NCBI RefSeq assembly: GCF_053078305.1
Contig: NZ_CP166879.1
Reading direction: 5' to 3' (one strand)
Length of the DNA: 64,000 bases
Part shown: piece by piece, positions 1 to 64,000 of the stretch
How positions within the stretch are numbered: position 1 is the first letter of the stretch
How the letters are laid out: every line of letters begins with the position of its first letter
Made by a program: the position numbers and the translations under genes
The notes under the pieces: generated by a model
Databases searched by the model: none
What the model was told of the DNA's origin: nothing
Seen by the model: only the letters and a program-made list of their open reading frames with translations

Positions 1-1
1 C

Positions 2-910
2 ATTGAGGGTAAATGTGTCAGTGATATCAAACTGATCCATGATCAAATGCTCAATGCCACCCTGTATTACTCCGGCTCTGGTGGCCTGGTGATGAACACG
101 ATTTCCTGTGTCGATCTGGCTCTGTGGGATCTGTTCGGCAAAGTGGTCGGGCTTCCGGTTTATAAACTTTTAGGCGGCGCTGTTCGTGATGAGATTCAGT
201 TCTACGCCACAGGTGCGCGTCCGGATCTGGCAAAAGAGATGGGCTTTATCGGTGGCAAAATGCCGACGCACTGGGGGCCACATGATGGCGATGCGGGGAT
301 CCGCAAAGATGCCGCTATGGTCGCGGATATGCGTGAAAAATGCGGTGAGGATTTCTGGTTAATGCTCGACTGCTGGATGAGTCAGGACGTGAACTATGCG
401 ACCAAACTGGCCCACGCTTGCGCGCCCTATAACCTGAAATGGATCGAAGAGTGCCTGCCGCCACAGCAGTATGAAGGTTATCGCGAACTGAAACGCAACG
501 CGCCAGTCGGAATGATGGTCACCAGCGGTGAGCACCACGGCACACTGCAATCTTTTCGTACGCTTTCAGAAACCGGTATCGACATTATGCAGCCGGATGT
601 TGGCTGGTGCGGTGGCTTAACCACGCTGGTGGAAATTGCCGCAATCGCCAAATCCAGGGGGCAACTGGTGGTGCCGCACGGTTCGTCTGTTTACTCCCAC
701 CATGCGGTGATCACCTTCACTAATACGCCATTCAGCGAATTCCTGATGACCAGTCCGGATTGTTCAACGATGCGTCCGCAGTTTGACCCGATTCTGCTCA
801 ATGAGCCGGTTCCGGTGAATGGTCGTATTCATAAATCAGTGCTTGATAAACCCGGTTTTGGCGTCGAACTCAATCGTGACTGCAATTTGAAACGCCCCTA
901 CAGCCACTAA
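2..910 (+). CDS. rhmD: L-rhamnonate dehydratase (enolase superfamily), 3' portion; the 5' end lies outside the window
   Basis: The frame is open from base 2 ([15 protein letters not shown] precedes the first Met of ORF 47..910). The sequence is recognised as E. coli YfaW/RhmD. It is followed by rhmT and rhmA as in K-12. Confidence 0.9.
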
Positions 911-966
911 TCACTCCGGGCGTTGCTGTGACAACGGTAACGCCCACATATTCTAAGGAGCTTTTT

Positions 967-2256
967 ATGAGCACCGCTTTGCTTGACGCCGTGGTGAAGA
1001 AAAACCGTGTGCGTTTAATTCCGTTTATGTTGGCGCTGTATGTGCTGGCGTTTCTCGACCGTTCGAATATCGGTTTTGCCAAACAGACCTACCAGATTGA
1101 TACCGGGTTGAGTAATGAAGCTTATGCGCTGGGAGCAGGCATTTTCTTTGTGGTATATGCGTTTCTGGGTGTTCCGGCGAATCTTTTGATGCGCAAACTG
1201 GGGGCCAGAACCTGGATTGGTACGACAACACTGCTGTGGGGATTTCTTTCGGCAGCCATGGCATGGGCCGATACTGAAGCGAAATTTCTGATAGTTCGCA
1301 CTCTGCTTGGTGCTGCGGAGGCCGGATTTTTCCTTGGTATGATTTATCTCACCTCGCAATGGTTTCCGCAGCGTAATCGCGCCAGCATTATGGGGCTGTT
1401 CTATATGGGCGCACCGCTGGCGTTAACACTGGGATCACCGCTTTCCGGCGCGCTGCTGGAGATGCATGGATTTATGGGGCATCCCGGCTGGTTCTGGATG
1501 TTTGTGATTGAAGGATTGTTGGCAGTCGGCGCTGGGGTATTCACATTCTTTTGGCTTGATGACACACCGGAGCAGGCACGTTTTCTGAGTAAACAAGAAA
1601 AAACGTTGCTTATCAATCAACTGGCAAGTGAAGAACAACAGAAAGTGACTTCTCGGCTGAGCGATGCGCTGCGTAATGGGCGAGTCTGGCAACTGGCGAT
1701 TATCTACCTGACCATTCAGGTGGCGGTTTACGGATTAATTTTCTTCCTGCCGACCCAGGTTGCGGCATTGCTGGGAACAAAAGTGGGCTTTACAGCGTCG
1801 GTGGTCACCGCCATTCCGTGGGTTGCGGCCTTGTTTGGGACCTGGCTTATTCCGCGCTATTCCGATAAAACCGGCGAACGGCGTAATGTCGCAGCGCTGA
1901 CATTACTGGCGGCGGGCATTGGTATTGGTCTGTCCGGGCTGCTTTCTCCAGTACTGGCGATCGTAGCGCTGTGTGTTGCAGCCATCGGGTTTATTGCCGT
2001 GCAGCCGGTGTTCTGGACGATGCCGACACAACTGCTTTCCGGTACGGCGCTGGCTGCGGGGATTGGTTTTGTAAACCCGTTTGGTGCAGTGGGCGGGTTT
2101 ATTGCCCCGATTCTGCGCGTGAAAGCAGAAACGTTATTTTCCAGCGATGCGGCGGGATTACTGACGCTGGCAGCGGTGGCGGTCATCGGTTCGCTGATTA
2201 TTTTCACTCTGCGTGTAAATCGCACCATTGCGCAGACCGACGTGGCACATCATTAA
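967..2256 (+). CDS. rhmT: MFS transporter (putative L-rhamnonate transporter YfaV/RhmT)
   Basis: ORF 928..2256. I prefer ATG 967 ([16 protein letters not shown]) because TAAGGAG lies at 951-957. The product is 429 aa and multi-TM hydrophobic. Confidence 0.85.
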
Positions 2257-2273
2257 ATAGGTTAAGGAACACG

Positions 2274-3077
2274 ATGAACGCATTATTAACCAATCCCTTT
2301 AAAGAACGTTTACGCAAGGGCGAAGTGCAAATTGGTCTGTGGTTAAGCTCAACGACTGCCTATATGGCAGAAATTGCCGCTACTTCCGGTTATGACTGGT
2401 TGCTGATTGACGGGGAGCATGCGCCAAACACCATTCAGGATCTTTATCACCAGCTACAGGCGGTAGCCCCCTATGCCAGCCAACCCGTGATCCGTCCGGT
2501 GGAAGGCAGTAAACCGCTGATTAAACAAATCCTGGATATTGGCGCGCAAACTCTACTGATCCCGATGGTCGATACTGCCGATCAGGCACGTCAGGTGGTG
2601 TCTGCCACGCGCTATCCTCCCTACGGTGAGCGTGGTGTCGGGGCCAGTGTGGCACGGGCTGCGCGCTGGGGACGCATTGAGAATTACATGGCGCAAGTTA
2701 ACGATTCACTTTGTCTGTTGGTGCAGGTGGAAAGTAAAACGGCACTGGATAATCTGGACGAAATCCTCGACGTCCAAGGGATTGATGGCGTGTTTATTGG
2801 ACCTGCGGATCTTTCTGCGTCGTTGGGCTACCCGGATAACGCCGGGCACCCGGAAGTGCAGCGAATTATTGAAACCAGTATTCGGCGGATCCGTGCTGCG
2901 GGTAAAGCGGCTGGTTTTCTGGCTGTGGCTCCTGATATGGCGCAGCAATGCCTGGCGTGGGGAGCGAACTTTGTCGCTGTTGGCGTTGACACGATGCTCT
3001 ACAGCGATGCCCTGGATCAACGACTGGCGATGTTTAAATCAGGCAAAAATGGGCCACGCATAAAAGGTAGTTATTGA
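2274..3077 (+). CDS. rhmA: 2-keto-3-deoxy-L-rhamnonate aldolase (HpcH/HpaI aldolase family)
   Basis: The internal ATG 2274 ([21 protein letters not shown]) of ORF 1971..3077 follows AAGGAA. The upstream part of that ORF overlaps rhmT out of frame. The product is 267 aa and recognised as YfaU/RhmA. Confidence 0.9.
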
Positions 3078-3117
3078 TATCAAAGGCCCATGGGGATCGG
3101 CTGTGGGCCTGTGTTAA

Positions 3118-3342
3118 TTAGTGGTTATTCGCTGCCAAATCGGCTTCGCTTAGCTGGGTGGCCGCGAGCACCTGGTCACGATCAATGCCCTGTTCCAGCA
3201 TGCGCAAAGCAATTTTAATGGCTTGTTCATGCATACCTTCCTGCAAACCTTCTAATTTACCTTGCTGCAAACCTACTAATTTACCTTCTTGCCAGCCAAT
3301 TTGATGTCCTTCCTGCCGTAGCCGTTCAGCAATAGTCATCAA
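3118..3342 (-). CDS. ypaA: Stand-alone Rpn C-terminal-domain protein (ypaA-like; tandem duplicate of the rpnE 3' end)
   Basis: The 74-aa product [21 protein letters not shown]...[12 protein letters not shown] is nearly identical to the last 80 aa of the adjacent rpnE. It keeps its own AAGGAGAG SD ahead of the ATG. Confidence 0.6.
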   Translation of the reverse strand: MMTIAERLRQEGHQIGWQEGKLVGLQQGKLEGLQEGMHEQAIKIALRMLEQGIDRDQVLAATQLSEADLAANNH

Positions 3343-3351
3343 TCTCTCCTT

Positions 3352-3594
3352 TTAATGACAGTTCGGAATATCAGCATCAGTGAGTTGGGTTGCCGCCAGC
3401 ACAATCTCACGTTCAAAGCCCTGCTCCAGCATGCGCAAGGCAATTTTAATGGCTTGCTCATGCATGCCTTCCTGCAAACCTTCTAATTTACCTTTCTGCA
3501 GACCCTCCAATTTACCTTGCTGCAAACCTTCTAATTTACCTTCCTGCCAGCCAATTTGATGCCCTTCCTGCCTCAGCCGTTCAGCAATAGTCAT
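3352..3594 (-). CDS. Candidate nested small ORF (RpnS-like) inside rpnE, using an internal SD+ATG
   Basis: An in-frame ATG at 3594 is preceded by AAAGGAGAGATTA. This is the same SD-ATG arrangement that heads the stand-alone duplicate at 3342. The product would be 80 aa ([11 protein letters not shown]...). Confidence 0.4.
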
Positions 3595-4323
3595 TAATCT
3601 CTCCTTTTGTAGTGGTGAACGTTCGGCAATCTCCTGAATAAAACGGGTGAAACGGGAGGTATCGCCGCATTGCAGCAGATAATTAAACAGTGTTTGTAGC
3701 TGGCTGTCATTAGTGAAGCCTCTAACCAAAAGCGTGGTGATCCTGTCGACCATACCGATTAAATCGCGGTCGCGAATATGCTTTTGAATCAGTTCAAGCA
3801 GAGCTATACGCCGATGTTGCATGATCTCATCGTCAGGTACGATGGTAATATCCACCAACGGAAAAGCTTCGGTGTACAACTGCCGGGCAAGTTGCGGATC
3901 GTCAAACTCATCCAGCCAGTTGAGTGAGTACGGGTAGGGCGAGGTTTCGCCATGATAAAACAGCAACGGCACCACCAGCGGGACTCTGTCATAGCCTTTG
4001 TCCAGGTGACGCTGCATGGCGGCAGTGGCATAGCGCATTAGCCGAAAAGCCATATTCTTTTCTGCAGAGCTTTGATGTTCAATCACGCAGTAGATATAGC
4101 CGTCACCGTCGCTGGTTTCCACGGACCACAAAACATCCGAGTAGTAAGCGCGTAAACTTTTTTCAATAAAACTAGTGGGTTCCAGGCGTAAGGTTTGCAG
4201 GTTGCAAAGCTTGCGCAGTGGTTCTGGTAAATGTATTTCGAGAAAATCCCGTGCGGTTTCGGGTGTGAACATAAAGGTTTTAAATACTGCATCATGCGGG
4301 GAGGAGGTTGTTGATTCGGTCAT
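3352..4323 (-). CDS. rpnE: Recombination-promoting nuclease RpnE/YfaD (PD-(D/E)XK, Rpn/transposase_31 family)
   Basis: The 323-aa ORF is recognised as YfaD. Its position between glpC and rhmA matches K-12. The C-terminus carries xGKLEGLQ repeats. Confidence 0.85.
3469..3543 (-). repeat. In-frame 24-bp tandem repeat (3 units, xGKLEGLQ) in the rpnE 3' region; 2 units in the duplicate at about 3238-3288
   Basis: ctgca(a/g)acc(t/c)tc(t/c)aatttacc units separated by one codon, read directly from the sequence. Confidence 0.8.
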
Positions 4324-4515
4324 GGTTGTCCGTCACCTGATATTTATGATGACGCGACATTACGGTTATCCCAGGCCTTTGACATCTGCCAGTTTCAGCC
4401 TTTGCGAGACGTTTTCAGAGGAATTTTCACTGCGTTGCAACGCATACATTGGGCACGGAATCGTGTACGCAAAAATGCCCGGTAACCACATGCTTACCGG
4501 GCATCAGAAAGGAGT

Positions 4516-8580
<4,065 letters not shown>

Positions 8581-8852
8581 TGTTATCCCTCTGAAGTTCG
8601 TTTTTTACCATTTAGCCATAGTAAAAACATGAATTGTTTGATTTCGCGCATATTCGCTCATAATTCGAAAGTGAAACGTGATTTCATGCGTCATTTTGAA
8701 CATTCTGTAAATCTTATTTAATAATGTGTGCGGCAATTCACATTTAATTTATGAATGTTTTCTTAACATCGCGGCAACTCAAGAAACGGCAGGTTCTCTC
8801 ACTGAATCAGGCTGTTAATCATAAATAAGACCACGGGCCACGGAGGCTATCA
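8581..8852. promoter_or_regulatory. Divergent glpACB / glpTQ control region
   Basis: A 272-bp AT-rich intergenic region lies between divergent operons. A CRP-type site TGTGC-N6-TCACA sits at 8727-8742. A second weaker site is at about 8668-8689. TTCG-rich repeats at 8640-8670 are consistent with GlpR operators. Confidence 0.7.
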
Positions 8853-10211
8853 ATGTTGAGTATTTTTAAACCAGCGCCACACAAAGCGCGCTTACCTGCC
8901 GCGGAGATCGATCCGACTTATCGTCGATTGCGCTGGCAAATTTTCCTGGGGATATTCTTTGGCTATGCTGCTTACTATTTGGTTCGTAAGAACTTTGCGC
9001 TTGCTATGCCTTATCTGGTTGAGCAGGGATTCTCACGCGGTGATTTAGGTTTTGCCCTTTCGGGGATCTCGATTGCTTATGGATTTTCGAAATTCATCAT
9101 GGGTTCGGTATCGGATCGCTCGAATCCGCGCGTTTTCCTGCCCGCAGGTTTGATTCTGGCGGCGGCAGTGATGTTGTTTATGGGCTTTGTGCCATGGGCG
9201 ACGTCGAGCATTGCGGTGATGTTTGTACTGTTGTTCCTCTGCGGTTGGTTCCAGGGGATGGGGTGGCCGCCGTGTGGTCGTACTATGGTGCACTGGTGGT
9301 CGCAGAAAGAACGTGGCGGCATTGTGTCAGTGTGGAACTGTGCGCACAACGTCGGTGGTGGTATTCCGCCGCTGCTGTTCCTGCTGGGGATGGCCTGGTT
9401 CAATGACTGGCACGCGGCGCTCTATATGCCCGCTTTTTGCGCCATTCTGGTGGCATTATTCGCCTTTGCGATGATGCGCGATACCCCGCAATCCTGTGGC
9501 TTGCCGCCGATCGAAGAGTACAAAAATGATTATCCGGACGACTATAACGAAAAAGCGGAACAGGAGCTGACCGCGAAGCAAATCTTCATGCAGTACGTGC
9601 TGCCGAACAAACTGCTGTGGTACATCGCCATCGCCAACGTGTTCGTTTATCTGCTGCGTTACGGCATCCTCGACTGGTCACCGACTTATCTGAAAGAGGT
9701 TAAGCATTTCGCGCTGGATAAATCCTCCTGGGCCTACTTCTTCTATGAGTATGCGGGTATTCCGGGCACCCTGCTGTGCGGCTGGATGTCGGATAAAGTC
9801 TTCCGTGGCAACCGTGGGGCAACCGGCGTTTTCTTTATGACACTGGTGACCATCGCGACTATCGTTTACTGGATGAACCCGGCAGGTAACCCAACCGTCG
9901 ATATGATTTGTATGATTGTTATCGGCTTCCTGATCTACGGCCCTGTGATGCTGATCGGTCTGCATGCGCTGGAACTGGCACCGAAAAAAGCGGCAGGAAC
10001 GGCAGCGGGCTTTACCGGTCTGTTTGGTTACCTGGGCGGTTCGGTGGCGGCGAGCGCGATTGTTGGCTACACCGTGGACTTCTTCGGCTGGGATGGCGGC
10101 TTTATGGTAATGATTGGCGGCAGCATTCTGGCGGTTATCTTGTTGATTGTTGTGATGATTGGCGAAAAACGTCGCCATCAGGAATTACTGCAAAAACGCA
10201 ACGGAGGCTAA
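8853..10211 (+). CDS. glpT: Glycerol-3-phosphate:phosphate antiporter (MFS)
   Basis: 452 aa, recognised as GlpT. GGAGG lies upstream of the ATG. Confidence 0.95.
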
Positions 10212-10215
10212 TGGC

Positions 10216-11292
10216 ATGAAATTGACGCTGAAAAACCTTAGCATGGCGATCATGATGAGCACTATAGTCATGGGAAGCAGTGCAATGGCGGCGGACAGCA
10301 ACGAAAAAATAGTCATCGCCCATCGCGGTGCCAGTGGATATTTGCCGGAGCATACGCTGCCAGCAAAAGCGATGGCGTATGCGCAGGGAGCGGATTATCT
10401 GGAACAGGATTTGGTGATGACCAAAGACGACCATCTGGTTGTTCTGCATGACCATTACCTCGATCGTGTTACTGATGTTGCCGATCGTTTCCCGGATCGG
10501 GCGCGCAAAGACGGTCGTTACTACGCGATAGATTTCACGCTGGATGAAATTAAGTCGTTGAAATTTACCGAAGGTTTCGATATTGAAAACGGTAAAAAAG
10601 TGCAGACTTATCCAGGGCGTTTCCCAATGGGTAAGTCCGACTTCCGGGTGCACACATTTGAAGAAGAGATTGAATTTGTTCAGGGGTTAAATCACTCTAC
10701 CGGGAAAAATATCGGTATCTATCCAGAAATCAAAGCGCCGTGGTTCCATCATCAGGAAGGGAAGGATATTGCGGCAAAAACGCTGGAAGTGCTGAAGAAA
10801 TATGGTTACACCGGTAAAGACGATAAAGTTTATTTGCAATGTTTTGATGCTGATGAGCTGAAGCGTATTAAGAATGAGCTGGAACCCAAAATGGGCATGG
10901 ATCTCAATCTGGTACAGCTGATTGCCTATACCGACTGGAATGAAACGCAGCAGAAACAGCCGGACGGAAGCTGGGTTAATTACAACTACGACTGGATGTT
11001 TAAGCCGGGTGCCATGAAACAGGTGGCGGAATATGCAGATGGTATTGGTCCGGATTACCATATGTTGATTGAGGAGACATCGCAGCCGGGTAATATCAAA
11101 CTCACTGGCATGGTGCAAGATGCTCAGCAGAACAAGCTGGTAGTGCATCCTTATACCGTGCGGTCAGATAAACTGCCTGAATACACAACTGATGTGAATC
11201 AGTTATATGATGCTCTGTATAACAAAGCGGGTGTAAATGGGTTGTTTACTGATTTCCCTGATAAAGCGGTTAAATTCCTTAATAAAGAGTAA
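10216..11292 (+). CDS. glpQ: Periplasmic glycerophosphodiester phosphodiesterase
   Basis: ORF 10159..11292. I prefer Met at 10216 (MKLTLKNLSMAIMMSTIVMGSSAMA signal peptide), preceded by GGAGG. The product is 358 aa. Confidence 0.93.
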   Translation: MKLTLKNLSMAIMMSTIVMGSSAMAADSNEKIVIAHRGASGYLPEHTLPAKAMAYAQGADYLEQDLVMTKDDHLVVLHDHYLDRVTDVADRFPDRARKDGRYYAIDFTLDEIKSLKFTEGFDIENGKKVQTYPGRFPMGKSDFRVHTFEEEIEFVQGLNHSTGKNIGIYPEIKAPWFHHQEGKDIAAKTLEVLKKYGYTGKDDKVYLQCFDADELKRIKNELEPKMGMDLNLVQLIAYTDWNETQQKQPDGSWVNYNYDWMFKPGAMKQVAEYADGIGPDYHMLIEETSQPGNIKLTGMVQDAQQNKLVVHPYTVRSDKLPEYTTDVNQLYDALYNKAGVNGLFTDFPDKAVKFLNKE

Positions 11293-11304
11293 TGCTGCTA
11301 CTGC

Positions 11305-11328
11305 AGGATGGCGTTCATGCGCCATCCT
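11305..11328 (+). terminator. Hairpin downstream of glpQ (weak intrinsic terminator candidate)
   Basis: AGGATGGCG / CGCCATCCT 9-bp stem with a 6-nt loop. No clear T-run follows. Confidence 0.35.
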
Positions 11329-11515
11329 CTGCTAAAGCGAAATAATGCTACTACCGGTTATTCTTTTCATTAACCGGTGCGTCCTGTAAAAAAGATGCCA
11401 ACATAATTTTCGTAAAACTCATTCGTTAAAAAAGCTAACACTGGGCATTGTTATTCTTTAAACAGTATGAATAGGTCTCAATAATAAATTGTAATGCAGT
11501 TTATACTGTAAAGTA

Positions 11516-12586
11516 TTATTCTAATTTCGGAAAGGTAAAGAAAATATTAATGTATCTTATTAATTTATCATATTGTTCTTGGGTGAATGCTGTTTGCACA
11601 CCTTCAGGGCAATATTTACCAGTAATAACCAGTTGCCCATTGCTGTGTTGTACCATTAAACCTTCTTTTTCCTTTGGATCTACAAACTTAGAATTATCAA
11701 ATGTGAAGATATTTTTTTCCTGTTTTGAGTAAGCAAAGAAATCTCGTGTATAGCTGAAACTATCATTTATTAATGGTGCTAACTTTTTGTCGGTGATATC
11801 GATAAGCTCACCACTTAATTTATTGATGTATTTCATTTGGTTCAATTTTTTCTGCGCTTGTACAATTTGCTTGTAGGTATTTTTAATTTCCTTAGAAGAA
11901 TTCTTGAATTTATCATAGCGTTCCTCGGAGGATGCGTATTTGTACCATTCTGTATTTTTTCTCAGAATGTAGTAGCAGGTCTGTATATTTTTTTGATCGC
12001 TGTAAAGTTGACTTTTAATACTTTCCTTACTGCTGGTTTTATAAGGTTTATCAGAGCTGTTTATTTTTGAAATGTCTTTTTCTGTCGGTGACTGGACCGT
12101 GTTGTGGATATTTTCTTTTATAACATGTTCATTGATGATGTTAATTGCAGTTTCATATTCATTTAAGTTTATTGTTCTTTGTGAAATAAACCCTTCTTTG
12201 CTTTCGACACTCAAAATACCTTCGTTGTTTTCACCTCGGGTAAAGGTAAGGGTATAGGGTTCATAATCCGCTGCAAATTCATTTTTATACGTTATGACAT
12301 GTTCGACAAAATGTCTTATTGGTACGAAACCATAACTGTGAACGTCAATTTTTTGGGTCTTGATACTATCAATTGCATCTGAGGCTTTCGTGAAAAAAGC
12401 CAATAAATTAGCTATGCTGTCTGTTGAGGTTGATAACCCGTATCTACTTTGAGATATTTTTAGAAACTCATCGCAAAAAAACTCAAGTTTGGCGGTTTGT
12501 TGTGATTCTTTGTAAATTTCTGCTGGTTGCAATTTATTATTTTGTAAAATATTATAGCGAGATAAGTGAATAGATGTATCTGGCAT
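11516..12586 (-). CDS. Hypothetical protein, AT-rich orphan gene (no recognisable domain)
   Basis: ORF 11516..12622. I prefer ATG 12586 (MPDTSIHLSRYN) because AAGGAA lies 6 nt upstream. The composition is very Lys/Asn/Ile-rich with low GC, unlike the flanking core genes. Confidence 0.6.
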   Translation of the reverse strand: MPDTSIHLSRYNILQNNKLQPAEIYKESQQTAKLEFFCDEFLKISQSRYGLSTSTDSIANLLAFFTKASDAIDSIKTQKIDVHSYGFVPIRHFVEHVITYKNEFAADYEPYTLTFTRGENNEGILSVESKEGFISQRTINLNEYETAINIINEHVIKENIHNTVQSPTEKDISKINSSDKPYKTSSKESIKSQLYSDQKNIQTCYYILRKNTEWYKYASSEERYDKFKNSSKEIKNTYKQIVQAQKKLNQMKYINKLSGELIDITDKKLAPLINDSFSYTRDFFAYSKQEKNIFTFDNSKFVDPKEKEGLMVQHSNGQLVITGKYCPEGVQTAFTQEQYDKLIRYINIFFTFPKLE

Positions 12587-13049
12587 AAATGATTCCTTGT
12601 ATTGTGAGTTAACAAGATACAATTTAATCTTTGCAGAATATATTCACTATCAAATTTAGCTCATTTTATTACGAAGACCTTTACGCATGTTAGAAAGTAT
12701 CATTATTGTTAATAAATACGGTAATAAGTAACAAACAGATATTGATAGCTTCCCTGACAAGTTATTAGGTATCCCACTTGAAGATTGAGAATGGCTCCAG
12801 AGTAAACTGTGTACTGTTCGCCGGAGTGTCATTACTCTCAACAATCGGATTTGACAGTGAGTCGGGCGCTTCATACCGGTTTCTACCTGGAGTCATTGTC
12901 ACTTCTCCCAACTGGATAAATATATCGCCAATTCACAAAGTGGGCCAAAATCAGGTGAAAACGAATTATTACGCCTGGTAAAGGCTATAGTACAACTAAG
13001 TGTGGCGAATCAGGCAGTCTTGCATTTGTCATCAATCTCATGTCTTACA

Positions 13050-13928
13050 TCAAATTTTTCCACTCACCACTAGTTGTTCCGTACACATTTGTAGTAAAAA
13101 CAGTGGACTGCCTTCTACCGGCTTTTCTTTAGCCAGCAACGAAATCTGTCGATAGAAGGTTGGTTCGAGAGGAACGGAACACAATTCATCTGCAATGGTT
13201 TTCAGCGTTAACTCTGGTAATAAGGCGATGCCTAATCCCTGTCGAATAAAACTGATCGCTGTATCCGGGTGATTAAATTCATATTTTATCTGTGGGGTAA
13301 TATTCTTTTCTTTAAATAGTGCCATAATGCTTAATTCATAGCGTCCTTTACTAATGATTAATGGTTCACCCATTAATTCTTCCACTGTAATAGTGCTGTT
13401 TTTTGCCAGAGCATGGTTGGGCGGTAACACTACGGTGAATTTATCCTGATAAATGGGCACGGAGTACATTCCGCTCACCGGAAAATGAACAAAACCGGCA
13501 TCAATGGATTCATTCTGAAGCGAATCAATAATCGCTGTGCTATTTTCCTCAAAAGGAATAATTTTTATATTCGGATGATGAATTTCAAAGTAGCGAATCA
13601 CAACCGGTAAGATACAGGCGCAGACGCTGGGGAAACAACCAAGTCTCAGCGTTCTTTGAGGGTTCTGCTTTTCCTGCTCGGCTATCTCTTTTACTGCGTT
13701 AACTTCCCGATTAATGGCGCGCAGATGTTGCACAATGCGATGACCTGCTGTGGTCAGTTGTATAGCTTTACGGCGATCGCGTAACAGTATATTCACACCA
13801 AGTTCTTGTTCGAGGGCAGCAATTGCCTGACTTACCGCCGACTGCGTCATGAACAATCGCTTGCTGGCTTCAGTAAAGCCACCGTAATCCAGCACGGCGA
13901 GTAAAGAATTTATTTGGGTAAGAGTCAT
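13050..13928 (-). CDS. LysR-family transcriptional regulator (intact counterpart of the locus that is the yfaH pseudogene in K-12, from memory)
   Basis: 292 aa, with an N-terminal wHTH (FTEASKRLFMTQSAVSQAIAALEQELG) and a LysR substrate-binding region. It is divergent from the MFS gene. Confidence 0.85.
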   Translation of the reverse strand: MTLTQINSLLAVLDYGGFTEASKRLFMTQSAVSQAIAALEQELGVNILLRDRRKAIQLTTAGHRIVQHLRAINREVNAVKEIAEQEKQNPQRTLRLGCFPSVCACILPVVIRYFEIHHPNIKIIPFEENSTAIIDSLQNESIDAGFVHFPVSGMYSVPIYQDKFTVVLPPNHALAKNSTITVEELMGEPLIISKGRYELSIMALFKEKNITPQIKYEFNHPDTAISFIRQGLGIALLPELTLKTIADELCSVPLEPTFYRQISLLAKEKPVEGSPLFLLQMCTEQLVVSGKI

Positions 13929-14079
13929 TAGAGTTTGCTAATCAATAATATTAAAACGATTAATTTCTCTAATAGCATGCCGCCATTTATACTTCTGTTC
14001 TGCAAAGTACATCACAATTTGACGCAACCGCAGTAACGGGAGTGTTGTCTGCGTGCGTCATCCTGACAGGCGGTAGGGT

Positions 14080-15270
14080 ATGAAAGAGAAGTTATGGACG
14101 AAAGATTTTTGGGCAATCACCATTATTAGCTTTATTATCTTTTTCGTCTTTTATGTGTTGCTGACCTTATTACCTATTTATATCTCCGATCGTCTCCATG
14201 CATCCCCTGATAAAGCTGGTCTGCTGGTGACATTATTTTTAATTGCGGCGATTGTTATTCGACCCTTTGCCGGGCAATGGGTGGGTAAATATTCGAATAA
14301 AACTATTCTGGTGCTCTCTTCTCTGGCCTTTTTGGTGGTCACTGCGCTGTATCCTTTTTGCCACTCAATAGAATCACTGCTTTTTATTAGGGTGCTTCAT
14401 GGTATTACCTTCGGGGTTATCACAACGGTAAAGGGAACGATTTCCGCGCGGCTGATCCCGGCCTCCCGACGTGGGGAGGGCATCAGTTTTTTCTCTCTGG
14501 CAATGGGGCTGGCAATGGTGGTCGGGCCGTGGATTGGCCTGAATATGGCGCGCTGGGAGGCCTTTAATATGGCTTTCTGGTTATGTACTGGCGTTGCGGC
14601 GGTGGGGATTATCCTGTCGCTGATTATGACCGTGCCGCCGGTTATCAGCCATGCCGACGGTTCAAAGCCAAAGATGGGCTTCGCCGCCATGTTCGATCGC
14701 GCGGCGTTGCCATTTGCGATGGTCACCTTTTTTATGACCTTTTCGTATGCCGGGGTTTCTGCTTTTCTGGCGCTTTATGCTCGCGAACTTAACCTGATGT
14801 CGGCGGCCAGTAATTTCCTGCTTTGCTACGCCATCTTCCTGATGATCTGCCGTACCTTTACCGGCAATGTCTGCGACAAAAAAGGACCGAAATATGTGGT
14901 TTACCCTTGCCTTGTGTTCTTTACGGTAGGACTGGTGGTTCTCGGCTACACCCAGGGAAGCATAATGATGGTTGTTTCTGGCGCGTTGATTGGTATCGGG
15001 TATGGTTCCGTGACGCCAGTTTTTCAGACGCAGATTATCAGTTCAGTGGAACCCCATAAAATTGGTGTCGCAAACTCCCTCTTCTTCAATGCGATGGATG
15101 CAGGCCTGGCGCTGGGAGCCTGTGTGATGGGGATGATGGTTGCACATACTGGCTACCGAATGATTTATCTGCTGGGCGCACTATTAGTGGTAGTGGCTGG
15201 TGGAGTCTATGCGCTGCAAATGAAGGGTAAAAGCGGTGTCGTGCTAGTAGTGGCAAAAGAAATTCATTAA
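14080..15270 (+). CDS. MFS transporter (12-TM type), divergent partner of the LysR regulator
   Basis: 396 aa, hydrophobic throughout, with an MFS-like loop motif RPFAGQWVGKYSNK. Confidence 0.85.
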   Translation: MKEKLWTKDFWAITIISFIIFFVFYVLLTLLPIYISDRLHASPDKAGLLVTLFLIAAIVIRPFAGQWVGKYSNKTILVLSSLAFLVVTALYPFCHSIESLLFIRVLHGITFGVITTVKGTISARLIPASRRGEGISFFSLAMGLAMVVGPWIGLNMARWEAFNMAFWLCTGVAAVGIILSLIMTVPPVISHADGSKPKMGFAAMFDRAALPFAMVTFFMTFSYAGVSAFLALYARELNLMSAASNFLLCYAIFLMICRTFTGNVCDKKGPKYVVYPCLVFFTVGLVVLGYTQGSIMMVVSGALIGIGYGSVTPVFQTQIISSVEPHKIGVANSLFFNAMDAGLALGACVMGMMVAHTGYRMIYLLGALLVVVAGGVYALQMKGKSGVVLVVAKEIH

Positions 15271-15350
15271 TACGACACGTTTCATTAAGATTTTTCGCAG
15301 GTAACCACCTATAGTCATTGTCGTTAATAAAAAATGACAGGCGATAGGGT

Positions 15351-16001
15351 ATGGCAGTTTCAGCAAAGCACGACGAATTTAATCACTGGTGGGCAACAGA
15401 GGGCGACTGGGTTGAAGAGCCTAACTATCGCCGTAATGGTATGAGCGGGGTGCAATGCGTCGAGCGCAACGGCAAAAAGCTATATGTAAAGCGCATGACG
15501 CATCATCTGTTTCATTCCGTACGTTATCCTTTCGGCCGACCAACGATTGTCCGTGAGGTTGCGGTAATTAAAGAACTGGAACGGGCCGGTGTCATCGTGC
15601 CGAAGATCGTTTTTGGTGAAGCGGTGAAAATTGAGGGTGAATGGCGAGCGTTGCTGGTGACTGAAGATATGGCGGGGTTCATCAGCATTGCTGACTGGTA
15701 TGCCCAGCATGCAGTATCGCCTTATTCTGACGAAGTACGGCAAGCCATGTTGAAAGCAGTGGCGCTGGCGTTTAAGAAAATGCATAGCATTAATCGTCAG
15801 CATGGCTGTTGTTATGTTCGCCATATCTATGTGAAAACAGAAGGTAAGGCAGAAGCTGGTTTTCTTGACCTGGAGAAAAGTCGTCGCCGCTTGCGTCGCC
15901 ATAAAGCGATCAATCATGACTTCCGCCAGCTGGAAAAATATCTGGAGCCAATTCCCAAAGCGGACTGGGAGCAGGTAAAAGCGTATTACTACGCCATGTA
16001 A
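15351..16001 (+). CDS. inaA: InaA (Kdo/WaaP-like lipopolysaccharide kinase family protein)
   Basis: 216 aa, recognised as E. coli InaA. K-12 synteny next to yfaE-nrdB. Confidence 0.9.
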   Translation: MAVSAKHDEFNHWWATEGDWVEEPNYRRNGMSGVQCVERNGKKLYVKRMTHHLFHSVRYPFGRPTIVREVAVIKELERAGVIVPKIVFGEAVKIEGEWRALLVTEDMAGFISIADWYAQHAVSPYSDEVRQAMLKAVALAFKKMHSINRQHGCCYVRHIYVKTEGKAEAGFLDLEKSRRRLRRHKAINHDFRQLEKYLEPIPKADWEQVKAYYYAM

Positions 16002-16004
16002 TCG

Positions 16005-16046
16005 TTGTAGGCCAGATAAGACGCATAAGCGTCGTATCTGGCACTA
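16005..16046. repeat. REP element
   Basis: gtaggccagataagacgcataagcgtcgtatctggcac palindromic unit. Confidence 0.7.
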
Positions 16047-16054
16047 CAACCAAT

Positions 16055-16309
16055 TCACATCTCGATTTCAATATCGCCTTTTGCCCGGCAACAACAGGGC
16101 AAAATTTCCCCCGGCTGAATAAAGGCTAACGGTTCGGCAATCCAGTCCACCTGACCTGCGACCAGTCGGGTGCGACAGGAGCCGCAGTAACCTTCGCGGC
16201 ACTGGTACTCAACCGCCACATTGTGGGATTCCAGCGCCGCCAGAAGGGAAGGGTGTTCATCCTGGCACAGCAGTTGTGTGCCAGTGATGCGCAGGGTAAC
16301 GCGAGCCAT
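16055..16309 (-). CDS. yfaE: 2Fe-2S ferredoxin YfaE (NrdB diferric-tyrosyl cofactor maintenance)
   Basis: 84 aa with a CxxxxCxxC...C cluster motif (CREGYCGSCRT ... CCC). The start overlaps the nrdB stop. Confidence 0.9.
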   Translation of the reverse strand: MARVTLRITGTQLLCQDEHPSLLAALESHNVAVEYQCREGYCGSCRTRLVAGQVDWIAEPLAFIQPGEILPCCCRAKGDIEIEM

Positions 16310-17439
16310 CAGAGCTGGAAGTTACTCAAATCGTCGGTGTCCACTTCCGAGTCAATCTGCCCGACCAGATAAGAACTGACTTCCACTTCCTGCGGAGCAA
16401 CCTGCACGTTATCAGACACCAGCCAGGTGTTGATCCACGGGATCGGGTTGGAGCGCGTCTGGAACGGCAGATCCAAACCGACTGCCTGCATGCGGATATT
16501 GGTGATGTATTCAACGTACTGGCAGAGAATGTCTTTATTCAGACCAATCATCGAACCGTCACGGAACAGATAATCCGCCCAGTCTTTCTCTTGCTGTGCC
16601 GCCTGGACAAACAGGTCATAGCACTCCTGCTTACATTCTTCGGCAATTTCCGCCATCTCCGGATCATCCGCACCGCTGCGCAGCAGATTCAGCATATGCT
16701 GAGTACCGGTCAGGTGCAGGGCTTCGTCGCGGGCAATCAGGCGAATAATTTTGGCGTTACCTTCCATCAGTTCGCGTTCTGCAAAGGCAAAGGAACAAGC
16801 AAAGCTGACGTAGAAGCGGATCGCTTCCAGCGCGTTAACGCTCATCAGGCAGAGATACAGTTTTTTCTTCAGCTCGCGCAGGCTAACGGTCACGGTTTTA
16901 CCGTTAACAGTGTGGGTGCCTTCGCCCAGCAGGTGCCAGTAGCTGGTCATTTCGATCAGCTCATCGTAGTAGCTGGAGATCCCTTCCGCACGTTTCTGGA
17001 TCTGCTCGTTGGTGACGATATCGTCAAACACAACAGACGGATCGTTAACGATATTACGAATGATATGAGTATAGGAACGGGAATGAATCGTTTCTGAGAA
17101 CGCCCAGGTTTCTACCCAGGTTTCCAGTTCCGGAATAGAAATAAGCGGCAATAGCGCCACGTTCGGGCTACGACCCTGAATGGAGTCCAGCAGCGTCTGA
17201 TATTTCAGGTTGCTGATAAAGATGTGTTTTTCGTGTTCAGGCAGCGCCTGGTAATCGATACGGTCACGAGAAACGTCAACTTCTTCCGGACGCCAGAAGA
17301 AAGAGAGCTGCTTTTCGATCAGCTTTTCGAAGATGTCATATTTTTGCTGATCGTAGCGAGCCACGTTGACCGGCTGACCAAAAAACATCGGTTCTTTGAG
17401 CTGATCATTTTTCGTCTGTGAAAAGGTGGTATATGCCAT
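16309..17439 (-). CDS. nrdB: Class Ia ribonucleotide reductase beta subunit
   Basis: ORF 16309..17670. The true start is ATG 17439 ([21 protein letters not shown]), giving 376 aa. The upstream part of the ORF is a translation of REP elements. Confidence 0.95.
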
Positions 17440-17462
17440 GAGTGTGTCCTGTTGGGAGTTTA

Positions 17463-17665
<203 letters not shown>

Positions 17666-17672
17666 CTCAATA

Positions 17673-19958
17673 TCAGATCTTACATGCGCCGCTTTCGCAG
17701 CCATCGTCCTGGATTGACGGCACCAGATCGTCCTGCGCGTCTTCAGCGCCGTCACGGGTGTTCTGATAATACAGCGTTTTGACCCCGAATTTGTAGGCGG
17801 TGAGCAGGTCTTTCAGCAATTGCTGCATCGGCACTTTTCCTGACGGGAAGCGTGACGGATCGTAGTTGGTGTTAGCAGAGATCGACTGATCGATAAATTT
17901 CTGCATGATACCCACCAGTTGCAGGTAGCCATCGTTACCCGGCATTTCCCACAGCAGCTCATAGGCGTCGTGCAGATGCTCGTAGTCCGGCACCACCTGG
18001 CGCAGAATACCGTCTTTCGACGCTTTGATGCTGACGTAACCGCGCGGCGGTTCAATACCGTTAGTGGCGTTAGAGATCTGTGAAGAAGTCTCGGACGGCA
18101 TCAGGGCAGAAAGCGTGGAGTTACGCAGACCGTGCGTTTTGATCGATTCACGCAGTGCTTCCCAGTCGTAATGCAGCGGCTCATTAGCGATGGTATCCAG
18201 ATCTTTCTTATAGGTATCGATCGGCAGGATCCCTTTCGCGTAAGTGGTTTCGTTAAACCACGGGCACGCGCCTTGCTCTTTCGCCAGCTCATTAGACGCT
18301 TTCAGCAGGTAATACTGAATCGCTTCGAAGGTTTTATGCGTCAGGTTGTTGGCGCTGCCGTCGGAGTAGCGTTTACCATGCTTCGCCAGGTAGTAAGCGA
18401 AGTTGATCACACCAATACCCAGCGTACGACGACCCATCGCTCCACGTTTGGCGGCCGGGATCGGGTAATCCTGATAATCCAGCAGCGCGTCAAGTGCACG
18501 AACCGCCAGAATTGCCAGCTCTTCCAGTTCATCCAGGCTATTAATTGCGCCCAGGTTGAAAGCAGACAGCGTACACAGCGCGATTTCACCGTTCTCGTCG
18601 TTGACGTCGTTCAGCGGTTTGGTCGGCAGGGCTATCTCCAGGCACAGGTTAGATTGACGCACTGGCGCGATGGCCGGATCAAACGGGCTATGGGTATTGC
18701 AGTGGTCAACGTTCTGAATATAGATACGACCGGTAGACGCACGTTCCTGCATCATCAGCGAGAACAGCTCAACGGCTTTCACACGCTGCTTGCGGATGCT
18801 GTCGTCTTTCTCATATTTGGTATACAGGCGTTCAAACTCTTCCTGATCGGCGAAGAATGCGTCGTACAGCCCCGGTACGTCGGACGGGCTGAACAGGGTG
18901 ATATCTTCACCTTTCAGCAGGCGGGTATACATCAGTTTGTTGATCTGTACCCCGTAGTCCATATGGCGCACGCGGTTGCCTTCCACACCACGGTTGTTTT
19001 TCAACACCAGTAGGCTTTCCACTTCCAGATGCCACATCGGGTAGAACAGCGTTGCCGCACCGCCGCGCACGCCGCCCTGGGAGCAGGATTTCACCGCAGT
19101 CTGGAAATGTTTGTAGAACGGAATGCAGCCGGTATGGAACGCTTCGCCACCGCGAATCGGGCTACCCAGCGCACGAATACGCCCGGCGTTGATGCCGATC
19201 CCGGCACGCTGGGAAACATATTTCACAATCGCGCTGGAGGTGGCGTTGATGGAATCCAGGCTGTCGCCGCACTCGATCAGTACGCAGGAGCTGAACTGAC
19301 GAGTCGGGGTACGCACGCCGGACATGATTGGCGTCGGCAGCGAAATTTTAAATGTGGAAACCGCGTCGTAAAAACGCTTCACATATTGCAGGCGCGTTTC
19401 ACGCGGGTAGTTCGAGAACAGGCACGCGGCAACCAGAATATAAAGGAACTGGGCGCTTTCGTAGATTTCGCCGGTCACGCGGTTCTGTACCAGATATTTG
19501 CCTTCCAGCTGCTTAACGGCAGCATAAGAGAAGGTCATATCACGGTCGTGATCGATAAACGTGTCCATCTGCTTGAACTCTTCTTCCGTGTAGTCTTCCA
19601 GCAGATGATTATCGTATTTGCCCATCTCGACCATTTTCACCACGTGGTCGTACAGCGCAGGCGGCTCAAACTGGCCGTAGGCTTTTTTACGCAGGTGGAA
19701 GATCGCCAGGCGCGCGGCGAGATACTGATAATCCGGCGCATCACGGGAGATCAGGTCTGCGGCAGCCTTGATAATAGTTTCGTGGATGTCAGAGGTCTTG
19801 ATACCGTCATAAAACTGAATGTGGGAGCGCAGTTCGACCTGGGAAATCGAAACGTTATGCAGTCCTTCTGCCGCCCAATCCAGAACGCGATGGATTTTGT
19901 CGAGATTGATGCGCTCTGTGCTACCGTCGCGCTTTGTCACCAGCAGATTCTGATTCAT
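17673..19958 (-). CDS. nrdA: Class Ia ribonucleotide reductase alpha subunit
   Basis: 761 aa, recognised as NrdA, with the C-terminal CESGACKI redox tail. Confidence 0.97.
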
Positions 19959-20045
19959 GTATGTCGTACCTGTTTTTGGAATTCTTTCCGCAATAGTTTC
20001 GTGCAGACTACCTGTAGTACGGGAAGCTGCTTAGAACACTATATA

Positions 20046-20120
20046 TAGGGGGTATGTTTGGGATTCACTGCAAGATAGTGTGAAAATGGCCCTCTTGCAA
20101 GTGCATAACTTTGTGGATAA
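20046..20120 (-). promoter_or_regulatory. nrdAB promoter-proximal control elements: two NrdR-box-like palindromes and a DnaA box
   Basis: ACACTATATATAGGGG at 20046-20061 and CACTGCAAGATAGTGT at about 20076-20091, with centres about 31 bp apart. A perfect TTATCCACA (minus strand) lies at 20112-20120. Confidence 0.55.
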
Positions 20121-20653
20121 CTCAGGAAGGAAAAAGTGGCTTTCGCGCACCTTAGGTCAGACAAGGTGTCCGGGAAAGTCAATGGGAAGAGAAAAATTTG
20201 TTAAAAATAACTGTTCGGCGATTTCTTGAACGGCAGAATAGGTTGGATAAATTGATATAGATGGTTTATTAATCTTTTTGCTAATGATTGCAAAAATTGA
20301 TCTAAGCACGAGTCATCACATAATCTGATGTATCAGTTGTGGTCAATATATAAGCGAATGTAAGCGATTGTTGATGTCGAAATGGTTGTTTTCTATTCGG
20401 TTATTGTTAAATGCGAAGCCATTTTGTTAATTTACCTTATGTTATAAGAAAATTATTCATTACTTTAATTTAGTTTAAATATAACTGGTATCCCTTAAGG
20501 TTATTAACTTGAATTATGACGCACTGATACTATTCATTAAATAATAACAAAATAGCTATTGCATCGGGTTGGACAATTTACAAAAGAAAGATAACCCATA
20601 TTGTATAATGCGTTTAAATATGCCGTCTTATATAAAATGATGGTCAGATTAAT

Positions 20654-23600
20654 ATGCGGATTATCTTTCTACGCAAGGAGTATTTATCTCTACTCCCGTC
20701 AATGATTGCATCTCTTTTCTCTGCTAACGGTGTCGCGGCGGCCATTGATTCATGCCAGGGATATGATATCAAAGCGAGTTGTCACGCCAGCAGGCAAAGC
20801 CTTTCAGGCATTACGCAGGTCTGGAGTATCGCCGATGGGCAATGGCTGGTTTTTTCGGATATGACCAATAATGCCAGCGGTGGGGCCGTATTTTTGCAAC
20901 AAGGAGCGGAATTTACATTATCACCAGAAAATGAAACTGGAATGACTCTGTTTGCCAATAACACCGTTTCAGGAGAATATAATAACGGCGGGGCAATATT
21001 TGCTAAAGAAAACTCAACGCTGAATCTTACGGATGTTATTTTTTCTGGTAACGTCGCAGGCGGCTATGGTGGCGCAATCTATTCTTCTGGTACTAACGAT
21101 ACCGGTGCCATCGATTTACGTGTCACTAACGCCGTGTTTCGCAATAACATCGCTAATGACGGCAAAGGTGGTGCAATTTATACCATCAATAATGATATCT
21201 ATTTAAGTGATGATGTTTTTAACAATAACCAGGCATATACATCAACAAGTTACAGTGATGGCGATGGCGGCGCAATCGATGTCACAGATAATAATAGCGA
21301 CAGCAAGCATCCTTCAGGTTATACGATAATAAATAACACCGCATTTACAAATAACACTGCCGAAGGTTATGGCGGGGCGATTTATACCAATAGTGTGACG
21401 GCTCCCTATCTTATTGATATTTCAGTTGATGACAGCTACAGCCAGAACGGCGGCGTGTTAGTCGATGAGAACAATAGCGCAGCAGGCTATGGAGATGGTC
21501 CTTCCTCTGCGGCGGGTGGCTTTATGTATCTCGGCTTAAGTGAAGTTACATTTGATATTGCCGACGGAAAAACGCTGGTTATTGGCAATACAGAGAATGA
21601 CGGAGCTGTTGACTCTATTGCTGGTACCGGGGTAATCACCAAAACAGGTTCCGGCGATCTGGTACTTAATGCAGATAACAATGACTTTACTGGTGAGATG
21701 CAGATTGAAAACGGTGAAGTTACCCTGGGCCGCAGCAACTCCCTGATGAATGTCGGCGATACGCATTGCCAGGACGATCCGCAAGACTGCTACGGTCTGA
21801 CGATAGGGAGTATTGATAAGTACCAGAATCAGGCAGAGCTAAATGTTGGCTCCACCCAACAAACCTTTGTGCACTCATTGACGGGCTTTCAGAATGGCAC
21901 TTTAAATATCGATGCTGGTGGCAATGTTACTGTTAATCAAGGCAGTTTTGCTGGCACCATCGAAGGTGCTGGTCAGCTCACCATTGCGCAAAACGGCAGC
22001 TATGTGATGGCGGGGGCGCAGTCGATGGCGCTAACCGGCGATATAGTGGTGGATGCTGGTGCGGTGCTTTCGCTGGAAGGCGACGCGGCAGATCTTGCCG
22101 CTCTCCAGGACGATCCGCAGTCGATCGTGTTAAACGGCGGTGTGCTCGATCTCTCTGATTTCTCCACCTGGCAGAGCGGTACATCATACAAAGATGGCCT
22201 TGAAGTCAGTGGCAGCAGCGGAACGGTTATCGGCAGTCAGGATGTGGTAGATCTTGCAGGCGGAAACGATATGCATATCGGCGGCGACGGGAAAGATGGC
22301 GTCTACGTGGTGATCGATGCGGGTGACGGGCAGGTCAGCCTGGCAAATGACAATCAATACCTCGGCACAACGCAAATCGCTTCCGGTACGCTGATGGTGA
22401 GCGACAACTCGCAGCTTGGAGATACCCATTATAACCGCCAGGTTATCTTTACCGATAAGCAACAAGAAAGCGTGATGGAGATTACTGCCAATGTCGATAC
22501 TCGCTCTACAACGACTGAGCATGGGCGTGATATTGAAATGCGCGCCGACGGTGAAGTGGCAGTTGATGCGGGGGTAGACACGCAGTGGGGCGCACTGATG
22601 GCTGACAGCAGCGGGCAGCATCAGGATGAGGGTAGCACATTGACGAAAACGGGGGCGGGTACGCTGGAGCTGACCGCCAGCGGTACAACGCAGTCGGCAG
22701 TACGTGTCGAAGAAGGCACCCTGAAAGGCGATGTTGCGGATATCTTTCCTTATGCTTCGTCACTGTGGGTCGGTGATGGGGCGACGTTCGTTAGTGGCGC
22801 GGATCAGGATATTCAGTCAATTGATGCTACTTCCAGCGGCACTATCGACATTAGCGATGGTACGGTTTTGCGCCTGACCGGGCAGGATACTTCCGTCGCC
22901 CTTAATGCCTCACTGTTTAACGGCGATGGGACGCTGGTGAATGCCACCGATGGCGTGACGCTGACAGGCGAGCTTAATACCAGCCTTGAAACTGACAGCC
23001 TGACTTATCTTGCCGACGTGACGGTTAATGGCAATCTGACCAATACGTCCGGTGCGGTTAGCCTGCAAAATGGCGTCGCTGGCGATACGCTGACGGTAAA
23101 CGGTGATTACACCGGCGGCGGTACGTTACTGTTCGACAGCGAATTAAACGGCGATGACTCAGCAAGCGACCAGTTGGTGTTGAACGGTAATACTGCTGGC
23201 AACACAACTGTGGTGGTTAACTCCATTACAGGGATTGGCGAGCCGACCCCAACGGGTATTAAAGTGGTTGATTTCGCAGCTGATCCCACGCAGTTTCAAA
23301 ACAATGCGCAGTTCAGTCTGGCAGGCAGCGGCTATGTCAATATGGGAGCGTATGACTACACGCTGGTGGAAGATAACAACGACTGGTATCTGCGATCGCA
23401 AGAAGTAACGCCGCCATCGCCACCTGATCCAGACCCGACTCCCGATCCCACGCCGGATCCTGATCCAACACCCGACCCGGAACCTACGCCTGCTTACCAG
23501 CCGGTGCTGAATGCCAAAGTTGGCGGTTATCTCAATAACCTGCGGGCGGCAAATCAGGCGTTTGTGATGGAGCGACGCGATCACGCAGGTGGCGATGGTC

Positions 23601-24400
23601 AGACGCTGAATTTACGTGTTATCGGTGGAGATTATCATTACACAGCAGCGGGGCAACTGGCTCAGCATGAAGACGCTTCTACGGTGCAGCTTAGCGGCGA
23701 CTTGTTTAGCGGGCGCTGGGGCACGGATGGCGAGTGGATGCTTGGGGCGGTTGGTGGCTACAGTGATAATCAGGGCGACAGCCGCTCTAATATGACCGGA
23801 ACTCGCGCCGATAACCAGAACCACGGTTATGGCGTTGGGTTGACCTCAAGCTGGTTTCAGCACGGTAACCAGAAGCAGGGGGCCTGGCTGGATAGCTGGC
23901 TGCAGTATGCGTGGTTTAACAATGATGTTTCCGAACATGGCGATGGCGCGGATCATTACCACTCGTCGGGGATTATCGCCTCGCTGGAAGCGGGGTATCA
24001 GTGGTTACCGGGGCGTGGTGTGGTGATTGAACCGCAGGCGCAGGTGATTTATCAGGGCGTGCAGCAGGATGATTTTACCGCCGCTAACCGTGCGCGCGTG
24101 TCACAATCGCAGGGTGATGATATTCAGACGCGGCTGGGTTTACACAGCGAATGGCGTACCGCTGTTCATGTCATACCAACATTAGATCTGAATTATTATC
24201 ACGATCCCCATTCGACGGAAATTGAAGAGGATGGCAGCACTATCAGTGACGATGCGGTGAAGCAACGGGGTGAAATAAAAGTGGGAGTCACGGGCAATAT
24301 CAGTCAGCGAGTGTCCCTGCGCGGCAGCGTGGCGTGGCAGAAAGGGAGTGATGATTTTGCCCAGACGGCAGGGTTTTTGTCGATGACGGTGAAATGGTAA
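20654..24400 (+). CDS. yfaL: Autotransporter adhesin YfaL (type Va)
   Basis: 1248 aa. It has a signal sequence, GGAIY-type passenger repeats, a Pro/Thr/Asp linker (PPSPPDPDPTPDPTPDPDPTPDPEPTP, about 23410-23490), and a C-terminal beta-barrel ending in W. Confidence 0.9.
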   Translation: MRIIFLRKEYLSLLPSMIASLFSANGVAAAIDSCQGYDIKASCHASRQSLSGITQVWSIADGQWLVFSDMTNNASGGAVFLQQGAEFTLSPENETGMTLFANNTVSGEYNNGGAIFAKENSTLNLTDVIFSGNVAGGYGGAIYSSGTNDTGAIDLRVTNAVFRNNIANDGKGGAIYTINNDIYLSDDVFNNNQAYTSTSYSDGDGGAIDVTDNNSDSKHPSGYTIINNTAFTNNTAEGYGGAIYTNSVTAPYLIDISVDDSYSQNGGVLVDENNSAAGYGDGPSSAAGGFMYLGLSEVTFDIADGKTLVIGNTENDGAVDSIAGTGVITKTGSGDLVLNADNNDFTGEMQIENGEVTLGRSNSLMNVGDTHCQDDPQDCYGLTIGSIDKYQNQAELNVGSTQQTFVHSLTGFQNGTLNIDAGGNVTVNQGSFAGTIEGAGQLTIAQNGSYVMAGAQSMALTGDIVVDAGAVLSLEGDAADLAALQDDPQSIVLNGGVLDLSDFSTWQSGTSYKDGLEVSGSSGTVIGSQDVVDLAGGNDMHIGGDGKDGVYVVIDAGDGQVSLANDNQYLGTTQIASGTLMVSDNSQLGDTHYNRQVIFTDKQQESVMEITANVDTRSTTTEHGRDIEMRADGEVAVDAGVDTQWGALMADSSGQHQDEGSTLTKTGAGTLELTASGTTQSAVRVEEGTLKGDVADIFPYASSLWVGDGATFVSGADQDIQSIDATSSGTIDISDGTVLRLTGQDTSVALNASLFNGDGTLVNATDGVTLTGELNTSLETDSLTYLADVTVNGNLTNTSGAVSLQNGVAGDTLTVNGDYTGGGTLLFDSELNGDDSASDQLVLNGNTAGNTTVVVNSITGIGEPTPTGIKVVDFAADPTQFQNNAQFSLAGSGYVNMGAYDYTLVEDNNDWYLRSQEVTPPSPPDPDPTPDPTPDPDPTPDPEPTPAYQPVLNAKVGGYLNNLRAANQAFVMERRDHAGGDGQTLNLRVIGGDYHYTAAGQLAQHEDASTVQLSGDLFSGRWGTDGEWMLGAVGGYSDNQGDSRSNMTGTRADNQNHGYGVGLTSSWFQHGNQKQGAWLDSWLQYAWFNNDVSEHGDGADHYHSSGIIASLEAGYQWLPGRGVVIEPQAQVIYQGVQQDDFTAANRARVSQSQGDDIQTRLGLHSEWRTAVHVIPTLDLNYYHDPHSTEIEEDGSTISDDAVKQRGEIKVGVTGNISQRVSLRGSVAWQKGSDDFAQTAGFLSMTVKW

Positions 24401-24419
24401 TCGCTGTCTGACCATCACT

Positions 24420-24530
24420 ATTGCCGGATGCGGCGTAAACGCCTTATCTGGCCTACGGAGAGCATTTGTAGGCCTGATAAGACGCGGCAAGCGTCGCATC
24501 AGGCATTGGCGCGGTTGCCGGATGAATCCA
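24420..24530. repeat. REP/BIME elements between yfaL and ubiG
   Basis: gccggatgcggcgtaaacgccttatctggcctac and gtaggcctgataagacgcggcaagcgtcgcatcaggca units. Confidence 0.75.
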
Positions 24531-24540
24531 AACAACAACC

Positions 24541-25263
24541 TCACTTATTCTGCGTGTGCAGCATATAGTTCACATCCACGCCGGGGCCGAGTTTAAAAGT
24601 ATTAGTGATCGGGTTGTAATGTAGCCCGGTTATATGTCGCTCTTTAAGGCTTGTCTGATCTACCCAGCCAAGCAGCTCTGCCGGTTTAATAAACTTCTTC
24701 ACATCATGCGTGCCTTTGGGCACCATGCGCAAAATATATTCCGCGCCAACCACCGCCATCAGCCATGACTTGCCGTTGCGGTTAAGCGTCGAGAAAAAGA
24801 CATCGCCGCCTGGTTTCACCAGTTGCGCACAGGCTCTCACCACTGACTGCGGATCGGGAACGTGCTCCAGCATCTCCATGCAGGTCACCACATCATACTG
24901 CCCGGCATGTTTTGCCGCGTGCTCTTCCACGGTTTCCTGCACGTAATCCACCTGAATGCCGCTTTCCAGCGCGTGCAGTTTTGCCACCTGCAATGGCTCA
25001 AAGCCCATATCCAGACCGGTCACCGTCGCACCTTCGCGCGCCATACTCTCGGCCAGAATGCCGCCGCCACAACCGACATCGAGCACCTTTTTGCCGAATA
25101 AACCGCCAGCACGCTCGGCAATATAGCCCAGACGCAGCGGGTTAATGCGGTGCAGCGGTTTGAACTCACCTTCCAGATCCCACCAGCGGGAGGCGACGGC
25201 TTCAAATTTAGCGATCTCTTCGTGGTCTACGTTATGGTTTACCGGCGATTTTTCGGCATTCAT
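24541..25263 (-). CDS. ubiG: Ubiquinone biosynthesis O-methyltransferase
   Basis: ORF 24541..25311. I prefer Met at 25263 ([13 protein letters not shown]), giving 240 aa. SAM motif VLDVGCGGG. Confidence 0.93.
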
Positions 25264-25409
25264 TGGCACTTCTACTCCGTAATTGGCAAGACAAACGAGT
25301 ATATCAGGCATTGGATGTGAATAAAGCGTATAGGTTTACCTCAAACTGCGCGGCTGTGTTATAATTTGCGACCTTTGAATCCGGGATACAGTAGAGGGAT
25401 AGCGGTTAG

Positions 25410-28037
25410 ATGAGCGACCTTGCGAGAGAAATTACACCGGTCAACATTGAGGAAGAGCTGAAGAGCTCATATCTGGATTATGCGATGTCGGTCATTGTTG
25501 GCCGTGCGCTGCCAGATGTCCGAGATGGCCTGAAGCCGGTACACCGTCGCGTACTTTACGCCATGAACGTACTAGGCAATGACTGGAACAAAGCCTATAA
25601 AAAATCTGCCCGTGTCGTTGGTGACGTAATCGGTAAATACCATCCCCATGGTGACTCGGCGGTTTATGACACGATCGTCCGTATGGCGCAGCCATTCTCG
25701 CTGCGTTACATGCTGGTAGACGGTCAGGGTAACTTCGGTTCCATCGACGGCGACTCTGCGGCGGCAATGCGTTATACGGAAATCCGTCTGGCGAAAATTG
25801 CCCATGAACTGATGGCCGATCTCGAAAAAGAGACGGTCGATTTCGTTGATAACTATGACGGCACGGAAAAAATTCCCGACGTCATGCCAACCAAAATTCC
25901 TAACCTGCTGGTGAACGGTTCTTCCGGTATCGCCGTAGGTATGGCAACCAACATCCCGCCGCACAACCTGACGGAAGTCATCAACGGTTGTCTGGCGTAT
26001 ATCGATGATGAAGACATCAGCATTGAAGGGCTGATGGAACACATCCCGGGGCCGGACTTCCCGACGGCGGCAATCATTAACGGTCGTCGCGGTATTGAAG
26101 AAGCTTACCGTACCGGTCGCGGCAAGGTATATATCCGCGCCCGTGCTGAAGTGGAAGTTGACGCCAAAACCGGACGTGAAACCATTATCGTCCACGAAAT
26201 TCCGTATCAGGTAAACAAAGCGCGCCTGATCGAGAAGATTGCGGAACTGGTAAAAGAAAAACGCGTGGAAGGCATCAGCGCGCTGCGTGACGAGTCTGAC
26301 AAAGACGGTATGCGCATCGTGATTGAAGTGAAACGCGATGCGGTCGGTGAAGTTGTGCTCAACAACCTCTACTCCCAGACCCAGTTGCAGGTTTCTTTCG
26401 GTATCAACATGGTGGCATTGCACCATGGTCAGCCGAAGATCATGAACCTGAAAGACATCATCGCGGCGTTTGTTCGTCACCGCCGTGAAGTGGTGACCCG
26501 TCGTACTATTTTCGAACTGCGTAAAGCTCGCGATCGTGCTCATATCCTTGAAGCATTAGCCGTGGCGCTGGCGAACATCGACCCGATCATCGAACTGATC
26601 CGTCATGCGCCGACGCCTGCAGAAGCGAAAACTGCGCTGGTTGCTAATCCGTGGCAGCTGGGCAACGTTGCCGCGATGCTCGAACGTGCGGGCGACGATG
26701 CTGCGCGTCCGGAATGGCTGGAGCCAGAGTTCGGCGTGCGCGATGGTCTGTACTACCTGACCGAACAGCAAGCTCAGGCGATTCTGGATCTGCGTTTGCA
26801 GAAACTGACCGGCCTTGAGCACGAAAAACTGCTCGACGAATACAAAGAGCTGCTGGATCAGATCGCGGAACTGCTGCGTATTCTTGGTAGCGCCGATCGT
26901 CTGATGGAAGTGATCCGTGAAGAGCTGGAGCTGGTTCGTGAACAGTTCGGTGATAAACGCCGCACTGAAATCACCGCCAACAGCGCAGACATCAACCTGG
27001 AAGATCTGATCACTCAGGAAGATGTGGTCGTGACGCTCTCTCACCAGGGCTACGTTAAGTATCAGCCGCTTTCTGAATACGAAGCGCAGCGTCGTGGCGG
27101 GAAAGGTAAATCTGCCGCACGTATTAAAGAAGAAGACTTTATCGACCGACTGCTGGTGGCGAATACCCACGACCATATTCTGTGCTTCTCCAGCCGTGGT
27201 CGCGTCTATTCGATGAAAGTTTACCAGTTGCCGGAAGCCACTCGTGGCGCGCGCGGTCGTCCGATCGTCAACCTGCTGCCGCTGGAGCAGGACGAGCGTA
27301 TTACCGCTATCCTGCCGGTGACCGAGTTTGAAGAAGGCGTGAAAGTCTTCATGGCGACTGCTAACGGTACTGTGAAGAAAACCGTCCTCACCGAATTCAA
27401 CCGTCTGCGTACCGCCGGTAAAGTGGCGATCAAACTGGTTGAAGGCGATGAGCTGATCGGCGTTGACCTGACCAGCGGCGAAGACGAAGTAATGCTGTTC
27501 TCCGCCGAAGGTAAAGTGGTGCGCTTTAAAGAGTCTTCTGTCCGTGCGATGGGCTGCAACACCACCGGTGTTCGCGGTATTCGTTTAGGCGAAGGTGATA
27601 AAGTCGTCTCTTTGATCGTGCCTCGTGGCGATGGCGCAATCCTCACCGCAACGCAGAACGGTTATGGTAAACGTACCGCAGTGGCGGAATACCCGACTAA
27701 GTCGCGTGCGACGAAAGGGGTTATCTCCATCAAGGTTACCGAACGTAACGGTTTAGTTGTTGGCGCGGTGCAGGTAGATGACTGCGACCAGATCATGATG
27801 ATCACCGATGCCGGTACGCTGGTACGTACTCGCGTTTCGGAAATCAGCATCGTGGGCCGTAACACCCAGGGCGTAATCCTCATCCGTACTGCGGAAGATG
27901 AAAACGTGGTGGGTCTGCAACGCGTGGCTGAACCGGTTGACGAGGAAGATCTGGACACCATCGATGGCAGTGCTGCGGAAGGAGACGACGAAATCGCTCC
28001 GGAAGTGGACGTTGACGACGAGCCAGAAGAAGAATAA
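25410..28037 (+). CDS. gyrA: DNA gyrase subunit A
   Basis: 875 aa, recognised as GyrA. The QRDR reads [11 protein letters not shown], so Ser83 and Asp87 are wild type. Acidic C-terminal tail. Confidence 0.98.
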
Positions 28038-28084
28038 TTTTACTTCTTCATGCCAAAAGGGAGCTATCTCCCTTGTTTGAATTG

Positions 28085-28114
28085 AAAAGTCCAGGCTGCA
28101 AAGTCTGGGCTTTT
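28085..28114 (+). terminator. Intrinsic terminator after gyrA
   Basis: AAAAGTCCAG / CTGGGCTTTT 10-bp stem (one G-U pair) with a 10-nt loop. The T-run lies within and after the 3' arm. Confidence 0.55.
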
Positions 28115-28185
28115 GTCGTATTAGGGCGCGGTAAAGTTTGGCTGTGTCCGTAAAAAATGGCTGGCTATACACAAGGAATGTGGCA

Positions 28186-35032
<6,847 letters not shown>

Positions 35033-36682
35033 GTGAACTGGCGCAGAATCGTCTGGCTATTGGCGTTGGTTACTCTGCCAACGCTTGCGGAGGAGACGCC
35101 GTTACAACTGGTGCTGCGCGGTGCGCAGCACGATCAACTGTATCAGCTGTCGTCATCAGGCGTGACCAAAGTCTCAGCATTACCTGACTCGCTCACCACG
35201 CCGTTAGGGAGTTTGTGGAAACTGTATGTTTACGCCTGGCTGGAGGATACCCATCAACCGGAGCAGCCCTACCAGTGTCGCGGAAACTCCCCGGAAGAGG
35301 TTTATTGTTGTCAGGCTGGGGAGAGCATAACGCGCGATACCGCGCTGGTACGTTCCTGTGGGCTCTATTTTGCGCCGCAGCGGTTGCATATTGGCGCAGA
35401 TGTGTGGGGGCAATACTGGCAACAGCGTCAGGCACCTGCGTGGTTAGCGTCTCTTACTACGCTGAAGCCAGAAACCTCGGTAACGGTTAAATCGCTGCTT
35501 GATTCATTAGCGACGTTACCTGCGCAAAACACAGCTCAGGAAGTCTTACTGGAAGTGGTGCTGGACGAGGCGAAAATCGGTGTCGCATCCATGCTCGGTA
35601 GTCGGGTACGGGTGAAAACCTGGAGCTGGTTTGCCGATGATAAACAGGAAATCCGTCAGGGTGGTTTTGCTGGCTGGTTAACCGATGGTACACCGCTGTG
35701 GGTTACTGGCAGTGGCACCAGCAAAACGGTACTGACCCGTTATGCGACGGTGCTTAATCGGGTTTTGCCAGTGCCGACGCAAGTTGCCAGTGGGCAATGT
35801 GTAAAGGTGGAGCTGTTTGCCCGCTATCCGCTGAAGAAAATCACAGCGGAAAAGAGTACGACGGCAGTAAAACCCGGCGTACTTAATGGGCGCTATCGTG
35901 TGACGTTTACTAATGGTAACCACATTACGTTTGTCAGCCACGGTGAGACGACCTTACTGAGCGAAAAGGGCAAACTGAAATTGCAGTCGCATCTTGATCG
36001 TGAAGAGTACGTTGCCAGAGTTCTGGATCGCGAGGCGAAAAGTACGCCCCCTGAGGCAGCGAAAGCCATGACCGTGGCGATTCGCACTTTTTTACAGCAA
36101 AACGCCAATCGGGAAGGCGATTGCCTGACCATCCCTGACAGCAGCGCCACGCAGCGTGTTTCTGCTTCGCCAGCTACCACGGGGGCGCGAACGATGACCG
36201 CCTGGACGCAGGATCTCATCTATGCGGGCGATCCGGTTCATTATCACGGCAGTCGCGCTACCGAAGGGACGCTTTCCTGGCGGCAAGCCACGGCCCAGGC
36301 GGGACGGGGAGAGCGTTACGACCAGATACTCGCGTTTGCTTATCCCGACAACAGCCTTAGCCGCTGGGGAGCGCCACGCTCAACCTGTCAGTTATTACCC
36401 AAAGCGAAAGCCTGGCTGGCGAAAAAAATGCCGCAGTGGCGGCGTATATTACAAGGCGAGACGGGGTACAACGAACCAGACGTGTTTGCGGTCTGTCGTT
36501 TAGTCTCAGGTTTCCCCTATACCGATCGGCAGCAGAAACGGCTGTTTATTCGTAACTTCTTTACGCTTCAGGATCGGCTGGATTTAACCCATGAGTATCT
36601 GCACCTGGCCTTTGATGGTTATCCCACCGGGCTTGATGAGAACTATATCGAAACGCTGACCCGACAATTATTAATGGACTAA
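35033..36682 (+). CDS. yfaQ: YfaQ (DUF2300 family)
   Basis: 549 aa. A GTG start directly abuts the yfaS stop. Signal peptide MNWRRIVWLLALVTLPTLA. Confidence 0.8.
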   Translation: MNWRRIVWLLALVTLPTLAEETPLQLVLRGAQHDQLYQLSSSGVTKVSALPDSLTTPLGSLWKLYVYAWLEDTHQPEQPYQCRGNSPEEVYCCQAGESITRDTALVRSCGLYFAPQRLHIGADVWGQYWQQRQAPAWLASLTTLKPETSVTVKSLLDSLATLPAQNTAQEVLLEVVLDEAKIGVASMLGSRVRVKTWSWFADDKQEIRQGGFAGWLTDGTPLWVTGSGTSKTVLTRYATVLNRVLPVPTQVASGQCVKVELFARYPLKKITAEKSTTAVKPGVLNGRYRVTFTNGNHITFVSHGETTLLSEKGKLKLQSHLDREEYVARVLDREAKSTPPEAAKAMTVAIRTFLQQNANREGDCLTIPDSSATQRVSASPATTGARTMTAWTQDLIYAGDPVHYHGSRATEGTLSWRQATAQAGRGERYDQILAFAYPDNSLSRWGAPRSTCQLLPKAKAWLAKKMPQWRRILQGETGYNEPDVFAVCRLVSGFPYTDRQQKRLFIRNFFTLQDRLDLTHEYLHLAFDGYPTGLDENYIETLTRQLLMD

Positions 36683-36686
36683 TGCT

Positions 36687-37463
36687 ATGCGAAAGATTTT
36701 TCTTCCGTTGTTACTGGTGGCGCTTTCGCCTGTCGCTCACAGTGAAGGTGTGCAGGAAGTCGAGATTGACGCACCGCTCTCAGGCTGGCATCCGGCAGAG
36801 GGCGAAGATGCCAGTTTTTCACAATCGATCAATTACCCGGCGTCGTCCGTCAACATGGCAGATGATCAAAATATCTCAGCGCAGATCCGCGGAAAAATAA
36901 AGAATTATGCTGCGGCGGGTAAAGTTCAGCAGGGCCGGCTGGTGGTCAACGGTGCCAGTATGCCGCAGAGAATTGAATCCGATGGTTCATTTGCACGCCC
37001 TTATATTTTCACTGAAGGCAGCAACAGCGTGCAGGTCATCAGCCCGGATGGGCAAAGCCGACAAAAAATGCAGTTTTACTCAACGCCGGGTACAGGAACG
37101 ATTCGTGCACGTTTACGGCTGGTTCTCTCGTGGGATACGGACAATACCGATCTCGATCTCCATGTTGTCACGCCCGATGGAGAACACGCCTGGTACGGTA
37201 ACACCGTGCTGAAAAACAGTGGTGCACTGGATATGGATGTCACGACGGGGTATGGACCCGAGATTTTCGCCATGCCAGCGCCAGTTCACGGACGCTATCA
37301 GGTGTATATCAACTACTATGGCGGACGCAGCGAAACGGAATTAACCACCGCCCAACTGACGCTGATCACCGATGAAGGATCGGTCAATGAGAAACAGGAA
37401 ACATTTATTGTACCGATGCGTAATGCTGGCGAGCTGACGCTGGTGAAAAGTTTTGACTGGTGA
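36687..37463 (+). CDS. yfaP: YfaP (DUF2135 family)
   Basis: 258 aa with the signal peptide MRKIFLPLLLVALSPVAHS. It is the last gene of the operon. Confidence 0.8.
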   Translation: MRKIFLPLLLVALSPVAHSEGVQEVEIDAPLSGWHPAEGEDASFSQSINYPASSVNMADDQNISAQIRGKIKNYAAAGKVQQGRLVVNGASMPQRIESDGSFARPYIFTEGSNSVQVISPDGQSRQKMQFYSTPGTGTIRARLRLVLSWDTDNTDLDLHVVTPDGEHAWYGNTVLKNSGALDMDVTTGYGPEIFAMPAPVHGRYQVYINYYGGRSETELTTAQLTLITDEGSVNEKQETFIVPMRNAGELTLVKSFDW

Positions 37464-37517
37464 TCCATCCCTTCACACAACCTGGCTCTTTCTTTTTTCA
37501 GATAAGACTGCTGGGCG

Positions 37518-37578
37518 ATCTGCCGACGCCAGGATATAACCATTAACAAGCGTCGGCAGATTGGTCATTTCTTATTTT
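37518..37578 (+). terminator. 12-bp perfect inverted repeat plus T-rich tail downstream of yfaP
   Basis: ATCTGCCGACGC (37518-37529) and GCGTCGGCAGAT (37550-37561) with a 20-nt loop, followed by TGGTCATTTCTTATTTTT. Confidence 0.45.
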
Positions 37579-37737
37579 TCGTACTGAGAACTGTCCATTT
37601 ACTCCGGCTTTCCTGGTTAAGGCAATGGTTTCTAAGCGATACGCATTATTGCAATGGTGACAGAACATTGCGGTAACACGCTTTTACCGCTACCTTAACC
37701 ACACTCCATCGGTCACCTGAGGCGGAGCTTCGCCCCT

Positions 37738-40782
<3,045 letters not shown>

Positions 40783-40786
40783 GTGA

Positions 40787-41437
40787 TTAGTCTTTATCTG
40801 CCGGACTTAAGGTCACAGAAGAGAGATAATTCAGCAGGGCGATATCGTTCTCGACACCCAGCTTCATCATCGCAGATTTCTTCTGGCTACTGATGGTTTT
40901 AATACTGCGGTTCAGCTTTTTAGCGATCTCGGTCACCAGGAAGCCTTCCGCAAACAGGCGCAGAACTTCACTCTCTTTTGGCGAGAGACGCTTGTCACCG
41001 TAACCACCAGCACTGATTTTTTCCAACAGGCGAGAAACGCTTTCCGGGGTAAATTTCTTCCCTTTCTGCAGCGCGGCGAGAGCTTTCGGCAGATCGGTCG
41101 GTGCACCTTGTTTCAGCACGATCCCTTCGATATCCAGATCCAATACCGCACTAAGAATCGCCGGGTTGTTGTTCATGGTCAGAACAATGATCGACAGGCT
41201 TGGGAAATGGCGCTTGATGTACTTGATTAAGGTAATGCCATCGCCGTACTTATCGCCAGGCATGGAGAGATCGGTAATCAACACATGCGCATCCAGTTTC
41301 GGCAGGTTGTTGATCAGTGCTGTAGAGTCTTCAAATTCGCCGACAACATTCACCCACTCAATTTGCTCAAGTGATTTGCGAATACCGAACAAGACTATCG
41401 GATGGTCATCGGCAATAATTACGTTCATATTGTTCAT
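40787..41437 (-). CDS. rcsB: Rcs phosphorelay response regulator (LuxR/FixJ-type HTH)
   Basis: 216 aa, MNNMNVIIADDHPIVLFGIRKSL. Recognised as RcsB. Confidence 0.96.
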   Translation of the reverse strand: MNNMNVIIADDHPIVLFGIRKSLEQIEWVNVVGEFEDSTALINNLPKLDAHVLITDLSMPGDKYGDGITLIKYIKRHFPSLSIIVLTMNNNPAILSAVLDLDIEGIVLKQGAPTDLPKALAALQKGKKFTPESVSRLLEKISAGGYGDKRLSPKESEVLRLFAEGFLVTEIAKKLNRSIKTISSQKKSAMMKLGVENDIALLNYLSSVTLSPADKD

Positions 41438-41481
41438 GTACTTGCACCTATGTATTAACTATTTGATTTTAAAAATATATT

Positions 41482-42771
41482 CTATGCTTTGTTTAGTCGT
41501 TGGGGCACCTGTGGGACATAAGTACATAGCTTTCTGTTTAGTACTTCTACCTGGGACTGGTTATTGTCTTTCATCCATGCACCGTAAACATTGTAAACCA
41601 TCTGGGCATTCGCATGTCCCATCTGGTTGGCTATGAAGTTTGGATTTGCTCCGGCAGTTAAAGCCCAGCAAGCATAAGTATGCCGAGACTGATACGCTTT
41701 TCTATGGCGAATTTTTGCTCGTTTTAATGCAGATTCCCATGTTCTGTTGATGGATGTTACGGCATAATGAACTCCTGAGTTACCTGTGCGATCTAATATC
41801 TGAGGATTGAAAACAAAGCTGCATGAGTGAGTGCTTGTCCGGCCATACTCTCGCAGCTTTACTTCTATCTGATATTGTTTACCAAGCCTGGTTAATGTCG
41901 CCTGATTTTTTAATACGTCAATTGCTGGCTGTATGAGTTGTATTACCCTGTTTGTTCCTGCATCTGTTTTGGGTAGTGTAAATTCCTTTGTCTGAGTGTA
42001 ATTCCTTTTGACGGTCAAGGTACCCGCTTCCAGATCGATATCCTCCCATGCTAGCCCACACAGTTCGCCATGCCGCATCCCGGTATATACAGCCAGCGAC
42101 CAGAAATTTTTAGTTTGCTGGTGGTGGCACGCATCAATCAGTCTGGCAAACTCATCTTTTGTTAGTGGATCGGGAGGTGTTTTCGCTCTTTTCAGTGATG
42201 GAAGCTCACTGAAAGGGTTTTTGCCTATATACCCATTGTTTGCCGCAAAACGGAACATCCCGGAGATAATTGTCATATAGCTATTTACAGTAGGTACACT
42301 ACGACCTTTAATAGGCTTCCTCTGATTTTTTCCTGGCAACTGATATCCCGTTAATAATTCTTTACGAAAAATGAGAACATCTTCCTGTGTAATTGATGAT
42401 GCCAGTTTGTTCCCTCCAAGGCAGTCAAGGCAATTTCGGATAGCTGATTTGTATCTGACCATGGCATTTGCTGTTATTTCCATTTTCTTAAGCTCAAGCC
42501 ATTTTTCCGAAAGTGCCTTAATGGTTATCTCTTTTTTTCCCAGACCAAAATGTTTCAGGTTAGGGGAATTAGGGAACTGCGCGGCGTAGTCGAAGCTCCC
42601 CATTCTTATTGCAAAACAAACGGAAGTGCGAAGTTCACCTGCGATCTTCCGGTTTTTGGCGGTGTCAGGAACACCGAGGTTTTCTCTGACACGTTTGCCG
42701 TTATAGTGAAACCATATGCGGAGTGATCCTCCATGGTTTTCAACGCCTGTCGGGTATGATGCGTTACTCAT
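41482..42771 (-). CDS. int: Phage integrase (tyrosine recombinase)
   Basis: 429 aa. The C-terminal catalytic region has SRHTYACWAL...GHANAQMVYNVYGAW (R, HxxR, Y). Terminal position in the prophage. Confidence 0.9.
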   Translation of the reverse strand: MSNASYPTGVENHGGSLRIWFHYNGKRVRENLGVPDTAKNRKIAGELRTSVCFAIRMGSFDYAAQFPNSPNLKHFGLGKKEITIKALSEKWLELKKMEITANAMVRYKSAIRNCLDCLGGNKLASSITQEDVLIFRKELLTGYQLPGKNQRKPIKGRSVPTVNSYMTIISGMFRFAANNGYIGKNPFSELPSLKRAKTPPDPLTKDEFARLIDACHHQQTKNFWSLAVYTGMRHGELCGLAWEDIDLEAGTLTVKRNYTQTKEFTLPKTDAGTNRVIQLIQPAIDVLKNQATLTRLGKQYQIEVKLREYGRTSTHSCSFVFNPQILDRTGNSGVHYAVTSINRTWESALKRAKIRHRKAYQSRHTYACWALTAGANPNFIANQMGHANAQMVYNVYGAWMKDNNQSQVEVLNRKLCTYVPQVPQRLNKA

Positions 42772-42804
42772 TAAACCTCCCAGACGTCCAGGAGCATTAA
42801 CAGG

Positions 42805-43059
42805 TTAACCGGAACTTGCATTTTTGGCACCTGGTTGTTTCTGGTTTTCGATCCAGCGCATAATTTCCTCAATGTTGTATACACATTCACTGAAAGGCCC
42901 GGGCTCTCCTTCTGCTGCGTAATGACGGTATTCTTTCCCCAGTAACCAGGATTTTTTTCTTGCTCTGGCAATGGTTCCTGATTTCAGTCCAGTTGCAGCA
43001 ATAAGGGTTCTTTCTGTGCACCATTTGCTGGGCGTTATCTGATAGATGATTGTTTCCAT
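42805..43059 (-). CDS. xis: Excisionase-like DNA-binding protein
   Basis: 84 aa, immediately upstream of int on the same strand. Small, basic and winged-helix-like (TGLKSGTIARARKKSWLLGKEY). Confidence 0.6.
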   Translation of the reverse strand: METIIYQITPSKWCTERTLIAATGLKSGTIARARKKSWLLGKEYRHYAAEGEPGPFSECVYNIEEIMRWIENQKQPGAKNASSG

Positions 43060-43066
43060 TCCTGAC

Positions 43067-43213
43067 TCACACTATCTTCAGGCCACGGCAGTGGCACCAC
43101 ACGTCAAACATTCGCTTTACAACTTCACGGCAGTAGAAGCCGTGAGCATCTCTGGTTAAATCGTATCGGTACCCGTATCTGAGTCGTATCCATATTTCAA
43201 ACTCGCGATTCAC
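43067..43213 (-). CDS. Small hypothetical protein (48 aa, below the ORF-track cutoff)
   Basis: My own translation. A GTG start preceded by GGAGAATAA gives VNREFEIWIRLRYGYRYDLTRDAHGFYCREVVKRMFDVWCHCRGLKIV. It fills the gap in a tightly packed operon. Confidence 0.35.
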   Translation of the reverse strand: MNREFEIWIRLRYGYRYDLTRDAHGFYCREVVKRMFDVWCHCRGLKIV

Positions 43214-43233
43214 GACTTATTCTCCTGCTGTCT

Positions 43234-43476
43234 TTATGCCAGTTCATCCGGTTGCGCTGGGGCCCAGGCCTTCCGTGGCCTGTATTTGCGGCGTTTTCTG
43301 GCTTCAATGCGTATCTTTGTCACCCTGACTGGCTTTGGTTCGTGCCGGAACACTTTGTTTCTGATATTACGCCGTGTATTCATCATCCAGATAAAACGCT
43401 GGGTATGGTCGCATCCGTCATCAACGGTAATTACTGTGCGGACCAGTTCATCGTTAATATCAACCATTTCACCCAT
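43234..43476 (-). CDS. Hypothetical early-left protein with a basic C-terminus
   Basis: 80-aa ORF whose start overlaps the stop of the upstream gene by 8 nt (operon packing). Confidence 0.45.
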   Translation of the reverse strand: MGEMVDINDELVRTVITVDDGCDHTQRFIWMMNTRRNIRNKVFRHEPKPVRVTKIRIEARKRRKYRPRKAWAPAQPDELA

Positions 43477-44371
43477 TCACTGAGCCCTCATACGCGAATT
43501 TCGTGGCTTCCATCAGTTGCGTCCATACCCATTCAAGAAATTGTGCGTTTTCTCCTGAGCGGTCATATTCATCGACGCTGCGGGGCTTGATGGTCGCCAG
43601 TAGTGGCACAATCCGGTACTTCATCTGTTCGGTTAACTTGTCCGGTACAAGTCGCCAGCCGTTATATTTCGATGGAACATGGTGGTATTCAGCCAGGAAG
43701 CGTCGTATATCGTTTTTCATTTCCTCGCATGAGTTCTGATCATGAAGTGCAGCGGAAAGCCAGCGTCCGATATATTCAGGGATTCGCACATCAAGTACTT
43801 TTTCTGCCGTCGTCAGCATTGCCTGTCGGCAGGCGTTCCAGCCGTTGACATAGTGACGTGTTGCATCCCATGAAACCTGCACATCAGGGTAAGCATCCTG
43901 TTCTGTTCTCACTGGCGGTATCTGAGGAACAGTGAATAGTGGACTGACGATATATTTATCCAGAGAGCCTCCCCGCTCTTCTGCAAGATTTTCCCACGAT
44001 GTCATTGTGGGGACCCTGTAACCTGCTTTTTTGTGCGTATACATCCATGCTACTCTGCCGTTATCATCTGCGGCGGCAATGCGCTGCCAGGCAGGATAAA
44101 GCGGGGTGTATGTTTCTCTGTCATTACGGGCGTCAGGCATGGCATCAATACTGCAAACTTCCCCCGTAAGGTTATTCAGCCAGGCCTTCGGGCTAATCTC
44201 TGACGTTACGATTTCATCCAGTTTTTTCTCCAGATTTTCTATGTGACTGATTAGCGCAAGGATAACTGGCGGAGTGGCAAGGGAGTGAAATGCTTCCAGA
44301 TCACATCCCTTGTCTCCATATACGGTATTTTGTGCGGCGTCACGCAGTGCTTTCAGATCAGCTTCTTTCAT
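43469..44371 (-). CDS. Ead/Ea22-like family protein
   Basis: 300 aa. The N-terminus MKEADLKALRDAAQ...PPVILALISHIENLEKKLDE resembles the Ead/Ea22 N-terminal module of lambdoid b-region genes. Confidence 0.5.
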   Translation of the reverse strand: MKEADLKALRDAAQNTVYGDKGCDLEAFHSLATPPVILALISHIENLEKKLDEIVTSEISPKAWLNNLTGEVCSIDAMPDARNDRETYTPLYPAWQRIAAADDNGRVAWMYTHKKAGYRVPTMTSWENLAEERGGSLDKYIVSPLFTVPQIPPVRTEQDAYPDVQVSWDATRHYVNGWNACRQAMLTTAEKVLDVRIPEYIGRWLSAALHDQNSCEEMKNDIRRFLAEYHHVPSKYNGWRLVPDKLTEQMKYRIVPLLATIKPRSVDEYDRSGENAQFLEWVWTQLMEATKFAYEGSVNG

Positions 44372-44592
44372 CGTTCAGACTCCCTTGTTGCTGTTTTGTA
44401 GGCGCGCAGGATGTCGCGTGTTTTTCCTGATAATGACGACTTAACCAGGAAAAAGCCGCTCCGGCTTTCTGTGATGTCCGGCGTGCACAGAAGTACCGCA
44501 TCAACGACACGATTATGTTTTCGCAATGTCAGGCGGGAACTGGTGATAATCAGTTTTGCCTGTTCGCCGTAATCGGTGAATGAAATAATCAT
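44368..44592 (-). CDS. Hypothetical small protein (74 aa)
   Basis: This is the 3' part of ORF 44368..44802. I prefer ATG 44592 (MIISFTDYGEQAKL) because it is preceded by GGAG and starts 16 nt after the upstream stop. The longer ORF overlaps the better-supported 44609..44971 gene. Confidence 0.5.
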   Translation of the reverse strand: MIISFTDYGEQAKLIITSSRLTLRKHNRVVDAVLLCTPDITESRSGFFLVKSSLSGKTRDILRAYKTATRESER

Positions 44593-44608
44593 CTGATGGC
44601 GATCTCCG

Positions 44609-44971
44609 TTATGAAAGTGTTCCTGCTGGTTCAATGCTGATAATTTCTGCTGCAATAAGCATACCTGCCAGCCATGCTTCGCCGAGCATGTCCTCATCCG
44701 TACATGCAAGATCACCGATCTGTATTGTGGCCATAATGTTAGTTTCACCGGTATATTCATCCTGTGCTTCTTCATACGGCAGCTCTTCATAAAGGTTTTC
44801 AATTGCGCAGGTTATTACATCCAGTCCCGTCAGATTGCCGACAACGTCCACTTCAAATGTTTCGCGGTACTCCCATTGCCCGAGTGTCAGACGAACCGTC
44901 TGTCTTGCCATGCGCCTGCATAATGTCATGTTCGGGTCGTAGTTCATGATTGCCGCAGTAGTGCTATTCAT
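44609..44971 (-). CDS. Hypothetical acidic protein
   Basis: ORF 44609..45016. I prefer Met at 44971 (MNSTTAAIMNYDPN), overlapping the upstream stop by 8 nt. Confidence 0.55.
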   Translation of the reverse strand: MNSTTAAIMNYDPNMTLCRRMARQTVRLTLGQWEYRETFEVDVVGNLTGLDVITCAIENLYEELPYEEAQDEYTGETNIMATIQIGDLACTDEDMLGEAWLAGMLIAAEIISIEPAGTLS

Positions 44972-53378: not shown

Positions 53379-54241
53379 TGCGTACGGACAATCAGGTACA
53401 TAAAGCTTTATTCACTATCCCGGCGGCAGCGTACAGCGCCGTTCCGGCAAATATCAAACCTCTGCCAGAACAAAGGAGGATCACCGGACATAAACAGACT
53501 GATGCTTATCTCTGGATTCTGGAGGTTATTCACCTGAACGAGGCCGTACATCTGGACGCAGCCGAAGCAGCACTGGAGAAACTCAAAATAACGCCGGAAG
53601 AAGCGAGTGAACGGTATGGACGTTATTTGCAGGAGATTAATGTTGATCCTTTCCAGATTGCTTTCGCAACCATAGGCATGGATAACCCGGCGCAGGCGAT
53701 CAGGAATGCCCGTGAGAATATCAAAAAAGCCGCATCAGTCAGGGCCACATTTGGCAGCTATGAGGCAGCACTCGACGATGTGGAGGCTGAGCGGATAATT
53801 CGCACCTCCCCGAAATTTATCGACGATTACTACTGGGGCTGGACTGCGGCAGAGAAAAAAGCCGGAAGTATTGACGGTGTTCGCTCAAATGAAATTGATG
53901 ATCAGCGTCGTGCATATGTTGATGGCTATCGTGATGTACTGCCAGAGCCTCATACATTGTCAGACGTTGTTCGTGAGTTTATTTACTGGGACTGGCTTTA
54001 TGAGATGCGCCAGACAGCGGGGAGAGAAACAGGGGACAAATACGGTTTCACAGGTGAACATCATGAGTCAGTATATGATCGGCAGTTCTGGCTCGAAAAT
54101 TTGCTGGGAAAAATAAAGCCTGTGACGCGTGATGAAGCGGTTGAAGTGTGTCGCTGGTTTCTGGCAAGCGGAAAAGATGAGTACATGGAAGACAATGGTT
54201 CAGCGGTCATTCTCAATCTGGTTGGGGAGTGTGAGCAATGA
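53375..54241 (+). CDS. Hypothetical protein (replication/nin-region position)
   Basis: 288-aa ORF overlapping the primase stop by 4 nt. Confidence 0.6.
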   Translation: MMRTDNQVHKALFTIPAAAYSAVPANIKPLPEQRRITGHKQTDAYLWILEVIHLNEAVHLDAAEAALEKLKITPEEASERYGRYLQEINVDPFQIAFATIGMDNPAQAIRNARENIKKAASVRATFGSYEAALDDVEAERIIRTSPKFIDDYYWGWTAAEKKAGSIDGVRSNEIDDQRRAYVDGYRDVLPEPHTLSDVVREFIYWDWLYEMRQTAGRETGDKYGFTGEHHESVYDRQFWLENLLGKIKPVTRDEAVEVCRWFLASGKDEYMEDNGSAVILNLVGECEQ

Positions 54242-54319
54242 AGCCGGAGATATCCAGTAGACATTTTCCCCCTGAGCATTCAAATCAGAAAAAGTATGGT
54301 TACAGCGGAGTACAGAATA

Positions 54320-54745
54320 ATGCGTGATATCCAACAGGTTCTGTCCCGATGGGGTGCATGGGTGGTAAATAATCATGAGAGTGTGGCATGGTCCGGCGTC
54401 GCTGCCGGATTTAAGGGAGTGATCCCATCAAAGGTTAAATCACGGCCTCAGTGTACCGATGATGATGCGCTGATTATCAGCAATTGCATGGCGCAACTGA
54501 ACGTCAACAACAGCGATTTGCATGATTTTCTGTATGATTATTATGTGTTCGGGATGACGCTTATGGGACTGGGCCGTAAGCATGAGCGCTCTGATTGCTG
54601 GGCCGGGCGGGTACTGCAAAAAGCTGAAGGTGTTATTGAGGGGATGTTGATTATGCAGGGAATAAAACTGGAAATGGACAGATACGTTGAGCGTGAACGA
54701 TCAGGGGCACAGGTCAGTCAGTTTTCCGGACATACGGGAAATTGA
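54320..54745 (+). CDS. Q: Late-gene antiterminator Q (933W-type family)
   Basis: ORF 54296..54745. I prefer Met at 54320 ([20 protein letters not shown]...[12 protein letters not shown]...[12 protein letters not shown]), which closely matches my recollection of Stx-phage Q. GGAG lies 9 nt upstream. Confidence 0.8.
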
Positions 54746-54769
54746 AAGCGCGGGGTTTTACTGTAGAAT
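54742..54769 (+). promoter_or_regulatory. Strong sigma70-type promoter overlapping the Q stop codon (hok-mRNA promoter and/or PR' equivalent)
   Basis: TTGAAA (54742-54747), a 16-nt spacer, then TAGAAT (54764-54769). The predicted start near 54775-54777 coincides with the 5' end of the hok-type mRNA fold. Confidence 0.6.
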
Positions 54770-54774
54770 GACTG

Positions 54775-55164
54775 CGGGTGCTTGAGGGGGTCTGCCTCGG
54801 GCATGCTGCCGTAAGGCAGACGGAGAAAAGCCCCAGTTAACATTACGTGTCCTGCAAGACGCTTAACATTAATCTGAGGCCCAATCTATGTCACACAACC
54901 GTAGGTTAGCCTCTTACGTGCCGGAAGGCAAGGAGAAGCAGTCTATGAAGCAGCAAAAGGCGATGTTAATTCGCCCTGATCGTCATCTGTTTAACCGTCA
55001 TAGTGACGGCACTGGTAACGAGGAAAGACCTCTGCGAGGTACGGATCCGAACCGGCCAGACGGAGGTCGCTGTCTTCGTAGACTACGAATCTGAGAAGTA
55101 AGAGACCAGGCGGGGGAGTAATCTCCCGCCACCTCTGATGTGTCAGGCATCCTCAACGCACCCG
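54775..55164 (+). other. hok/mok/sok-type type I toxin-antitoxin transcription unit (full-length mRNA architecture)
   Basis: The 5' CGGGTGCTTGAGG (54775-54787) is complementary to the 3' CCTCAACGCACCCG (55151-55164), as in tac/fbi fold-back pairing. The mok-like leader starts at ATG 54888. Leader sequences resemble plasmid R1 hok (GCTTGAGG..TCTGCCTC..., CTATGTC...AGCCTCTTAC...GCAAGGAGAAG). A 3' hairpin lies at about 55109-55130. Confidence 0.7.
54945..55101 (+). pseudogene. hok: hok/gef-family toxin gene disrupted by a +1 frameshift (extra T at 54970/54971)
   Basis: As written, the ATG at 54945 gives MKQQKAMLIRPDRHLFNRHSDG... Deleting one T restores MKQQKAMLIALIVICLTVIVTALVTRKDLCEVRIRTGQTEVAVFVDYESEK, a canonical Hok/Gef sequence, with stop at 55099-55101. 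Confidence 0.7.
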
Positions 55165-55275
55165 TACTTTATTTGTCATATGCTCCGCAAAATGCAGGTT
55201 GTCGTTGCAACCCGTGCGGTAATTTTTTGTGTGCGAGTGCTCAAAAAACGTTGATTTTCATAAAAGGATAATTTT

Positions 55276-58176
55276 ATGCTGCCAGACCAGCGACCAGCGA
55301 CCAGCGACCAGCGACCAGCGACCAGCGACCAGCGACCAGCGACCAGCGACCAGCGACCAGCGACCAGCGACCAGCGACCAGCGACCAGCGACCAGCGACC
55401 AGCGACCAGCGACCAGCGACCAGCGACCAGCGACCAGCGACCAGCGACCAGCGACCAGCGACCAGCGACCAGCGACCAGCGACCAGCGACCAGCGACCAG
55501 CGACCAGCGACCAGCGACCAGCGACCAGCGACCAGCGACCAGCGACCAGCGACCAGCGACCAGCGACCAGCGACCAGCGACCAGCGACCAGCGACCAGCG
55601 ACCAGCGACCAGCGACCAGCGACCAGCGACCAGCGACCAGCGACCAGCGACCAGCGACCAGCGACCAGCGACCAGCGACCAGCGACCAGCGACCAGCGAC
55701 CAGCGACCAGCGACCAGCGACCAGCGACCAGCGACCAGCGACCAGCGACCAGCGACCAGCGACCAGCGACCAGCGACCAGCGACCAGCGACCAGCGACCA
55801 GCGACCAGCGACCAGCGACCAGCGACCAGCGACCAGCGACCAGCGACCAGCGACCAGCGACCAGCGACCAGCGACCAGCGACCAGCGACCAGCGACCAGC
55901 GACCAGCGACCAGCGACCAGCGACCAGCGACCAGCGACCAGCGACCAGCGACCAGCGACCAGCGACCAGCGACCAGCGACCAGCGACCAGCGACCAGCGA
56001 CCAGCGACCAGCGACCAGCGACCAGCGACCAGCGACCAGCGACCAGCGACCAGCGACCAGCGACCAGCGACCAGCGACCAGCGACCAGCGACCAGCGACC
56101 AGCGACCAGCGACCAGCGACCAGCGACCGTAAATCAAGAAAGTCTGTAAAATCTGTTGAACCAGACATTGCCGACCGGGCTAACAGCTGGCTCAAATCTT
56201 ATGGACTTGATTACAAACTGGAGCAGGCACCACTTAACAACGAGATCGATAACGCACTGGATGCTTATTTTTCGAAAAATGGCGGCGCAGGCGGTAATCG
56301 TCCCGACGTAAAACTCCTTGTTCAGGACAAATACGGCAAGCAGTATCCCGTTCTCATCGAGTATAAAGGCTACAAGGACAGGCTTATCAGACTTGGCAGC
56401 AACGGTATTATTGAGAACAAAGATGCCAGAAAAGAATGGAATTTTAAAAATATTAATGGATACGCGGTGAATGGCGCAGTCCATTATGCCAACGCACTTC
56501 TTCAGTTCACCAATTACCCTGATATTATTGCTATTGGTATGACCGGCTGGCGCGATGATGATACAGGCGAACTGCATCATGAAATCGGCGTGTGGTACGT
56601 ATCAAAGAATAATTTAGGAGCCGGGCAGAAGGTTGGTGAATTCACCGACTTATCATTCCTTGCTGACAAAAATGTTGATGGATTTCTCAACAAGATAAAG
56701 CTGCTTAATCTTCCTCCCGAAGAACTGGAAAAAATCAAGGCCAGCAAAGAGGAAGAGATAGACACGCGACTTTCCCGTCTGAATAACGATATTTACCAGA
56801 ATGAAAAGGGGCTTGGTGAAAGCGATCGTGTTTACCTTGTTGTGGCTACCGTTATTGCAACGTTGGGGATTCCGGGAAAGTTAGCACCGCTGGATAAAAA
56901 AGAACTGACCTCTTCAACGGAGGAGGACTTGCGTGATGGTGATATTATTTTCAGGAAAATAAGGAATTTTTTAAGGCTGAAAGCTGTTCCTGAAACAAAA
57001 AGAGAAATGATTTTGCGCTCGTTGCAAAATACGCTGTGGACTGAAAACATTAACAAACCAGTCAACGGTGAAAGCCAGTTAAAGCGCGTGTTTGTTAAAG
57101 TTGTTGATGATCTTGGGGAGTATTACAAAATCGGACTGACCACCGATTTTACGGGCAAACTGTTTAATGAGATGTATCGCTGGCTTGGATTTACGCAGGA
57201 CAAACTCAATGACGTCGTTCTGACACCACCTTATGTTGCCACATTGCTGGCACGACTCGCCAGAGTAAACAAAGATTCCTATGTGTGGGATTTTGCTACA
57301 GGTTCTGCGGGATTGCTTGTGGCTGCAATGAATGAAATGCTCATTGACGCCAGAGAAAATATTCACTCACCGAATGAACTACAACTTAAGGAAGCGCAAA
57401 TCAAGGCTGAACAGCTTCTTGGCCTTGAGGTGTTATCCAGTATTTATATGCTGGCCATCCTGAATATGATTTTGATGGGGGATGGTAGCTCGAATATCCT
57501 CAATAAAGACTCGCTAGCCGATTTTGACGGCAAGTATGGATTTGGGAAAACAGGAGAAAAATTCCCTGCGGACGCATTTATTCTCAATCCTCCGTATTCA
57601 GCTAAAGGTAACGGCATGATTTTCGTGCAGAAGGCGCTGTCGATGATGGATAAAGGCTATGCTGCAGTGATTATCCAGAGTTCAGCCGGCACAGGAAAGG
57701 CTACGGAGTACAACAAAAAAATACTCAAGGAAAATACCTTGCTGGCAAGCATCAAAATGCCTGCGGATCTGTTTATTGGTAAATCAAGCGTTCAGACGTA
57801 CATTTACGTTTTTCAGGTAAAAATTCCGCATAACGCGAAACAGGCTGTTAAGTTTATCGACTTTTCCAATGACGGCTATGCTCGCTCTAATCGCAAAAAG
57901 GCAAGAAACAATCTTGTTGATGCCGATCGTGCAAAAGAGCGTTATCAGGAGGTTGTGGATCTGGTTCACTTCGGGAAAGGTTGCCTTAATATCTTTACGG
58001 AGGATGAATATTTTGAGGGAACAATCGATCCTGATAGTGGTGAGGACTGGAATCAGACTAGGCCAGTAGATACCAGACCGACACTGGAGGATTTTAAAAA
58101 GACGGTTGGCGACTATCTTGCGTGGGAGGTGTCAAAACTTCTTCAGGGGCGTGATGCGTCAGAAAAAAAGCAGTAA
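55276..58176 (+). CDS. Restriction-modification polypeptide: 40 x PATSDQR repeat leader + PD-ExK (HSDR_N-like) nuclease + gamma-class N6-adenine methyltransferase (BcgI-A-like, Type IIB/IIG layout)
   Basis: ATG 55276 follows AAAAGGA. After the repeat come NRPDVKLLV...YPVLIEYKG (PD...ExK), then YVWDFATGSAGLL (SAM motif I) and FILNPPYS (motif IV). No SF2 translocase domain is present. It is followed by an HsdS-like gene. Confidence 0.75.
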   Translation: MLPDQRPATSDQRPATSDQRPATSDQRPATSDQRPATSDQRPATSDQRPATSDQRPATSDQRPATSDQRPATSDQRPATSDQRPATSDQRPATSDQRPATSDQRPATSDQRPATSDQRPATSDQRPATSDQRPATSDQRPATSDQRPATSDQRPATSDQRPATSDQRPATSDQRPATSDQRPATSDQRPATSDQRPATSDQRPATSDQRPATSDQRPATSDQRPATSDQRPATSDQRPATSDQRPATSDQRPATSDQRPATSDQRPATSDQRPATSDQRPATSDRKSRKSVKSVEPDIADRANSWLKSYGLDYKLEQAPLNNEIDNALDAYFSKNGGAGGNRPDVKLLVQDKYGKQYPVLIEYKGYKDRLIRLGSNGIIENKDARKEWNFKNINGYAVNGAVHYANALLQFTNYPDIIAIGMTGWRDDDTGELHHEIGVWYVSKNNLGAGQKVGEFTDLSFLADKNVDGFLNKIKLLNLPPEELEKIKASKEEEIDTRLSRLNNDIYQNEKGLGESDRVYLVVATVIATLGIPGKLAPLDKKELTSSTEEDLRDGDIIFRKIRNFLRLKAVPETKREMILRSLQNTLWTENINKPVNGESQLKRVFVKVVDDLGEYYKIGLTTDFTGKLFNEMYRWLGFTQDKLNDVVLTPPYVATLLARLARVNKDSYVWDFATGSAGLLVAAMNEMLIDARENIHSPNELQLKEAQIKAEQLLGLEVLSSIYMLAILNMILMGDGSSNILNKDSLADFDGKYGFGKTGEKFPADAFILNPPYSAKGNGMIFVQKALSMMDKGYAAVIIQSSAGTGKATEYNKKILKENTLLASIKMPADLFIGKSSVQTYIYVFQVKIPHNAKQAVKFIDFSNDGYARSNRKKARNNLVDADRAKERYQEVVDLVHFGKGCLNIFTEDEYFEGTIDPDSGEDWNQTRPVDTRPTLEDFKKTVGDYLAWEVSKLLQGRDASEKKQ
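55285..56128 (+). repeat. Perfect heptanucleotide tandem repeat (GACCAGC) x 120 plus a partial GACC
   Basis: I checked the phase at the start of every 60-nt line and it is consistent. The six-frame translations are perfectly periodic (PATSDQR / WSLVAGR). I saw no variant unit. Confidence 0.97.
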
Positions 58177-58211
58177 ACTCCCGTCTTGCAGAGCTTGAGC
58201 GGGAGTTTATT
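58164..58211 (+). promoter_or_regulatory. Candidate -1 programmed ribosomal frameshift (or A7 slippage) cassette at the A/S junction
   Basis: A_AAA_AAG lies at 58164-58170 in the correct zero frame (GAA AAA AAG). Then comes a stem, with core ACTCCCG (58177-58183) / CGGGAGT (58200-58206), extendable to about 12 bp over 58172-58211. The -1 frame is the S-subunit frame. Confidence 0.45.
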
Positions 58212-58250
58212 AAATCTGGTGGTAAATGGGAAGAATACACAATCGAAAGA

Positions 58251-59360
58251 TTGTTCAGTATTCAGACACCTAAAAAGAAATTTAATGCCAATAAATTAAC
58301 ATTTAATGGCAACTATCCTTATGTTGCCAGAGGAAGTAACAATAACGGCATAAAAGGATATATAGATGAAGATGAATTATATCTCAACCCGGGGAATACA
58401 ATTAGCTTTGGTCAGGATACTGCGACTATGTTCTATCAGGAAAACGCATATTTCACAGGTGATAAAATAAAGATTTTTTCTCTCAGGCATGGAGAGTTAA
58501 ATTCGCGAATTGCTTTTTTTCTTATATCAGCAATGAAAAAATCTTTTTCAACGTTTAGTTGGGGGAGTAGCTCTTTTAATGAGAATGTTCTCAATAAGGT
58601 AAAGATAAATATACCTACGTTTAATAATGTTCCTGCATATAATTATATGGTAAAGTATATAGAAGAGCTGGAAGCGGCCCATATAGAAGAGCTGGAAGCG
58701 GCCCATATAGAAGAGCTGGAAGCATACCTGATAGCTGCTGGGCTGAGTGATTACCAACTAACGGAAAAAGATTATCTTATCCTGGAACATTTTAAAAATA
58801 TTGAATTTTCAGGCTTTCCTGTTACTGAGTTATTCTCAGTGTGCAATACAGGAAACATATTGTCTAGAGACATCATAGAAAATAGTGGGGATGTTCCTTA
58901 TCTTTGTGCTAGCCGTGAGAATAACTCTGTTAGTTCTTATATCGCCTATGATAACTCACTCTTGGAAAAAGGGAACTGTATTTTTATTGGTGGTAAGACA
59001 TTCGTTGTAACTTATCAGGAGCGAGACTTTTTTTCAAACGACAGTCATAATTTGCGACTCTATGTTAACAATGAGGATGGAAGGACAAAGTTTGCTTATT
59101 TGGGCATTATTTCATGTATTTATAGATCTATTTCACATAAATATTCATGGGGGGATAGTGTTAGTAATAGAAAAATTAAGAACGATGTTGTTTGGTTGCC
59201 AGTAAAAAATAAGTCACCTGACTTTTGTTATATAAATGACCTTATTTCAGTTGTTCATAAGCTTGTCATTAAAGATGTTGTCCAGTACGCAGAACGCAAA
59301 ATGAACGCATACAGGCAAGCTATAACAAGTCGCGGTTATGATGATTCTGGTGTCAGTTAA
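58251..59360 (+). CDS. Specificity (S) subunit with two target-recognition domains (HsdS / BcgI-B-like)
   Basis: 369 aa from TTG 58251. The same frame is open back to 58155 with no ATG/GTG/TTG, and it encodes S-like sequence (RLAELEREFIKSGGKWEEYTIERLF). Two TRD-like halves are separated by a helical IEELEAAH repeat. Low GC. Confidence 0.7.
   Translation: MFSIQTPKKKFNANKLTFNGNYPYVARGSNNNGIKGYIDEDELYLNPGNTISFGQDTATMFYQENAYFTGDKIKIFSLRHGELNSRIAFFLISAMKKSFSTFSWGSSSFNENVLNKVKINIPTFNNVPAYNYMVKYIEELEAAHIEELEAAHIEELEAYLIAAGLSDYQLTEKDYLILEHFKNIEFSGFPVTELFSVCNTGNILSRDIIENSGDVPYLCASRENNSVSSYIAYDNSLLEKGNCIFIGGKTFVVTYQERDFFSNDSHNLRLYVNNEDGRTKFAYLGIISCIYRSISHKYSWGDSVSNRKIKNDVVWLPVKNKSPDFCYINDLISVVHKLVIKDVVQYAERKMNAYRQAITSRGYDDSGVS
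58659..58723 (+). repeat. 24-bp tandem repeat (2 full units plus 17 nt) encoding IEELEAAH in the central helix of the S subunit
   Basis: atagaagagctggaagcggcccat at 58659-58682 and 58683-58706, then atagaagagctggaagc at 58707-58723. Confidence 0.9.
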
Positions 59361-59425
59361 AAAACATTTTACAATCGTAAAAATCCTCATATCATGATAA
59401 GAATGGTTACATTGCCACGCTGCTT

Positions 59426-59450
59426 AACCCGCCGATGCGCGGGTTTTTTG
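59426..59450 (+). terminator. Intrinsic terminator downstream of the S gene
   Basis: ACCCGC / GCGGGT stem followed by T6. Confidence 0.7.
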
Positions 59451-59630
59451 TATCCGGAATCCTGTTAGTTATACGGAAAGTACACAGAAAGGAAGGTGCG
59501 ACCGCAATTAATAACAAAATCTTAAAAATCGCATATGGCACTATTAGTTTTCTAAATATTGTATATTTTGAGTATTGTAGGATATCCCCTGTAACGAAGT
59601 TTGCGTAACAGCATTTTGCTCTACGAGTTT

Positions 59631-59660
59631 GCCAGCCTCCCCCAGTGGCTGGCTTTTTTT
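59631..59660 (+). terminator. Strong intrinsic terminator
   Basis: GCCAGCC / GGCTGGC stem with a 9-nt loop, followed by T7. It is followed by GTATCC, like the previous terminator. Confidence 0.75.
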
Positions 59661-59899
59661 GTATCCGTTCAACAGGAATGTTACATACCTCACAATTAAG
59701 TCAGTTGAAGGTTGTCTGCCCGGATGAGAATTTGTTAGAAAATTTCTGCATGGTGAATCCCCCTGAGCGGCGGGGCATATCAGCGTCACAGGTGTTTCTG
59801 TTTTACCTCTATCCTTTCTGTGCGGGTTCAGGTGCTGATACTGAACTCACCGGGAGGCACCCGGCACCATGCAGTATACAGAGATTAGGCATATACCAG

Positions 59900-59924
59900 G
59901 GCCCCTCATAGCAGGGGCCTTTTT
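59900..59924 (+). terminator. Intrinsic terminator upstream of nanS-p
   Basis: GGCCCCT / AGGGGCC stem with a 6-nt loop, followed by T5. Confidence 0.7.
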
Positions 59925-60141
59925 ACATGCAAAAAAAAGCCGCCCCGGGAAGAGCGGTTGGCAAGAAGAAAAGCAATATGAACAATTAATTAACGCTGCG
60001 AATAATACCTTACAGTAATCACCCTGCGCAACTGTGAGGAGTGTATTTCTTTTTTGCGGGTGGTTGTCTTTTTCCCTTGTGTTTCGGGACTTCCGTTCAC
60101 TCCTTATCTTATTCAGTACATTATCCCGGCCGGGAGGATTC

Positions 60142-64000: not shown

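Follow-up and report, generated by a model that had tools for sequence, protein, structure and literature searches.

The recombination system of phage lambda (Int, Xis and IHF) comprises an arm-binding tyrosine integrase and an adjacent excisionase, with int situated beside an att arm, and lambda attP and attB are alike over a short core with inverted core-type repeats, the P' arm having an IHF consensus and both arms having arm-type repeats. When a lambda prophage is induced, read-through from pL gives escape synthesis of gal and bio. In phage 21 and e14, which occupy icd, and in phages that target tRNA genes, the core overlaps a conserved gene; it is the 3' end of that gene that is replaced, its promoter being untouched, and the target gene stays intact because the part lost in the crossover is supplied again by the phage arm. 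Stx phages situated in yehV/mlrA or wrbA disrupt the coding sequence. The host gene of concern here encodes RcsB, the output regulator of the Rcs envelope-stress phosphorelay, which together with partner regulators controls colanic-acid capsule, motility, curli and biofilm, and glutamate-dependent acid resistance, and the regulatory inputs of rcsB include autoregulation by RcsB at the rcsDB promoter.

In the window (the whole 64 kb stretch of DNA that was analysed) rcsB adjoins a prophage organized like lambda at this end, with an arm-binding tyrosine integrase, an excisionase adjacent to it, and int beside an att arm. The features of the host and prophage segments are:

37738–40587, plus strand: rcsC, host chromosome, a 949 aa ORF convergent with rcsB
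40787–41437, minus strand: rcsB, an intact 216 aa ORF with Response_reg and GerE domains, its ATG at 41435–41437
41430–41440, no strand assigned: att core of 11 bp, TTGTTCATGTA (TACATGAACAA in the rcsB sense), the same in attB and in the rcsB-side and rcsD-side junctions
41441–64000, no strand assigned: prophage DNA, lambdoid and Stx-phage-like, continuing past the window end
41482–42771, minus strand: tyrosine integrase, 429 aa, with Arm-DNA-bind_2 (PF12167, E 5.8e-24) and Phage_integrase (PF00589, E 2e-20) domains
42805–43059, minus strand: excisionase (DUF1233; PF06806, E 2e-27), annotated xisR in lysogens
43234–48730, minus strand: early-left prophage genes, all on the rcsB strand
48816–49514, minus strand: CI-like prophage repressor of the LexA/S24 family, annotated LexA family protein in lysogens
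54320–54742: Q antiterminator
60142–62025: nanS-p

There are no tRNA genes in the 64 kb window, and neither StxA nor StxB has a match in it, although Q and nanS-p were found; a prophage counted as Stx-converting has a stxAB operon downstream of Q, and the one in the window is not of that class. Relatives at this att site that do have toxin genes carry stx1c or stx2b, and the E. coli site is also used by stx-less phages.

The core was defined by a three-way comparison of the empty site (attB, L001), the window and the right junctions of four lysogens, the right prophage junction being taken from related complete genomes and the window itself holding the rcsB-side junction only. Positions 40700–41440 match the empty-site strains listed (M8, for example) at 100%, and in the empty-site genomes listed identity with the window ends at 41440, whereupon rcsD follows; rcsC is annotated at the matching relative position in L001 and L002. 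The core takes in the first two codons of rcsB (the start codon among them) and two bases of the third, and all the DNA from 41441 on is phage DNA, in agreement with the preliminary description, which had a prophage replacing the native upstream context of rcsB. That description also had rcsD ending a few nucleotides before rcsB in K-12, and in the empty-site strain the distance from the rcsD stop codon to the rcsB ATG is indeed 16 nt, an arrangement absent from the window, where phage DNA lies upstream of 41440. The int stop codon (TAG, 41482–41484) is separated from the rcsB ATG by 44 nt (41438–41481), a distance that had been given exact to the base, as judged against the ORF list and the sequence; the junction string quoted with it contains these 44 nt but also the last base of the int stop codon.

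The rcsB–int junction is present in 13 of 5426 complete E. coli genomes, and in every other genome listed rcsB is followed directly by rcsD. Both junctions are found in all 13 complete lysogens, which represent at least four serotypes, and each has an intact rcsD at the far end of the prophage, 24–63 kb away, as expected from the earlier proposal that the other prophage end should adjoin rcsD. In lysogen 2013C-3033 the right junction adjoins an intact rcsD of 2673 nt, and three further lysogens have an identical right junction. Integration leaves the rcsD end with the gene up to and including its stop codon, followed by 13 of the 16 nt of spacer; in the present strain the rcsD-side junction would be expected to read ...ACAAGTACG-TTGTTCATGTA-ATAGGCTACCTTGCTA (rcsD stop), and AGGTRCAARTACATGAACAATATGAACG is a junction pattern usable for genome searches. 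The 44 nt sequence is absent upstream of rcsB in empty-site genomes, and thus specific to the occupied site as had been supposed. A further suggestion, that attP carries a reconstituted rcsD 3' end, can be discarded: the crossover falls downstream of the rcsD stop codon with only the 11 bp core duplicated, past this core nothing in the phage arm resembles rcsD, and because a full-length rcsD is retained at the far end in every complete lysogen, attP has no rcsD sequence to contribute. An exact match to intact attP in free phage was not found in IMG/VR, and the attP referred to here is a reconstruction; a looser attP pattern yielded five genuine lysogen junctions and eight unrelated chance matches in that collection.

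The integrase might also have come to lie beside rcsB through chimeric assembly or through a later rearrangement, for instance by recombination of prophages, given that the window shows one junction only and that the lambdoid prophages of STEC do recombine together. This is, however, already effectively refuted, as the matching rcsD junction and the 11 bp direct repeat are seen in 13 independently assembled complete genomes from at least four serotypes, the junction is also present in five IMG/VR prophage records, and diverged integrases hold the equivalent position in other genera. These comparisons show a lambdoid prophage integrated by site-specific recombination at an 11 bp core spanning the rcsB start codon, and the rcsD–rcsB operon is split by the prophage with both genes undamaged. 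As with the STEC insertions in yehV/mlrA or wrbA, a Stx-type prophage is present at a surface or stress-control locus, but unlike those insertions rcsD and rcsB are both whole, the operon being divided between them. As in icd and the tRNA genes, a conserved gene is overlapped by the core and made good by the phage arm; here, however, it is the 5' side that is exchanged, comprising the Shine-Dalgarno sequence and all upstream control, and the rcsB coding sequence survives. The site also differs from that of lambda in that the core coincides with the start of a host regulatory gene, at its initiation codon, within a two-gene operon.

The exact integrase is found on contig DBLSYJ010000016.1 of NCBI GCA_054811765.1. 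Five relatives of the integrase, at 82, 81, 80, 78 and 75% identity, are each located immediately upstream of rcsB in other hosts. The int–rcsB gap is 44 nt in the P0002 metagenome, Cedecea and Salmonella Reading, where genes were called, and about 47 nt in Trabulsiella, the position in P0003 being read off a contig end. Beside int, rcsB is intact (216 aa) in Trabulsiella, the P0002 metagenome, Cedecea and Salmonella Reading, the four to which this check was limited as having the complete gene present. Judged from these junctions, the rcsB start is a dedicated attachment site across genera. Among GenBank phage records the integrase type is absent, the best match having 73% aa identity; the closest there are the yecE-type intR integrases of Stx1a, Stx2a and Stx2d phages (Stx2_12E129_yecE, YYZ-2008), which are 71–73% identical in amino acid sequence over the full length. 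At the DNA level ~89% identity to theirs is found over xis and the first ~100 int codons, with no other similarity detectable, and attB is the rcsB start here as against yecE, going by the record names, in theirs; the present prophage is therefore not a member of the yecE type, which takes the same integrase type together with the same attB. Full-text literature searches, with supplementary tables and subscription journals lying outside their scope, turned up no publication in which rcsD/rcsB is named as a site of prophage attachment, and a recent survey logged this site only loosely, as 'eco-mqo' (PMC12113909).

Because the core is on the rcsB start codon, the P' arm doubles as the rcsB 5' untranslated region. 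The features in and around it are:

41438–41445, no strand assigned: candidate core-type integrase site C', GTACTTGC (GTACTTGT in most lysogens)
41445–41449, minus strand: phage-supplied Shine-Dalgarno sequence AGGTG, 7 nt before the rcsB ATG, replacing the native AAGGTAG
41456–41468, minus strand: IHF consensus AATCAAATAGTTA (WATCAANNNNTTR), H'-like, at −31 to −19 from the rcsB ATG
41466–41495, minus strand: sigma-70-like site TAAACA-18 nt-TAAAAT, 9 of 12, spanning the int stop codon and overlapping the IHF site
41501–41519, no strand assigned: putative pair of Int sites of the arm type, TGGGGCACCTGTGGGACAT, within the 3' end of int

The core-type inverted repeat and the IHF consensus show the AT-rich 44 nt spacer to be, as judged from its organization, the P' arm of attP. 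The candidate C' site repeats, in inverted orientation, the ACAAGTAC that the reconstructed attP has on its P side, and we infer that it is an Int-binding site. The 19 bp motif of the arm-type pair recurs as TGGGGCATGTATGGGACAT in the P arm; these are predicted sites, whose alignment columns are nearly invariant across genera. The arrangement is like that of lambda attP and attB in its short identical core with inverted core-type repeats, in the IHF consensus that its P' arm contains and in the candidate arm-type repeats of both arms. Of the five hosts scanned, four (E. coli, the P0002 metagenome, Cedecea and Trabulsiella) have the exact IHF consensus at an equal position and the Salmonella site has one mismatch; a sulA-type relative also carries an IHF consensus. 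The IHF site of an att arm accounts better than a promoter for the AT-rich character of the junction.

The phage-supplied Shine-Dalgarno sequence is AGGTA rather than AGGTG in most E. coli lysogens, and its AGGT is invariant in six aligned junctions, which represent the integrase type of the window together with four of the five diverged relatives situated at rcsB; it is also found at the junction of the fifth (P0003). The AGGT is situated outside the inverted repeat and is missing from the sulA-type relative, which suggests that its conservation reflects selection for rcsB translation. Folding predicts the new rcsB leader to be almost unstructured, at −6.1 kcal/mol versus −18 kcal/mol for the native leader.

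The signals for transcription are less well defined. The sigma-70-like site at the junction is the only one on either strand in 41300–43400, and since shuffled sequence is expected to contain some 4 sites scoring 9 of 12 in every 2.1 kb, it is not above chance density. Its −10 sequence, TAAAAT, is kept in Cedecea and Salmonella and its −35 sequence is not conserved between genera; because only the −10-like TAAAAT recurs, and overlaps the IHF site, we do not claim a promoter conserved across genera. The same overlap means that the junction −10 could be masked by IHF or Int when either is bound at attL. A lambda-like, CII-dependent pI promoter was considered and rejected, no TTGC-N6-TTGC site being found near xis or int. 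In lambda the int promoters are silent in the stable lysogen, which we apply here by analogy.

Two promoters have been claimed for Salmonella rcsB, one upstream of rcsD and the other inside it (PMC3572086), and in the lysogens the native rcsDB promoter and any rcsD-internal promoter are tens of kb away, beyond the prophage. It is possible, if unlikely, that lysogeny leaves rcsB with no effective promoters and essentially off, the prophage acting as a reversible Rcs knock-down with no RcsB-dependent capsule, acid resistance or flhDC repression until excision. Both known rcsB promoters (PMC3572086) are then cut off by the prophage, the junction promoter is weak, unconserved and overlaps an IHF site, and loss-of-function rcsB alleles are reported to be widespread in STEC (PMC10562709); in one lysogen rcsB is interrupted by an IS3 element, which shows that strains of this background can do without RcsB. 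Were rcsB already silent, however, there would be no selective gain from an IS insertion into it, and if it is never translated it is hard to account for the AGGT, which is invariant, stands where a Shine-Dalgarno sequence would be expected, lies outside the inverted repeat and is missing from the sulA-type relative. In addition, rcsB is intact beside int in the four other hosts, and RcsB is annotated as one intact, identical protein in 10 of the 11 complete E. coli lysogens examined.

Nor is it at all probable that the insertion is neutral, with a constitutive promoter inside int or the P' arm fully replacing the native ones and rcsB expression essentially unchanged. The presence of lysogens in several lineages and among clinical isolates, and an open translation initiation region with a good Shine-Dalgarno sequence, would accord with such a promoter; int, however, has no sigma-70-like site apart from that at the junction, and loss of cotranscription with rcsD necessarily alters the regulatory inputs (PMC3572086).

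A terminator scan of the rcsB strand from the repressor region to rcsB gave one terminator-like site, a 5 bp stem inside int (42719–42733) which we take as chance, and none in the early-left genes (43234–48730). A tI/sib-like terminator across the core in the P arm was considered and rejected, as neither scan nor fold gave a convincing int-sense terminator there; the only terminator-like hairpin in the P arm is weak and on the opposite strand. With no convincing terminator between the leftward operon and rcsB, read-through of this operon into rcsB on induction is plausible.

The reading that we favour, with a probability of roughly 0.6, is that integration at the rcsB start leaves rcsB translatable, transcribed from the phage side and the last cistron of the phage leftward operon. 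In this scheme the P' arm would provide the new Shine-Dalgarno sequence that keeps rcsB translatable, and transcription would come from the phage side: at a basal level in lysogeny from the weak junction sigma-70-like site, from residual int transcription or from both, and strongly after prophage induction by way of leftward early transcription through xis–int, since this meets no convincing terminator before rcsB. Such read-through would make rcsB the last leftward cistron and uncouple both the rcsD/rcsB stoichiometry and RcsB autoregulation. The classical precedent is lambda pL read-through into gal. As with gal and bio, the host gene lies just downstream of int on the same strand, so that antiterminated leftward transcription should enter it; unlike them, rcsB begins 44 nt after int with its own promoter gone, and for this reason read-through may be its main input and not a side effect. 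It is reasonable to suppose that rcsB may be wired to prophage state, as the preliminary description had proposed.

A more tentative and rather doubtful extension is that the P' arm has evolved in this phage lineage into a portable rcsB control region, which furnishes the ribosome-binding site and sets rcsB at the end of the pL–xis–int transcript, with RcsB low and modulated by IHF and Int in lysogeny and an SOS burst switching host programmes. If true, the phage, rather than RcsD and RcsB autoregulation, would set RcsB levels, and the SOS burst would couple capsule, motility, acid resistance and biofilm to the lysis–lysogeny decision, a coupling that would extend across several enterobacterial genera as well as Stx1c/Stx2b-producing E. 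coli.

Among LEE-negative STEC, Stx1c phages (in O146:H21) and Stx2b phages (in O2:H6) occupy this site, and as it has been only loosely recorded, a precise attB improves Stx-phage typing. A phage lineage at the rcsB start separates RcsB from the gene for its phosphodonor and from its native promoters, and thereby offers a natural system for studying how a prophage may rewire a global regulator without mutating it. If rcsB expression follows prophage state, induction of a toxin phage would be mechanistically tied to the envelope and acid-stress physiology of its host.

The prophage in the window is inserted between rcsB and rcsD, a structural interpretation supported by the rcsB-side junction in the window and by both junctions in related complete lysogens, which bears out the preliminary description. 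The 44 nt between the int stop codon and the rcsB ATG are likewise confirmed by the ORF coordinates.

Features of the window
37738..40587, + strand, rcsC, converging on rcsB
40787..41437, - strand, rcsB (216 aa; Response_reg and GerE domains)
41435-41437, - strand, rcsB ATG
41441 to window end, prophage DNA, including replication genes
41482..42771, - strand, tyrosine integrase, int (429 aa; Arm-DNA-bind_2 and Phage_integrase domains)
41482-41484, - strand, int stop codon TAG
42805..43059, - strand, excisionase (DUF1233), next after int
43234..48730, series of early-left genes, same strand as rcsB
48816..49514, CI-like S24 repressor
54320-54742, Q
55276-59360, hsdM/hsdS-like cassette, just after Q
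60142-62025, nanS-p

From synteny with JNEC-KY171 the prophage part presumably also includes the start of the lysis genes. There are no stx genes in the window, including the Q–nanS-p interval (54296-62055), so the window copy is not an Stx phage, and there are no tRNA genes in the scanned prophage part (41000-64000). The convergent rcsC–rcsB intergenic region (40600-40780) is filled by two REP-like palindromic elements (…GCCGGATAAGGCGTTTACGCCGCATCCGGCA…), which are ordinary E. coli intergenic repeat DNA.

Megablast with 40700-43000 as query finds the full rcsB–int junction in 13 of 5426 complete E. coli genomes, and in the empty-site genomes among the matches listed similarity stops at 41440. 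In one of these, M8, the rcsD stop codon is followed by 16 nt (CAAGGTAGCCTATTAC) and then rcsB, and alignment with the window diverges exactly at 41441. The far end of the ~63 kb prophage of strain 2013C-3033 adjoins an rcsD of 2673 nt, equal to the empty-site length, and this junction reads, in window orientation, ...GCAACAAGTACG-TTGTTCATGTA-ATAGGCTACCTTG-CTA, where CTA is the rcsD stop codon; three more lysogens match it identically. Both junctions are present in all 13 lysogens, with att-to-att lengths of about 24 to 63 kb, so that the adjacency to rcsD expected of the other prophage end holds. In STEC2018-553 (locus L032/H105; NZ_CP075665.1, about 172257-197100) the att junctions are only ~24 kb apart, and its rcsB prophage appears to be a truncated remnant.

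Sequences flanking the att core
attB: left ...GTTCATA, core, right ATAGGC...
rcsB-side junction: left ...GTTCATA, core, right CTTGCACC...
rcsD-side junction: left ...AAGTACG, core, right ATAGGC...

Common to all three is an 11-bp core, TTGTTCATGTA (41430-41440), which in the rcsB sense is TAC-ATG-AAC-AA; because it contains the rcsB ATG, crossover takes place on the start codon. Both genes remain intact, as the RcsB N-terminus (MNNMNV...) is kept and the stop codon and 13 nt of spacer stay with rcsD. The earlier suggestion that attP might carry a reconstituted rcsD 3' end is refuted, since only the core is shared and a full rcsD lies at the far end. An eight-codon ORF, MNNVLVAF* (ATG AAC AAC GTA CTT GTT GCA TTT TAA), is left over on the rcsD side of 2013C-3033 (L003 6871-6905), 16 nt past the rcsD stop codon and behind the native rcsB Shine-Dalgarno.

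The spacer itself has the layout of an attachment-site arm. In the reconstructed attP the core is flanked by the inverted repeat ACAAGTAC ... GTACTTGT, whose last T is replaced by C in the window, and AATCAAATAGTTA (41456-41468), upstream in the rcsB sense, exactly matches the IHF consensus WATCAANNNNTTR. Within the int 3' end, TGGGGCACCTGTGGGACAT (41501-41519) recurs in the P arm as TGGGGCATGTATGGGACAT, which suggests a candidate pair of arm-type sites. When the junction is aligned with those of integrase relatives in a metagenomic enterobacterium (81%), Trabulsiella guamensis (80%), Cedecea (78%) and Salmonella Reading (75%), the arm-site columns are near-invariant and AGGTRCAARTAC-ATG is invariant; the IHF consensus stands at -31 from the rcsB ATG in four of five hosts scanned, Salmonella having one mismatch. 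From this conserved layout we conclude that the AT-richness of the spacer is that of an H'-like IHF region of the attL arm.

Five diverged integrase lineages, whose identities to the window protein are 82, 81, 80, 78 and 75%, all lie immediately upstream of rcsB, which, on sequence grounds, is a dedicated, cross-genus attachment site. An intact 216-aa rcsB adjoins int in four of them; in the relative P0003 the contig end leaves the first 24 nt of rcsB, where the junction was read. The metagenomic enterobacterium, Cedecea and Salmonella Reading all have a 44-nt spacer and convergent rcsC next to rcsB; for Trabulsiella the distance from int to the start of rcsB is about 47 nt. A sixth relative, P0006 (78%; JGI metagenome 3300027312, L027 3501-5598), is located not at rcsB but near sulA, 299 nt upstream of it. 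Its arm layout, with an IHF consensus past the stop codon, is shared with the rcsB-type integrases, but its core is another one and AGG is missing; this is likely a specificity switch inside the same integrase clade.

Among phage GenBank records, the yecE-type intR proteins of Stx1a, Stx2a and Stx2d phages come closest (71–73% aa identity); the window integrase is not a member of that group. DNA similarity to these phages (89%) is limited to xis and the first ~100 int codons (42475-43100), the rest of int being dissimilar, which suggests a mosaic integrase and would fit a module that retained its arm-binding part and Xis while core specificity changed.

Judged by every testable sequence-level feature, integration is ordinary lambda-type; what is unusual is the target, as the core covers the start codon of a gene for a global regulator within a two-gene operon. 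Phages that target icd or tRNA genes replace the 3' end of the target with their arm, whereas the rcsB phage arm replaces a 5' control region. Full-text searches of the main text of openly available papers turned up none naming an rcsD/rcsB attachment site, and a prior mention elsewhere is possible. The stx1c phage of 2013C-3033 was given the integration site 'eco-mqo' by an automated tool (PMC12113909); by position, it is the rcsB prophage.

Prophages at the site include this stx1c phage (O146:H21), an stx2b phage in the O2:H6 strain 04-00955, and the stx-less prophages of JNEC-KY171, 2012EL-2448 and the window. The lysogens are not one clone, because several serotypes occur, including O146:H21, O75:H5 and O128ab:H2 (PMC13534694). 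Both stx1c (L002 40027-41254) and stx2b (L042 18029-19264) lie between Q and nanS-p, 04-00955 having three tRNA genes as well, and an hsdM/hsdS-like cassette directly follows Q in the window, 2013C-3033 and 04-00955 prophages. The rcsD-proximal end in 2013C-3033 (L003 7437-11429, 25419-26645) carries an S6-family (SPATE-like) autotransporter peptidase gene, convergent with rcsD, and YadA/Eib-like adhesin genes as further cargo.

Insertion physically splits the rcsDB operon and exchanges the native Shine-Dalgarno AAGGTAG for a phage one, which is AGGTG in the window and AGGTA in the majority of lysogens; among 16 E. coli junctions compared, nothing but this one G/A position varies. The new rcsB leader is nearly unstructured (-6.1 kcal/mol per 90 nt; native leader, -18). 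Although not part of the inverted repeat, AGGT is invariant in six aligned junctions, occurs also in P0003 and is missing from the sulA-type arm; its retention may reflect selection keeping rcsB translatable. Of the 11 complete lysogens examined, 10 are annotated with one identical intact RcsB protein, WP_001061917.1, and rcsB is intact in the window too. In one of the 13 lysogens, FHI_NMBU_10 (NZ_CP046539.1, L030 681-1891), an IS3-family element splits rcsB ~115 nt into the gene with integrase and att junction unchanged, an observation that would fit occasional counter-selection of an expressed RcsB as well as relaxed selection.

In Salmonella, rcsB promoters lie upstream of rcsD and inside it (PMC3572086), positions now beyond the far side of the prophage. 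We infer two candidate sources of rcsB transcription, a junction sigma-70-like site and read-through. The former, TAAACA-18-TAAAAT (41495..41466), is the sole such site in 41300-43400, with a 9/12 match, a quality expected by chance ~4 times per 2.1 kb; across genera no conservation is seen in its -35, and the IHF site overlaps its -10. As to read-through, a scan of the rcsB strand from the repressor region to rcsB gives one terminator-like site, a weak 5-bp stem inside int, and the P arm (3' of int in free phage) likewise has no convincing terminator in the int sense. In induced lambda, pL transcription reads through into gal, and by analogy prophage induction would be expected to send transcription into rcsB. 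It is plausible that rcsB expression is coupled to prophage state, which, as a regulatory effect of the insertion, is testable and could be of interest.

Follow-up and report, generated by a model that had tools for sequence, protein, structure and literature searches.

Our comparative analysis revealed that a prophage with a Shiga-toxin-type (Stx-phage), 933W-like backbone, which is stx-negative, carries upstream of its late promoter pR' an accessory module that is most probably explained as a hok/sok locus combined with a phase-variable, BcgI-like restriction-modification pair consisting of an RM and an S subunit. This explanation builds on the anatomy of the module, the conservation of its motifs and its position relative to pR' and stx, all of which were observed directly in the analysed 64,000-nt stretch of DNA (hereafter, the window) and in related genomes.

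Prophage backbone and position of the module

The following features of the backbone were mapped in the window:

54296-54745, + strand: late antiterminator Q (PF06530, E 2.5e-45)
59368-59395, 59409-59416 and 59426-59449, + strand: pR', qut and tR', respectively (VT1-Sakai homology and two consensus scans)
59631-59660, + strand: second pR' terminator, homologous to the VT1-Sakai terminator (L001 1773-1801)
59660-59690, no strand: empty stx slot, a gap of 17-30 bp (insert mapping from stx-bearing relatives)
60142-62055, + strand: nanS-p type esterase, the first large late gene (SASA, DUF1737 and DUF6645)

The genes of the window follow the order Q, hok/sok, RM gene, S gene, nanS-p, holin and lysozyme, with DUF1378, a P21-type holin and the lysozyme located after nanS-p. 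Pfam matches and ORF mapping bear out the order Q-cargo-nanS-p-lysis that was proposed in the initial annotation of this DNA, and the description of a Stx-phage backbone lacking both stx and tRNA held across the window, where no stx genes and, over the whole 64,000 nt, no tRNA genes were detected. Characteristic traits of the backbone are a Q of the 933W/H-19B family, nanS-p, P21-type lysis genes and 933W-like podovirus structural genes; the integration site of the prophage adjoins rcsB. The Q protein shares 67.6% of its amino acids with Q of H-19B and is 88% identical to Q of phage PhiR12_3, which has the same hok-RM module, and the nucleotide homology to Q of VT1-Sakai stops at window position 54697. 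Judged by its sequence, this Q is a distinct allele that is found along with the hok-RM module. A search of NCBIfam returned no family over the cut-off for RM, S, Q or nanS-p. The DEAD/ResIII helicase encoded at 50750-52408 was considered as a hidden HsdR and rejected; paired with a toprim primase and missing from the modules of several relatives, it was assigned to the replication module, and 80 loci of other species show no conserved helicase next to RM.

The accessory module covers approximately 54698-59352 (4.65 kb) and appears to have been inserted at the 3' end of Q, upstream of pR'. The stretch that follows it (59353-59659) shares 92.5% identity with the annotated VT1-Sakai stretch comprising pR', qut, tR' and the second terminator. 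The stx1AB insert of VT1-Sakai maps onto window 59660-59676, and the inserts of stx1c (L002) and of tRNAs with stx2b (L003) also map between window 59659 and 59677-59690. Both of the latter strains carry the Q-hok-RM-S module upstream of a slot that is filled, with stx1c in strain 2013C-3033 (L002) and with tRNAs and stx2b in strain 04-00955 (L003). By this mapping, the RM site and the stx slot are separate sites and not alternatives.

The initial annotation had assigned RM and hok to the stx cargo slot, in place of stx, and had suggested that the nuclease/MTase could be strongly induced together with the late genes, as Stx is, which would require Q antitermination from pR' to act on RM and hok along with the lysis genes. 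RM and hok do fall between Q and nanS-p, stx and tRNA are both missing, and 933W-type phages normally have pR' directly after Q. Comparative mapping nevertheless already contradicts this arrangement, which we regard as very unlikely: the sole homologue of pR'/qut/tR' (59368-59449) is situated after the S gene, the insertion point of stx maps to the empty slot at 59660-59690, two relatives carry RM and stx together, and the promoter-like site at 54742-54769 abuts the hok leader and has no homology to pR'/qut. The terminators that had been taken to imply late operon cargo belong to pR' and lie downstream of the RM genes, the module being found neither downstream of pR'-qut-tR' nor at the insertion point of stxAB. 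Since the RM genes are located upstream of pR', their co-induction with the late genes by Q is not implied. The prophage shares with 933W, H-19B and VT1-Sakai, as carriers of Stx cargo, the backbone, the pR'-qut-tR' leader and the downstream nanS-p and lysis genes, but differs from them in that RM and hok sit upstream of pR' rather than downstream of tR' and that the stx slot is empty.

The hok/sok locus

The first part of the module consists of three elements:

54742-54769, + strand: promoter-like site TTGAAA-16-TAGAAT (consensus scan, 10/12 matches)
54776-54947, + strand: hok mRNA leader / sok antisense region (Rfam RF01794 sok)
54945-55101, + strand: hok toxin ORF, a frameshifted pseudogene (1-nt insertion after codon 9)

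The Rfam hok/sok RNA match scored 97.6 bits (gathering score 59), and the promoter-like site, located just before it, is probably the promoter of the hok mRNA. An extra T at 54970-54971 shifts the frame of the hok product, which reads MKQQKAMLIRPDRH... and not as the 51-aa Hok of L002 and L006-L013. The repaired ORF matches PF01848 (E 4e-23), and the identical allele is flagged as 'frameshifted' by PGAP in four relatives (L003, L004, L005 and L008). The hok/mok/sok locus of the initial annotation was hence recovered in part, its leader and sok region being conserved and its Hok reading frame broken; the suggestion of an active hok addiction module did not stand, as hok is frameshifted in the window sequence.

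The RM and S subunits

The restriction-modification pair is represented by the following features:

55276-58176, + strand: RM (alpha) subunit ORF, 966 aa, in frame through the repeat tract (ORF list and frame analysis)
56128-58176, + strand: RM enzyme body (PADLOC REase_MTase_IIG, Pfam N6_Mtase)
56296-56367, + strand: PD-(D/E)xK nuclease motif, NRPD ... EYK (conservation, model and weak Pfam match)
57289-57597, + strand: MTase motifs I (DFATGSAG) through IV (NPPY), in gamma-class order (N6_Mtase and invariant columns)
58251-59360, + strand: specificity (S / beta) subunit with two TRDs (PF01420, PADLOC Specificity_II)
58657-58723, + strand: 24-nt repeat x 2.8 (IEELEAAH) in the central conserved region of S (TRF)

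The RM body was matched over its full length by the PADLOC profile REase_MTase_IIG (residues 6-673, E 4.8e-234). Pfam N6_Mtase matched it as well (E 4.9e-21), and an N-terminal domain of about 200 residues precedes the MTase. In this order, RM contains NRPD..EYK, DFATGSAG and NPPY, which show at least 95% invariance across 72 homologues of many phyla, in agreement with the nuclease and the gamma-class N6-adenine MTase that had been recognized earlier from these motifs; with N6_Mtase and Methylase_S matched in Pfam and the nuclease motif conserved, both proteins were identified as anticipated. The Pfam VRR_NUC match to the nuclease region is weak and under the cut-off. In the AlphaFold model of RM, the N-terminal alpha/beta domain is predicted with confidence (pLDDT about 75-92) and has the PD..ExK motif on neighbouring strands; outside of this domain the model is poor (mean pLDDT 61.6). 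Foldseek with this model retrieved Type I HsdM subunits, the BsaXI RM and BpuSI with low TM scores, which are weakly supportive; the BsaXI RM was ranked sixth (E 3.5e-6, TM about 0.2, for a query that is itself a low-confidence model). Sequence searches of the PDB, in which BsaXI is represented, returned nothing either with the RM protein alone (phmmer) or with a 20-sequence profile, so no sequence link connects RM with that enzyme. The NCBIfam hsdM equivalog scored 36 bits against RM, with a cut-off of 242.75. One phage record labels the RM gene 'BcgI alpha chain-like'. No promoter of the RM gene was found by consensus scan on the + strand of 54769-56384, and inspection of this interval by eye yielded nothing convincing.

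The S protein is matched by PF01420 (Methylase_S) in two stretches (E 1.4e-28) and by PADLOC Specificity_II over residues 10-336, as expected of the two-TRD, HsdS-like partner described before. The S alleles show reassortment of TRDs among E. coli copies, which suggests ongoing selection for new specificities. The S gene is intact in the window and split, truncated or interrupted by IS1 in several relatives. Its 24-nt repeat is present in 3 copies in the window, L003, L004 and L013 and in 2 copies in other relatives. The Type I S subunits of EcoR124I and EcoR124II contain in their central conserved region a short repeat, the copy number of which varies between alleles. The S repeat resembles them in being central and variable in copies (here 2 or 3), but its unit encodes 8 aa as compared with 4 aa in EcoR124I and EcoR124II, and it would presumably affect the length of the spacer.

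Relatives of RM were detected in 359 stretches of a species-representative genome collection. Among the best 80 of these 359, all from other species, 77 have an S-like gene 70-100 nt downstream of the RM gene; no third conserved gene was found there, as no other family is common to more than 12 of these 80 loci. An hsdR gene or SF2 translocase is absent from the module and is not conserved at the same 80 homologous loci. By its layout, the pair is BcgI-like (Type IIB, RM+S) rather than Type I, with no separate HsdR and with the nuclease motif fused to the MTase; the fused nuclease and the 80 loci support the BcgI A/B arrangement without SF2 translocase that had been put forward previously. BcgI-like enzymes combine nuclease and MTase functions in a single protein (PMC3874165), and the MTase part of most RM+S Type IIB enzymes is HsdM-like (PMC11997821, PMC3874165). 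BcgI, BaeI, CspCI, BsaXI and NgoAVIII (Type IIB / multimeric Type IIG) are built of RM and S subunits as 2RM:1S, and the pair described here is similar to these enzymes in uniting an N-terminal PD-ExK and a gamma-class N6-adenine MTase in one polypeptide, in its separate two-TRD S gene immediately downstream, in the lack of a translocase and in its HsdM-like MTase part. It differs from BsaXI, the one solved member of this group, in that RM has no detectable sequence similarity to it; a further difference is its 5' repeat switch, which was found in none of the 80 homologous loci of other species.

The heptanucleotide tract and its variation between strains

The start of the RM gene is made up of two elements:

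55262-55284, + strand: SD (AAGGA), ATG at 55276, then CTGCCA leading into the repeat (sequence inspection)
55285-56128, + strand: perfect (GACCAGC) x 120.6, encoding (TSDQRPA)n (TRF)

The tract (100% matches, TRF score 1688) begins nine bases after the ATG at 55276 and stops about 8 codons before the native N-terminus of RM. Its unit of 7 nt, which is not a multiple of 3, is thus placed within the 5' coding region of RM. In the window, the tract is in frame and RM reads ON; the protein would carry a (TSDQRPA)n extension of ~280 aa at its N-terminus. The same SD/ATG leader precedes the tract at every E. coli module locus examined and in 18 of the 24 IMG/VR contigs with the repeat, where the upstream flank is present; the IMG/VR repeat scan revealed no second type of RM gene using GACCAGC. 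To our knowledge, this 840-bp tract is among the longest known for repeat-driven phase variation.

The tract was named only in passing in the initial annotation. PGAP cuts the RM gene back to internal starts and labels the enzyme HsdM, and it also predicts spurious 'YXWGXW repeat' proteins on the complementary strand. Both of the PGAP starts after the tract were rejected, one allele's being a TTG without SD and the other's lying past the nuclease motif.

Across strains, tracts of 16, 56, 58, 64, 76, 80, 82, 83, 88, 89, 99 and 120 copies were found. Exact multiples of 7 separate their lengths, each of the three reading frames is represented, and 2 of the 15 perfect tracts are in frame. Isolates of O111:H8 with 0 mismatches in the 3.8 kb flank have 83, 58 and 56 copies; equally identical flanks accompany 83 versus 76 copies in the UCPROB pair and 99 versus 83 copies in strains G8 and G6/7, and G1/2 has about 93 copies, with one flank mismatch and an imperfect tract. 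Tract length is hypervariable between strains, the individual repeat counts being read from assemblies that can err for tracts of 400-840 bp and may show the majority cell type only. Copy variation amid identical flanks, together with the occurrence of all three frames, points to translational phase variation, in which the tract probably switches translation of RM ON and OFF.

Alternative explanations

An 840-bp tract could in principle be produced by assembly. Related assemblies do contain errors inside the tract (single-base deletions and, in L008, a poly-C run), and short-read contigs break at it. The same leader and downstream junction nevertheless recur in 20 complete genomes or phage records that are independent of each other, the tract also occurs in 18 IMG/VR contigs, and tract lengths differ by exact multiples of 7. 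An artefact is exceedingly improbable. An unlikely interpretation, too, is that of an orphan HsdM/HsdS-like methyltransferase acting as a phase-variable epigenetic regulator (phasevarion) without restriction. It would agree with the PGAP name of RM ('HsdM family class I SAM-dependent methyltransferase'), with HsdM subunits as the top fold matches, with the risk that a nuclease switching ON and OFF would pose to the host, and with repeat-switched mod genes that work as regulators elsewhere (PMC5909438). Against it stands the ~200-residue N-terminal domain, where the invariance of PD..ExK across phyla argues for a maintained nuclease, and the fit of the PADLOC IIG profile, which describes nuclease-MTase fusions, to residues 6 to 673. 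Moreover, the OFF state of a BcgI-like fusion would be safe, because one protein does both cutting and methylation and loses them together (PMC3874165).

The module may also be viewed as a decaying relic devoid of current function, with the repeat as a mere unstable expansion. The frameshift of hok in the window, the split, truncated or IS1-disrupted S genes of several relatives, the predominance of out-of-frame tracts and the presence of the module in just 29 of 5426 complete E. coli genomes would fit such decay. We consider it quite improbable: the window has an RM ORF in frame and an intact S. Among E. coli copies the RM body is 97-99.7% identical and contains no internal stops, the TRD reassortment of S suggests selection for new specificities, and the long tract stays perfect, as expected of active slippage and not of degeneration.

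Comparison with known repeat-switched systems

Repeat-driven phase variation is uncommon in E. coli. The heptanucleotide itself is already known from STEC, where the Type III mod gene (M.Eco131I) carries CAGCGAC[n], a rotation of GACCAGC (Atack et al. 2018, PMC5909438); here it is found in a Type IIB-like RM gene. Within populations of a strain, the STEC mod tract was shown to differ in length (PMC5909438). The two genes have in common a unit that is identical by rotation, its 5' coding position just after the SD/ATG, STEC hosts, tract lengths that vary between strains and annotated lengths that are under-estimated in short-read assemblies. They differ in enzyme class, in the SD (GAGGGAA in mod versus AAGGA here) and in copy number, 26 in the annotated mod gene as against 16-120 in the RM tract (PMC5909438). 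The possibility that RM is the published STEC mod was rejected: neither of the published primers occurs in the window, so RM is a different gene.

Another related switch is neuO of prophage CUS-3, coding for the capsule O-acetyltransferase of E. coli K1, in which a 5' heptanucleotide repeat serves as a frame switch (PMC13001214). Like the RM gene, neuO is prophage cargo, is ON only in frame, translates its repeat as an N-terminal heptad extension and is OFF in most sequenced genomes; it differs in its unit (AAGACTC), its 3-53 copies and its product, which modifies the capsule rather than DNA (PMC13001214). Within the literature searched, we found no description of a phase-variable Type IIB system or of this module in Stx phages, and the main text of a survey of Type I repeats does not name E. 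coli (PMC7383803).

Proposed model and significance

In the model that we favour, of a phase-variable BcgI-like system beside hok/sok, the RM subunit would cut DNA via its N-terminal PD-ExK domain and methylate adenine via its gamma-class MTase, and the two-TRD S subunit would recognize a bipartite target; activity of the enzyme, cleavage to either side of that target and a role in defence are predictions. The native start of RM appears to have been replaced by a new SD/ATG and the heptanucleotide repeat, and as a result the enzyme would be translated only at one tract length in three. Slipped-strand mispairing in the very long tract should then flip the system frequently between ON and OFF, which would provide lysogen populations with a stochastic barrier to incoming DNA and a variable methylome. 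On the other hand, the ~280-aa low-complexity extension directly before the nuclease domain might impair the enzyme, and the small share of in-frame tracts, along with the broken S genes of relatives, indicates that the module may often be silent or decaying.

As a more tentative extension, it is possible, though rather doubtful at present, that some Type IIB systems of Stx-type prophages are hypermutable through as many as three independent repeat switches, by which a clonal lysogen population would keep producing cells that differ in restriction barrier and methylome. The heptanucleotide may turn RM ON and OFF, the 24-nt repeat of S may reset the spacing of the half-sites, and an octanucleotide may truncate S in some alleles. 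By analogy with what has been reported for NeuO, the (TSDQRPA)n extension of up to about 280 aa may also tune activity with tract length. If this proves true, the unrelated STEC mod gene with the same heptanucleotide would indicate that the repeat has been reused as a switch by E. coli prophages.

For the annotation of Stx phages, these findings define the interval between Q and pR' as a site of accessory genes distinct from the stx slot. Either location, or both, may be occupied in a given prophage, and toxin-like late induction is not to be assumed for genes in the site upstream of pR'. A whole restriction enzyme, with nuclease and methylase in one protein, appears to be under a repeat switch in E. 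coli. If the system is active, susceptibility to phages, uptake of DNA and the methylome would vary from cell to cell in some STEC and EPEC and likewise in the probiotic strains Symbioflor G8, G6/7 and G1/2, with consequences for phage therapy, methylome-based strain typing and the transfer of prophages.

Position of the module within the prophage

The left end of the prophage adjoins rcsB near 41.4 kb in the window, and in a 99%-identical relative the prophage runs on into 933W-like podovirus structural genes. Together with the gene order listed below, this junction and continuation bear out the Stx-phage-type backbone lacking stx and tRNA that was described in the initial annotation; neither a tRNA nor stx was found in the window.

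Features of the prophage region (window positions)
50750-52408, +, helicase
52410-53378, +, toprim primase
53375-54241, +, hypothetical gene
54296-54745, +, Q
54776-55101, +, hok/sok locus
184-nt spacer between hok/sok locus and RM start, +
ATG 55276, +, RM start, Shine-Dalgarno AAGGA
55285-56128, +, perfect heptanucleotide repeat (GACCAGC) x 120.6
End 58176, +, RM enzyme body, 682 aa
58251-59360, +, S gene
59368-59395, pR' -35/-10 hexamers (VT1-Sakai homology and generic scans)
59409-59416, qut octamer (identical to VT1-Sakai; also in generic scans)
59426-59449, terminator tR' (identical to VT1-Sakai; also in generic scans)
780-nt non-coding stretch between S gene and nanS-p
60142-62055, +, nanS-p
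3' of nanS-p, +, DUF1378, P21-type holin, lysozyme

In phage VT1-Sakai, the late promoter, the Q-utilization site and two pR' terminators are annotated directly after Q and are followed by stx1AB. Exactly that promoter/qut/terminator stretch matched window positions 59353-59659 with 92.5% identity. The homology skips the stx1 operon and picks up again at 59677, so the stx slot is an empty gap of 17-30 bp between 59660 and 59690. Strain 2013C-3033 has the order Q, hok, RM, S, pR' leader, stx1c and nanS-p, and strain 04-00955 carries tRNAs and stx2b in place of stx1c; since both strains fill both positions, the module site and the stx slot are independent. Contrary to what had been proposed, the RM and hok genes thus do not occupy the stx slot; the hok-RM-S block (about 54698-59352) has inserted where Q ends, on the 5' side of pR'. 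The insertion alters the C-terminal tail of Q, and in the phage database the Q allele of the window was found only together with the module.

Because the module lies upstream of pR', Q-dependent late transcription begins 3' of the RM genes, and the proposed co-induction of RM with the late genes by Q was wrong. If the general lambdoid pattern applies, pR transcripts antiterminated by N and crossing Q could still enter the module after induction. No promoter of its own was found for the RM gene.

Conservation of the hok/sok RNA region is good (Rfam, 97.6 bits), but the toxin ORF is frameshifted by one extra T after codon 9, and the toxin gene is an inactive pseudogene in this prophage. The extra T is shared by four other module-bearing loci (L003, L004, L005 and L008), and an intact 51-aa Hok is encoded at eight others.

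Further Rfam matches were a strong one to the sRNA family STnc100 (167.6 bits) at 59719-59930, 3' of the empty stx slot and 5' of nanS-p, whose end is a terminator-like hairpin, and REP-derived naRNA4 at 17546-17616 and 40587-40777 in the chromosomal part upstream of the prophage.

The restriction-modification proteins

The PADLOC REase_MTase_IIG profile covers the RM enzyme body end to end (E 4.8e-234); Pfam matched N6_Mtase and, weakly, VRR_NUC. The S protein holds two Methylase_S stretches and a PADLOC Specificity_II match. RM belongs to a family that is spread very widely and conserved to a striking degree: relatives are encoded in 359 stretches of the species-representative genome collection, and the best 80 (69-74% identity) are from Firmicutes, Bacteroidota, Proteobacteria, Campylobacterota, Cyanobacteria and others. 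At 77 of these 80 loci an S-like gene lies 70-100 nt 3' of the RM gene, with identities from 22% to 54%, a spread expected for swappable TRDs. Any other gene family was present at 12 of these loci at most, and hence a translocase is not conserved beside the pair. Among 72 full-length homologues, NRPD..LIEYKG (the nuclease motif), DFA[TS]GSAG (motif I) and NPPY were at least 95% invariant. These profile matches, motifs and neighbourhoods support the suggested BcgI-like (Type IIB) layout of the pair by architecture. In a structure model, the N-terminal 200 residues of RM formed a confident alpha/beta domain with the PD and ExK residues on adjacent strands. Beyond this domain the model is poor. 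Fold matches were Type I HsdM subunits, Type IIB BsaXI and Type IIG BpuSI, but with low TM scores.

The heptanucleotide tract

The tract is placed between a new ATG and the start of other-species homologues (M-x-x-x-[KR]-S-V/I-E-P), and it has taken the place of the native RM start. Since the GACCAGC unit has no stop codon in any frame, whether translation from ATG 55276 continues into the enzyme depends on tract length alone. In the window the tract is in frame, giving a 966-aa ORF of MLP and then about 40 DQRPATS heptads before the enzyme body. In 20 further complete records, from E. coli or phages, copy number ranged from 16 to 99 with all three frames present; among perfect tracts, two were in frame (the window and strain G8) and 13 out of frame.

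The strongest evidence that the tract is hypermutable comes from isolates compared over matching flanks (800 bp upstream, 3000 bp downstream). With identical flanks, O111:H8 isolates carried 83, 58 and 56 copies, a UCPROB pair 83 versus 76, and Symbioflor strains G8 and G6/7 99 (in frame) versus 83; in G1/2, with a single mismatch in its flanks, the tract was imperfect and had about 93 copies. G8, G6/7 and G1/2 are components of Symbioflor, a probiotic E. coli product.

The RM leader occurred in 29 of 5426 complete E. coli genomes, and 18 of 24 repeat-holding IMG/VR contigs bear the same leader or RM gene as the window. Many IMG/VR contigs break at the tract, and one Salmonella contig starts at its end. 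None of the best 80 of the 359 other-species loci had a tract-like repeat.

The tract complement (55285-56128, minus strand) reads GCTGGTCG in tandem, a 7/8 match on that strand to the Chi octamer GCTGGTGG, about 120 times over. In strain 2015C-3121 (L008, 1598-1700) a long poly-C run within the tract is almost certainly a sequencing artefact. At L004, L005, L008, L009 and L011, PGAP calls artefactual minus-strand ORFs across the tract ('YXWGXW repeat-containing protein' or 'hypothetical') and places the RM start at internal codons, which is why database proteins are truncated and named HsdM.

Variation of the specificity gene

The window S gene is a mosaic (58133-59360), with TRD1 and the central region resembling 04-00955 (99.7% up to 58730) and TRD2 resembling 2013C-3033 (98% from 58681). 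This mosaic reflects TRD reassortment, from which a new specificity would be predicted. A 24-nt repeat (IEELEAAH; 58657-58723) in the central conserved helix has three copies in the window, 04-00955, L004 and L013 and two in other relatives; by analogy with EcoR124I/II, its copy number could alter the length of the spacer within the recognition site. In the closest relatives, a second simple repeat, (GCGGACTC)n, absent from the window gene, sits just 3' of the 24-nt repeat, breaking S up into half-size ORFs (6.9 copies in L004, 4317-4371; 16.9 in L005, 4390-4524). In 2015C-3121, an IS1 lies between the RM gene and S.

Comparison with known phase-variable genes

The STEC mod gene M.Eco131I (Type III, phase-variable) carries CAGCGAC[n], a rotation of the window unit; its tract length varies within populations and, according to the authors, is collapsed in short-read assemblies (PMC5909438). 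Identity of the two genes was rejected, because the mod primers are absent from the window. The neuO gene of prophage CUS-3 resembles the window RM gene: it too is carried by an E. coli prophage and has a translated heptanucleotide repeat at its 5' end, which in neuO is a switch of 3-53 copies, with two thirds of genomes OFF (PMC13001214). Our literature search returned no account of a repeat-switched BcgI-like system or of the Q-hok-RM-S module in Stx phages.

The initial annotation was thus largely right in its observation, and its BcgI-like call is supported; it erred on the stx slot, late co-induction and an active hok. We interpret the feature as a prophage-borne, putatively active Type IIB-like RM system in the Q-to-pR' accessory site, with a heptanucleotide tract of unusual length as its presumed frame switch. 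Each of the two elements is of a known kind, and their combination is new.

Follow-up and report, generated by a model that had tools for sequence, protein, structure and literature searches.

Known hok/sok systems and the present locus

The closest described relatives of the locus analysed here are hokW-sokW of the Stx2 phages and hok/sok of plasmid R1. Intact HokW was found by experiment to be toxic and localised in the inner membrane, and sokW RNA neutralises it (PMC8621323). Furthermore, intact hokW-sokW roughly doubles the release of phage Sp5 after mitomycin C, and HokW shares only 44% identity with R1 Hok (PMC8621323). The RNA elements tac, fbi, ucb and dcb are used here with the definitions and roles that were given for R1 (PMC9841398).

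The window, the whole stretch of 64,000 nucleotides of DNA that was analysed, contains at 54742-55164 (+) a complete hok/mok/sok-type locus directly 3' of a Q antiterminator gene. We put the probability at about 0.88 that the locus is a hokW-sokW allele with a dead toxin gene, belonging to the hok/sok type I toxin-antitoxin family and seated in a prophage moron slot between Q and a methyltransferase gene. By the sequence and structural features tested it belongs to the family in everything except an intact toxin open reading frame, and it is therefore a pseudogene rather than a working member.

54296-54745 (+): Q antiterminator gene, 149 aa (PF06530, Phage_antitermQ, 153.7 bits); context only

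Two profile matches speak for the assignment. RF01794 goes by the name 'sok' in Rfam but in reality models the leader of the hok mRNA; it scores 97.6 bits at 54776-54947 (+) and covers model positions 1-157 of 157 (gathering score 59, E = 8e-21). Once the extra T described below is deleted, hok matches PF01848 (Hok/Gef) over profile positions 1-42 of 42 with 81.1 bits, and the resulting peptide is identical to HokW of phage 933W at 51 of 51 residues. An earlier sequence-only reading of this DNA had described a full hok/mok/sok-type architecture after Q, and had proposed that dropping one T at 54970/54971 restores a Hok/Gef peptide; both proposals are borne out, and the elements it described were all located where it had placed them or a few bases away.

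The setting is an stx-less lambdoid prophage, with a gene order in relatives of repressor, helicase/primase replication module, Q, methyltransferase, HsdS gene, nanS-like esterase, holin, lysozyme and Rz. In identical loci Q is annotated as 'antiterminator Q family protein'.

The inserted T and the broken toxin frame

The lesion lies within two overlapping frames that share one reading phase.

54888-55094 (+): mok as written, a frameshifted reading frame of 68 aa; ancestrally mok would have ended at 55101 (ORF list, translation)
54945-55094 (+): hok frame as written, 49 aa, diverging after codon 9 (translation); Shine-Dalgarno GGAG at 54932-54935
54970-54971 (+): inserted T, TTAATCGCC to TTAATTCGCC, the frameshift; a single gap column in three alignments against intact relatives
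54972-55101 (+): what is left of the Hok frame (residues 10-51 and TAA), no longer in phase with its own start; assigned from the repaired translation and its identity to 933W HokW

The ATG of mok (54888) precedes that of hok (54945) by 57 nt in the same frame and has its own Shine-Dalgarno, GAGG, at 54876-54879. This in-frame arrangement had been noticed from the letters, and its offset equals that of mokC/hokC in K-12 and of mokW/hokW in 933W. Alignment with six intact relatives, among which JNEC-KY171, OkiPb01714, E2855, the hokD allele of E7-1N7 and hokW of 933W are named, showed the T gained at 54970/54971 to be the sole indel in the coding region. The context of the insertion is a single T turned into TT and not a long homopolymer.

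The hok product as written is MKQQKAMLIRPDRHLFNRHSDGTGNEERPLRGTDPNRPDGGRCLRRLRI, a peptide of 49 aa with a GRAVY of -1.42, a net charge of +6 and no hydrophobic segment; the repaired peptide is MKQQKAMLIALIVICLTVIVTALVTRKDLCEVRIRTGQTEVAVFVDYESEK, with 51 aa, a GRAVY of +0.54 and a 19-aa window maximum of 3.07. Neither the mok nor the hok product as written matched a Pfam or NCBIfam family. A compensating second indel or a rescuing start codon was found neither in the list of open reading frames nor in the alignment; the sole in-frame downstream start, GTG at 55003, yields a 32-aa fragment that begins inside the hydrophobic segment and loses most of it. Since the 68-aa and 49-aa products are hydrophilic and basic and have no membrane segment, no Hok toxin can be made from this allele. 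In JNEC-KY173 an independent -1 frameshift was observed in hok, where a T is missing from CTCTGC, and the hok gene has thus been inactivated more than once.

The toxin could in principle still be made by recoding, if the ribosome shifted by +1 or RNA polymerase slipped at the TT, with the insertion serving as regulatory attenuation. The frameshifted open reading frame ends just 7 nt before the native stop, so that ribosome transit would be almost unchanged, as such a scheme would have it. We nevertheless regard recoding as very improbable, because TTA-ATT-CGC holds no known +1 slippery or hungry-codon motif, the homopolymer is too short for polymerase slippage, and no stimulatory structure is predicted beyond a local hairpin of 5 bp. 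We know of no precedent for recoding in the hok family.

Distribution and inheritance of the inserted T

The sequence-only reading had left a choice between an inactivated toxin and a base-call error, and it had allowed that the frame as written might be the one conserved in relatives. Complete E. coli genomes were searched with a query of 61 nt centred on the insertion site. The TT allele was found in 5 of 5,426 (2012EL-2448, 2015C-3121, 2018-166, DETEC-S792 and 04-00955), and about 4,500 carry the uninterrupted sequence, so the intact frame, not the one as written, is what relatives conserve. Three of the complete genomes show no difference from the window over 455 bp (100% identity). Annotation was examined in four of the five carriers (2012EL-2448, 2015C-3121, 04-00955 and DETEC-S792), and all four bear the RefSeq/PGAP label 'Hok/Gef family protein, frameshifted'. 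This is a known system with a lineage-specific dead toxin, and its exact allele is already annotated as frameshifted in RefSeq.

The product of the broken frame is also found well beyond the complete genomes. In a collection of 15 billion proteins the exact 68-aa product occurs on 106 public contigs, and seven variants of it with single- or few-residue changes occur on 76 further contigs, giving a total of about 182 drawn from NCBI, ENA and Logan assemblies, Illumina metagenomes included. Contigs with one of the product variants match the window without a difference from Q up to and including the inserted T and then continue into a hokD-type 3' half, and recombinant contigs have DUF968/HNH or Rem downstream where the window has the methyltransferase. 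Because the inserted T occurs with recombinant 3' halves and with different downstream genes, the allele has been passed among mosaic prophages by recombination. Throughout, the +T copies are at most 2 SNPs apart in their 5' two-thirds. The allele was absent from the phage and plasmid collections, in which the best identities were 93.2% and 92.9%, respectively.

These data decide against an error of sequencing or assembly behind which the toxin would be intact. Single-base indels are the commonest error of long-read assembly, and the window may itself be one of the three genomes identical over 455 bp. However, the five carriers come from the USA, Germany, China and elsewhere and from different laboratories, and they differ in linked SNPs and in their Q, replication and methyltransferase alleles. 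The same insertion recurs on the Illumina-derived contigs and in recombinant backgrounds, and a change of T to TT offers no homopolymer run in which such an error would arise. An error at this site is thus effectively excluded, and the insertion is genuine and inherited; of the two options left by the sequence-only reading, inactivation stands and the base-call error falls.

The wide occurrence of the broken frame might also be taken to mean that the basic peptide of 49 or 68 aa has acquired a new function, since it is present on more than 100 contigs and one source lists it as a named protein, 'Modulator of killing'. We find this hardly credible. The peptide has no family match, and its eight variants differ by replacements such as D53N, RR to HS and I to T; the ACGG/ACGA site is polymorphic among intact hok alleles, where it is silent in the Hok frame. 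As at least one variant site is an intact-hok polymorphism of this kind, the variation follows the history of the Hok frame and not a constraint on the new one. A dead hok frame, inherited as such, is the reading retained below.

Predicted fold of the hok mRNA

The RNA scaffold around the broken frame was analysed by minimum free energy (MFE) folding and by a consensus fold of 11 relatives.

54742-54769 (+): hok mRNA promoter, sigma-70-like, TTGAAA-16-TAGAAT (consensus scan, 10 of 12 matches); the -35 overlaps the Q stop codon
54776-55164 (+): full-length hok/mok mRNA, about 389 nt, with a provisional 3' end (RF01794 over 54776-54947, MFE fold, consensus fold)
54776-54788 (+): tac, the 5' strand of the fold-back helix; its counterpart in the MFE fold is 55150-55163, and tac is invariant in 11 relatives
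55150-55163 (+): fbi element, 3' partner of the fold-back helix (MFE and consensus fold)
54830-54880 (+): hairpin that sequesters the Shine-Dalgarno of mok, GAGG (54876-54879), by means of ucb, GCCCCAG (54830-54836) (MFE, Rfam consensus, consensus fold)
55109-55130 (+): 3' stem-loop of 9 bp, GGCGGGGGA/UCUCCCGCC (MFE); two pairs covary, GC to AU, among relatives

Transcription of hok is predicted to start at about 54776, which is the first base of the RF01794 match. A Q-dependent late promoter in place of the hok promoter was rejected, because the -10, kept as GTAGAAT in hokW of 933W, travels with the hok module there and Q is not adjacent. The scan for an alternative late promoter covered the surroundings of a match to STnc100. 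No intrinsic terminator was found after fbi in a scan of the window.

The segment 54776-55172 folds with an MFE of -164.7 kcal/mol (z = -6.6), and none of 100 shuffled sequences folds as well. The consensus fold of the 11 relatives has the same architecture and includes 11 pairs with compensatory changes, some of them in the 5' and 3' hairpins. In the MFE structure tac and fbi form a 13-bp closing helix with one bulged C; in terms of sequence, CGGGTGCTTGAGG at the 5' end (54775-54787) is complementary to CCTCAACGCACCCG at the 3' end (55151-55164) save for that bulge. In K-12 hokB two pairs of this helix are exchanged in a compensatory manner (U-A to C-G, G-C to A-U), and the helix is thereby preserved. 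The fold-back pairing of the two ends and the 3' hairpin, both pointed out from the sequence beforehand, are therefore recovered as the closing helix and as the stem-loop at 55109-55130, which by analogy with R1 (PMC9841398) is expected to guard the 3' end of the processed mRNA.

Inside this helix both initiation regions are predicted to be occluded. The ucb segment 54830-54836 pairs with 54874-54880 in the MFE and consensus folds, in a hairpin that also contains the Sok target region, and the hok start codon is buried in the MFE structure within an 11-bp helix of 54940-54950 with 55074-55084. When the 3' end was removed (54776-55134), the tac/ucb 'open' form was not recovered in the MFE of the truncated RNA; tac instead paired with the sequence just downstream of it, in a manner that resembles the published metastable hairpin. 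The extra T scarcely touches any of this: the fold energy is -164.7 kcal/mol as written versus -166.5 kcal/mol with the T deleted, the architecture is the same, and only one small local hairpin of 5 bp in the predicted mRNA fold is changed.

Sok antisense RNA and its promoter

54903-54931 (-): Sok promoter, -35 TTGCCT (54931-54926), 17-nt spacer, -10 TAACCT (54908-54903) (script; homology to the R1-type locus)
54826-54896 (-): Sok antisense RNA, about 60-71 nt, mapped by alignment from the annotated sokW of 933W

On the opposite strand lies, as judged from sequence, a cis-encoded Sok that has a promoter of its own and is complementary to the region where translation of mok starts. In the putative RNA a 5' tail, single-stranded and complementary to the start of mok, leads into a long hairpin that is followed by the U-tract tail GGGGCUUUUCU; the whole folds with -25.3 kcal/mol (z = -3.3). 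The 5' end of K-12 sokC likewise lies 9 nt into mokC.

The promoter had been sought elsewhere by the sequence-only reading, which proposed TTAACA-17-TAGACT at 54950-54978. That site does match the consensus, but its spacer is really 18 nt and its position 54969-54940, and it is not homologous to the known Sok promoter. The true homologue is TTGCCT-17-TAACCT at 54931-54903, which is kept in relatives according to the alignments and has TTGCGC-17-TATCCT as its positional homologue in the R1-type locus. In fact, primer YO-421 of Takada et al. changes TAGGTTA, which is this -10, to CCGGCTC, and the change abolished protection from HokW (PMC8621323). TTAACA-18-TAGACT was rejected because its -10 reads TAGCCT in 933W, E2855 and hokD alleles, and because the functional sokW clone of Takada et al., which starts at the hok ATG (primer YO-406), lacks its -35 (PMC8621323).

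The T that creates TAGACT, T54942, pairs with A55082 in the helix at the hok AUG (consensus fold, columns 168-308); this pair is U-A in 4 sequences, G-C in 3 and G·A in 4. The base is G in 933W and T here, where it completes the U-A pair. T54942 is accordingly best read, from the modelled fold, as an mRNA-structure variant and not as a promoter feature.

Proposed mechanism, loss of function and an RNA-only alternative

The ancestral steps have been shown for R1 hok/sok and for hokW-sokW, and we infer them for the present locus. The promoter at 54742-54769 would yield a stable hok mRNA, which would be translationally inert because its 5' and 3' ends are held in the tac/fbi helix and ucb pairs with the mok Shine-Dalgarno. 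Slow trimming of the 3' end up to the hairpin at 55109-55130 would let the 5' end refold and expose mok, on whose translation that of hok would depend, while the unstable Sok would bind the mok start region and direct the mRNA to RNase III cleavage. In the present allele the inserted T shifts both mok and hok past Hok codon 9, so that the product of initiating ribosomes would be a basic, harmless peptide that stops 7 nt short of the old stop codon.

Since every RNA element is untouched, both RNAs are probably still transcribed, and hok mRNA and Sok are, to judge from the intact promoters, probably still made from this allele. The mRNA is predicted from its modelled fold to close as before, and by analogy with the described systems it would open in the same activation step. 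By analogy with intact hokW-sokW, the module should have lost killing and assistance of lysis. The simplest reason for the intact scaffold is that the mutation arose recently in evolutionary terms and that, with the toxin dead, nothing remains for selection to act against.

Selection on the RNAs themselves would be another reason for an intact scaffold. An RNA-only module could supply Sok that neutralises hokW- or hokD-type mRNAs of co-resident or incoming prophages, or an untranslatable hok mRNA that serves as a Sok decoy. In all the +T copies examined, recombinants included, no damage was seen in the two promoters, the Sok hairpin or any of the mRNA elements, and persistence through several prophage backgrounds in this condition is also what RNA selection would produce. 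Potential partners are at hand in 2012EL-2448, 2015C-3121 and 2018-166, each of which has three hok-like places, but carrier 04-00955 has only this one and hence no partner. The stem region of Sok is nearly invariant across hokW and hokD alleles, whereas the segment formed by the Sok 5' tail and the mok-start target, through which recognition occurs in R1, varies most among alleles (alignment columns 106-127), which argues against broad cross-talk. In the work of Le Rhun et al., cross-talk of R1 hok/Sok with hok loci of the chromosome was not found (PMC9841398). Finally, copies at most 2 SNPs apart over the 5' two-thirds need no selection to be intact. We therefore hold an RNA-only function to be unlikely, if less so than the other alternatives, and trans-acting Sok from dead loci is not favoured by the evidence. 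If it were real, altered lysis timing or superinfection outcomes would follow in polylysogens, and it would matter for how the numerous hok copies of pathogenic E. coli influence one another.

Under the preferred reading, that of an inherited toxin pseudogene on an intact scaffold, the locus adds one more case of type I toxin gene decay inside a prophage, which by itself carries little weight. Prophages with the +T allele should miss the approximately two-fold boost of phage release reported for hokW-sokW. For annotation the result is of direct use: the 68-aa open reading frame, recorded as 'Modulator of killing' or in some records as 'protein hokD', is a frameshift artefact of mok/hok.

The adjacent methyltransferase gene

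The next gene, at 55276-58176, encodes an HsdM-type N6-adenine methyltransferase (PF02384, N6_Mtase) with a separate HsdS. At its 5' end the 7-bp unit CCAGCGA is repeated 120 times without a mismatch, and in the relatives examined the copy numbers were all different (16, 23, 30, 53, 55, 63, 65, 76 and 93). As 7 is not a multiple of 3, the copy number sets whether the enzyme is in frame with the ATG at 55276, with an upstream GTG or with neither. A phase-variable Type III mod gene of STEC, M.Eco131I, carries CAGCGAC[n] (PMC5909438). Identity of the neighbour with M.Eco131I was rejected, because the published primers are absent from the window and the protein is of the N6_Mtase/HsdM type with a separate HsdS; it is a different enzyme with the same repeat unit. 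This hypervariable (CCAGCGA)n methyltransferase gene is more interesting than the hok pseudogene beside it.

Comparison with known systems

The nearest relative is hokW-mokW-sokW of 933W/Sp5 (VT2-Sakai, Stx2 phages), whose DNA is 92% identical to the window over 409 bp. The two have the same mok offset of 57 nt, the same tac, fbi and ucb elements, and the same Sok -35/-10 and Sok hairpin. Unlike the 933W copy, the present one has its toxin frame broken by the T gained at 54970/54971, and it follows Q directly, whereas that of 933W is located behind L0139/L0140, close to the right genome end. They also differ in the segment of the Sok 5' tail and the mok N-terminal codons, which is CAATCTATGTCACACAACCG here and CAATCCATGCTGAACACATG in 933W.

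With hok/sok (parB) of plasmid R1, the founding member, the locus shares the overall architecture, the 5'-3' fold-back pairing and a GC-rich 3' hairpin, and the Sok promoter of R1, TTGCGC-17-TATCCT, is in the same position. The resemblance of the leader motifs to R1 hok, suggested before by eye, was recovered in the alignment as conserved blocks common to the window, R1-type hok and K-12 hokB (GCTTGAGG, GCCCC, TAGCCTCTTAC and GCAAGGAGAAG). In distinction from R1, mok and hok share one frame here, an arrangement also seen in mokC/hokC and mokW/hokW; the copy resides on a prophage and not on a plasmid, and the toxin is frameshifted.

The K-12 loci hokA-E, of which hokD/relF is in the Qin prophage, are of the same family, and hokD-type alleles are more than 91% identical to the window. 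That hok loci in E. coli can be inactivated and still keep part of their RNA elements has long been known, and was reportedly described by Pedersen and Gerdes in 1999 (Mol Microbiol 32:1090); in K-12 hokC, IS186 lies immediately downstream. In conclusion, the present locus was inactivated not by IS insertion or loss of the leader but by a one-base frameshift inside the open reading frame, with its regulatory elements all intact.

Inactive and recombinant copies of hok

Inactivation of the hok gene is not confined to the +T allele, the form in which one inserted T breaks the mok and hok frame. In E. coli JNEC-KY173 (L004 1700-1854), whose hok carries the annotation 'frameshifted', one T is lost from CTCTGC at column 288 of A1, the alignment of the window's hok locus with its relatives. 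This deletion is an inactivation of the same gene, independent of the +T allele. Three further copies were found in ENA assembly and metagenome contigs:

L016 and L018, 1501-1707 in each: +T hok copy
L017, 687-893: +T hok copy

These are recombinant copies of the +T allele, in which the sequence is the same as in the window from Q through the inserted T and thereafter passes into a hokD-type 3' end, followed by a clear intrinsic terminator (AACCCGCTTCGGCGGGTTTT). Downstream of hok in these contigs, DUF968/HNH or Rem replaces the methyltransferase.

Chromosomal and prophage context

The following features bear on the nature of the surrounding DNA.

17546-17616, 40587-40663 and 40701-40777: naRNA4 matches
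59719-59930, plus strand: sRNA family STnc100, full-length match (167.6 bits)
60034-62055: SASA/nanS-like esterase ORF, 673 aa

The naRNA4 family consists of REP/BIME-like nucleoid-associated RNA repeats typical of the E. coli core chromosome, and its matches therefore suggest that the window covers both chromosome and prophage. STnc100 sits between the restriction-modification genes and the esterase ORF, at the position occupied in Stx phages by the stx genes. Neither stx nor tRNA genes were found in the window. STnc100 might be the short leader RNA made from the late promoter.

Repeats in the restriction-modification genes

58251-59360, plus strand: HsdS specificity subunit gene (PF01420)
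58657-58723, plus strand: 24-bp repeat in the HsdS gene, 2.8 perfect copies
55276-58176, plus strand: HsdM-type N6-adenine methyltransferase gene (PF02384)
55287-56126, plus strand: CCAGCGA repeat array, 120 perfect copies

The 24-bp unit codes for (AHIEELEA)n within the central spacer that separates the subunit's two target-recognition domains; in EcoR124I/II-type systems, a change in the number of repeats at this position gives a recognition sequence with a spacer of different length. In the complete E. coli genomes 2012EL-2448 and 2015C-3121, both with the +T allele, the S gene is just 600 bp long, and in 2015C-3121 an IS1 lies directly upstream of it.

The array of CCAGCGA heptanucleotides forms the 5' start of the methyltransferase gene, and its copy number, 16 to 93 in relatives, differed in every one examined. 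This number sets which start codon, if any, shares the reading frame of the methyltransferase: the ATG at 55276, a GTG lying upstream, or none. The array is therefore a candidate for a phase-variable switch with three states. The minus-strand RefSeq annotations 'YXWGXW repeat-containing protein' are artefacts of the repeat.

The same heptanucleotide unit has been published for M.Eco131I, a Type III mod gene of STEC (PMC5909438), the primers for which were not found in the window. The two genes are thus alike in repeat unit but different in enzyme, M.Eco131I being a Type III mod and the window's gene HsdM-type.

Follow-up and report, generated by a model that had tools for sequence, protein, structure and literature searches.

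In lic1 of Haemophilus influenzae, CAAT repeats are accompanied by several ATG codons in different frames, and expression is strong, weak or absent according to the repeat number. In the HsdS subunits of EcoR124I and EcoR124II, the number of TAEL repeats sets the length of the target-site spacer. Type III mod phasevarions of Haemophilus, Neisseria and Moraxella carry tetra- or pentanucleotide repeats within mod. Background on the mod phasevarions is given in PMC7383803 and PMC6789123. Among Type I systems, simple sequence repeats (SSRs) control hsdM in Mannheimia haemolytica (ACAGC[10-40]) and H. influenzae (CGAGA[3-10]) (Atack et al. 2019, PMC7383803); that survey covered only Type I genes in REBASE, and its main text is without Escherichia coli or heptamers (PMC7383803). 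Of the BcgI-like enzymes, BcgI is an A2B and BsaXI an (RM)2S assembly, and these archetypes cut on both sides of a bipartite site (PMC3592470, PMC11997821); NgoAVIII has been described as BcgI-like (PMC6789123).

Here we describe a locus in a 64,000-nucleotide stretch of E. coli DNA (assembly GCF_053078305.1, contig NZ_CP166879.1), referred to from here on as the window. We conclude, with a probability of about 0.75, that a heptanucleotide tract at this locus is a hypermutable SSR in the 5' coding region of a prophage BcgI-like restriction-methylase (RM) and serves as an ON/OFF frame switch. The layout matches that of published SSR-controlled hsdM genes, in which the SSRs lie mostly in the 5' coding region (PMC7383803). 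On sequence and comparative grounds, we class the locus as an SSR contingency locus that is exceptional in unit length, size, host and carrier, and our literature search found no such repeat switch described for E. coli or its phages.

Results

The window carries a perfect tract of 120 heptanucleotide units

As the earlier note had stated, the tract (Table 1) consists of 120 GACCAGC units, 840 bp with zero variant units; direct reading and a regular-expression search agree with Tandem Repeats Finder, which reported positions 55285-56128 with a period of 7, 120.6 copies, 100% matches, 0 indels and a score of 1688. The regular-expression scan of the window returned exactly these 120 units and no second such tract. 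A perfect 840-bp array cannot have arisen by chance. The coding strand of the tract is without T, so that none of the six frames meets a stop codon within it, and each of the three forward frames reads as the same DQRPATS peptide repeat. No stable secondary structure was found for either strand of the tract.

We considered whether the tract might act at the level of DNA or protein, either as a near-Chi array modulating RecBCD near a nuclease gene or as a disordered N-terminal tether that tunes the enzyme by its length, and regard this as very improbable. The bottom strand, GCTGGTCG, matches the Chi sequence, GCTGGTGG, at 7/8 positions; however, the mismatch falls within the Chi core, and a RecBCD enzyme that enters at the right cos end would, by our reasoning, meet the array in the orientation opposite to the active one. 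Further, the identity of the peptide in every frame and the recurrence of the GACCAGC heptamer in many unrelated genomes would suit such a role, but the tracts of other phyla show no linkage to RM genes, and there are working alleles with merely 2-3 units, so that length is not required.

Table 1. Coordinates of the features of the locus within the window
Feature	Position	Strand	Remarks
Antiterminator Q gene	54296..54745	+	Pfam Phage_antitermQ, 2.5e-45
hok/sok-type toxin-antitoxin module, between Q and RM	54776..55094	+	Rfam sok RF01794, 97.6 bits, 54776-54947
Shine-Dalgarno-like AAAAGGA	55262..55268	+	7 nt before ATG 55276; conserved in all related loci
ATA, degenerate second start (ATG#1 in most relatives)	55268..55270	+	frame joins enzyme at n mod 3 = 1
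Start codon of restriction-methylase (MLP...)	55276..55278	+	ATG-CTG-CCA kept in alleles with 2-120 units
Predicted BcgI-like bifunctional restriction endonuclease-methyltransferase (RM subunit), whole ORF, 966 aa	55276..58176	+	PADLOC, Pfam
(GACCAGC)x120 perfect tract	55285..56124, partial unit GACC to 56128	+	encodes 40 x DQRPATS
TAA ending +2 frame right after tract	56130..56132	+	
TAA ending +1 frame after tract	56147..56149	+	
PD...ExK nuclease motif (P60 D61 ... E79 Y80 K81, post-tract numbering)	56305..56367	+	invariant in 24 homologues
First in-frame canonical start 3' of tract, GTG	56467..56469	+	residue 115 of post-tract protein
Methyltransferase motifs I DFATGSA (57289-57309) to IV NPPY (57586-57597)	57289..57597	+	invariant columns
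S (specificity) reading frame, -1 relative to RM	58155..59360	+	open from 58155; Pfam Methylase_S x2
A_AAA_AAG slippery heptamer in RM frame	58164..58170	+	3 nt before RM stop (58174-58176)
Hairpin ACTCCCG - 16-nt loop - CGGGAGT	58177..58206	+	directly 3' of RM stop; RNAfold -20.3 kcal/mol, z -3.9
In-frame 24-nt repeat IEELEAAH x 2.8, S central region between two TRDs	58657..58723	+	

The tract belongs to a predicted BcgI-like restriction-methylase gene under purifying selection

PADLOC matched the gene over its full length to REase_MTase_IIG PDLC03616 (E 4.8e-234), with a second match to a 637-position profile, and Pfam returned N6_Mtase together with a weak VRR_NUC match; phage PhiR12_3 carries a close relative under the annotation "BcgI alpha chain-like". 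One RM polypeptide combines an N-terminal PD-(D/E)xK nuclease with N6-adenine methylase motifs I and IV, and is adjoined by an HsdS-like specificity subunit with two target-recognition domains (TRDs). In an AF2 model that was poor overall (pLDDT 60), the nuclease region is built as helix, helix, two strands, helix and three strands, a fold that appears compatible with an alpha/beta nuclease core; with the same poor model as query, Foldseek matched HsdM, BsaXI (8w0p) and BpuSI. Judged by these features, the enzyme is a predicted BcgI-like Type IIB/IIG restriction-methylase. The earlier note had proposed a restriction-modification gene with an N-terminal nuclease on a lambdoid prophage, and PADLOC, Pfam, the invariant motifs and PHROGs bear this out.

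Among the complete loci, 8/8 retain an intact post-tract ORF of 681-682 aa, out-of-frame ones included, and the dN/dS of RM is 0.05-0.2, at dS values of up to 1.46. The gene is not a pseudogene, as it is under purifying selection even where the tract is out of frame.

Translation of the enzyme must cross the tract

The RM ORF comprises MLP, 40 x DQRPATS and 683 aa of enzyme, and the tract, whose unit length is not divisible by 3, starts 9 nt after ATG 55276, within the ORF and in frame with the enzyme. At n = 120 the in-frame reading would put a 280-aa DQRPATS tail on the nuclease end, which may affect the nuclease. The alternative frames end right after the tract at two TAA codons, as claimed previously, and no downstream start preserves the protein, as GTG 56467 comes only after D61, E79 and K81, which are invariant in the nuclease. 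Tract-less homologues (72-74% identity; Neisseria, Providencia and other genera) are 677-689 aa long, begin M-x(3-10)-KS(I/V)EP and start ~7 codons before the same conserved N-terminus, and E. coli alleles begin MLP(DQRPATS)n-K(S/L)RK-x-VKSVEP, with invariant residues from residue 10 after the tract. A metagenomic phage relative (L145) has no tract, reads ATGCTGCCA-AATCAGC-GACCAAC as a proto-repeat and carries a stronger SD, GGGAGG, where the window has AAAAGGA. The tract-less homologues and the proto-repeat allele show that ATG 55276 is ancestral, and translation must therefore cross the tract, as the earlier note had reasoned.

The statement in that note that ATG 55276 is the only start preceded by an SD is correct for the window but not for most relatives, which carry a second ATG 8 nt upstream of the main one and in a different frame. 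The site reads AAAAGGATGATTTTATG in most related loci read, ATA in the window and in L005, and ACG in L016, and database proteins beginning MILCCQTSDQRPATS use the ATG#1 frame. Relatives with the second ATG could, on this arrangement of frames, produce protein in two of the three phases. Further, one allele group, which is not that of the window, has a TTG at codon 30 that could permit tract-independent initiation.

We also considered that, when the tract is out of frame, internal initiation at GTG 56467 or a later ATG might yield a nuclease-less methyltransferase, so that restriction alone would be toggled and modification would be constitutive. The first internal starts do fall between the nuclease catalytic residues and the methylase domain, such an arrangement would remove the self-restriction problem at an OFF-to-ON change, and several RefSeq genomes have exactly such truncated ORFs, annotated as "HsdM" and starting at the equivalent of GTG 56467. 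However, GTG 56467 has no good SD before it, the RefSeq calls are merely the longest canonical ORFs, and nothing indicates that the truncated protein folds or assembles, and we judge this explanation to be improbable.

Unit number and phase vary between identical flanks

A tabulation of genomes with the same flanks gave n = 3-120 between otherwise identical flanks in 27 E. coli genomes, one sequenced phage and those IMG/VR prophage contigs that contain the complete tract. Tracts in the 27 RefSeq E. coli genomes measure 112-693 bp, with 22/27 being exact multiples of 7, and the sequences read directly have n = 3, 3, 9, 9, 16, 16, 19, 34, 64, 80, 83, 99 and 120. The flanks show 0 differences in 809 nt although the tract lengths differ; three complete E. 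coli genomes with flanks one base off those of the window have tracts of 560-657 bp, compared with 840 in the window, and the tracts of the other allele group measure 581-693 bp. Two O111:H8 isolates have n = 83 and n = 56, yet 0 substitutions across 3.5 kb downstream. On the other hand, n = 83 is found in all three near-identical prophages of the independent isolates G6/7, ECOR13 (phage PhiR12_3) and UCPROB-002; the rate of change is therefore probably not extreme, without reshuffling at every passage.

The 34 tracts of at least 100 bp (16 or more units) are spread 8/13/13 over the three phases (chi-square p = 0.48), and each of the four short alleles (n = 3, 3, 9, 9) has the enzyme in frame. 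The in-frame state is not enriched in long alleles (8/34), and we thus see no sign of selection for ON. The frame-switch reading of the earlier note gains from the fact that n is polymorphic among strains with identical flanks, that long tracts occupy all three phases, and that the ORF stays intact and under purifying selection in OFF alleles.

The exact value of n, and hence the phase, depends on the assembly, as the note had cautioned, because other long-read assemblies show poly-C junk or 1-nt errors inside the tract: 2015C-3121 has a poly-C run, 2012EL-2448 has lost 1 nt, and G1/2 and L005 contain odd units. In 5 of the 27 RefSeq genomes the tract length is indivisible by 7, contigs from short reads break at the tract, an 841-sequence protein cluster begins right after it and has a representative marked partial by NCBI, and ~101 units are present in one IMG/VR contig whose flanks and RM gene are identical to those of the window. 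Nevertheless, that the array, or its exact 120 units, came from mis-assembly or consensus error is scarcely credible, as the tract occurs at the same site in >40 independent records, other complete genomes have clean tracts of 80-99 units, and the window copy is without an aberrant unit. The existence of a long tract is certain.

The S frame has no start of its own and may be reached by frameshifting

PADLOC matched S to Specificity_II PDLC03591 (positions 23-328 of 341). In the window and in nearly all phage-borne relatives, the S frame shows no ATG, GTG or TTG ahead of its conserved N-terminal W, the first canonical start in the window being TTG 58251, within the conserved N-terminus. S start codons are present in L162, L190 and the Neisseria locus L160, and a few relatives have an ordinary ATGA-overlap S start. 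At the RM/S junction, an X_XXY_YYZ heptamer in the zero frame, identical to that of dnaX and IS911 (A_AAA_AAG), is followed after a spacer within the range of 1-9 nt by a stable stem-loop, and the downstream -1-frame ORF is without its own initiation codon. G_GGA_AAR or A_AAA_AAG is found in 18/19 diverged junctions (L145 has only A_GTA_AAG) and an 11-14-bp hairpin in 19/19. RNAalifold of 13 junctions, in which both hairpin arms also encode conserved S residues, gave 14 pairs, two of them with compensatory double changes; most variation is G-U-compatible, and 4/182 cells are broken. Rfam returned no family match for the junction, and our literature search found no paper tying frameshifting to RM systems. 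The slippery heptamer, the hairpin and the start-less S suggest, as features of the sequence, a -1 frameshift RM-S fusion. Such a fusion is plausible, given that L203 carries a natural genomic RM-S(TRD1) fusion and that an M-S fusion engineered from EcoKI works (PMC3510504).

The IEELEAAH repeat between the TRDs is present in 1.8, 2.8 or 3.8 copies in relatives. We also noted frame-shifting SSRs at the canonical mid-S site of relatives, namely (GCGGACTC)4.9 in L001, 14.9 in L145 and 26.9 in L003, and (GACA)17 at the canonical mid-S position in L203.

The cassette follows Q and precedes the lysis genes in a lambdoid prophage

RM and S form a cassette that comes after the Q antiterminator and before the lysis genes in a lambdoid E. 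coli prophage, in which PHROGs identified an integrase (41482-42771), a CI-like repressor (48816-49514), a helicase, a primase and an endolysin (62987-63520); integrase, repressor, replication genes, Q, cassette and lysis genes follow the layout of a lambdoid "moron" cassette. The same gene order occurs in phage PhiR12_3, L145 and L161, and tRNAs and stx2b follow closely on the cassette in strain 04-00955. Within the hok/sok module, the ORF at 54888-55094 carries a Hok/Gef annotation in relatives. Just 5' of this module is the best sigma-70-like site (54742-54769), and a search directly upstream of the RM gene yielded no convincing promoter. The gene was previously called ON at n = 120, which stands in so far as the frame is open; with no promoter identified, ON here denotes predicted frame only.

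These observations bear on whether the tract could be a neutral runaway repeat, that is, a slippage-prone array that expanded in a gene which lysogens seldom or never express, where frame changes go unselected and only the alleles with n = 3-9 work. The in-frame short alleles and the random phases of the long ones would fit such an array, as would the lack of a promoter directly upstream and a site 3' of Q, which suggests late-operon expression, and slippage alone can keep an array pure. However, the ORF is intact, with the dN/dS values given above, in lineages with long out-of-frame tracts, relatives have independent frame-shifting SSRs in S at functionally canonical sites, and the second start in a second frame is kept in most alleles. 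We consider a neutral array unlikely; the further frame-shifting SSRs in the same enzyme family argue for a lineage under selection for switchability.

Discussion

We propose that slipped-strand mispairing in replication would add or remove 7-nt units and that every gain or loss of one unit would shift the frame of the enzyme, 7 being indivisible by 3. In the window, where ATG 55276 is the only usable start, ribosomes at n mod 3 = 0 (n = 120) would read MLP-(DQRPATS)40 and then the nuclease-methylase; at n mod 3 = 1 they would stop at 56147-56149 and at n mod 3 = 2 at 56130-56132, and no full-length enzyme would be made. In most relatives the upstream ATG could restore translation of the enzyme at n mod 3 = 1, although its position right against the SD would probably make it a weak start. 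Since S has no start of its own and lies downstream in the -1 frame, its output probably needs ribosomes translating RM, and one switch would gate the whole RM and S system. The likely role would be to let restriction and methylation differ at random, ON or OFF, from one lysogen or phage burst to the next, a form of bet-hedging between defence, self-toxicity and the uptake of DNA or phage. Hemimethylated DNA is reportedly the preferred substrate of BcgI-type methylases (PMC6789123, citing Kong 1998 and Smith 2013), and an OFF-to-ON change after several OFF generations could therefore be self-toxic.

Compared with known systems, the RM/S junction resembles dnaX and IS911 in its identical slippery heptamer in phase, short spacer, stable hairpin and -1 downstream ORF; unlike in those genes, the hairpin arms also encode conserved S residues, a few relatives use an ATGA overlap, and frameshifting is here predicted. 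As in EcoR124, an in-frame repeat (IEELEAAH) lies between two TRDs and varies in copy number by allele, but its unit is 8 aa instead of 4. Most relatives share with lic1 two starts in different frames 5' of an intragenic SSR; in contrast to lic1, an LPS gene, the target is an RM enzyme, the second ATG of the window is lost (ATA), and the upstream ATG of relatives, a putative start, abuts the SD. With BcgI, BsaXI and NgoAVIII the locus shares an RM polypeptide of N-terminal PD-ExK nuclease and gamma-class N6-adenine methylase and a separate HsdS-like S with two TRDs, whereas no 5' SSR is reported for those enzymes and the S of the window is without its own start codon. As in Type III mod genes, an intragenic SSR translated as a peptide repeat would switch a DNA methyltransferase ON and OFF, but enzyme class, unit length, tract size and carrier differ, and a phasevarion is defined by a methylation-dependent regulon. 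Of the phasevarion layout invoked in the earlier note, the ON/OFF arrangement of the enzyme is what our data address, and we do not file the locus as a phasevarion, the methylation-controlled regulon being unsupported. Finally, the Type I hsdM genes likewise carry, in the 5' part of the coding sequence for a methylase-bearing subunit, a repeat whose unit length is indivisible by 3; n varies by strain, and ON/OFF switching by translational frameshift is predicted. Their unit is 5 nt in at most ~40 copies and their methylase is part of a three-subunit system, whereas here a 7-nt unit in up to 120 copies precedes a BcgI-like nuclease-methylase fusion and, unlike in the Type I cases, is carried by a lambdoid prophage in E. 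coli.

A perfect heptamer tract at the 5′ end of the restriction-methylase gene

The restriction-methylase gene (RM) opens with 120 head-to-tail GACCAGC units at 55285-56124, without a single variant unit, as found concordantly by direct reading, by a regular expression search and by Tandem Repeats Finder (score 1688, period 7, 120.6 copies, 100% matches), and a partial unit, GACC, follows and ends at 56128. Upstream, the sequence AAAAGGA is followed 7 nt on by ATG 55276, and the tract begins 9 nt on from there. The product of ORF 55276-58176 consists of MLP, 40 copies of DQRPATS and 683 further residues. Since T is missing from the unit on the coding strand, the tract is free of stop codons in all six frames, and the three forward frames of the tract encode an identical heptapeptide. 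An earlier note, made from the sequence alone, had described 120 perfect units, an SD-preceded ATG 9 nt upstream of them, alternative frames that stop right after the tract and the lack of an enzyme-frame start from the tract to a point deep within the nuclease domain; all of its factual statements hold in the window (see the table).

Features of the RM locus and the prophage that carries it
Feature	Coordinates	Strand	Remarks
Integrase	41482-42771
Anti-repressor			between integrase and CI-like repressor in listed order
CI-like repressor	48816-49514
Helicase, primase			between CI-like repressor and Q in listed order
Q antiterminator	54296-54745
hok/sok module	sok 54776-54947; hok-like ORF 54888-55094		5′ flank of RM cassette; Rfam sok 97.6 bits
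RM and S genes			between hok/sok module and STnc100
Stops of the two other forward frames	TAA 56130-56132; TAA 56147-56149	+
First in-frame ATG/GTG/TTG past the tract	56467	+	GTG
Slippery A_AAA_AAG	58164-58170	+	RM frame; 3 nt before RM stop (58174-58176)
Hairpin	58177-58206	+	ACTCCCG-16 nt-CGGGAGT
sRNA STnc100	59719-59930		3′ flank of RM cassette; Rfam 167.6 bits
DUF1737/SASA esterase	60034-62055
Endolysin	62987-63520

Two minus-strand ORFs across the tract (55176-56195 and 55274-56137) were rejected as genes, because the unit has no A on that strand and the length of these ORFs tracks the number of units (n). On the same strand, GCTGGTC(G) agrees at seven of eight positions with GCTGGTGG, the E. 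coli Chi site, and does so 120 times in tandem; we record this as an idea only. Tandem repeats also occur in the chromosomal part of the window, at 3234-3547 and 17496-17664; they comprise arrays of a 24-nt unit with 2.5 and 3.4 copies and 1.9 copies of an 87-nt unit.

Full-length enzyme is predicted to require translation through the tract

Homologues of 677-689 aa with 72-74% identity occur in Neisseria, Providencia, Methylophilaceae and many metagenomes. They share the N-terminus M-x(3-10)-KS(I/V)EPNIADL and thus start only a few codons ahead of what comes after the tract in the window. Database proteins from E. coli and Salmonella read MLP-(DQRPATS)n-K(S/L)RK-x-VKSVEP, with n differing between them. 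Further, a metagenomic phage relative without the array carries ATGCTGCCA-AATCAGC-GACCAAC-AAAT... downstream of a strong GGGAGG SD, and these two degenerate units establish ATG-CTG-CCA as the ancestral start and reveal the site at which the array originated. Invariant residues begin at residue 10 past the tract, and the stretch from the tract to residue 115 offers no start codon, so that full-length enzyme needs read-through of the tract. The claim of the earlier note that translation must cross the tract is thus borne out by the homologue N-termini, the proto-repeat relative and the absence of an internal start before residue 115, and we conclude that the predicted full-length enzyme can only be obtained by translating through it.

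Tract length varies between near-identical loci and occupies all three phases

The RM gene was found in 29 of 5426 complete E. coli genomes, and tract lengths in genomes were obtained from the BLAST coordinates of the two flanks. In 27 genomes the tracts measured 112-693 bp, 22 of them being exact multiples of 7, and individually read sequences gave clean counts of 3, 3, 9, 9, 16, 16, 19, 34, 64, 80, 83, 83, 99 and 120 units. Within each allele group the flanks differed by 0 or 1 base in 809 nt, yet the tract lengths were unequal: three complete genomes with identical flanks have tracts of 657, 609 and 560 bp, an IMG/VR contig with the flanks of the window has 712 bp against 840 bp in the window, and in another allele group G6/7, G1/2 and G8 (the probiotic Symbioflor strains) have 581, 649 and 693 bp, respectively. 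A pair of O111:H8 strains has 83 and 56 units with 0 substitutions over the 3.5 kb downstream. Unit number in genomes with the same flanks, a check proposed in the earlier note, therefore varies (3-120 overall), and all three phases are occupied, with 8, 13 and 13 of the 34 tracts of at least 100 bp in the respective phases (p = 0.48 against a uniform distribution); the four short alleles are all in frame.

All eight complete loci, out-of-frame ones among them, retain an intact ORF of 681-682 codons past the tract, and dN/dS between the three allele groups is 0.20, 0.058 and 0.053, with dS up to 1.46. Variation of length and phase combined with an intact ORF under selection is the signature expected of a reversible contingency locus and not of a decaying pseudogene. 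Both the anatomy of the locus and this pattern in the population are direct observations.

A count of n = 83 occurs in four records, namely G6/7 (L022/L208), phage PhiR12_3 of ECOR13 (L144), UCPROB-002 (L207) and the O111:H8 strain 7-32 9A (L205); the prophages of the first three are 0-5 substitutions apart in 5.5 kb, which means that the tract can stay stable between isolates or that the strains are very recently related. Further, published long-read assemblies (L019, which is NZ_CP027340.1, together with L018, L021 and L005) contain consensus errors inside the tract: 2015C-3121 shows a poly-C run (~70 C), 2012EL-2448 lacks 1 nt, and G1/2 and L005 have aberrant units of 10-12 nt. The count of 120, like every other individual count, is accordingly dependent on the assembly, and so is the "ON" state (enzyme in frame with ATG 55276) that follows from it.

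Most relatives carry a second start codon

In most related loci the start region is AAAAGGATGATTTTATGCTGCCA, with an additional ATG 8 nt upstream of the conserved one. The frame of this upstream ATG joins that of the enzyme at n mod 3 = 1, whereas the third frame has a stop there; database proteins that begin with MILCCQTSDQRPATS... represent the upstream-ATG frame, and one allele (9 units and a 4-nt junction) is in frame solely with the upstream ATG. As it abuts the SD, the upstream ATG is probably weak as a start. In the window (55268-55270) and in the related locus L005, ATA replaces this additional ATG (AAAAGGATGATTTTATG) of most relatives, and in another related locus, L016, it is ACG. 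Judged against these relatives, the lineages of the window and L005 have lost the alternative start, and with ATA in its place, protein from the window's allele is possible only at n mod 3 = 0. The two-ATG layout of most relatives resembles the multiple ATGs of H. influenzae lic1.

RM and the downstream gene form a predicted BcgI-like system

The 683-aa part of the product matched PADLOC REase_MTase_IIG (PDLC03616) over its full length (E 4.8e-234) and a second, 637-position Type IIG profile, and Pfam returned N6_Mtase and, below threshold, VRR_NUC. Among the residues that are invariant across 24 aligned homologues are those of a PD...ExK nuclease motif (P60-D61...E79-Y80-K81), of methylase motif I (DFATGSA) and of motif IV (NPPY). 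The ORF that follows RM (to 59360) contains two Methylase_S domains and matches a PADLOC Type II specificity subunit (S), and a PhiR12_3 gene with 98% identity is annotated "BcgI alpha chain-like". The AF2 model of the enzyme is poor (pLDDT 59.7, shallow alignment), and its Foldseek matches to HsdM proteins, BsaXI (Type IIB) and BpuSI (Type IIG) are supportive at most; phmmer gave no match among PDB sequences. From these profile matches, invariant motifs, S domains, phage annotation and Foldseek matches, RM and S are assigned to a BcgI-like two-gene Type IIB/IIG system, of which NgoAVIII is a Neisseria example (PMC6789123).

The RM/S junction has the form of a candidate -1 frameshift site

The S reading frame lies at -1 relative to RM and is open from 58155. 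In the window, the first canonical start in S is TTG 58251, and this already falls within the conserved N-terminus; in nearly all phage-borne relatives, S lacks a start codon. At 18 of 19 diverged junctions we found A_AAA_AAG or G_GGA_AAR, the exception being the metagenomic phage L145 with only A_GTA_AAG, and a hairpin of 11-14 bp was present at all 19 (-16 to -24 kcal/mol, z -1.2 to -9.7). Of the 14 pairs predicted by RNAalifold, two show compensatory changes; 4 of 182 cells are broken, and the arms also encode conserved S residues. ATT 58209 is unlikely as a general start for S, since it is not conserved (GAA and GTA in the related loci L002 and L173, respectively). The junction thus has the form of a candidate -1 programmed ribosomal frameshift site. 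Because three relatives (Methylophilaceae L162, with an ATGA overlap, L190 and Neisseria L160) have ordinary S starts and the arms code for conserved residues, we rate frameshifting itself as possible at somewhat below even odds. A search of the full-text literature returned no report of frameshifting in RM systems.

Repeats in S and occurrence of the heptamer elsewhere

The S gene of the window contains in its central region (58657-58723) a perfect in-frame 24-nt repeat encoding IEELEAAH (2.8 copies), which in relatives ranges from 1.8 copies (PhiR12_3 group) to 3.8 (the related locus L003). It recalls the TAEL repeats of EcoR124I/II, which set spacer length, and by this analogy the length of the recognition-site spacer may be determined by the IEELEAAH copy number. 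A second, frame-shifting array, (GCGGACTC)n, lies between the two target-recognition domains (TRDs) of S in STEC 04-00955 (L001 9311-9349, 4.9 copies), in L003 (9632-9846, 26.9 copies) and in L145 (3990-4108, 14.9 copies); it is absent from the S gene of the window. In a phage-borne locus of 56% identity (L203 2456-5711), RM and the first half of S are fused in a 912-aa ORF, followed by (GACA)17.2 and then by an ORF for the second TRD. As read from its ORFs, L203 is a natural RM-S(TRD1) fusion with a putative tetranucleotide switch.

A scan of genome contigs gave more than 120 loci with at least 5 GACCAGC units in unrelated phyla, none exceeding 18 units, and dozens of these contigs belong to one Planctomycetota MAG (maxbin.317). 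No RM or S homologue lies beside the heptamer loci of other phyla, for which reason a universal RM-linked GACCAGC module was rejected; their Pfam neighbors are unrelated housekeeping genes, save for one Pectobacterium methylase. That gene, in P. carotovorum DSM 30168 (L031 6520-7662; Pfam EcoRI_methylase, 7.9e-131), encodes an unrelated DNA methyltransferase and starts with ATG TC(GACCAGC)17, giving DQRPATS, and both other frames stop soon after.

The locus rides on lambdoid prophages

The first ~41 kb of the window are chromosomal, and the remainder is the left part of a lambdoid prophage. The order Q, RM, S and lysis is shared with phage PhiR12_3, the metagenomic phage L145 and a Providencia prophage (L161), and the locus was found on prophages of STEC, EPEC, probiotic and commensal strains. 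In STEC 04-00955 (L001 6530-12029), the cassette lies between Q/hok and tRNA genes, which are followed by stx2b, so that stx2b and the cassette occupy one Q-to-lysis interval; in the O111:H8 strains (L205/L206) the cassette is just upstream of tRNA genes, at which the stretch read ends. In the window, tRNA genes are absent, and the space from the S gene to the esterase leaves no room for an stx ORF. No convincing sigma-70 promoter was found directly upstream of RM. The best sigma-70-like site (54742-54769) sits just upstream of the hok/sok module and is probably the promoter of that module; it was dropped as a candidate pR′ because it adjoins hok/sok. Outside prophages, a homologue with 85% identity in Salmonella enterica (L147, GCA_007809255.1) lies beside ICE-typical genes (RAQPRD, DUF3262, DUF2976 and others), on a contig that begins exactly where the tract would be.

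In RefSeq, the real enzyme gene is shortened to an internal start and called "HsdM," and opposite-strand tract ORFs are called "YXWGXW repeat-containing protein," which is spurious, or "hypothetical protein." Short-read assemblies break at the tract. The truncation, the spurious opposite-strand gene and the breaks together cause surveys to miss the locus.

Proposed switch and comparison with known systems

We put at about 0.75 the probability that the length of the tract controls whether full-length enzyme is produced, and the frame switch proposed in the earlier note is supported as far as sequence comparison reaches. Slipped-strand mispairing would alter n by one or several units. Folding of either DNA strand of the tract was no better than that of shuffled sequences, which rules out a hairpin-driven mechanism and makes simple out-of-register re-annealing the likely route. 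A tract with n mod 3 = 0 would yield the full-length enzyme, extended at its N-terminus by a disordered (DQRPATS)n/3 tail, and in the remaining phases translation would terminate 6-25 nt past the tract. Switching rate, expression and biological role are what we infer from this arrangement. The role could be bet-hedging among defense, self-toxicity and DNA uptake, or else the release of phage bursts in which methylated and unmethylated particles are mixed. A preference for hemimethylated DNA is attributed to BcgI-type methylases (PMC6789123), so switching from OFF to ON might harm the cell unless expression occurs only late after induction or an internal start gives rise to a truncated methylase; the latter amounts to a rival reading of the switch.

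A broader and distinctly more doubtful reading, which we hold only tentatively, is that the 5′ tract is the master gate of a multi-layer stochastic system in which S is made solely as a -1 frameshift fusion. Having no start of its own, S would arise only as an RM-S trans-frame fusion (A_AAA_AAG and hairpin, 58164-58206); if frameshifting is real, only ribosomes that have translated RM can go on to make S, and the entire system is controlled by the tract. One SSR switch would then govern both RM and S, and the frameshift would hold the RM:S ratio constant, in agreement with the (RM)2S stoichiometry of Type IIB enzymes; specificity would vary through the S repeats (24 nt and in frame in the window, 8 or 4 nt and frame-shifting in relatives). 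If true, this would be, to our knowledge, the first RM system with subunit stoichiometry set by ribosomal frameshifting and the first documented SSR contingency locus on temperate (including Stx-converting) phages of E. coli, a species usually considered poor in such loci. With the RM/S junction as a candidate site, programmed frameshifting can be tested directly in a restriction system.

The SSR locus is carried by transmissible lambdoid prophages, in some strains immediately upstream of stx2 in the same Q-to-lysis interval. Stochastic ON/OFF switching of a phage restriction enzyme would alter superinfection immunity and methylation of progeny phage, and the latter would in turn shift the host range of Stx-type phages. 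PhiR12_3, a sequenced phage that carries the locus (host ECOR13), makes a very long non-triplet repeat (3-120 units) accessible to E. coli genetics.

Searches of the full-text literature found no account of this locus, of GACCAGC repeats in RM genes or of an MLVA/VNTR marker at the site. In its layout, the locus corresponds to SSR-controlled hsdM and mod genes. According to the main text of a survey of REBASE Type I genes, hsdM SSRs lie mostly in the 5′ coding region, examples being ACAGC[10-40] in M. haemolytica and CGAGA[3-10] in H. influenzae, and that main text includes neither E. coli nor heptamers (PMC7383803). The locus described here differs from known SSR cases in its 7-nt unit, its up to 120 copies (840 bp), its BcgI-like enzyme, its host, E. 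coli, and its carrier, a temperate phage. Withholding the phasevarion label, we regard it on the present comparison as an ON/OFF SSR layout of known type in an unusual setting and at an unusual scale.

What the first reader, a model, noticed from the sequence alone, without database searches (positions are those of the whole stretch)
58155..58251. dnaX-type A_AAA_AAG slippery site plus stem-loop at the A/S junction could fuse the nuclease-MTase and S subunits by -1 frameshifting
The last codons of the A gene are TCA GAA AAA AAG CAG TAA. This places the classic E. coli -1 slippery heptamer A_AAA_AAG (58164-58170) in the correct zero frame.

A GC-rich stem follows 6 nt later. Its core is ACTCCCG (58177-58183) paired with CGGGAGT (58200-58206). 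It can be extended to about 12 bp over 58172-58211.

The -1 frame is the S-subunit frame. That frame is open from 58155 and contains no ATG, GTG or TTG until TTG 58251. Yet the intervening codons read like genuine S-subunit sequence: AVNSRLAELEREFIKSGGKWEEYTIERLF, including the W-x4-(I/L)-x2-LF element that normally opens TRD1.

A -1 shift would give a single chain of about 1361 aa (nuclease-MTase-S), the arrangement seen in single-chain Type IIB enzymes.

My hypothesis is that partial frameshifting sets the A : A-S ratio, since BcgI works as A2B. The A7 run could equally act by transcriptional slippage, or as a second mutational switch.
Basis: inference. Interest (0 to 1): 0.85.

Follow-up and report, generated by a model that had tools for sequence, protein, structure and literature searches.

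The report
Frameshift signal joining restriction-enzyme subunits
A prophage-borne restriction-modification system in E. coli carries a classic "slippery site plus hairpin" signal at the junction of its two reading frames. The same signal is conserved in about a hundred related systems across many bacterial phyla, so the DNA-recognition part is very probably made only when ribosomes slip back one base, a way of expressing a restriction enzyme that I could not find described.

Summary
A_AAA_AAG (58164-58170) lies in the zero frame of the nuclease-methyltransferase gene, one codon before its TAA. A -20 kcal/mol hairpin follows. The S (specificity) frame is -1 and has no ATG, GTG or TTG before TTG 58251, although S-domain homology starts upstream of that codon.

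Comparative evidence supports programmed -1 ribosomal frameshifting.
- Of 115 related loci from at least eight phyla, 104 (88 distinct junctions) have an in-frame X_XXY_YYZ heptamer (G_GGA_AAA, G_GGA_AAG, A_AAA_AAA or A_AAA_AAG) 0-1 codon before the A stop, with S in the -1 frame.
- A 12-bp hairpin sits 5 nt downstream. It is 98.5% paired and shows covariation.
- GGAGG usually lies 10 nt upstream, as in dnaX.
- No S start codon is conserved.
- The stretch after the shift site evolves as coding sequence in the -1 frame.
- The conceptual fusion aligns without gaps to natural single-chain homologues.
- A-run length varies (A6, A7, A8, or GGGAAAG) without changing the frame relation, which argues against a mutational switch or transcriptional slippage as the main mechanism.

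The likely products are A and A-S from one mRNA, matching the A2B stoichiometry of BcgI-type enzymes. There are no experimental data, and I found no prior report.

The parts
55276..58176 (+). Zero-frame gene A. It encodes a PD-(D/E)xK nuclease and a gamma-class N6-adenine methyltransferase (BcgI-A-like). The gene includes an N-terminal 7-nt repeat array and ends at TAA 58174-58176.
   Evidence: ORF list and translation. Pfam N6_Mtase E = 4e-21. PADLOC REase_MTase_IIG E = 5e-234 over the full length. The motifs RPD...IEYK, DFATGSAG and NPPY can be read in the translation.
58145..58155 (+). Possible weak Shine-Dalgarno-like stretch (GGGG 58146-58149, GUGAU 58151-58155) upstream of the shift site. 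It is much weaker than in relatives.
   Evidence: The family consensus has GGAGG ending 10 nt before the heptamer. Alleles L004, L005 and L101 have GGAG at -14..-11. The window has only GGGG at -18..-15. This element is inferred, not shown.
58164..58170 (+). Slippery heptamer A_AAA_AAG in X_XXY_YYZ register of the A frame. This is the proposed site of the -1 shift.
   Evidence: Heptamers at the homologous position in 88 distinct junctions: GGGAAAA 62, GGGAAAG 14, AAAAAAG 6, AAAAAAA 6.
58174..58176 (+). Zero-frame stop codon TAA, one codon after the heptamer. Ribosomes that do not shift terminate here and release free A.
   Evidence: In 81 of 88 junctions the stop follows the heptamer directly (TAG 51, TAA 27, TGA 3).
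58172..58211 (+). Stimulatory stem-loop. The GC core is 58177-58183 paired with 58200-58206, and it begins 6 nt after the heptamer.
   Evidence: -20.3 kcal/mol, z = -5.5. The other Enterobacterial alleles fold at -17.6 to -23.3 with different sequences. The family hairpin is 98.5% paired and shows covariation. Natural fused genes that encode the same linker peptide lack such a stem.
58170..59360 (+). The -1 frame read after the shift. It encodes the linker AVNSRLAELEREFIKSGG and then an S (specificity) module with two target-recognition domains. The stop is at 59358-59360.
   Evidence: Translation. Pfam Methylase_S matches in 2 stretches, E = 4e-31. PADLOC Specificity_II. Gap-free alignment to natural fusions across the junction.
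58251..58253 (+). TTG, the first canonical start codon in the S frame. PGAP (NCBI's genome annotation pipeline) uses it as the S start. It lies inside the conserved D/E-L-F motif of TRD1, 8-9 residues into the S domain.
   Evidence: The same TTG recurs in relatives as the Leu codon of the GDLF motif.
59426..59445 (+). Terminator-like hairpin with a T run after S. It suggests A and S form one transcription unit.
   Evidence: The scan found no promoter-like or terminator-like site at the A/S junction.

Best explanation
The A/S junction is a dnaX/IS3-type programmed -1 ribosomal frameshift cassette.

Shown by sequence comparison:
- The slippery heptamer, the hairpin 5-6 nt downstream and (in most relatives) a GGAGG 10 nt upstream are conserved at the nucleotide level.
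- The -1 frame downstream of the heptamer is under protein-coding selection.
- That frame has no conserved start codon.

Inferred mechanism:
- Ribosomes translating the nuclease-methyltransferase gene pause with tRNA-Lys on AAA and AAG (58165-58170), held by the stem-loop.
- A fraction of them re-pair one base back, on A_AAA_A.
- These continue with GCA GTA AAC... and make a single-chain nuclease-methyltransferase-specificity protein (A-S, junction ...DASEKK-AVNSRLAELEREF...).
- The rest terminate at TAA 58174 and release free A.

Inferred function:
- The S module is made mainly or only as A-S.
- Frameshift efficiency fixes the A : A-S ratio so that A-S plus free A assemble into the A2S-equivalent protomer known for BcgI-type (Type IIB) enzymes, with surplus A available for the cleavage complex.
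For: (1) Window anatomy is confirmed.

(2) Three further Enterobacterial allele groups keep the arrangement with different sequences.
- The E. coli O111-type allele has G_GGA_AAG followed directly by TAA, and a different 13-bp stem at -23.3 kcal/mol.
- E. coli E7-1N7 has A_AAA_AAG TTG TAA and a perfect 13-bp stem.
- Salmonella alleles have A8 and A6 runs with the heptamer still in register.

(3) Of 115 loci found with the C-terminus of A, 104 have a perfect in-frame heptamer 0-1 codon before the stop and S in the -1 frame. The hosts include Clostridia, Bacteroidales, Lentisphaeria, Campylobacteraceae, Pasteurellaceae, Treponema, Saccharibacteria, Methylococcales and phage contigs. The switch between GGG and AAA in the first three positions always includes the synonymous third base of the preceding Leu codon (CTG GGA versus CTA AAA).

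(4) The 12-bp hairpin is paired in 98.5% of cells, against 34-47% when the partner strand is slid. Pair 21-43 occurs as UA 27, CG 23, UG 17 and GC 9. None of 500 shuffles reaches the observed covariation score. RNAalifold finds the same stem.

(5) The upstream consensus is nGGAGGAyGAmCGCCU, with GGAGG ending 10 nt before the heptamer. As I recall it, that is the spacing of the dnaX stimulator.

(6) 52 of 88 junctions have no ATG, GTG or TTG between the upstream -1-frame stop and the TRD1 Trp, and 77 of 88 have no ATG. Where starts exist their positions scatter. The -1 frame is usually closed only 12 nt upstream of the shift point.

(7) Column entropy in the unpaired loop follows codon periodicity of the -1 frame (positions 1, 2, 3 = 1.06, 0.68, 1.55).

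(8) The conceptual fusion covers 99% of natural 1050-1070-aa single-chain homologues. It aligns gap-free through the junction (AVNSRLAELEREFIKSGGKW versus IVSQRIADLEREFKVSGGRF).

(9) In Lentisphaeria, the fused genes L050 and L054 differ from their split siblings by a 20-nt deletion. It removes the heptamer, the stop and the 5' arm of the stem.

(10) Natural fusions with the same linker peptide have no comparable stem: -6 to -10 kcal/mol per 60 nt, with unrelated pairings.

(11) The last base of the heptamer tracks the host. It is AAG in Enterobacteria and most other Proteobacteria, and AAA in Clostridia, Bacteroidales and others. From my own knowledge, this fits the special shiftiness of AAG in bacteria with a single tRNA-Lys(UUU), as discussed in PMC4066793.

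(12) Stoichiometry rationale: BcgI is A2B and is activated by free A (PMC3592470). An engineered EcoKI M-S fusion needs extra free M in vitro (PMC3510504).
Against: - There are no protein, Ribo-seq or reporter data, so efficiency is unknown.
- The window allele lacks a well-placed SD-like element.
- 36 of 88 junctions have some canonical start in the -1 frame before TRD1.
- Three loci with a TGA stop create an AUGA overlap (ATG in the S frame), which could support ordinary translational coupling there.
- The A7 run of the window could add some transcriptional slippage.
- A low level of S initiation at TTG 58251 or ATT 58209 cannot be excluded.
- The 3' arm of the stem also encodes the conserved V-x-W-G peptide. 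Part of its conservation is therefore protein-level, although the 5' arm and the Leu-wobble/Lys-Glu-Gln covariation are not explained that way.
- The loci were collected by similarity to this window's A tail, so the fraction of frameshift-type loci in the wider family is biased upward.
Confidence: 0.85

Rival explanations
1. Ordinary two-gene system. S is made as a separate subunit by initiation at TTG 58251, ATT 58209 or a near-cognate codon after termination-reinitiation. The heptamer and hairpin are incidental, or the hairpin only modulates coupling.
For: - BcgI itself has a separate B subunit (PMC3592470).
- PGAP annotates S from TTG 58251, or from GTG or CTG in other alleles.
- A distant relative, L114 (36% identity), has a normal SD plus ATG overlapping the A stop.
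- Three loci with a TGA stop have an AUGA overlap.
- GGGAG lies 3 nt before ATT 58209.
Against: - TTG 58251 cuts 8-9 residues off the conserved S domain.
- The codon at the ATT position is GAA or GTA in sister alleles.
- No start is conserved: 52 of 88 junctions have none.
- The conserved GGAGG is about 17 nt from the first -1-frame codon after the stop. That is too far for initiation but right for stimulating a -1 shift.
- Reinitiation does not explain an in-register X_XXY_YYZ heptamer maintained through coordinated GGG/AAA changes.
- The linker upstream of any start is under coding selection.
Confidence: 0.07
2. Transcriptional slippage. RNA polymerase adds an extra A (or drops two) in the A7 run, so a subset of mRNAs encodes the in-frame A-S fusion.
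For: The window has A7 and one Salmonella allele has A8. From my own knowledge, homopolymeric A or T runs of about 8-9 or more are known slippage sites in bacteria.
Against: - 76 of 88 junctions use GGGAAAA or GGGAAAG, which have only 3-4 A's. Two Enterobacterial alleles have A6.
- Slippage by RNA polymerase needs neither a register-specific heptamer, nor a hairpin at 5-6 nt, nor an upstream anti-SD match, yet all three are conserved.
- It could still contribute a minor share in A7 and A8 alleles.
Confidence: 0.04
3. Frameshift mutation, or a phase-variable homopolymer. An ancestral single-chain gene was broken, or is switched ON and OFF, by a 1-nt change in the A run, so the locus is a pseudogene or a mutational switch.
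For: - Natural single-chain homologues exist.
- One relative, Eubacterium minutum L034, has A6 instead of A7 and S then falls in the +1 frame, so indels do occur in the run.
- The same operon has another repeat-based switch upstream.
Against: - The same -1 arrangement is found in 104 loci from many phyla, with intact S ORFs of about 370-425 codons.
- A-run lengths of 6, 7 and 8, and non-homopolymer heptamers, all keep the identical frame relation.
- The eight nearly identical E. coli copies listed all match the junction query at 99.4-99.7% identity over a single aligned piece, so I saw no length change in the run.
Confidence: 0.03

Closest known systems
E. coli dnaX tau/gamma -1 frameshift cassette (A_AAA_AAG, upstream SD-like element, downstream stem-loop)
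   Same: The heptamer in the window allele is identical. The family shows the same three-element layout: GGAGG about 10 nt upstream, a heptamer, and a hairpin 5-6 nt downstream. Two products with a fixed ratio come from one mRNA, and the subunits assemble into one complex.
   Different: In dnaX the shift gives the shorter product (gamma). Here it gives the longer one, which makes it more like IS3-family OrfAB, phage tail chaperones G/GT or retroviral gag-pol. There is no sequence relationship and Rfam gives no match. The zero-frame stop usually abuts the heptamer.
BcgI-type Type IIB restriction-modification enzymes (A = nuclease + methyltransferase, B = specificity; A2B)
   Same: - A matches PADLOC REase_MTase_IIG models over its full length, including a 637-position model.
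- S matches a 341-position Type II specificity model.
- S has two target-recognition domains.
- No motor subunit is encoded nearby.
   Different: BcgI makes B as a separate polypeptide. Here the specificity module lacks its own conserved start and is reached by a -1 shift from A. The assumption that those two PADLOC models derive from BcgI A and B rests only on their lengths.
Single-chain Type IIB/IIG enzymes (as I recall, the AloI, PpiI, TstI and CspCI type) and natural fusions found here, such as the Campylobacter showae 1058-aa protein
   Same: These share 52-66% identity over 99% of the conceptual fusion, including the linker. The frameshift product would have exactly this architecture.
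   Different: In those enzymes the whole chain is one ORF with no heptamer-stop-hairpin cassette. The window gene needs recoding and also yields free A.
Engineered EcoKI M-S fusion ('Type IMS', Roberts et al. 2012, PMC3510504)
   Same: The C-terminus of the methyltransferase subunit is fused to the N-terminus of S. The fusion is active and needs additional free M in vitro. This parallels the proposed A-S plus A assembly.
   Different: That fusion is an artificial construct made by removing the natural 1-nt overlap. EcoKI normally uses translational coupling with a real S start codon, and a separate HsdR motor subunit.

Membership tests
Programmed -1 ribosomal frameshift cassette (dnaX / IS3 type) | X_XXY_YYZ slippery heptamer in the zero frame, conserved at the nucleotide level | tested here: met
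   A_AAA_AAG is at 58164-58170. 104 of 115 related loci have a perfect in-register heptamer at the homologous site, of four interchangeable kinds.
Programmed -1 ribosomal frameshift cassette (dnaX / IS3 type) | Stable RNA structure 5-9 nt downstream of the heptamer | tested here: met
   The window stem is -20.3 kcal/mol, z = -5.5, with a 6-nt spacer to the GC core. The family stem has 12-13 bp, a 5-nt spacer, 98.5% pairing and covariation.
Programmed -1 ribosomal frameshift cassette (dnaX / IS3 type) | Upstream Shine-Dalgarno-like stimulator about 10-14 nt 5' of the heptamer (present in dnaX, optional in other cassettes) | tested here: inconclusive
   The family consensus GGAGG ends 10 nt upstream. 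Three Enterobacterial alleles have GGAG at -14..-11. The window allele has only GGGG at -18..-15 and a GUGAU. The stretch also encodes Glu-Asp, so protein constraint is not excluded.
Programmed -1 ribosomal frameshift cassette (dnaX / IS3 type) | -1 ORF without its own initiation site, encoding a conserved protein continuous with the zero-frame product | tested here: met
   There is no start before TTG 58251, and none in 52 of 88 junctions. Codon periodicity follows the -1 frame. The junction aligns gap-free to natural fusions.
Programmed -1 ribosomal frameshift cassette (dnaX / IS3 type) | Two protein products (terminated and trans-frame) observed | not testable with these tools
   This needs Western blot, mass spectrometry, a reporter assay or Ribo-seq.
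Type IIB (BcgI-like) restriction-modification system | Nuclease and N6-adenine methyltransferase in one polypeptide | tested here: met
   Pfam N6_Mtase. PADLOC REase_MTase_IIG E = 5e-234. The motifs PD...IEYK and NPPY can be read. The Pfam VRR_NUC hit is weak only (E = 0.0015, below the curated cut-off).
Type IIB (BcgI-like) restriction-modification system | Type I-like specificity module with two target-recognition domains, and no ATP-dependent motor subunit | tested here: met
   Methylase_S matches in two stretches. Specificity_II matches residues 20-364. Neighbouring genes are Q antiterminator, hok, an esterase and lysis genes, with no HsdR.
Type IIB (BcgI-like) restriction-modification system | Cleavage on both sides of a bipartite site; A2B protomer | not testable with these tools
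   This is a biochemical property. It is known for BcgI (PMC3592470).
Single-chain Type IIB/IIG enzyme | Nuclease, methyltransferase and specificity encoded in one uninterrupted ORF | tested here: not met
   The A frame stops at 58174-58176 and S is in the -1 frame. Homologues with one ORF exist.
Homopolymer phase-variation switch | Tract-length polymorphism that toggles the downstream frame between ON and OFF among close relatives | tested here: not met
   A6, A7 and A8 alleles and GGGAAAG alleles all keep S at -1. The closest E. coli copies match the junction query at 99.4-99.7% identity in one piece. The single exception in the family is L034.
Transcriptional slippage site | Long homopolymeric run (about 8-9 or more) as the conserved element | tested here: not met
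   76 of 88 junctions have only A3-A4 (GGGAAAR). The window's A7 is borderline, so a minor contribution there remains untested.

The most novel reading that the evidence does not exclude
A whole, horizontally mobile clade of BcgI-like Type IIB restriction-modification systems, found in at least eight phyla and in phages, obligatorily uses -1 ribosomal frameshifting to make its DNA-recognition module.

- Frameshift efficiency would hard-wire the A : A-S stoichiometry.
- Efficiency would be tuned by host-adapted heptamers, an anti-SD contact, a hairpin and an abutting (mostly UAG) stop.
- Restriction and modification capacity would then depend on the translational state of the cell, for example tRNA-Lys modification or release-factor activity.

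As far as I could find, this would be the first recoding event described for a restriction-modification or anti-phage defence system, and one of the most widespread cellular -1 frameshift signals in bacteria.
Probability: 0.5. Interest if true: 0.88.

Novelty: new variant of a known kind. Interest (0 to 1): 0.82.

Why it matters
From my own knowledge, few conserved -1 frameshift sites are known in bacterial genes outside insertion sequences and phage tail genes; dnaX, copA and csoS2 are the examples I recall. I found none reported for restriction-modification or other defence systems.

- **Annotation.** If confirmed, hundreds of database entries are mis-annotated. They are currently an "HsdM-family methyltransferase" plus an N-terminally truncated "restriction endonuclease subunit S".
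- **Evolution.** The finding explains how split (BcgI-like) and single-chain (AloI-like) Type IIB enzymes interconvert. Here a 20-nt deletion does it.
- **Stoichiometry.** It gives a simple genetic solution to the 2:1 subunit problem of these enzymes.
- **Model system.** It offers a natural set of about 90 sequence variants of one frameshift cassette, working in very different hosts. That set could be used to study how heptamer choice, hairpin, anti-SD pairing and an adjacent stop codon set efficiency.
- **Practical use.** Correct expression of such enzymes, for cloning or for methylome assignment in REBASE, would require keeping the junction intact.

Tried and rejected
1. Rfam scan of 57900-58500 at E <= 10: no match, including the dnaX element.

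2. PDB sequence search with A: no relatives with a solved structure.

3. The junction hairpin as an intrinsic terminator: the scan does not call it. The family stem is followed by GAAUAU, not a U run. A real terminator-like site lies after S at 59426.

4. ATT 58209 with GGGAG as an S start: the codon is GAA or GTA in sister alleles and the spacing is only 3 nt, so I rejected it.

5. The idea that natural single-chain homologues do the reverse (dnaX-like production of free A). The Campylobacter-like genes L117-119 and L122 have an in-frame A_AAA_AAG at the boundary followed by a -1-frame TAG, and L108 has A_AAA_AAT + TAA. However:
   - these AT-rich genes carry 18-27 in-frame heptamers each;
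   - L120 and L123 have none at the boundary;
   - L121's boundary heptamer has a distant -1-frame stop.
   This is therefore not distinguishable from chance.

6. Literature: nine full-text searches, plus reading of the Atkins 2016 recoding review, the GeneTack 2013 paper and the Sharma 2014 E. coli heptamer survey, the last two with their supplements. No restriction-modification frameshift case turned up. REBASE and RECODE themselves could not be queried.

7. Methylome papers on O111 STEC and Bibersteinia do not describe this system.

Full report
**1. The observation**

- The long + strand ORF 55276-58176 ends TCA GAA AAA AAG CAG TAA.
- A_AAA_AAG occupies 58164-58170 in the X_XXY_YYZ register of that frame.
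- The -1 frame is closed by TGA at 58152-58154 and then open to 59360.
- That frame holds no ATG, GTG or TTG before TTG 58251.
- From the shift point it reads AVNSRLAELEREFIKSGGKWEEYTIERLF.
- The stretch 58172-58211 folds into a hairpin of -20.3 kcal/mol. Shuffles average -7.3, z = -5.5, and 0 of 200 fold as well.
- The GC core is ACTCCCG (58177-58183) paired with CGGGAGT (58200-58206), starting 6 nt after the heptamer.

S-domain homology begins upstream of the first canonical start. Pfam Methylase_S starts at K 58224 (profile position 3). A PADLOC Type II specificity model starts at W 58227 (profile position 7 of 341).

**2. What the genes are and where they sit**

A carries an N-terminal PD...ExK motif (RPD...IEYK) and a gamma-type N6-adenine methyltransferase with DFATGSAG and NPPY motifs.
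- Pfam N6_Mtase matches at E = 4e-21.
- PADLOC REase_MTase_IIG matches over the full length at E = 5e-234.

S has two target-recognition domains.

The locus is a cargo gene pair of a lambdoid prophage of E. coli. It lies between the Q antiterminator and hok on one side and an esterase and the lysis genes on the other, with no motor subunit nearby. It is present in 29 of 5,426 complete E. coli genomes. This is a BcgI-like (Type IIB) layout. A terminator-like hairpin follows S at 59426, and the scan found nothing promoter-like or terminator-like at the junction.

**3. Close alleles**

E. coli and Salmonella carry several junction alleles.
- The window type has GAA AAA AAG CAG TAA with an A7 run.
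- E. coli E7-1N7 has GAA AAA AAG TTG TAA and a perfect 13-bp stem.
- A Salmonella allele has an A8 run, and two other alleles have A6 runs. In each, A_AAA_AAG is still in register.
- The O111-type allele has a different A tail. It ends GCG GGA AAG TAA, that is G_GGA_AAG abutting the stop. A different hairpin, UUCCCCGCUCAGCG...CGUUGAGUGGGGA, follows at -23.3 kcal/mol.

In every allele S is in the -1 frame and the frame relation is the same, whatever the length of the A run. That is not what a mutational homopolymer switch looks like.

**4. The wider family**

I searched with the last 164 residues of A. This returned 80 loci from one-genome-per-species contigs and 30 from viral contigs. The hosts include Clostridia, Bacteroidales, Lentisphaeria, Campylobacteraceae, Pasteurellaceae, Treponema, Saccharibacteria, Methylococcales and others, at 66-77% identity.

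A script walked the A frame to its stop in all 115 usable loci.
- In 104 loci (88 distinct junction sequences) a perfect in-register heptamer lies 0-1 codon before the stop and a 370-425-codon S ORF lies in the -1 frame.
- The heptamers are GGGAAAA (62), GGGAAAG (14), AAAAAAG (6) and AAAAAAA (6).
- The next codon is TAG (51), TAA (27) or TGA (3). Otherwise one sense codon precedes the stop.
- The change between GGG and AAA in the first three positions always includes the synonymous third base of the preceding Leu codon (CTG GGA versus CTA AAA). That makes sense only if tRNA re-pairing in the -1 frame is under selection.

The exceptions are informative.
- L046 and L075 keep G_GGA_AAA but have the stop 8 codons later.
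- L061, L049 and L082 have GGAAAAR.
- L034 (Eubacterium minutum) has lost one A, so S falls at +1.
- L114 (36% identity) is an ordinary two-gene system with an SD and an ATG overlapping the A stop.
- Four loci are true fusions.

**5. RNA structure**

A gap-free alignment of 77 junctions (A3) shows a 12-bp stem at columns 13-24 and 40-51, with a 5-nt spacer and a 15-nt loop.
- 98.5% of cells are paired, against 34-47% when the 3' strand is slid by 1-3 columns.
- Pair 21-43 occurs as U-A (27), C-G (23), U-G (17) and G-C (9), with one mismatch.
- Pair 13-51 occurs as G-C (58), U-A (6), A-U (2) and G-U (2), with 9 non-pairs.
- None of 500 shuffles reaches the observed covariation score.
- RNAalifold independently predicts the same stem, plus one more pair.

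The covarying positions are the wobble base of a Leu codon in the 5' arm and the first base of a Lys, Glu or Gln codon in the 3' arm. The protein sequence alone does not impose this pairing.

As a control, I examined natural single-chain genes that encode the same linker peptide as the window (…SxRIAxLEREF…). They fold weakly and inconsistently over the equivalent 60 nt (-6 to -10 kcal/mol). The four Enterobacterial frameshift alleles fold at -17.6 to -20.8 kcal/mol over 45 nt.

**6. Upstream element**

The consensus upstream of the heptamer is nGGAGGAyGAmCGCCU, with GGAGG ending 10 nt before the heptamer. As I recall it, that is the spacing of the dnaX anti-SD stimulator. The element is about 17 nt from the first -1-frame codon after the stop, which is too far for it to serve S initiation.

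Three Enterobacterial alleles have GGAG at -14..-11. The window allele has only GGGG at -18..-15 and a GUGAU, so this element is weak or absent here. Because the stretch also encodes Glu-Asp, I count it as suggestive only.

**7. Is S translated on its own?**

- In 52 of 88 junctions there is no ATG, GTG or TTG in the -1 frame between the preceding in-frame stop and the Trp that opens TRD1. That stop is usually only 12 nt upstream of the shift point.
- 77 of 88 junctions have no ATG there.
- Where starts occur they are scattered.
- The recurrent TTG, which includes 58251, is the Leu codon of the conserved GDLF motif.
- The unpaired loop just downstream of the shift site shows codon periodicity of the -1 frame. 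Entropy at codon positions 1, 2 and 3 is 1.06, 0.68 and 1.55. The encoded peptide is conserved as I(D/N/E)ASLNEKL..V.WGEY.

This stretch is therefore translated in the S frame even though it precedes any start.

**8. The product is a plausible protein**

The conceptual -1 fusion, used as a query, hits many natural 1050-1070-aa proteins that carry both N6_Mtase and Methylase_S. They share 52-66% identity over 99% of its length; the Campylobacter showae protein is one example. 98 of the 120 listed hits span the junction. The closest, such as P0023, align without a gap: AVNSRLAELEREFIKSGGKWEEY against IVSQRIADLEREFKVSGGRFEEF.

In Lentisphaeria the fused genes L050 and L054 differ from their split siblings (L031, L036, L042) by a 20-nt deletion. 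It removes exactly the heptamer, the stop and the 5' arm of the stem, and puts S in frame. That is a natural "forced fusion".

**9. Mechanism and function**

The best-supported reading is a dnaX/IS3-type -1 frameshift. tRNA-Lys on AAA and AAG (or tRNA-Gly and tRNA-Lys on GGA and AAA) re-pair one base back while the hairpin resists unwinding. In most relatives the anti-SD contact, and possibly slow termination at the abutting stop, would help. These stimulatory roles are inferred.

The last base of the heptamer follows the host. It is AAG in Enterobacteria and most other Proteobacteria, and AAA in Clostridia, Bacteroidales and others. From my own knowledge, this fits the particular shiftiness of AAG where only tRNA-Lys(UUU) is present (discussed in PMC4066793).

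Non-shifting ribosomes release A, and shifting ribosomes make A-S. BcgI is an A2B protomer whose DNA-bound form is further activated by free A (PMC3592470). An engineered EcoKI M-S fusion needs added free M in vitro (PMC3510504). So A-S plus A from one mRNA is a sensible way to build the enzyme. The ratio-setting role is an inference.

**10. Rivals**

- Independent S initiation or reinitiation is poorly supported. I cannot exclude it as a minor route, or as the route used in the three AUGA loci.
- Transcriptional slippage cannot be the family mechanism, because most sites have only A3-A4. It may add a little at A7 and A8.
- A pseudogene or homopolymer switch is contradicted by conservation across about 100 loci and by the length-independent frame relation.

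**11. Novelty**

I made nine full-text searches and read the main recoding surveys (Atkins 2016, PMC5009743; GeneTack 2013, PMC3711429; Sharma 2014, PMC4066793), the last two with their supplements. I also read the relevant restriction-modification papers. None reports frameshifting in a restriction-modification or defence system. Rfam has no matching family. REBASE and RECODE could not be queried, so prior notice there cannot be excluded.

The mechanism is of a known kind. Its use to fuse a specificity module to a restriction-modification enzyme, conserved across phyla, appears new. Current annotation (PGAP) splits the locus into a methyltransferase and an N-terminally truncated S.

**12. Verdict**

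My confidence that -1 ribosomal frameshifting operates here is about 0.85. My confidence that its role is stoichiometric control of A versus A-S is about 0.5-0.6.

Noticed in passing
window 55285-56128 (with ATG 55276): A perfect heptanucleotide repeat, GACCAGC x 120.6, lies between the only in-frame start codon and the conserved N-terminus of the nuclease-methyltransferase.
- No start codon lies between the array and the nuclease motif.
- In the A frame the array reads DQRPATS. I inferred from the 7-nt unit, but did not translate, that the other two + strand frames read the same peptide and are also open.
- Copy number is 120 in the window (in frame), 80 in strain 2018-166 (ATG out of frame) and 64 in two other alleles, which have an extra ATG in another frame.
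- This looks like repeat-mediated phase variation of the whole system.
- PGAP instead annotates the minus strand as a 'YXWGXW repeat-containing protein' and starts A at an internal GTG that removes the nuclease motif.
   Followed up: partly
window 58657-58723: A 24-nt tandem repeat x 2.8 (IEELEAAH) lies in the central conserved region of S. Otherwise identical alleles differ by 8 codons in S length (401 versus 393 codons). Copy-number changes may therefore alter the spacer of the bipartite recognition site, as I recall for the TAEL repeats of EcoR124I/II.
   Followed up: no
L117-L119 and L122 (codons about 667-668 of the fused gene); L108: Natural single-chain homologues from Campylobacter-like genomes have an in-frame A_AAA_AAG exactly at the A/S boundary (ILKKD). 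A -1 shift there meets TAG after one codon, which would release a free A-like protein in the manner of dnaX. L108 has A_AAA_AAT followed by TAA in the -1 frame. These AT-rich genes have 18-27 in-frame heptamers each, and the other fusions (L120, L123) lack one at the boundary, so this may be chance.
   Followed up: partly
junction alignment A3 and loci L007-L113: The zero-frame stop that abuts the heptamer is UAG in 51 of 81 cases, an apparent excess of what I recall as usually the rarest stop codon. The last base of the heptamer tracks host taxonomy: G in most Proteobacteria, A in Firmicutes, Bacteroidota and others.
   Followed up: no
L050 and L054 versus L031, L036 and L042 (Lentisphaeria): A 20-nt deletion removes the heptamer, the stop and the 5' stem arm and converts a frameshift-type locus into an in-frame single-chain gene. 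This is a one-step route between split and fused Type IIB architectures.
   Followed up: yes
L034 (Eubacterium minutum ATCC 700079, CP016202.1): The A_AAA_AAA heptamer has lost one A (A6), which places S in the +1 frame. This is either an inactivating indel or an assembly error in a homopolymer.
   Followed up: no
window 56874-56880: A second in-frame G_GGA_AAG heptamer lies inside the A gene, along with AAAGGGG at 56805 and TTTTTTA at 56967. I examined no structure or conservation, and chance is the likely explanation.
   Followed up: no

Follow-up and report, generated by a model that had tools for sequence, protein, structure and literature searches.

In the Type IC enzymes EcoR124I and EcoR124II, the central helix (CR1) between the two recognition domains of the specificity subunit contains either two or three copies of a TAEL repeat, which give N6 and N7 respectively, and engineered hybrids behaved as predicted (PMC3874165). 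Repeat-truncated specificity subunits are also known, as with the poly-G tract of NgoAV and the half-S homodimers of EcoDXXI and EcoR124, and in Type I systems such truncations yield palindromic specificities (PMC3874165). BcgI-like Type IIB systems are described in reviews as two-gene modules of a nuclease-methyltransferase (RM) and a specificity protein (S), in a ratio of 2 RM : 1 S (PMC3874165, PMC11997821). The RM subunits of BsaXI each dock on a single recognition domain and make no contact with one another (PMC11997821). When 8–32 aa were deleted at the free end of CR1 in a half-S construct of BsaXI, the spacer was still N5, and the authors of that work are doubtful that helix length alone fixes the spacing (PMC9159934). 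For BcgI/BsaXI-type enzymes, neither CR1 copy-number polymorphism, nor repeat-based phase variation, nor a frameshift signal is described in two papers on BsaXI (PMC9159934, PMC11997821).

The locus described here lies in a 64,000-nucleotide stretch of DNA (the window) and comprises an RM gene (55276–58176, + strand) followed by an S gene (58251–59360, + strand). A reading made from the sequence alone had treated it as a Type I system. This assignment has to be replaced, given that HsdR or any other ATP-dependent translocase is missing from the neighbouring genes in the window, that the methyltransferase bears an N-terminal PD-(D/E)xK nuclease domain, and that the two-gene module is organised as in Type IIB. 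The RM open reading frame, which is in frame (ON) in the window, encodes a repeat-encoded leader, then the PD-(D/E)xK nuclease-like domain, and then a gamma-class N6-adenine methyltransferase with DFATGSA and NPPY motifs. Pfam matches the latter to N6_Mtase (5e-21) and the nuclease region to VRR_NUC below the cut-off (5.8e-4), while P60-D61...E79-Y80-K81 and NPPY are invariant across 53 homologues. NCBIfam returned only sub-threshold hsdM and MADS2 matches for RM. By fold, RM is matched best by HsdM proteins and by the RM chain of BsaXI, the latter over 638–703 columns (Foldseek); these matches are supportive only, since the AlphaFold model of RM is poor (pLDDT 61). The same two-gene module without a translocase occurs in P. 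multocida, N. weaveri and Microcystis, and RM is 69–74% identical in the best 80 loci, which span many phyla, with at least 568 matching stretches. The system is thus a two-gene, BcgI-like, Type IIB-like module, known here from its genes, motifs and fold matches. It resembles BcgI and BsaXI in its nuclease-methyltransferase fusion, in its S protein of TRD1-CR1-TRD2-CR2 layout, in having no translocase and in its fold matches to BsaXI. It differs in that no solved chain is detectably similar to its proteins in sequence: neither single-sequence nor profile searches of S and RM against all PDB chains gave a match. Kinship to BcgI itself is suggested only by database names, some databases calling the homologues ‘BgcI subunit alpha/beta’.

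The S open reading frame encodes 369 aa from a TTG start, and its product is identical to the E. coli protein WP_215412877.1. The frame is open upstream as far as 58155, and homologues are annotated from an ATT at 58209; probably, the true N-terminus lies upstream of 58251, or S arises from RM through a frameshift. Pfam finds two Methylase_S stretches in S (E 1.4e-28), the first at residues 8–149, and NCBIfam has no family match. An AlphaFold model built on 117 homologues (mean pLDDT 88.8) shows two mixed alpha/beta domains, a 33-residue helix between them and a 37-residue C-terminal helix. TRD1, here allele ‘A’, occupies 58251–58637 according to the first Pfam stretch and the model. The central helix, CR1, comprises residues 130–162 (58638–58736; block pLDDT 81–91). 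TRD2, allele ‘X’, has approximate limits at residues 172–324 (58764–59222) from the secondary structure of the model, and CR2, the C-terminal helix that is the partner of the central helix, spans residues 325–361 (59223–59333), all on the + strand. Foldseek matched the S model to the Type I HsdS structures 1YDX, 1YF2, 2Y7C, 3OKG and 7BST (E 6e-14 to 3e-7) and to the S chain of the Type IIB enzyme BsaXI (8W0P_C, E 5e-8). TM-scores against the HsdS structures are low (0.28–0.48), which makes the position of one domain relative to the other in the model unreliable, a problem that the BsaXI authors also report for models of Type IIB S proteins (PMC11997821). Hence, two recognition domains and their separating conserved helices are present in S by Pfam, model and Foldseek alike, and on the same evidence the sequence-only reading was right to place a tandem repeat in the central helix between the two TRDs.

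That repeat is a perfect 24-bp array at 58657–58723 (+ strand), with 2.8 copies, 100% matches and no indels by Tandem Repeats Finder, in agreement with the raw sequence; its unit, of period 24, is ATATAGAAGAGCTGGAAGCGGCCC. The earlier coordinates of 58659–58723 describe the same array in codon register, as two full units and a 17-nt third copy; the maximal repeat begins 2 nt before 58659, so that the partial copy is 19 nt long. By our own arithmetic, the chance expectation for a 43-nt exact tandem duplication is 64000 x 4^-43, or about 1e-21 per 64-kb window, and only one other perfect array occurs in the window, a 7-bp array at 55285–56128. The 24-bp array is in frame within the S open reading frame and encodes residues I137–Y159, IEELEAAH-IEELEAAH-IEELEAY. 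It takes up most of the central helix, because residues 137–159 fall inside the model helix 130–162. Translation and repeat length both bear out the earlier proposal that 8 residues are gained or lost with each copy. The unit being a multiple of three, the frame is kept and the open reading frames are intact in all alleles of one to four copies. The array thus lacks the unit length, not a multiple of three, that characterizes frame-shifting contingency loci, a feature that the neighbouring 7-bp array and an 8-bp array of sister alleles do have.

Among E. coli loci, the copy number of the array varies on nearly invariant backgrounds. Two loci with the same recognition domains but two and three copies (L002 and L005) show 0 mismatches in 2528 + 640 nt of flank. 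Seven loci that combine the TRD1 of the window with another TRD2 (A-Y) have two, three or four copies and 0–2 mismatches per 3.1 kb. Compared with the three-copy window, two one-copy loci (L109 and L110) have 0 mismatches in 400 + 600 nt, and two four-copy loci (L111 and L112) have 6–7 mismatches in 1000 nt. In strain OkiPb01692, two prophages of a single genome have identical flanks and three versus two copies. One, two, three and four copies occur among the listed members of the window’s 90% protein cluster, and of ten IMG/VR contigs, nine carry two copies and one carries three. The presence of one to four copies amid near-identical flanks implies that the array changes much faster than single bases. 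Moreover, the variant residues EASH and EVAH are present in all full units of their respective alleles, which points to concerted turnover, with repeated gain and loss of units. Slipped-strand mispairing or unequal crossing-over between the perfect 24-bp copies is likely to be behind this gain and loss. Assembly collapse was considered as a source of the variation and rejected, since the array is at most 96 bp, below read length, and the variation is found in complete long-read genomes. Also rejected was a frameshift in S at the repeat, suggested by a RefSeq pseudogene and short CDS in L002 and L005; the open reading frame is intact in both. Copy number is therefore variable rather than fixed across homologues, as the sequence-only reading had anticipated.

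Beyond E. coli, the segment spanning the central helix measures 27, 35, 43 or 51 residues in the 117 homologues, with small loop variants, and the CR2 segment P317–K350 has 34 residues in 112 of them. The length of the central helix is quantised in 8-aa steps while CR2 stays constant. The ancestral (base) state is two 8-aa modules, e.g., IAELEAER-IAELEAYL. Of 150 representatives at 50% identity, at least 78 are of this two-module kind and 13 carry a third module, with diverse unit sequences among the three-module proteins. Species representatives for which the S gene was available comprise 39 with two modules, 8 with three and 3 with one. In every three-module case among them, the first two units are identical at 21–24 of 24 DNA positions, while a unit and the terminal partial unit are alike at only 16–20 of 24. 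P. multocida and N. weaveri have perfect 24-bp arrays of unrelated unit sequence in the same position, where Microcystis has a 92% array. Because near-identical duplicated units occur in such distant phyla, expansion must have been independent, recurrent and always recent. The expanded forms are either short-lived or held uniform by repeated turnover.

These properties invite comparison with EcoR124I/II. Both systems have an in-frame repeat in the TRD1–TRD2 helix whose copy number varies between otherwise identical alleles, in both the second helix is unchanged, and both units are multiples of four residues. The unit is 4 aa (12 bp) in EcoR124I/II versus 8 aa (24 bp) here. The locus in the window further differs in having four natural states (one to four copies) and a module that recurs across many phyla, and in being a motor-less Type IIB RM + S system rather than Type I; an effect on the spacer is proposed by analogy. 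The array would then work like the EcoR124I/II switch, outside Type IC. Each unit gained or lost changes the helix between TRD1 and TRD2 by 8 residues, or about 12 Å, while the partner helix stays the same. An added module would be expected to change the spacing and twist between the recognition domains and, through that, to alter the non-specific spacer of a bipartite target, the half-site sequences remaining unchanged by copy number. The docking of each BsaXI RM subunit on its own recognition domain (PMC11997821) adds to the plausibility of such a change. Scaling from EcoR124I/II, where 4 aa correspond to 1 bp, predicts a step of about +2 bp per unit; rise alone (12 Å) would permit at most 3–4 bp. 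By our own calculation, 8 residues leave an ideal helix rotated 80 degrees past two complete turns, and the rotation of DNA over 2 bp is about 70 degrees. As just one helix of the pair varies, the coiled-coil register must somehow be accommodated; for EcoR124 the same puzzle has been called unsolved in a review (PMC3874165). On this analogy, we give about an even chance to the array being a hypermutable in-frame length module of CR1 that probably acts as a ruler for the length of the recognised site. Two further points count against a ruler: a change of specificity in a fused nuclease-methylase risks cutting of the host’s own DNA, and the only four-copy locus from a complete genome (L008, n = 1) has its RM gene out of frame.

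The variation could also be a tolerated length polymorphism, in which perfect 24-bp repeats merely slip and a helix of 17–41 residues leaves the recognised sequence the same. The spacing would in that case be fixed by how the recognition domains and RM subunits sit on the DNA. Both propositions seem doubtful to us, in equal measure. They are in keeping with the N5 spacer kept by the BsaXI truncations (PMC9159934), with a hinge in BsaXI CR1 that lets the helices rotate (PMC11997821), and with the uniform youth of the three-module forms (21–24 of 24), which fits mutational churn without long-term retention. The BsaXI truncations are not an equivalent case, however, because the covalent link between the two domains was left unaltered in them; unlike loss of residues from a free end, an internal insertion of 8 residues alters both covalent distance and phase. 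Moreover, the same kind of change does shift the spacer in EcoR124I/II (PMC3874165), and two- and three-copy variants are both common, with intact open reading frames, in many lineages. The short life of the expanded forms, which do not last long enough to diverge, is equally what would be seen if one helix length, probably that of two modules, were the working one and the others weakened or abolished activity, relieving self-restriction without a frameshift. Two modules are indeed the modal state of the family, BsaXI activity was lower after CR1 deletions (PMC9159934), and two other repeat switches already exist in the locus. We consider such an in-frame activity switch unlikely, given that E. 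coli often has three-copy alleles, with the RM gene in frame in the window, L003, L004 and L024, and that a second OFF switch would add little where a far more mutable ON/OFF array exists.

A further possibility is that the array matters mainly as a patch of homology by which TRD1 and TRD2 are shuffled, copy-number change being a by-product of unequal crossing-over. When the S gene of the window is aligned by BLAST to other E. coli loci, the alignments begin or break off within the array or at most 14 nt away from it, and TRD alleles have been re-paired: in E. coli, TRD1 ‘A’ of the window is found with two TRD2 alleles, and its TRD2 ‘X’ with three TRD1 alleles. The repeat is the sole sequence common to different TRD1 and TRD2 alleles, and because no other homology joins them, we take the array to be the crossover point for domain exchange. 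That this should be its main role is nonetheless improbable, since even loci with the same two domains and identical flanks can have different copy numbers, a change for which shuffling is not needed. Crossover at the array is, in any case, compatible with a ruler and does not exclude it. If copy number does set the spacer, the array would be the first natural case outside Type IC, and the first in a motor-less Type IIB system, of a repeat that serves as a ruler for the geometry of the recognition site. It would account for a feature that recurs in hundreds of species, and it would offer a handle for engineering Type IIB specificities with the same half-sites at different spacing. Natural isogenic alleles with one, two, three and four copies exist, which makes the spacer question directly testable. 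On the A-X background, L109 and L110 have one copy, L022 two, the window three and L111 four, and strains E2855 and JNEC-KY173, both with RM ON, have two and three copies respectively.

The junction between RM and S carries a candidate −1 frameshift signal (58164–58211, + strand), composed of a slippery A_AAA_AAG at 58164–58170, the RM stop codon at 58174–58176 and a hairpin at 58172–58211. The hairpin in the window has a folding energy of −20.3 kcal/mol (z = −5.1) and a GC core at 58177–58183 / 58200–58206. Relative to RM, S occupies the −1 frame, and this frame continues unbroken past the RM stop, in 72 of 79 loci from different phyla. A zero-frame X_XXY_YYZ heptamer lies 0–1 codons before the RM stop in 76 of the 79 (G_GGA_AAA in 44, G_GGA_AAG in 28, A_AAA_AAG in 2 and A_AAA_AAA in 2), and in a 77th, L025, a heptamer was seen by eye four codons earlier. 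The −1-frame peptide that follows the heptamer conforms to GK[IV]xxxLxxxLxxV[EK]WGE[YF], and no start codon is conserved. A 12-bp stem begins 5–6 nt past the heptamer, with 95.7% of cells paired versus 33–49% when the partner columns were slid, and five of its pairs are changed on both sides. On four of five measures the observed values for the stem were reached by 0 of 500 shuffles; for the fifth, the count of pairs altered on both sides, 5 of 500 reached the observed value. RNAalifold independently gives the same hairpin. Variation in the unpaired loop by codon position of the −1 frame is 1.23, 0.71 and 1.51 bits, a coding-like pattern. The heptamer and the covarying hairpin together suggest a putative programmed −1 ribosomal frameshift that would yield an RM-S fusion of about 120 kDa alongside RM, and such a frameshift would be a simple way of setting the ratio of 2 RM : 1 S. 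In the literature on frameshifting in restriction systems we found no description of this signal.

At the 5′ end of the RM open reading frame lies the 7-bp array, GACCAGC x120.6 (55285–56128, + strand; Tandem Repeats Finder). Homologous loci have 3–120 copies of this heptamer, in both in-frame and out-of-frame states, and start codons upstream of the array are present in two frames; the copy in the window is in frame. With this array beside it, the 24-bp repeat is a second variable element in the same RM locus, as had been proposed from the sequence alone. Sister S alleles, as distinct from that of the window, carry an 8-bp array, GGACTCGC, directly after the helix, in 4–28 copies. Where it is out of frame, S is split into a TRD1-CR1 half and a separate TRD2 open reading frame. 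These sister alleles resemble NgoAV and EcoDXXI/EcoR124 in having a repeat-truncated S, while change in the 24-bp array differs from truncation of the NgoAV/EcoDXXI type in being in frame and leaving S whole.

No description of this locus was found in the literature on the heptamer repeat, on BcgI-like systems of Shiga-toxin phages or on repeats in hsdS and hsdM. A broader picture, which we offer tentatively, is of a widespread Type IIB family with a modular ruler, in which recurrent gain and loss of the helix module retunes the spacer by some 2 bp or more at each step. In Stx-type prophages of E. coli the ruler would be combined with the 7-bp RM and 8-bp S arrays, and maybe also with a −1 frameshift RM-S fusion setting 2 RM : 1 S, to give a phage-borne and combinatorially variable restriction and methylation system. 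In the window, the module is part of a lambdoid, Stx-type prophage, where Q precedes it and the lysis genes follow, in the order Q antiterminator, hok/sok, RM, S, a sialate-esterase-like gene, holin and lysozyme. It was found in 29 of 5426 complete E. coli genomes, at 33 places, always downstream of Q in lambdoid prophages and in some directly upstream of stx2. With the E. coli module placed in this way between Q and stx2 of real Stx phages, variation in it could shape phage-host range and the pattern of methylation in pathogenic lineages.

At the junction between the RM and S genes, the window carries a candidate frameshift signal (58155-58211) composed of a slippery heptamer, an open -1 frame and a hairpin, which was compared with loci L029-L108 from many phyla, L025 from Pasteurella multocida, and the homologous loci L002, L006, L026 and L027. 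The zero-frame heptamer ahead of the RM stop codon is A_AAA_AAG in the window and G_GGA_AAA/G in most species, and a 12-bp covarying hairpin lies 5-6 nt 3′ of it. Across the RM stop, the -1 frame is the S frame and stays open; the -1-frame peptide at the junction is conserved without a start codon. These sequence features look like a programmed -1 frameshift that would produce an RM-S fusion protein. RM protein identity across L029-L108 is 69-74%, spanning Firmicutes, Bacteroidota, Proteobacteria, Spirochaetota, Cyanobacteria and candidate phyla. For a restriction gene, such conservation is unusually high, implying wide horizontal spread.

At its 5′ end, the RM ORF contains a perfect array of 120.6 copies of GACCAGC (55285-56128), which is in frame in the window. 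Among homologous loci the copy number of this array ranges from 3 to 120, with both ON and OFF frames represented, and start codons in two different frames are found upstream of it. In L001-L009, RefSeq annotates "YXWGXW repeat-containing" or hypothetical proteins on the reverse strand over the array, an annotation artefact. RefSeq also wrongly splits intact S genes, at the 24-bp repeat of the S central helix, into a pseudogene and a short CDS (e.g., L002, 4068-5180). Other S alleles, whose TRD2 differs from that of the window, carry an 8-bp array, GGACTCGC (4-28 copies), directly 3′ of the central helix (L003, 5050-5290; also L007, L008, L009, L020, L021, L023, and L024). This array is absent from the window. 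Out-of-frame GGACTCGC counts divide S into a half protein comprising TRD1 and the helix and a separate TRD2 ORF. In strain 2015C-3121 an IS1 element separates RM from S (L023, 4290-4987).

Two genomes each harbor two RM-S systems in separate prophages: OkiPb01692 (L003 and L020) and JNEC-KY171 (L001 and L022). The flanks of the OkiPb01692 pair have 0 mismatches; those of the JNEC-KY171 pair differ at 1 nt on the right and, on the RM side, have 355 positional mismatches over 2535 nt in a gap-free comparison. Within both pairs, every repeat array differs in count.

The RM-S module of real Stx2 phages lies between the Q antiterminator gene and stx2A/B (L003, 6736-7976; L024, 6222 onward), a position that would make it part of the late transcript and place it 5′ of the toxin genes. 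In Pasteurella multocida, mukF and mukE are separated by an inserted RM-S pair (L025, 1884-5092). The window also contains a hok toxin gene (54945-55103) and sok antitoxin RNA (54776-54947; 97.6 bits). Here hok is frameshifted past codon 9 (MKQQKAMLI, then RPDRHL...), and it is intact in L001. Additional elements in the window are the sRNA STnc100 (59719-59930), located between S and an esterase gene, two imperfect 24-bp arrays (3234-3292 and 3467-3547), and an 87-bp repeat (17496-17664) that overlaps naRNA4/REP-like elements.
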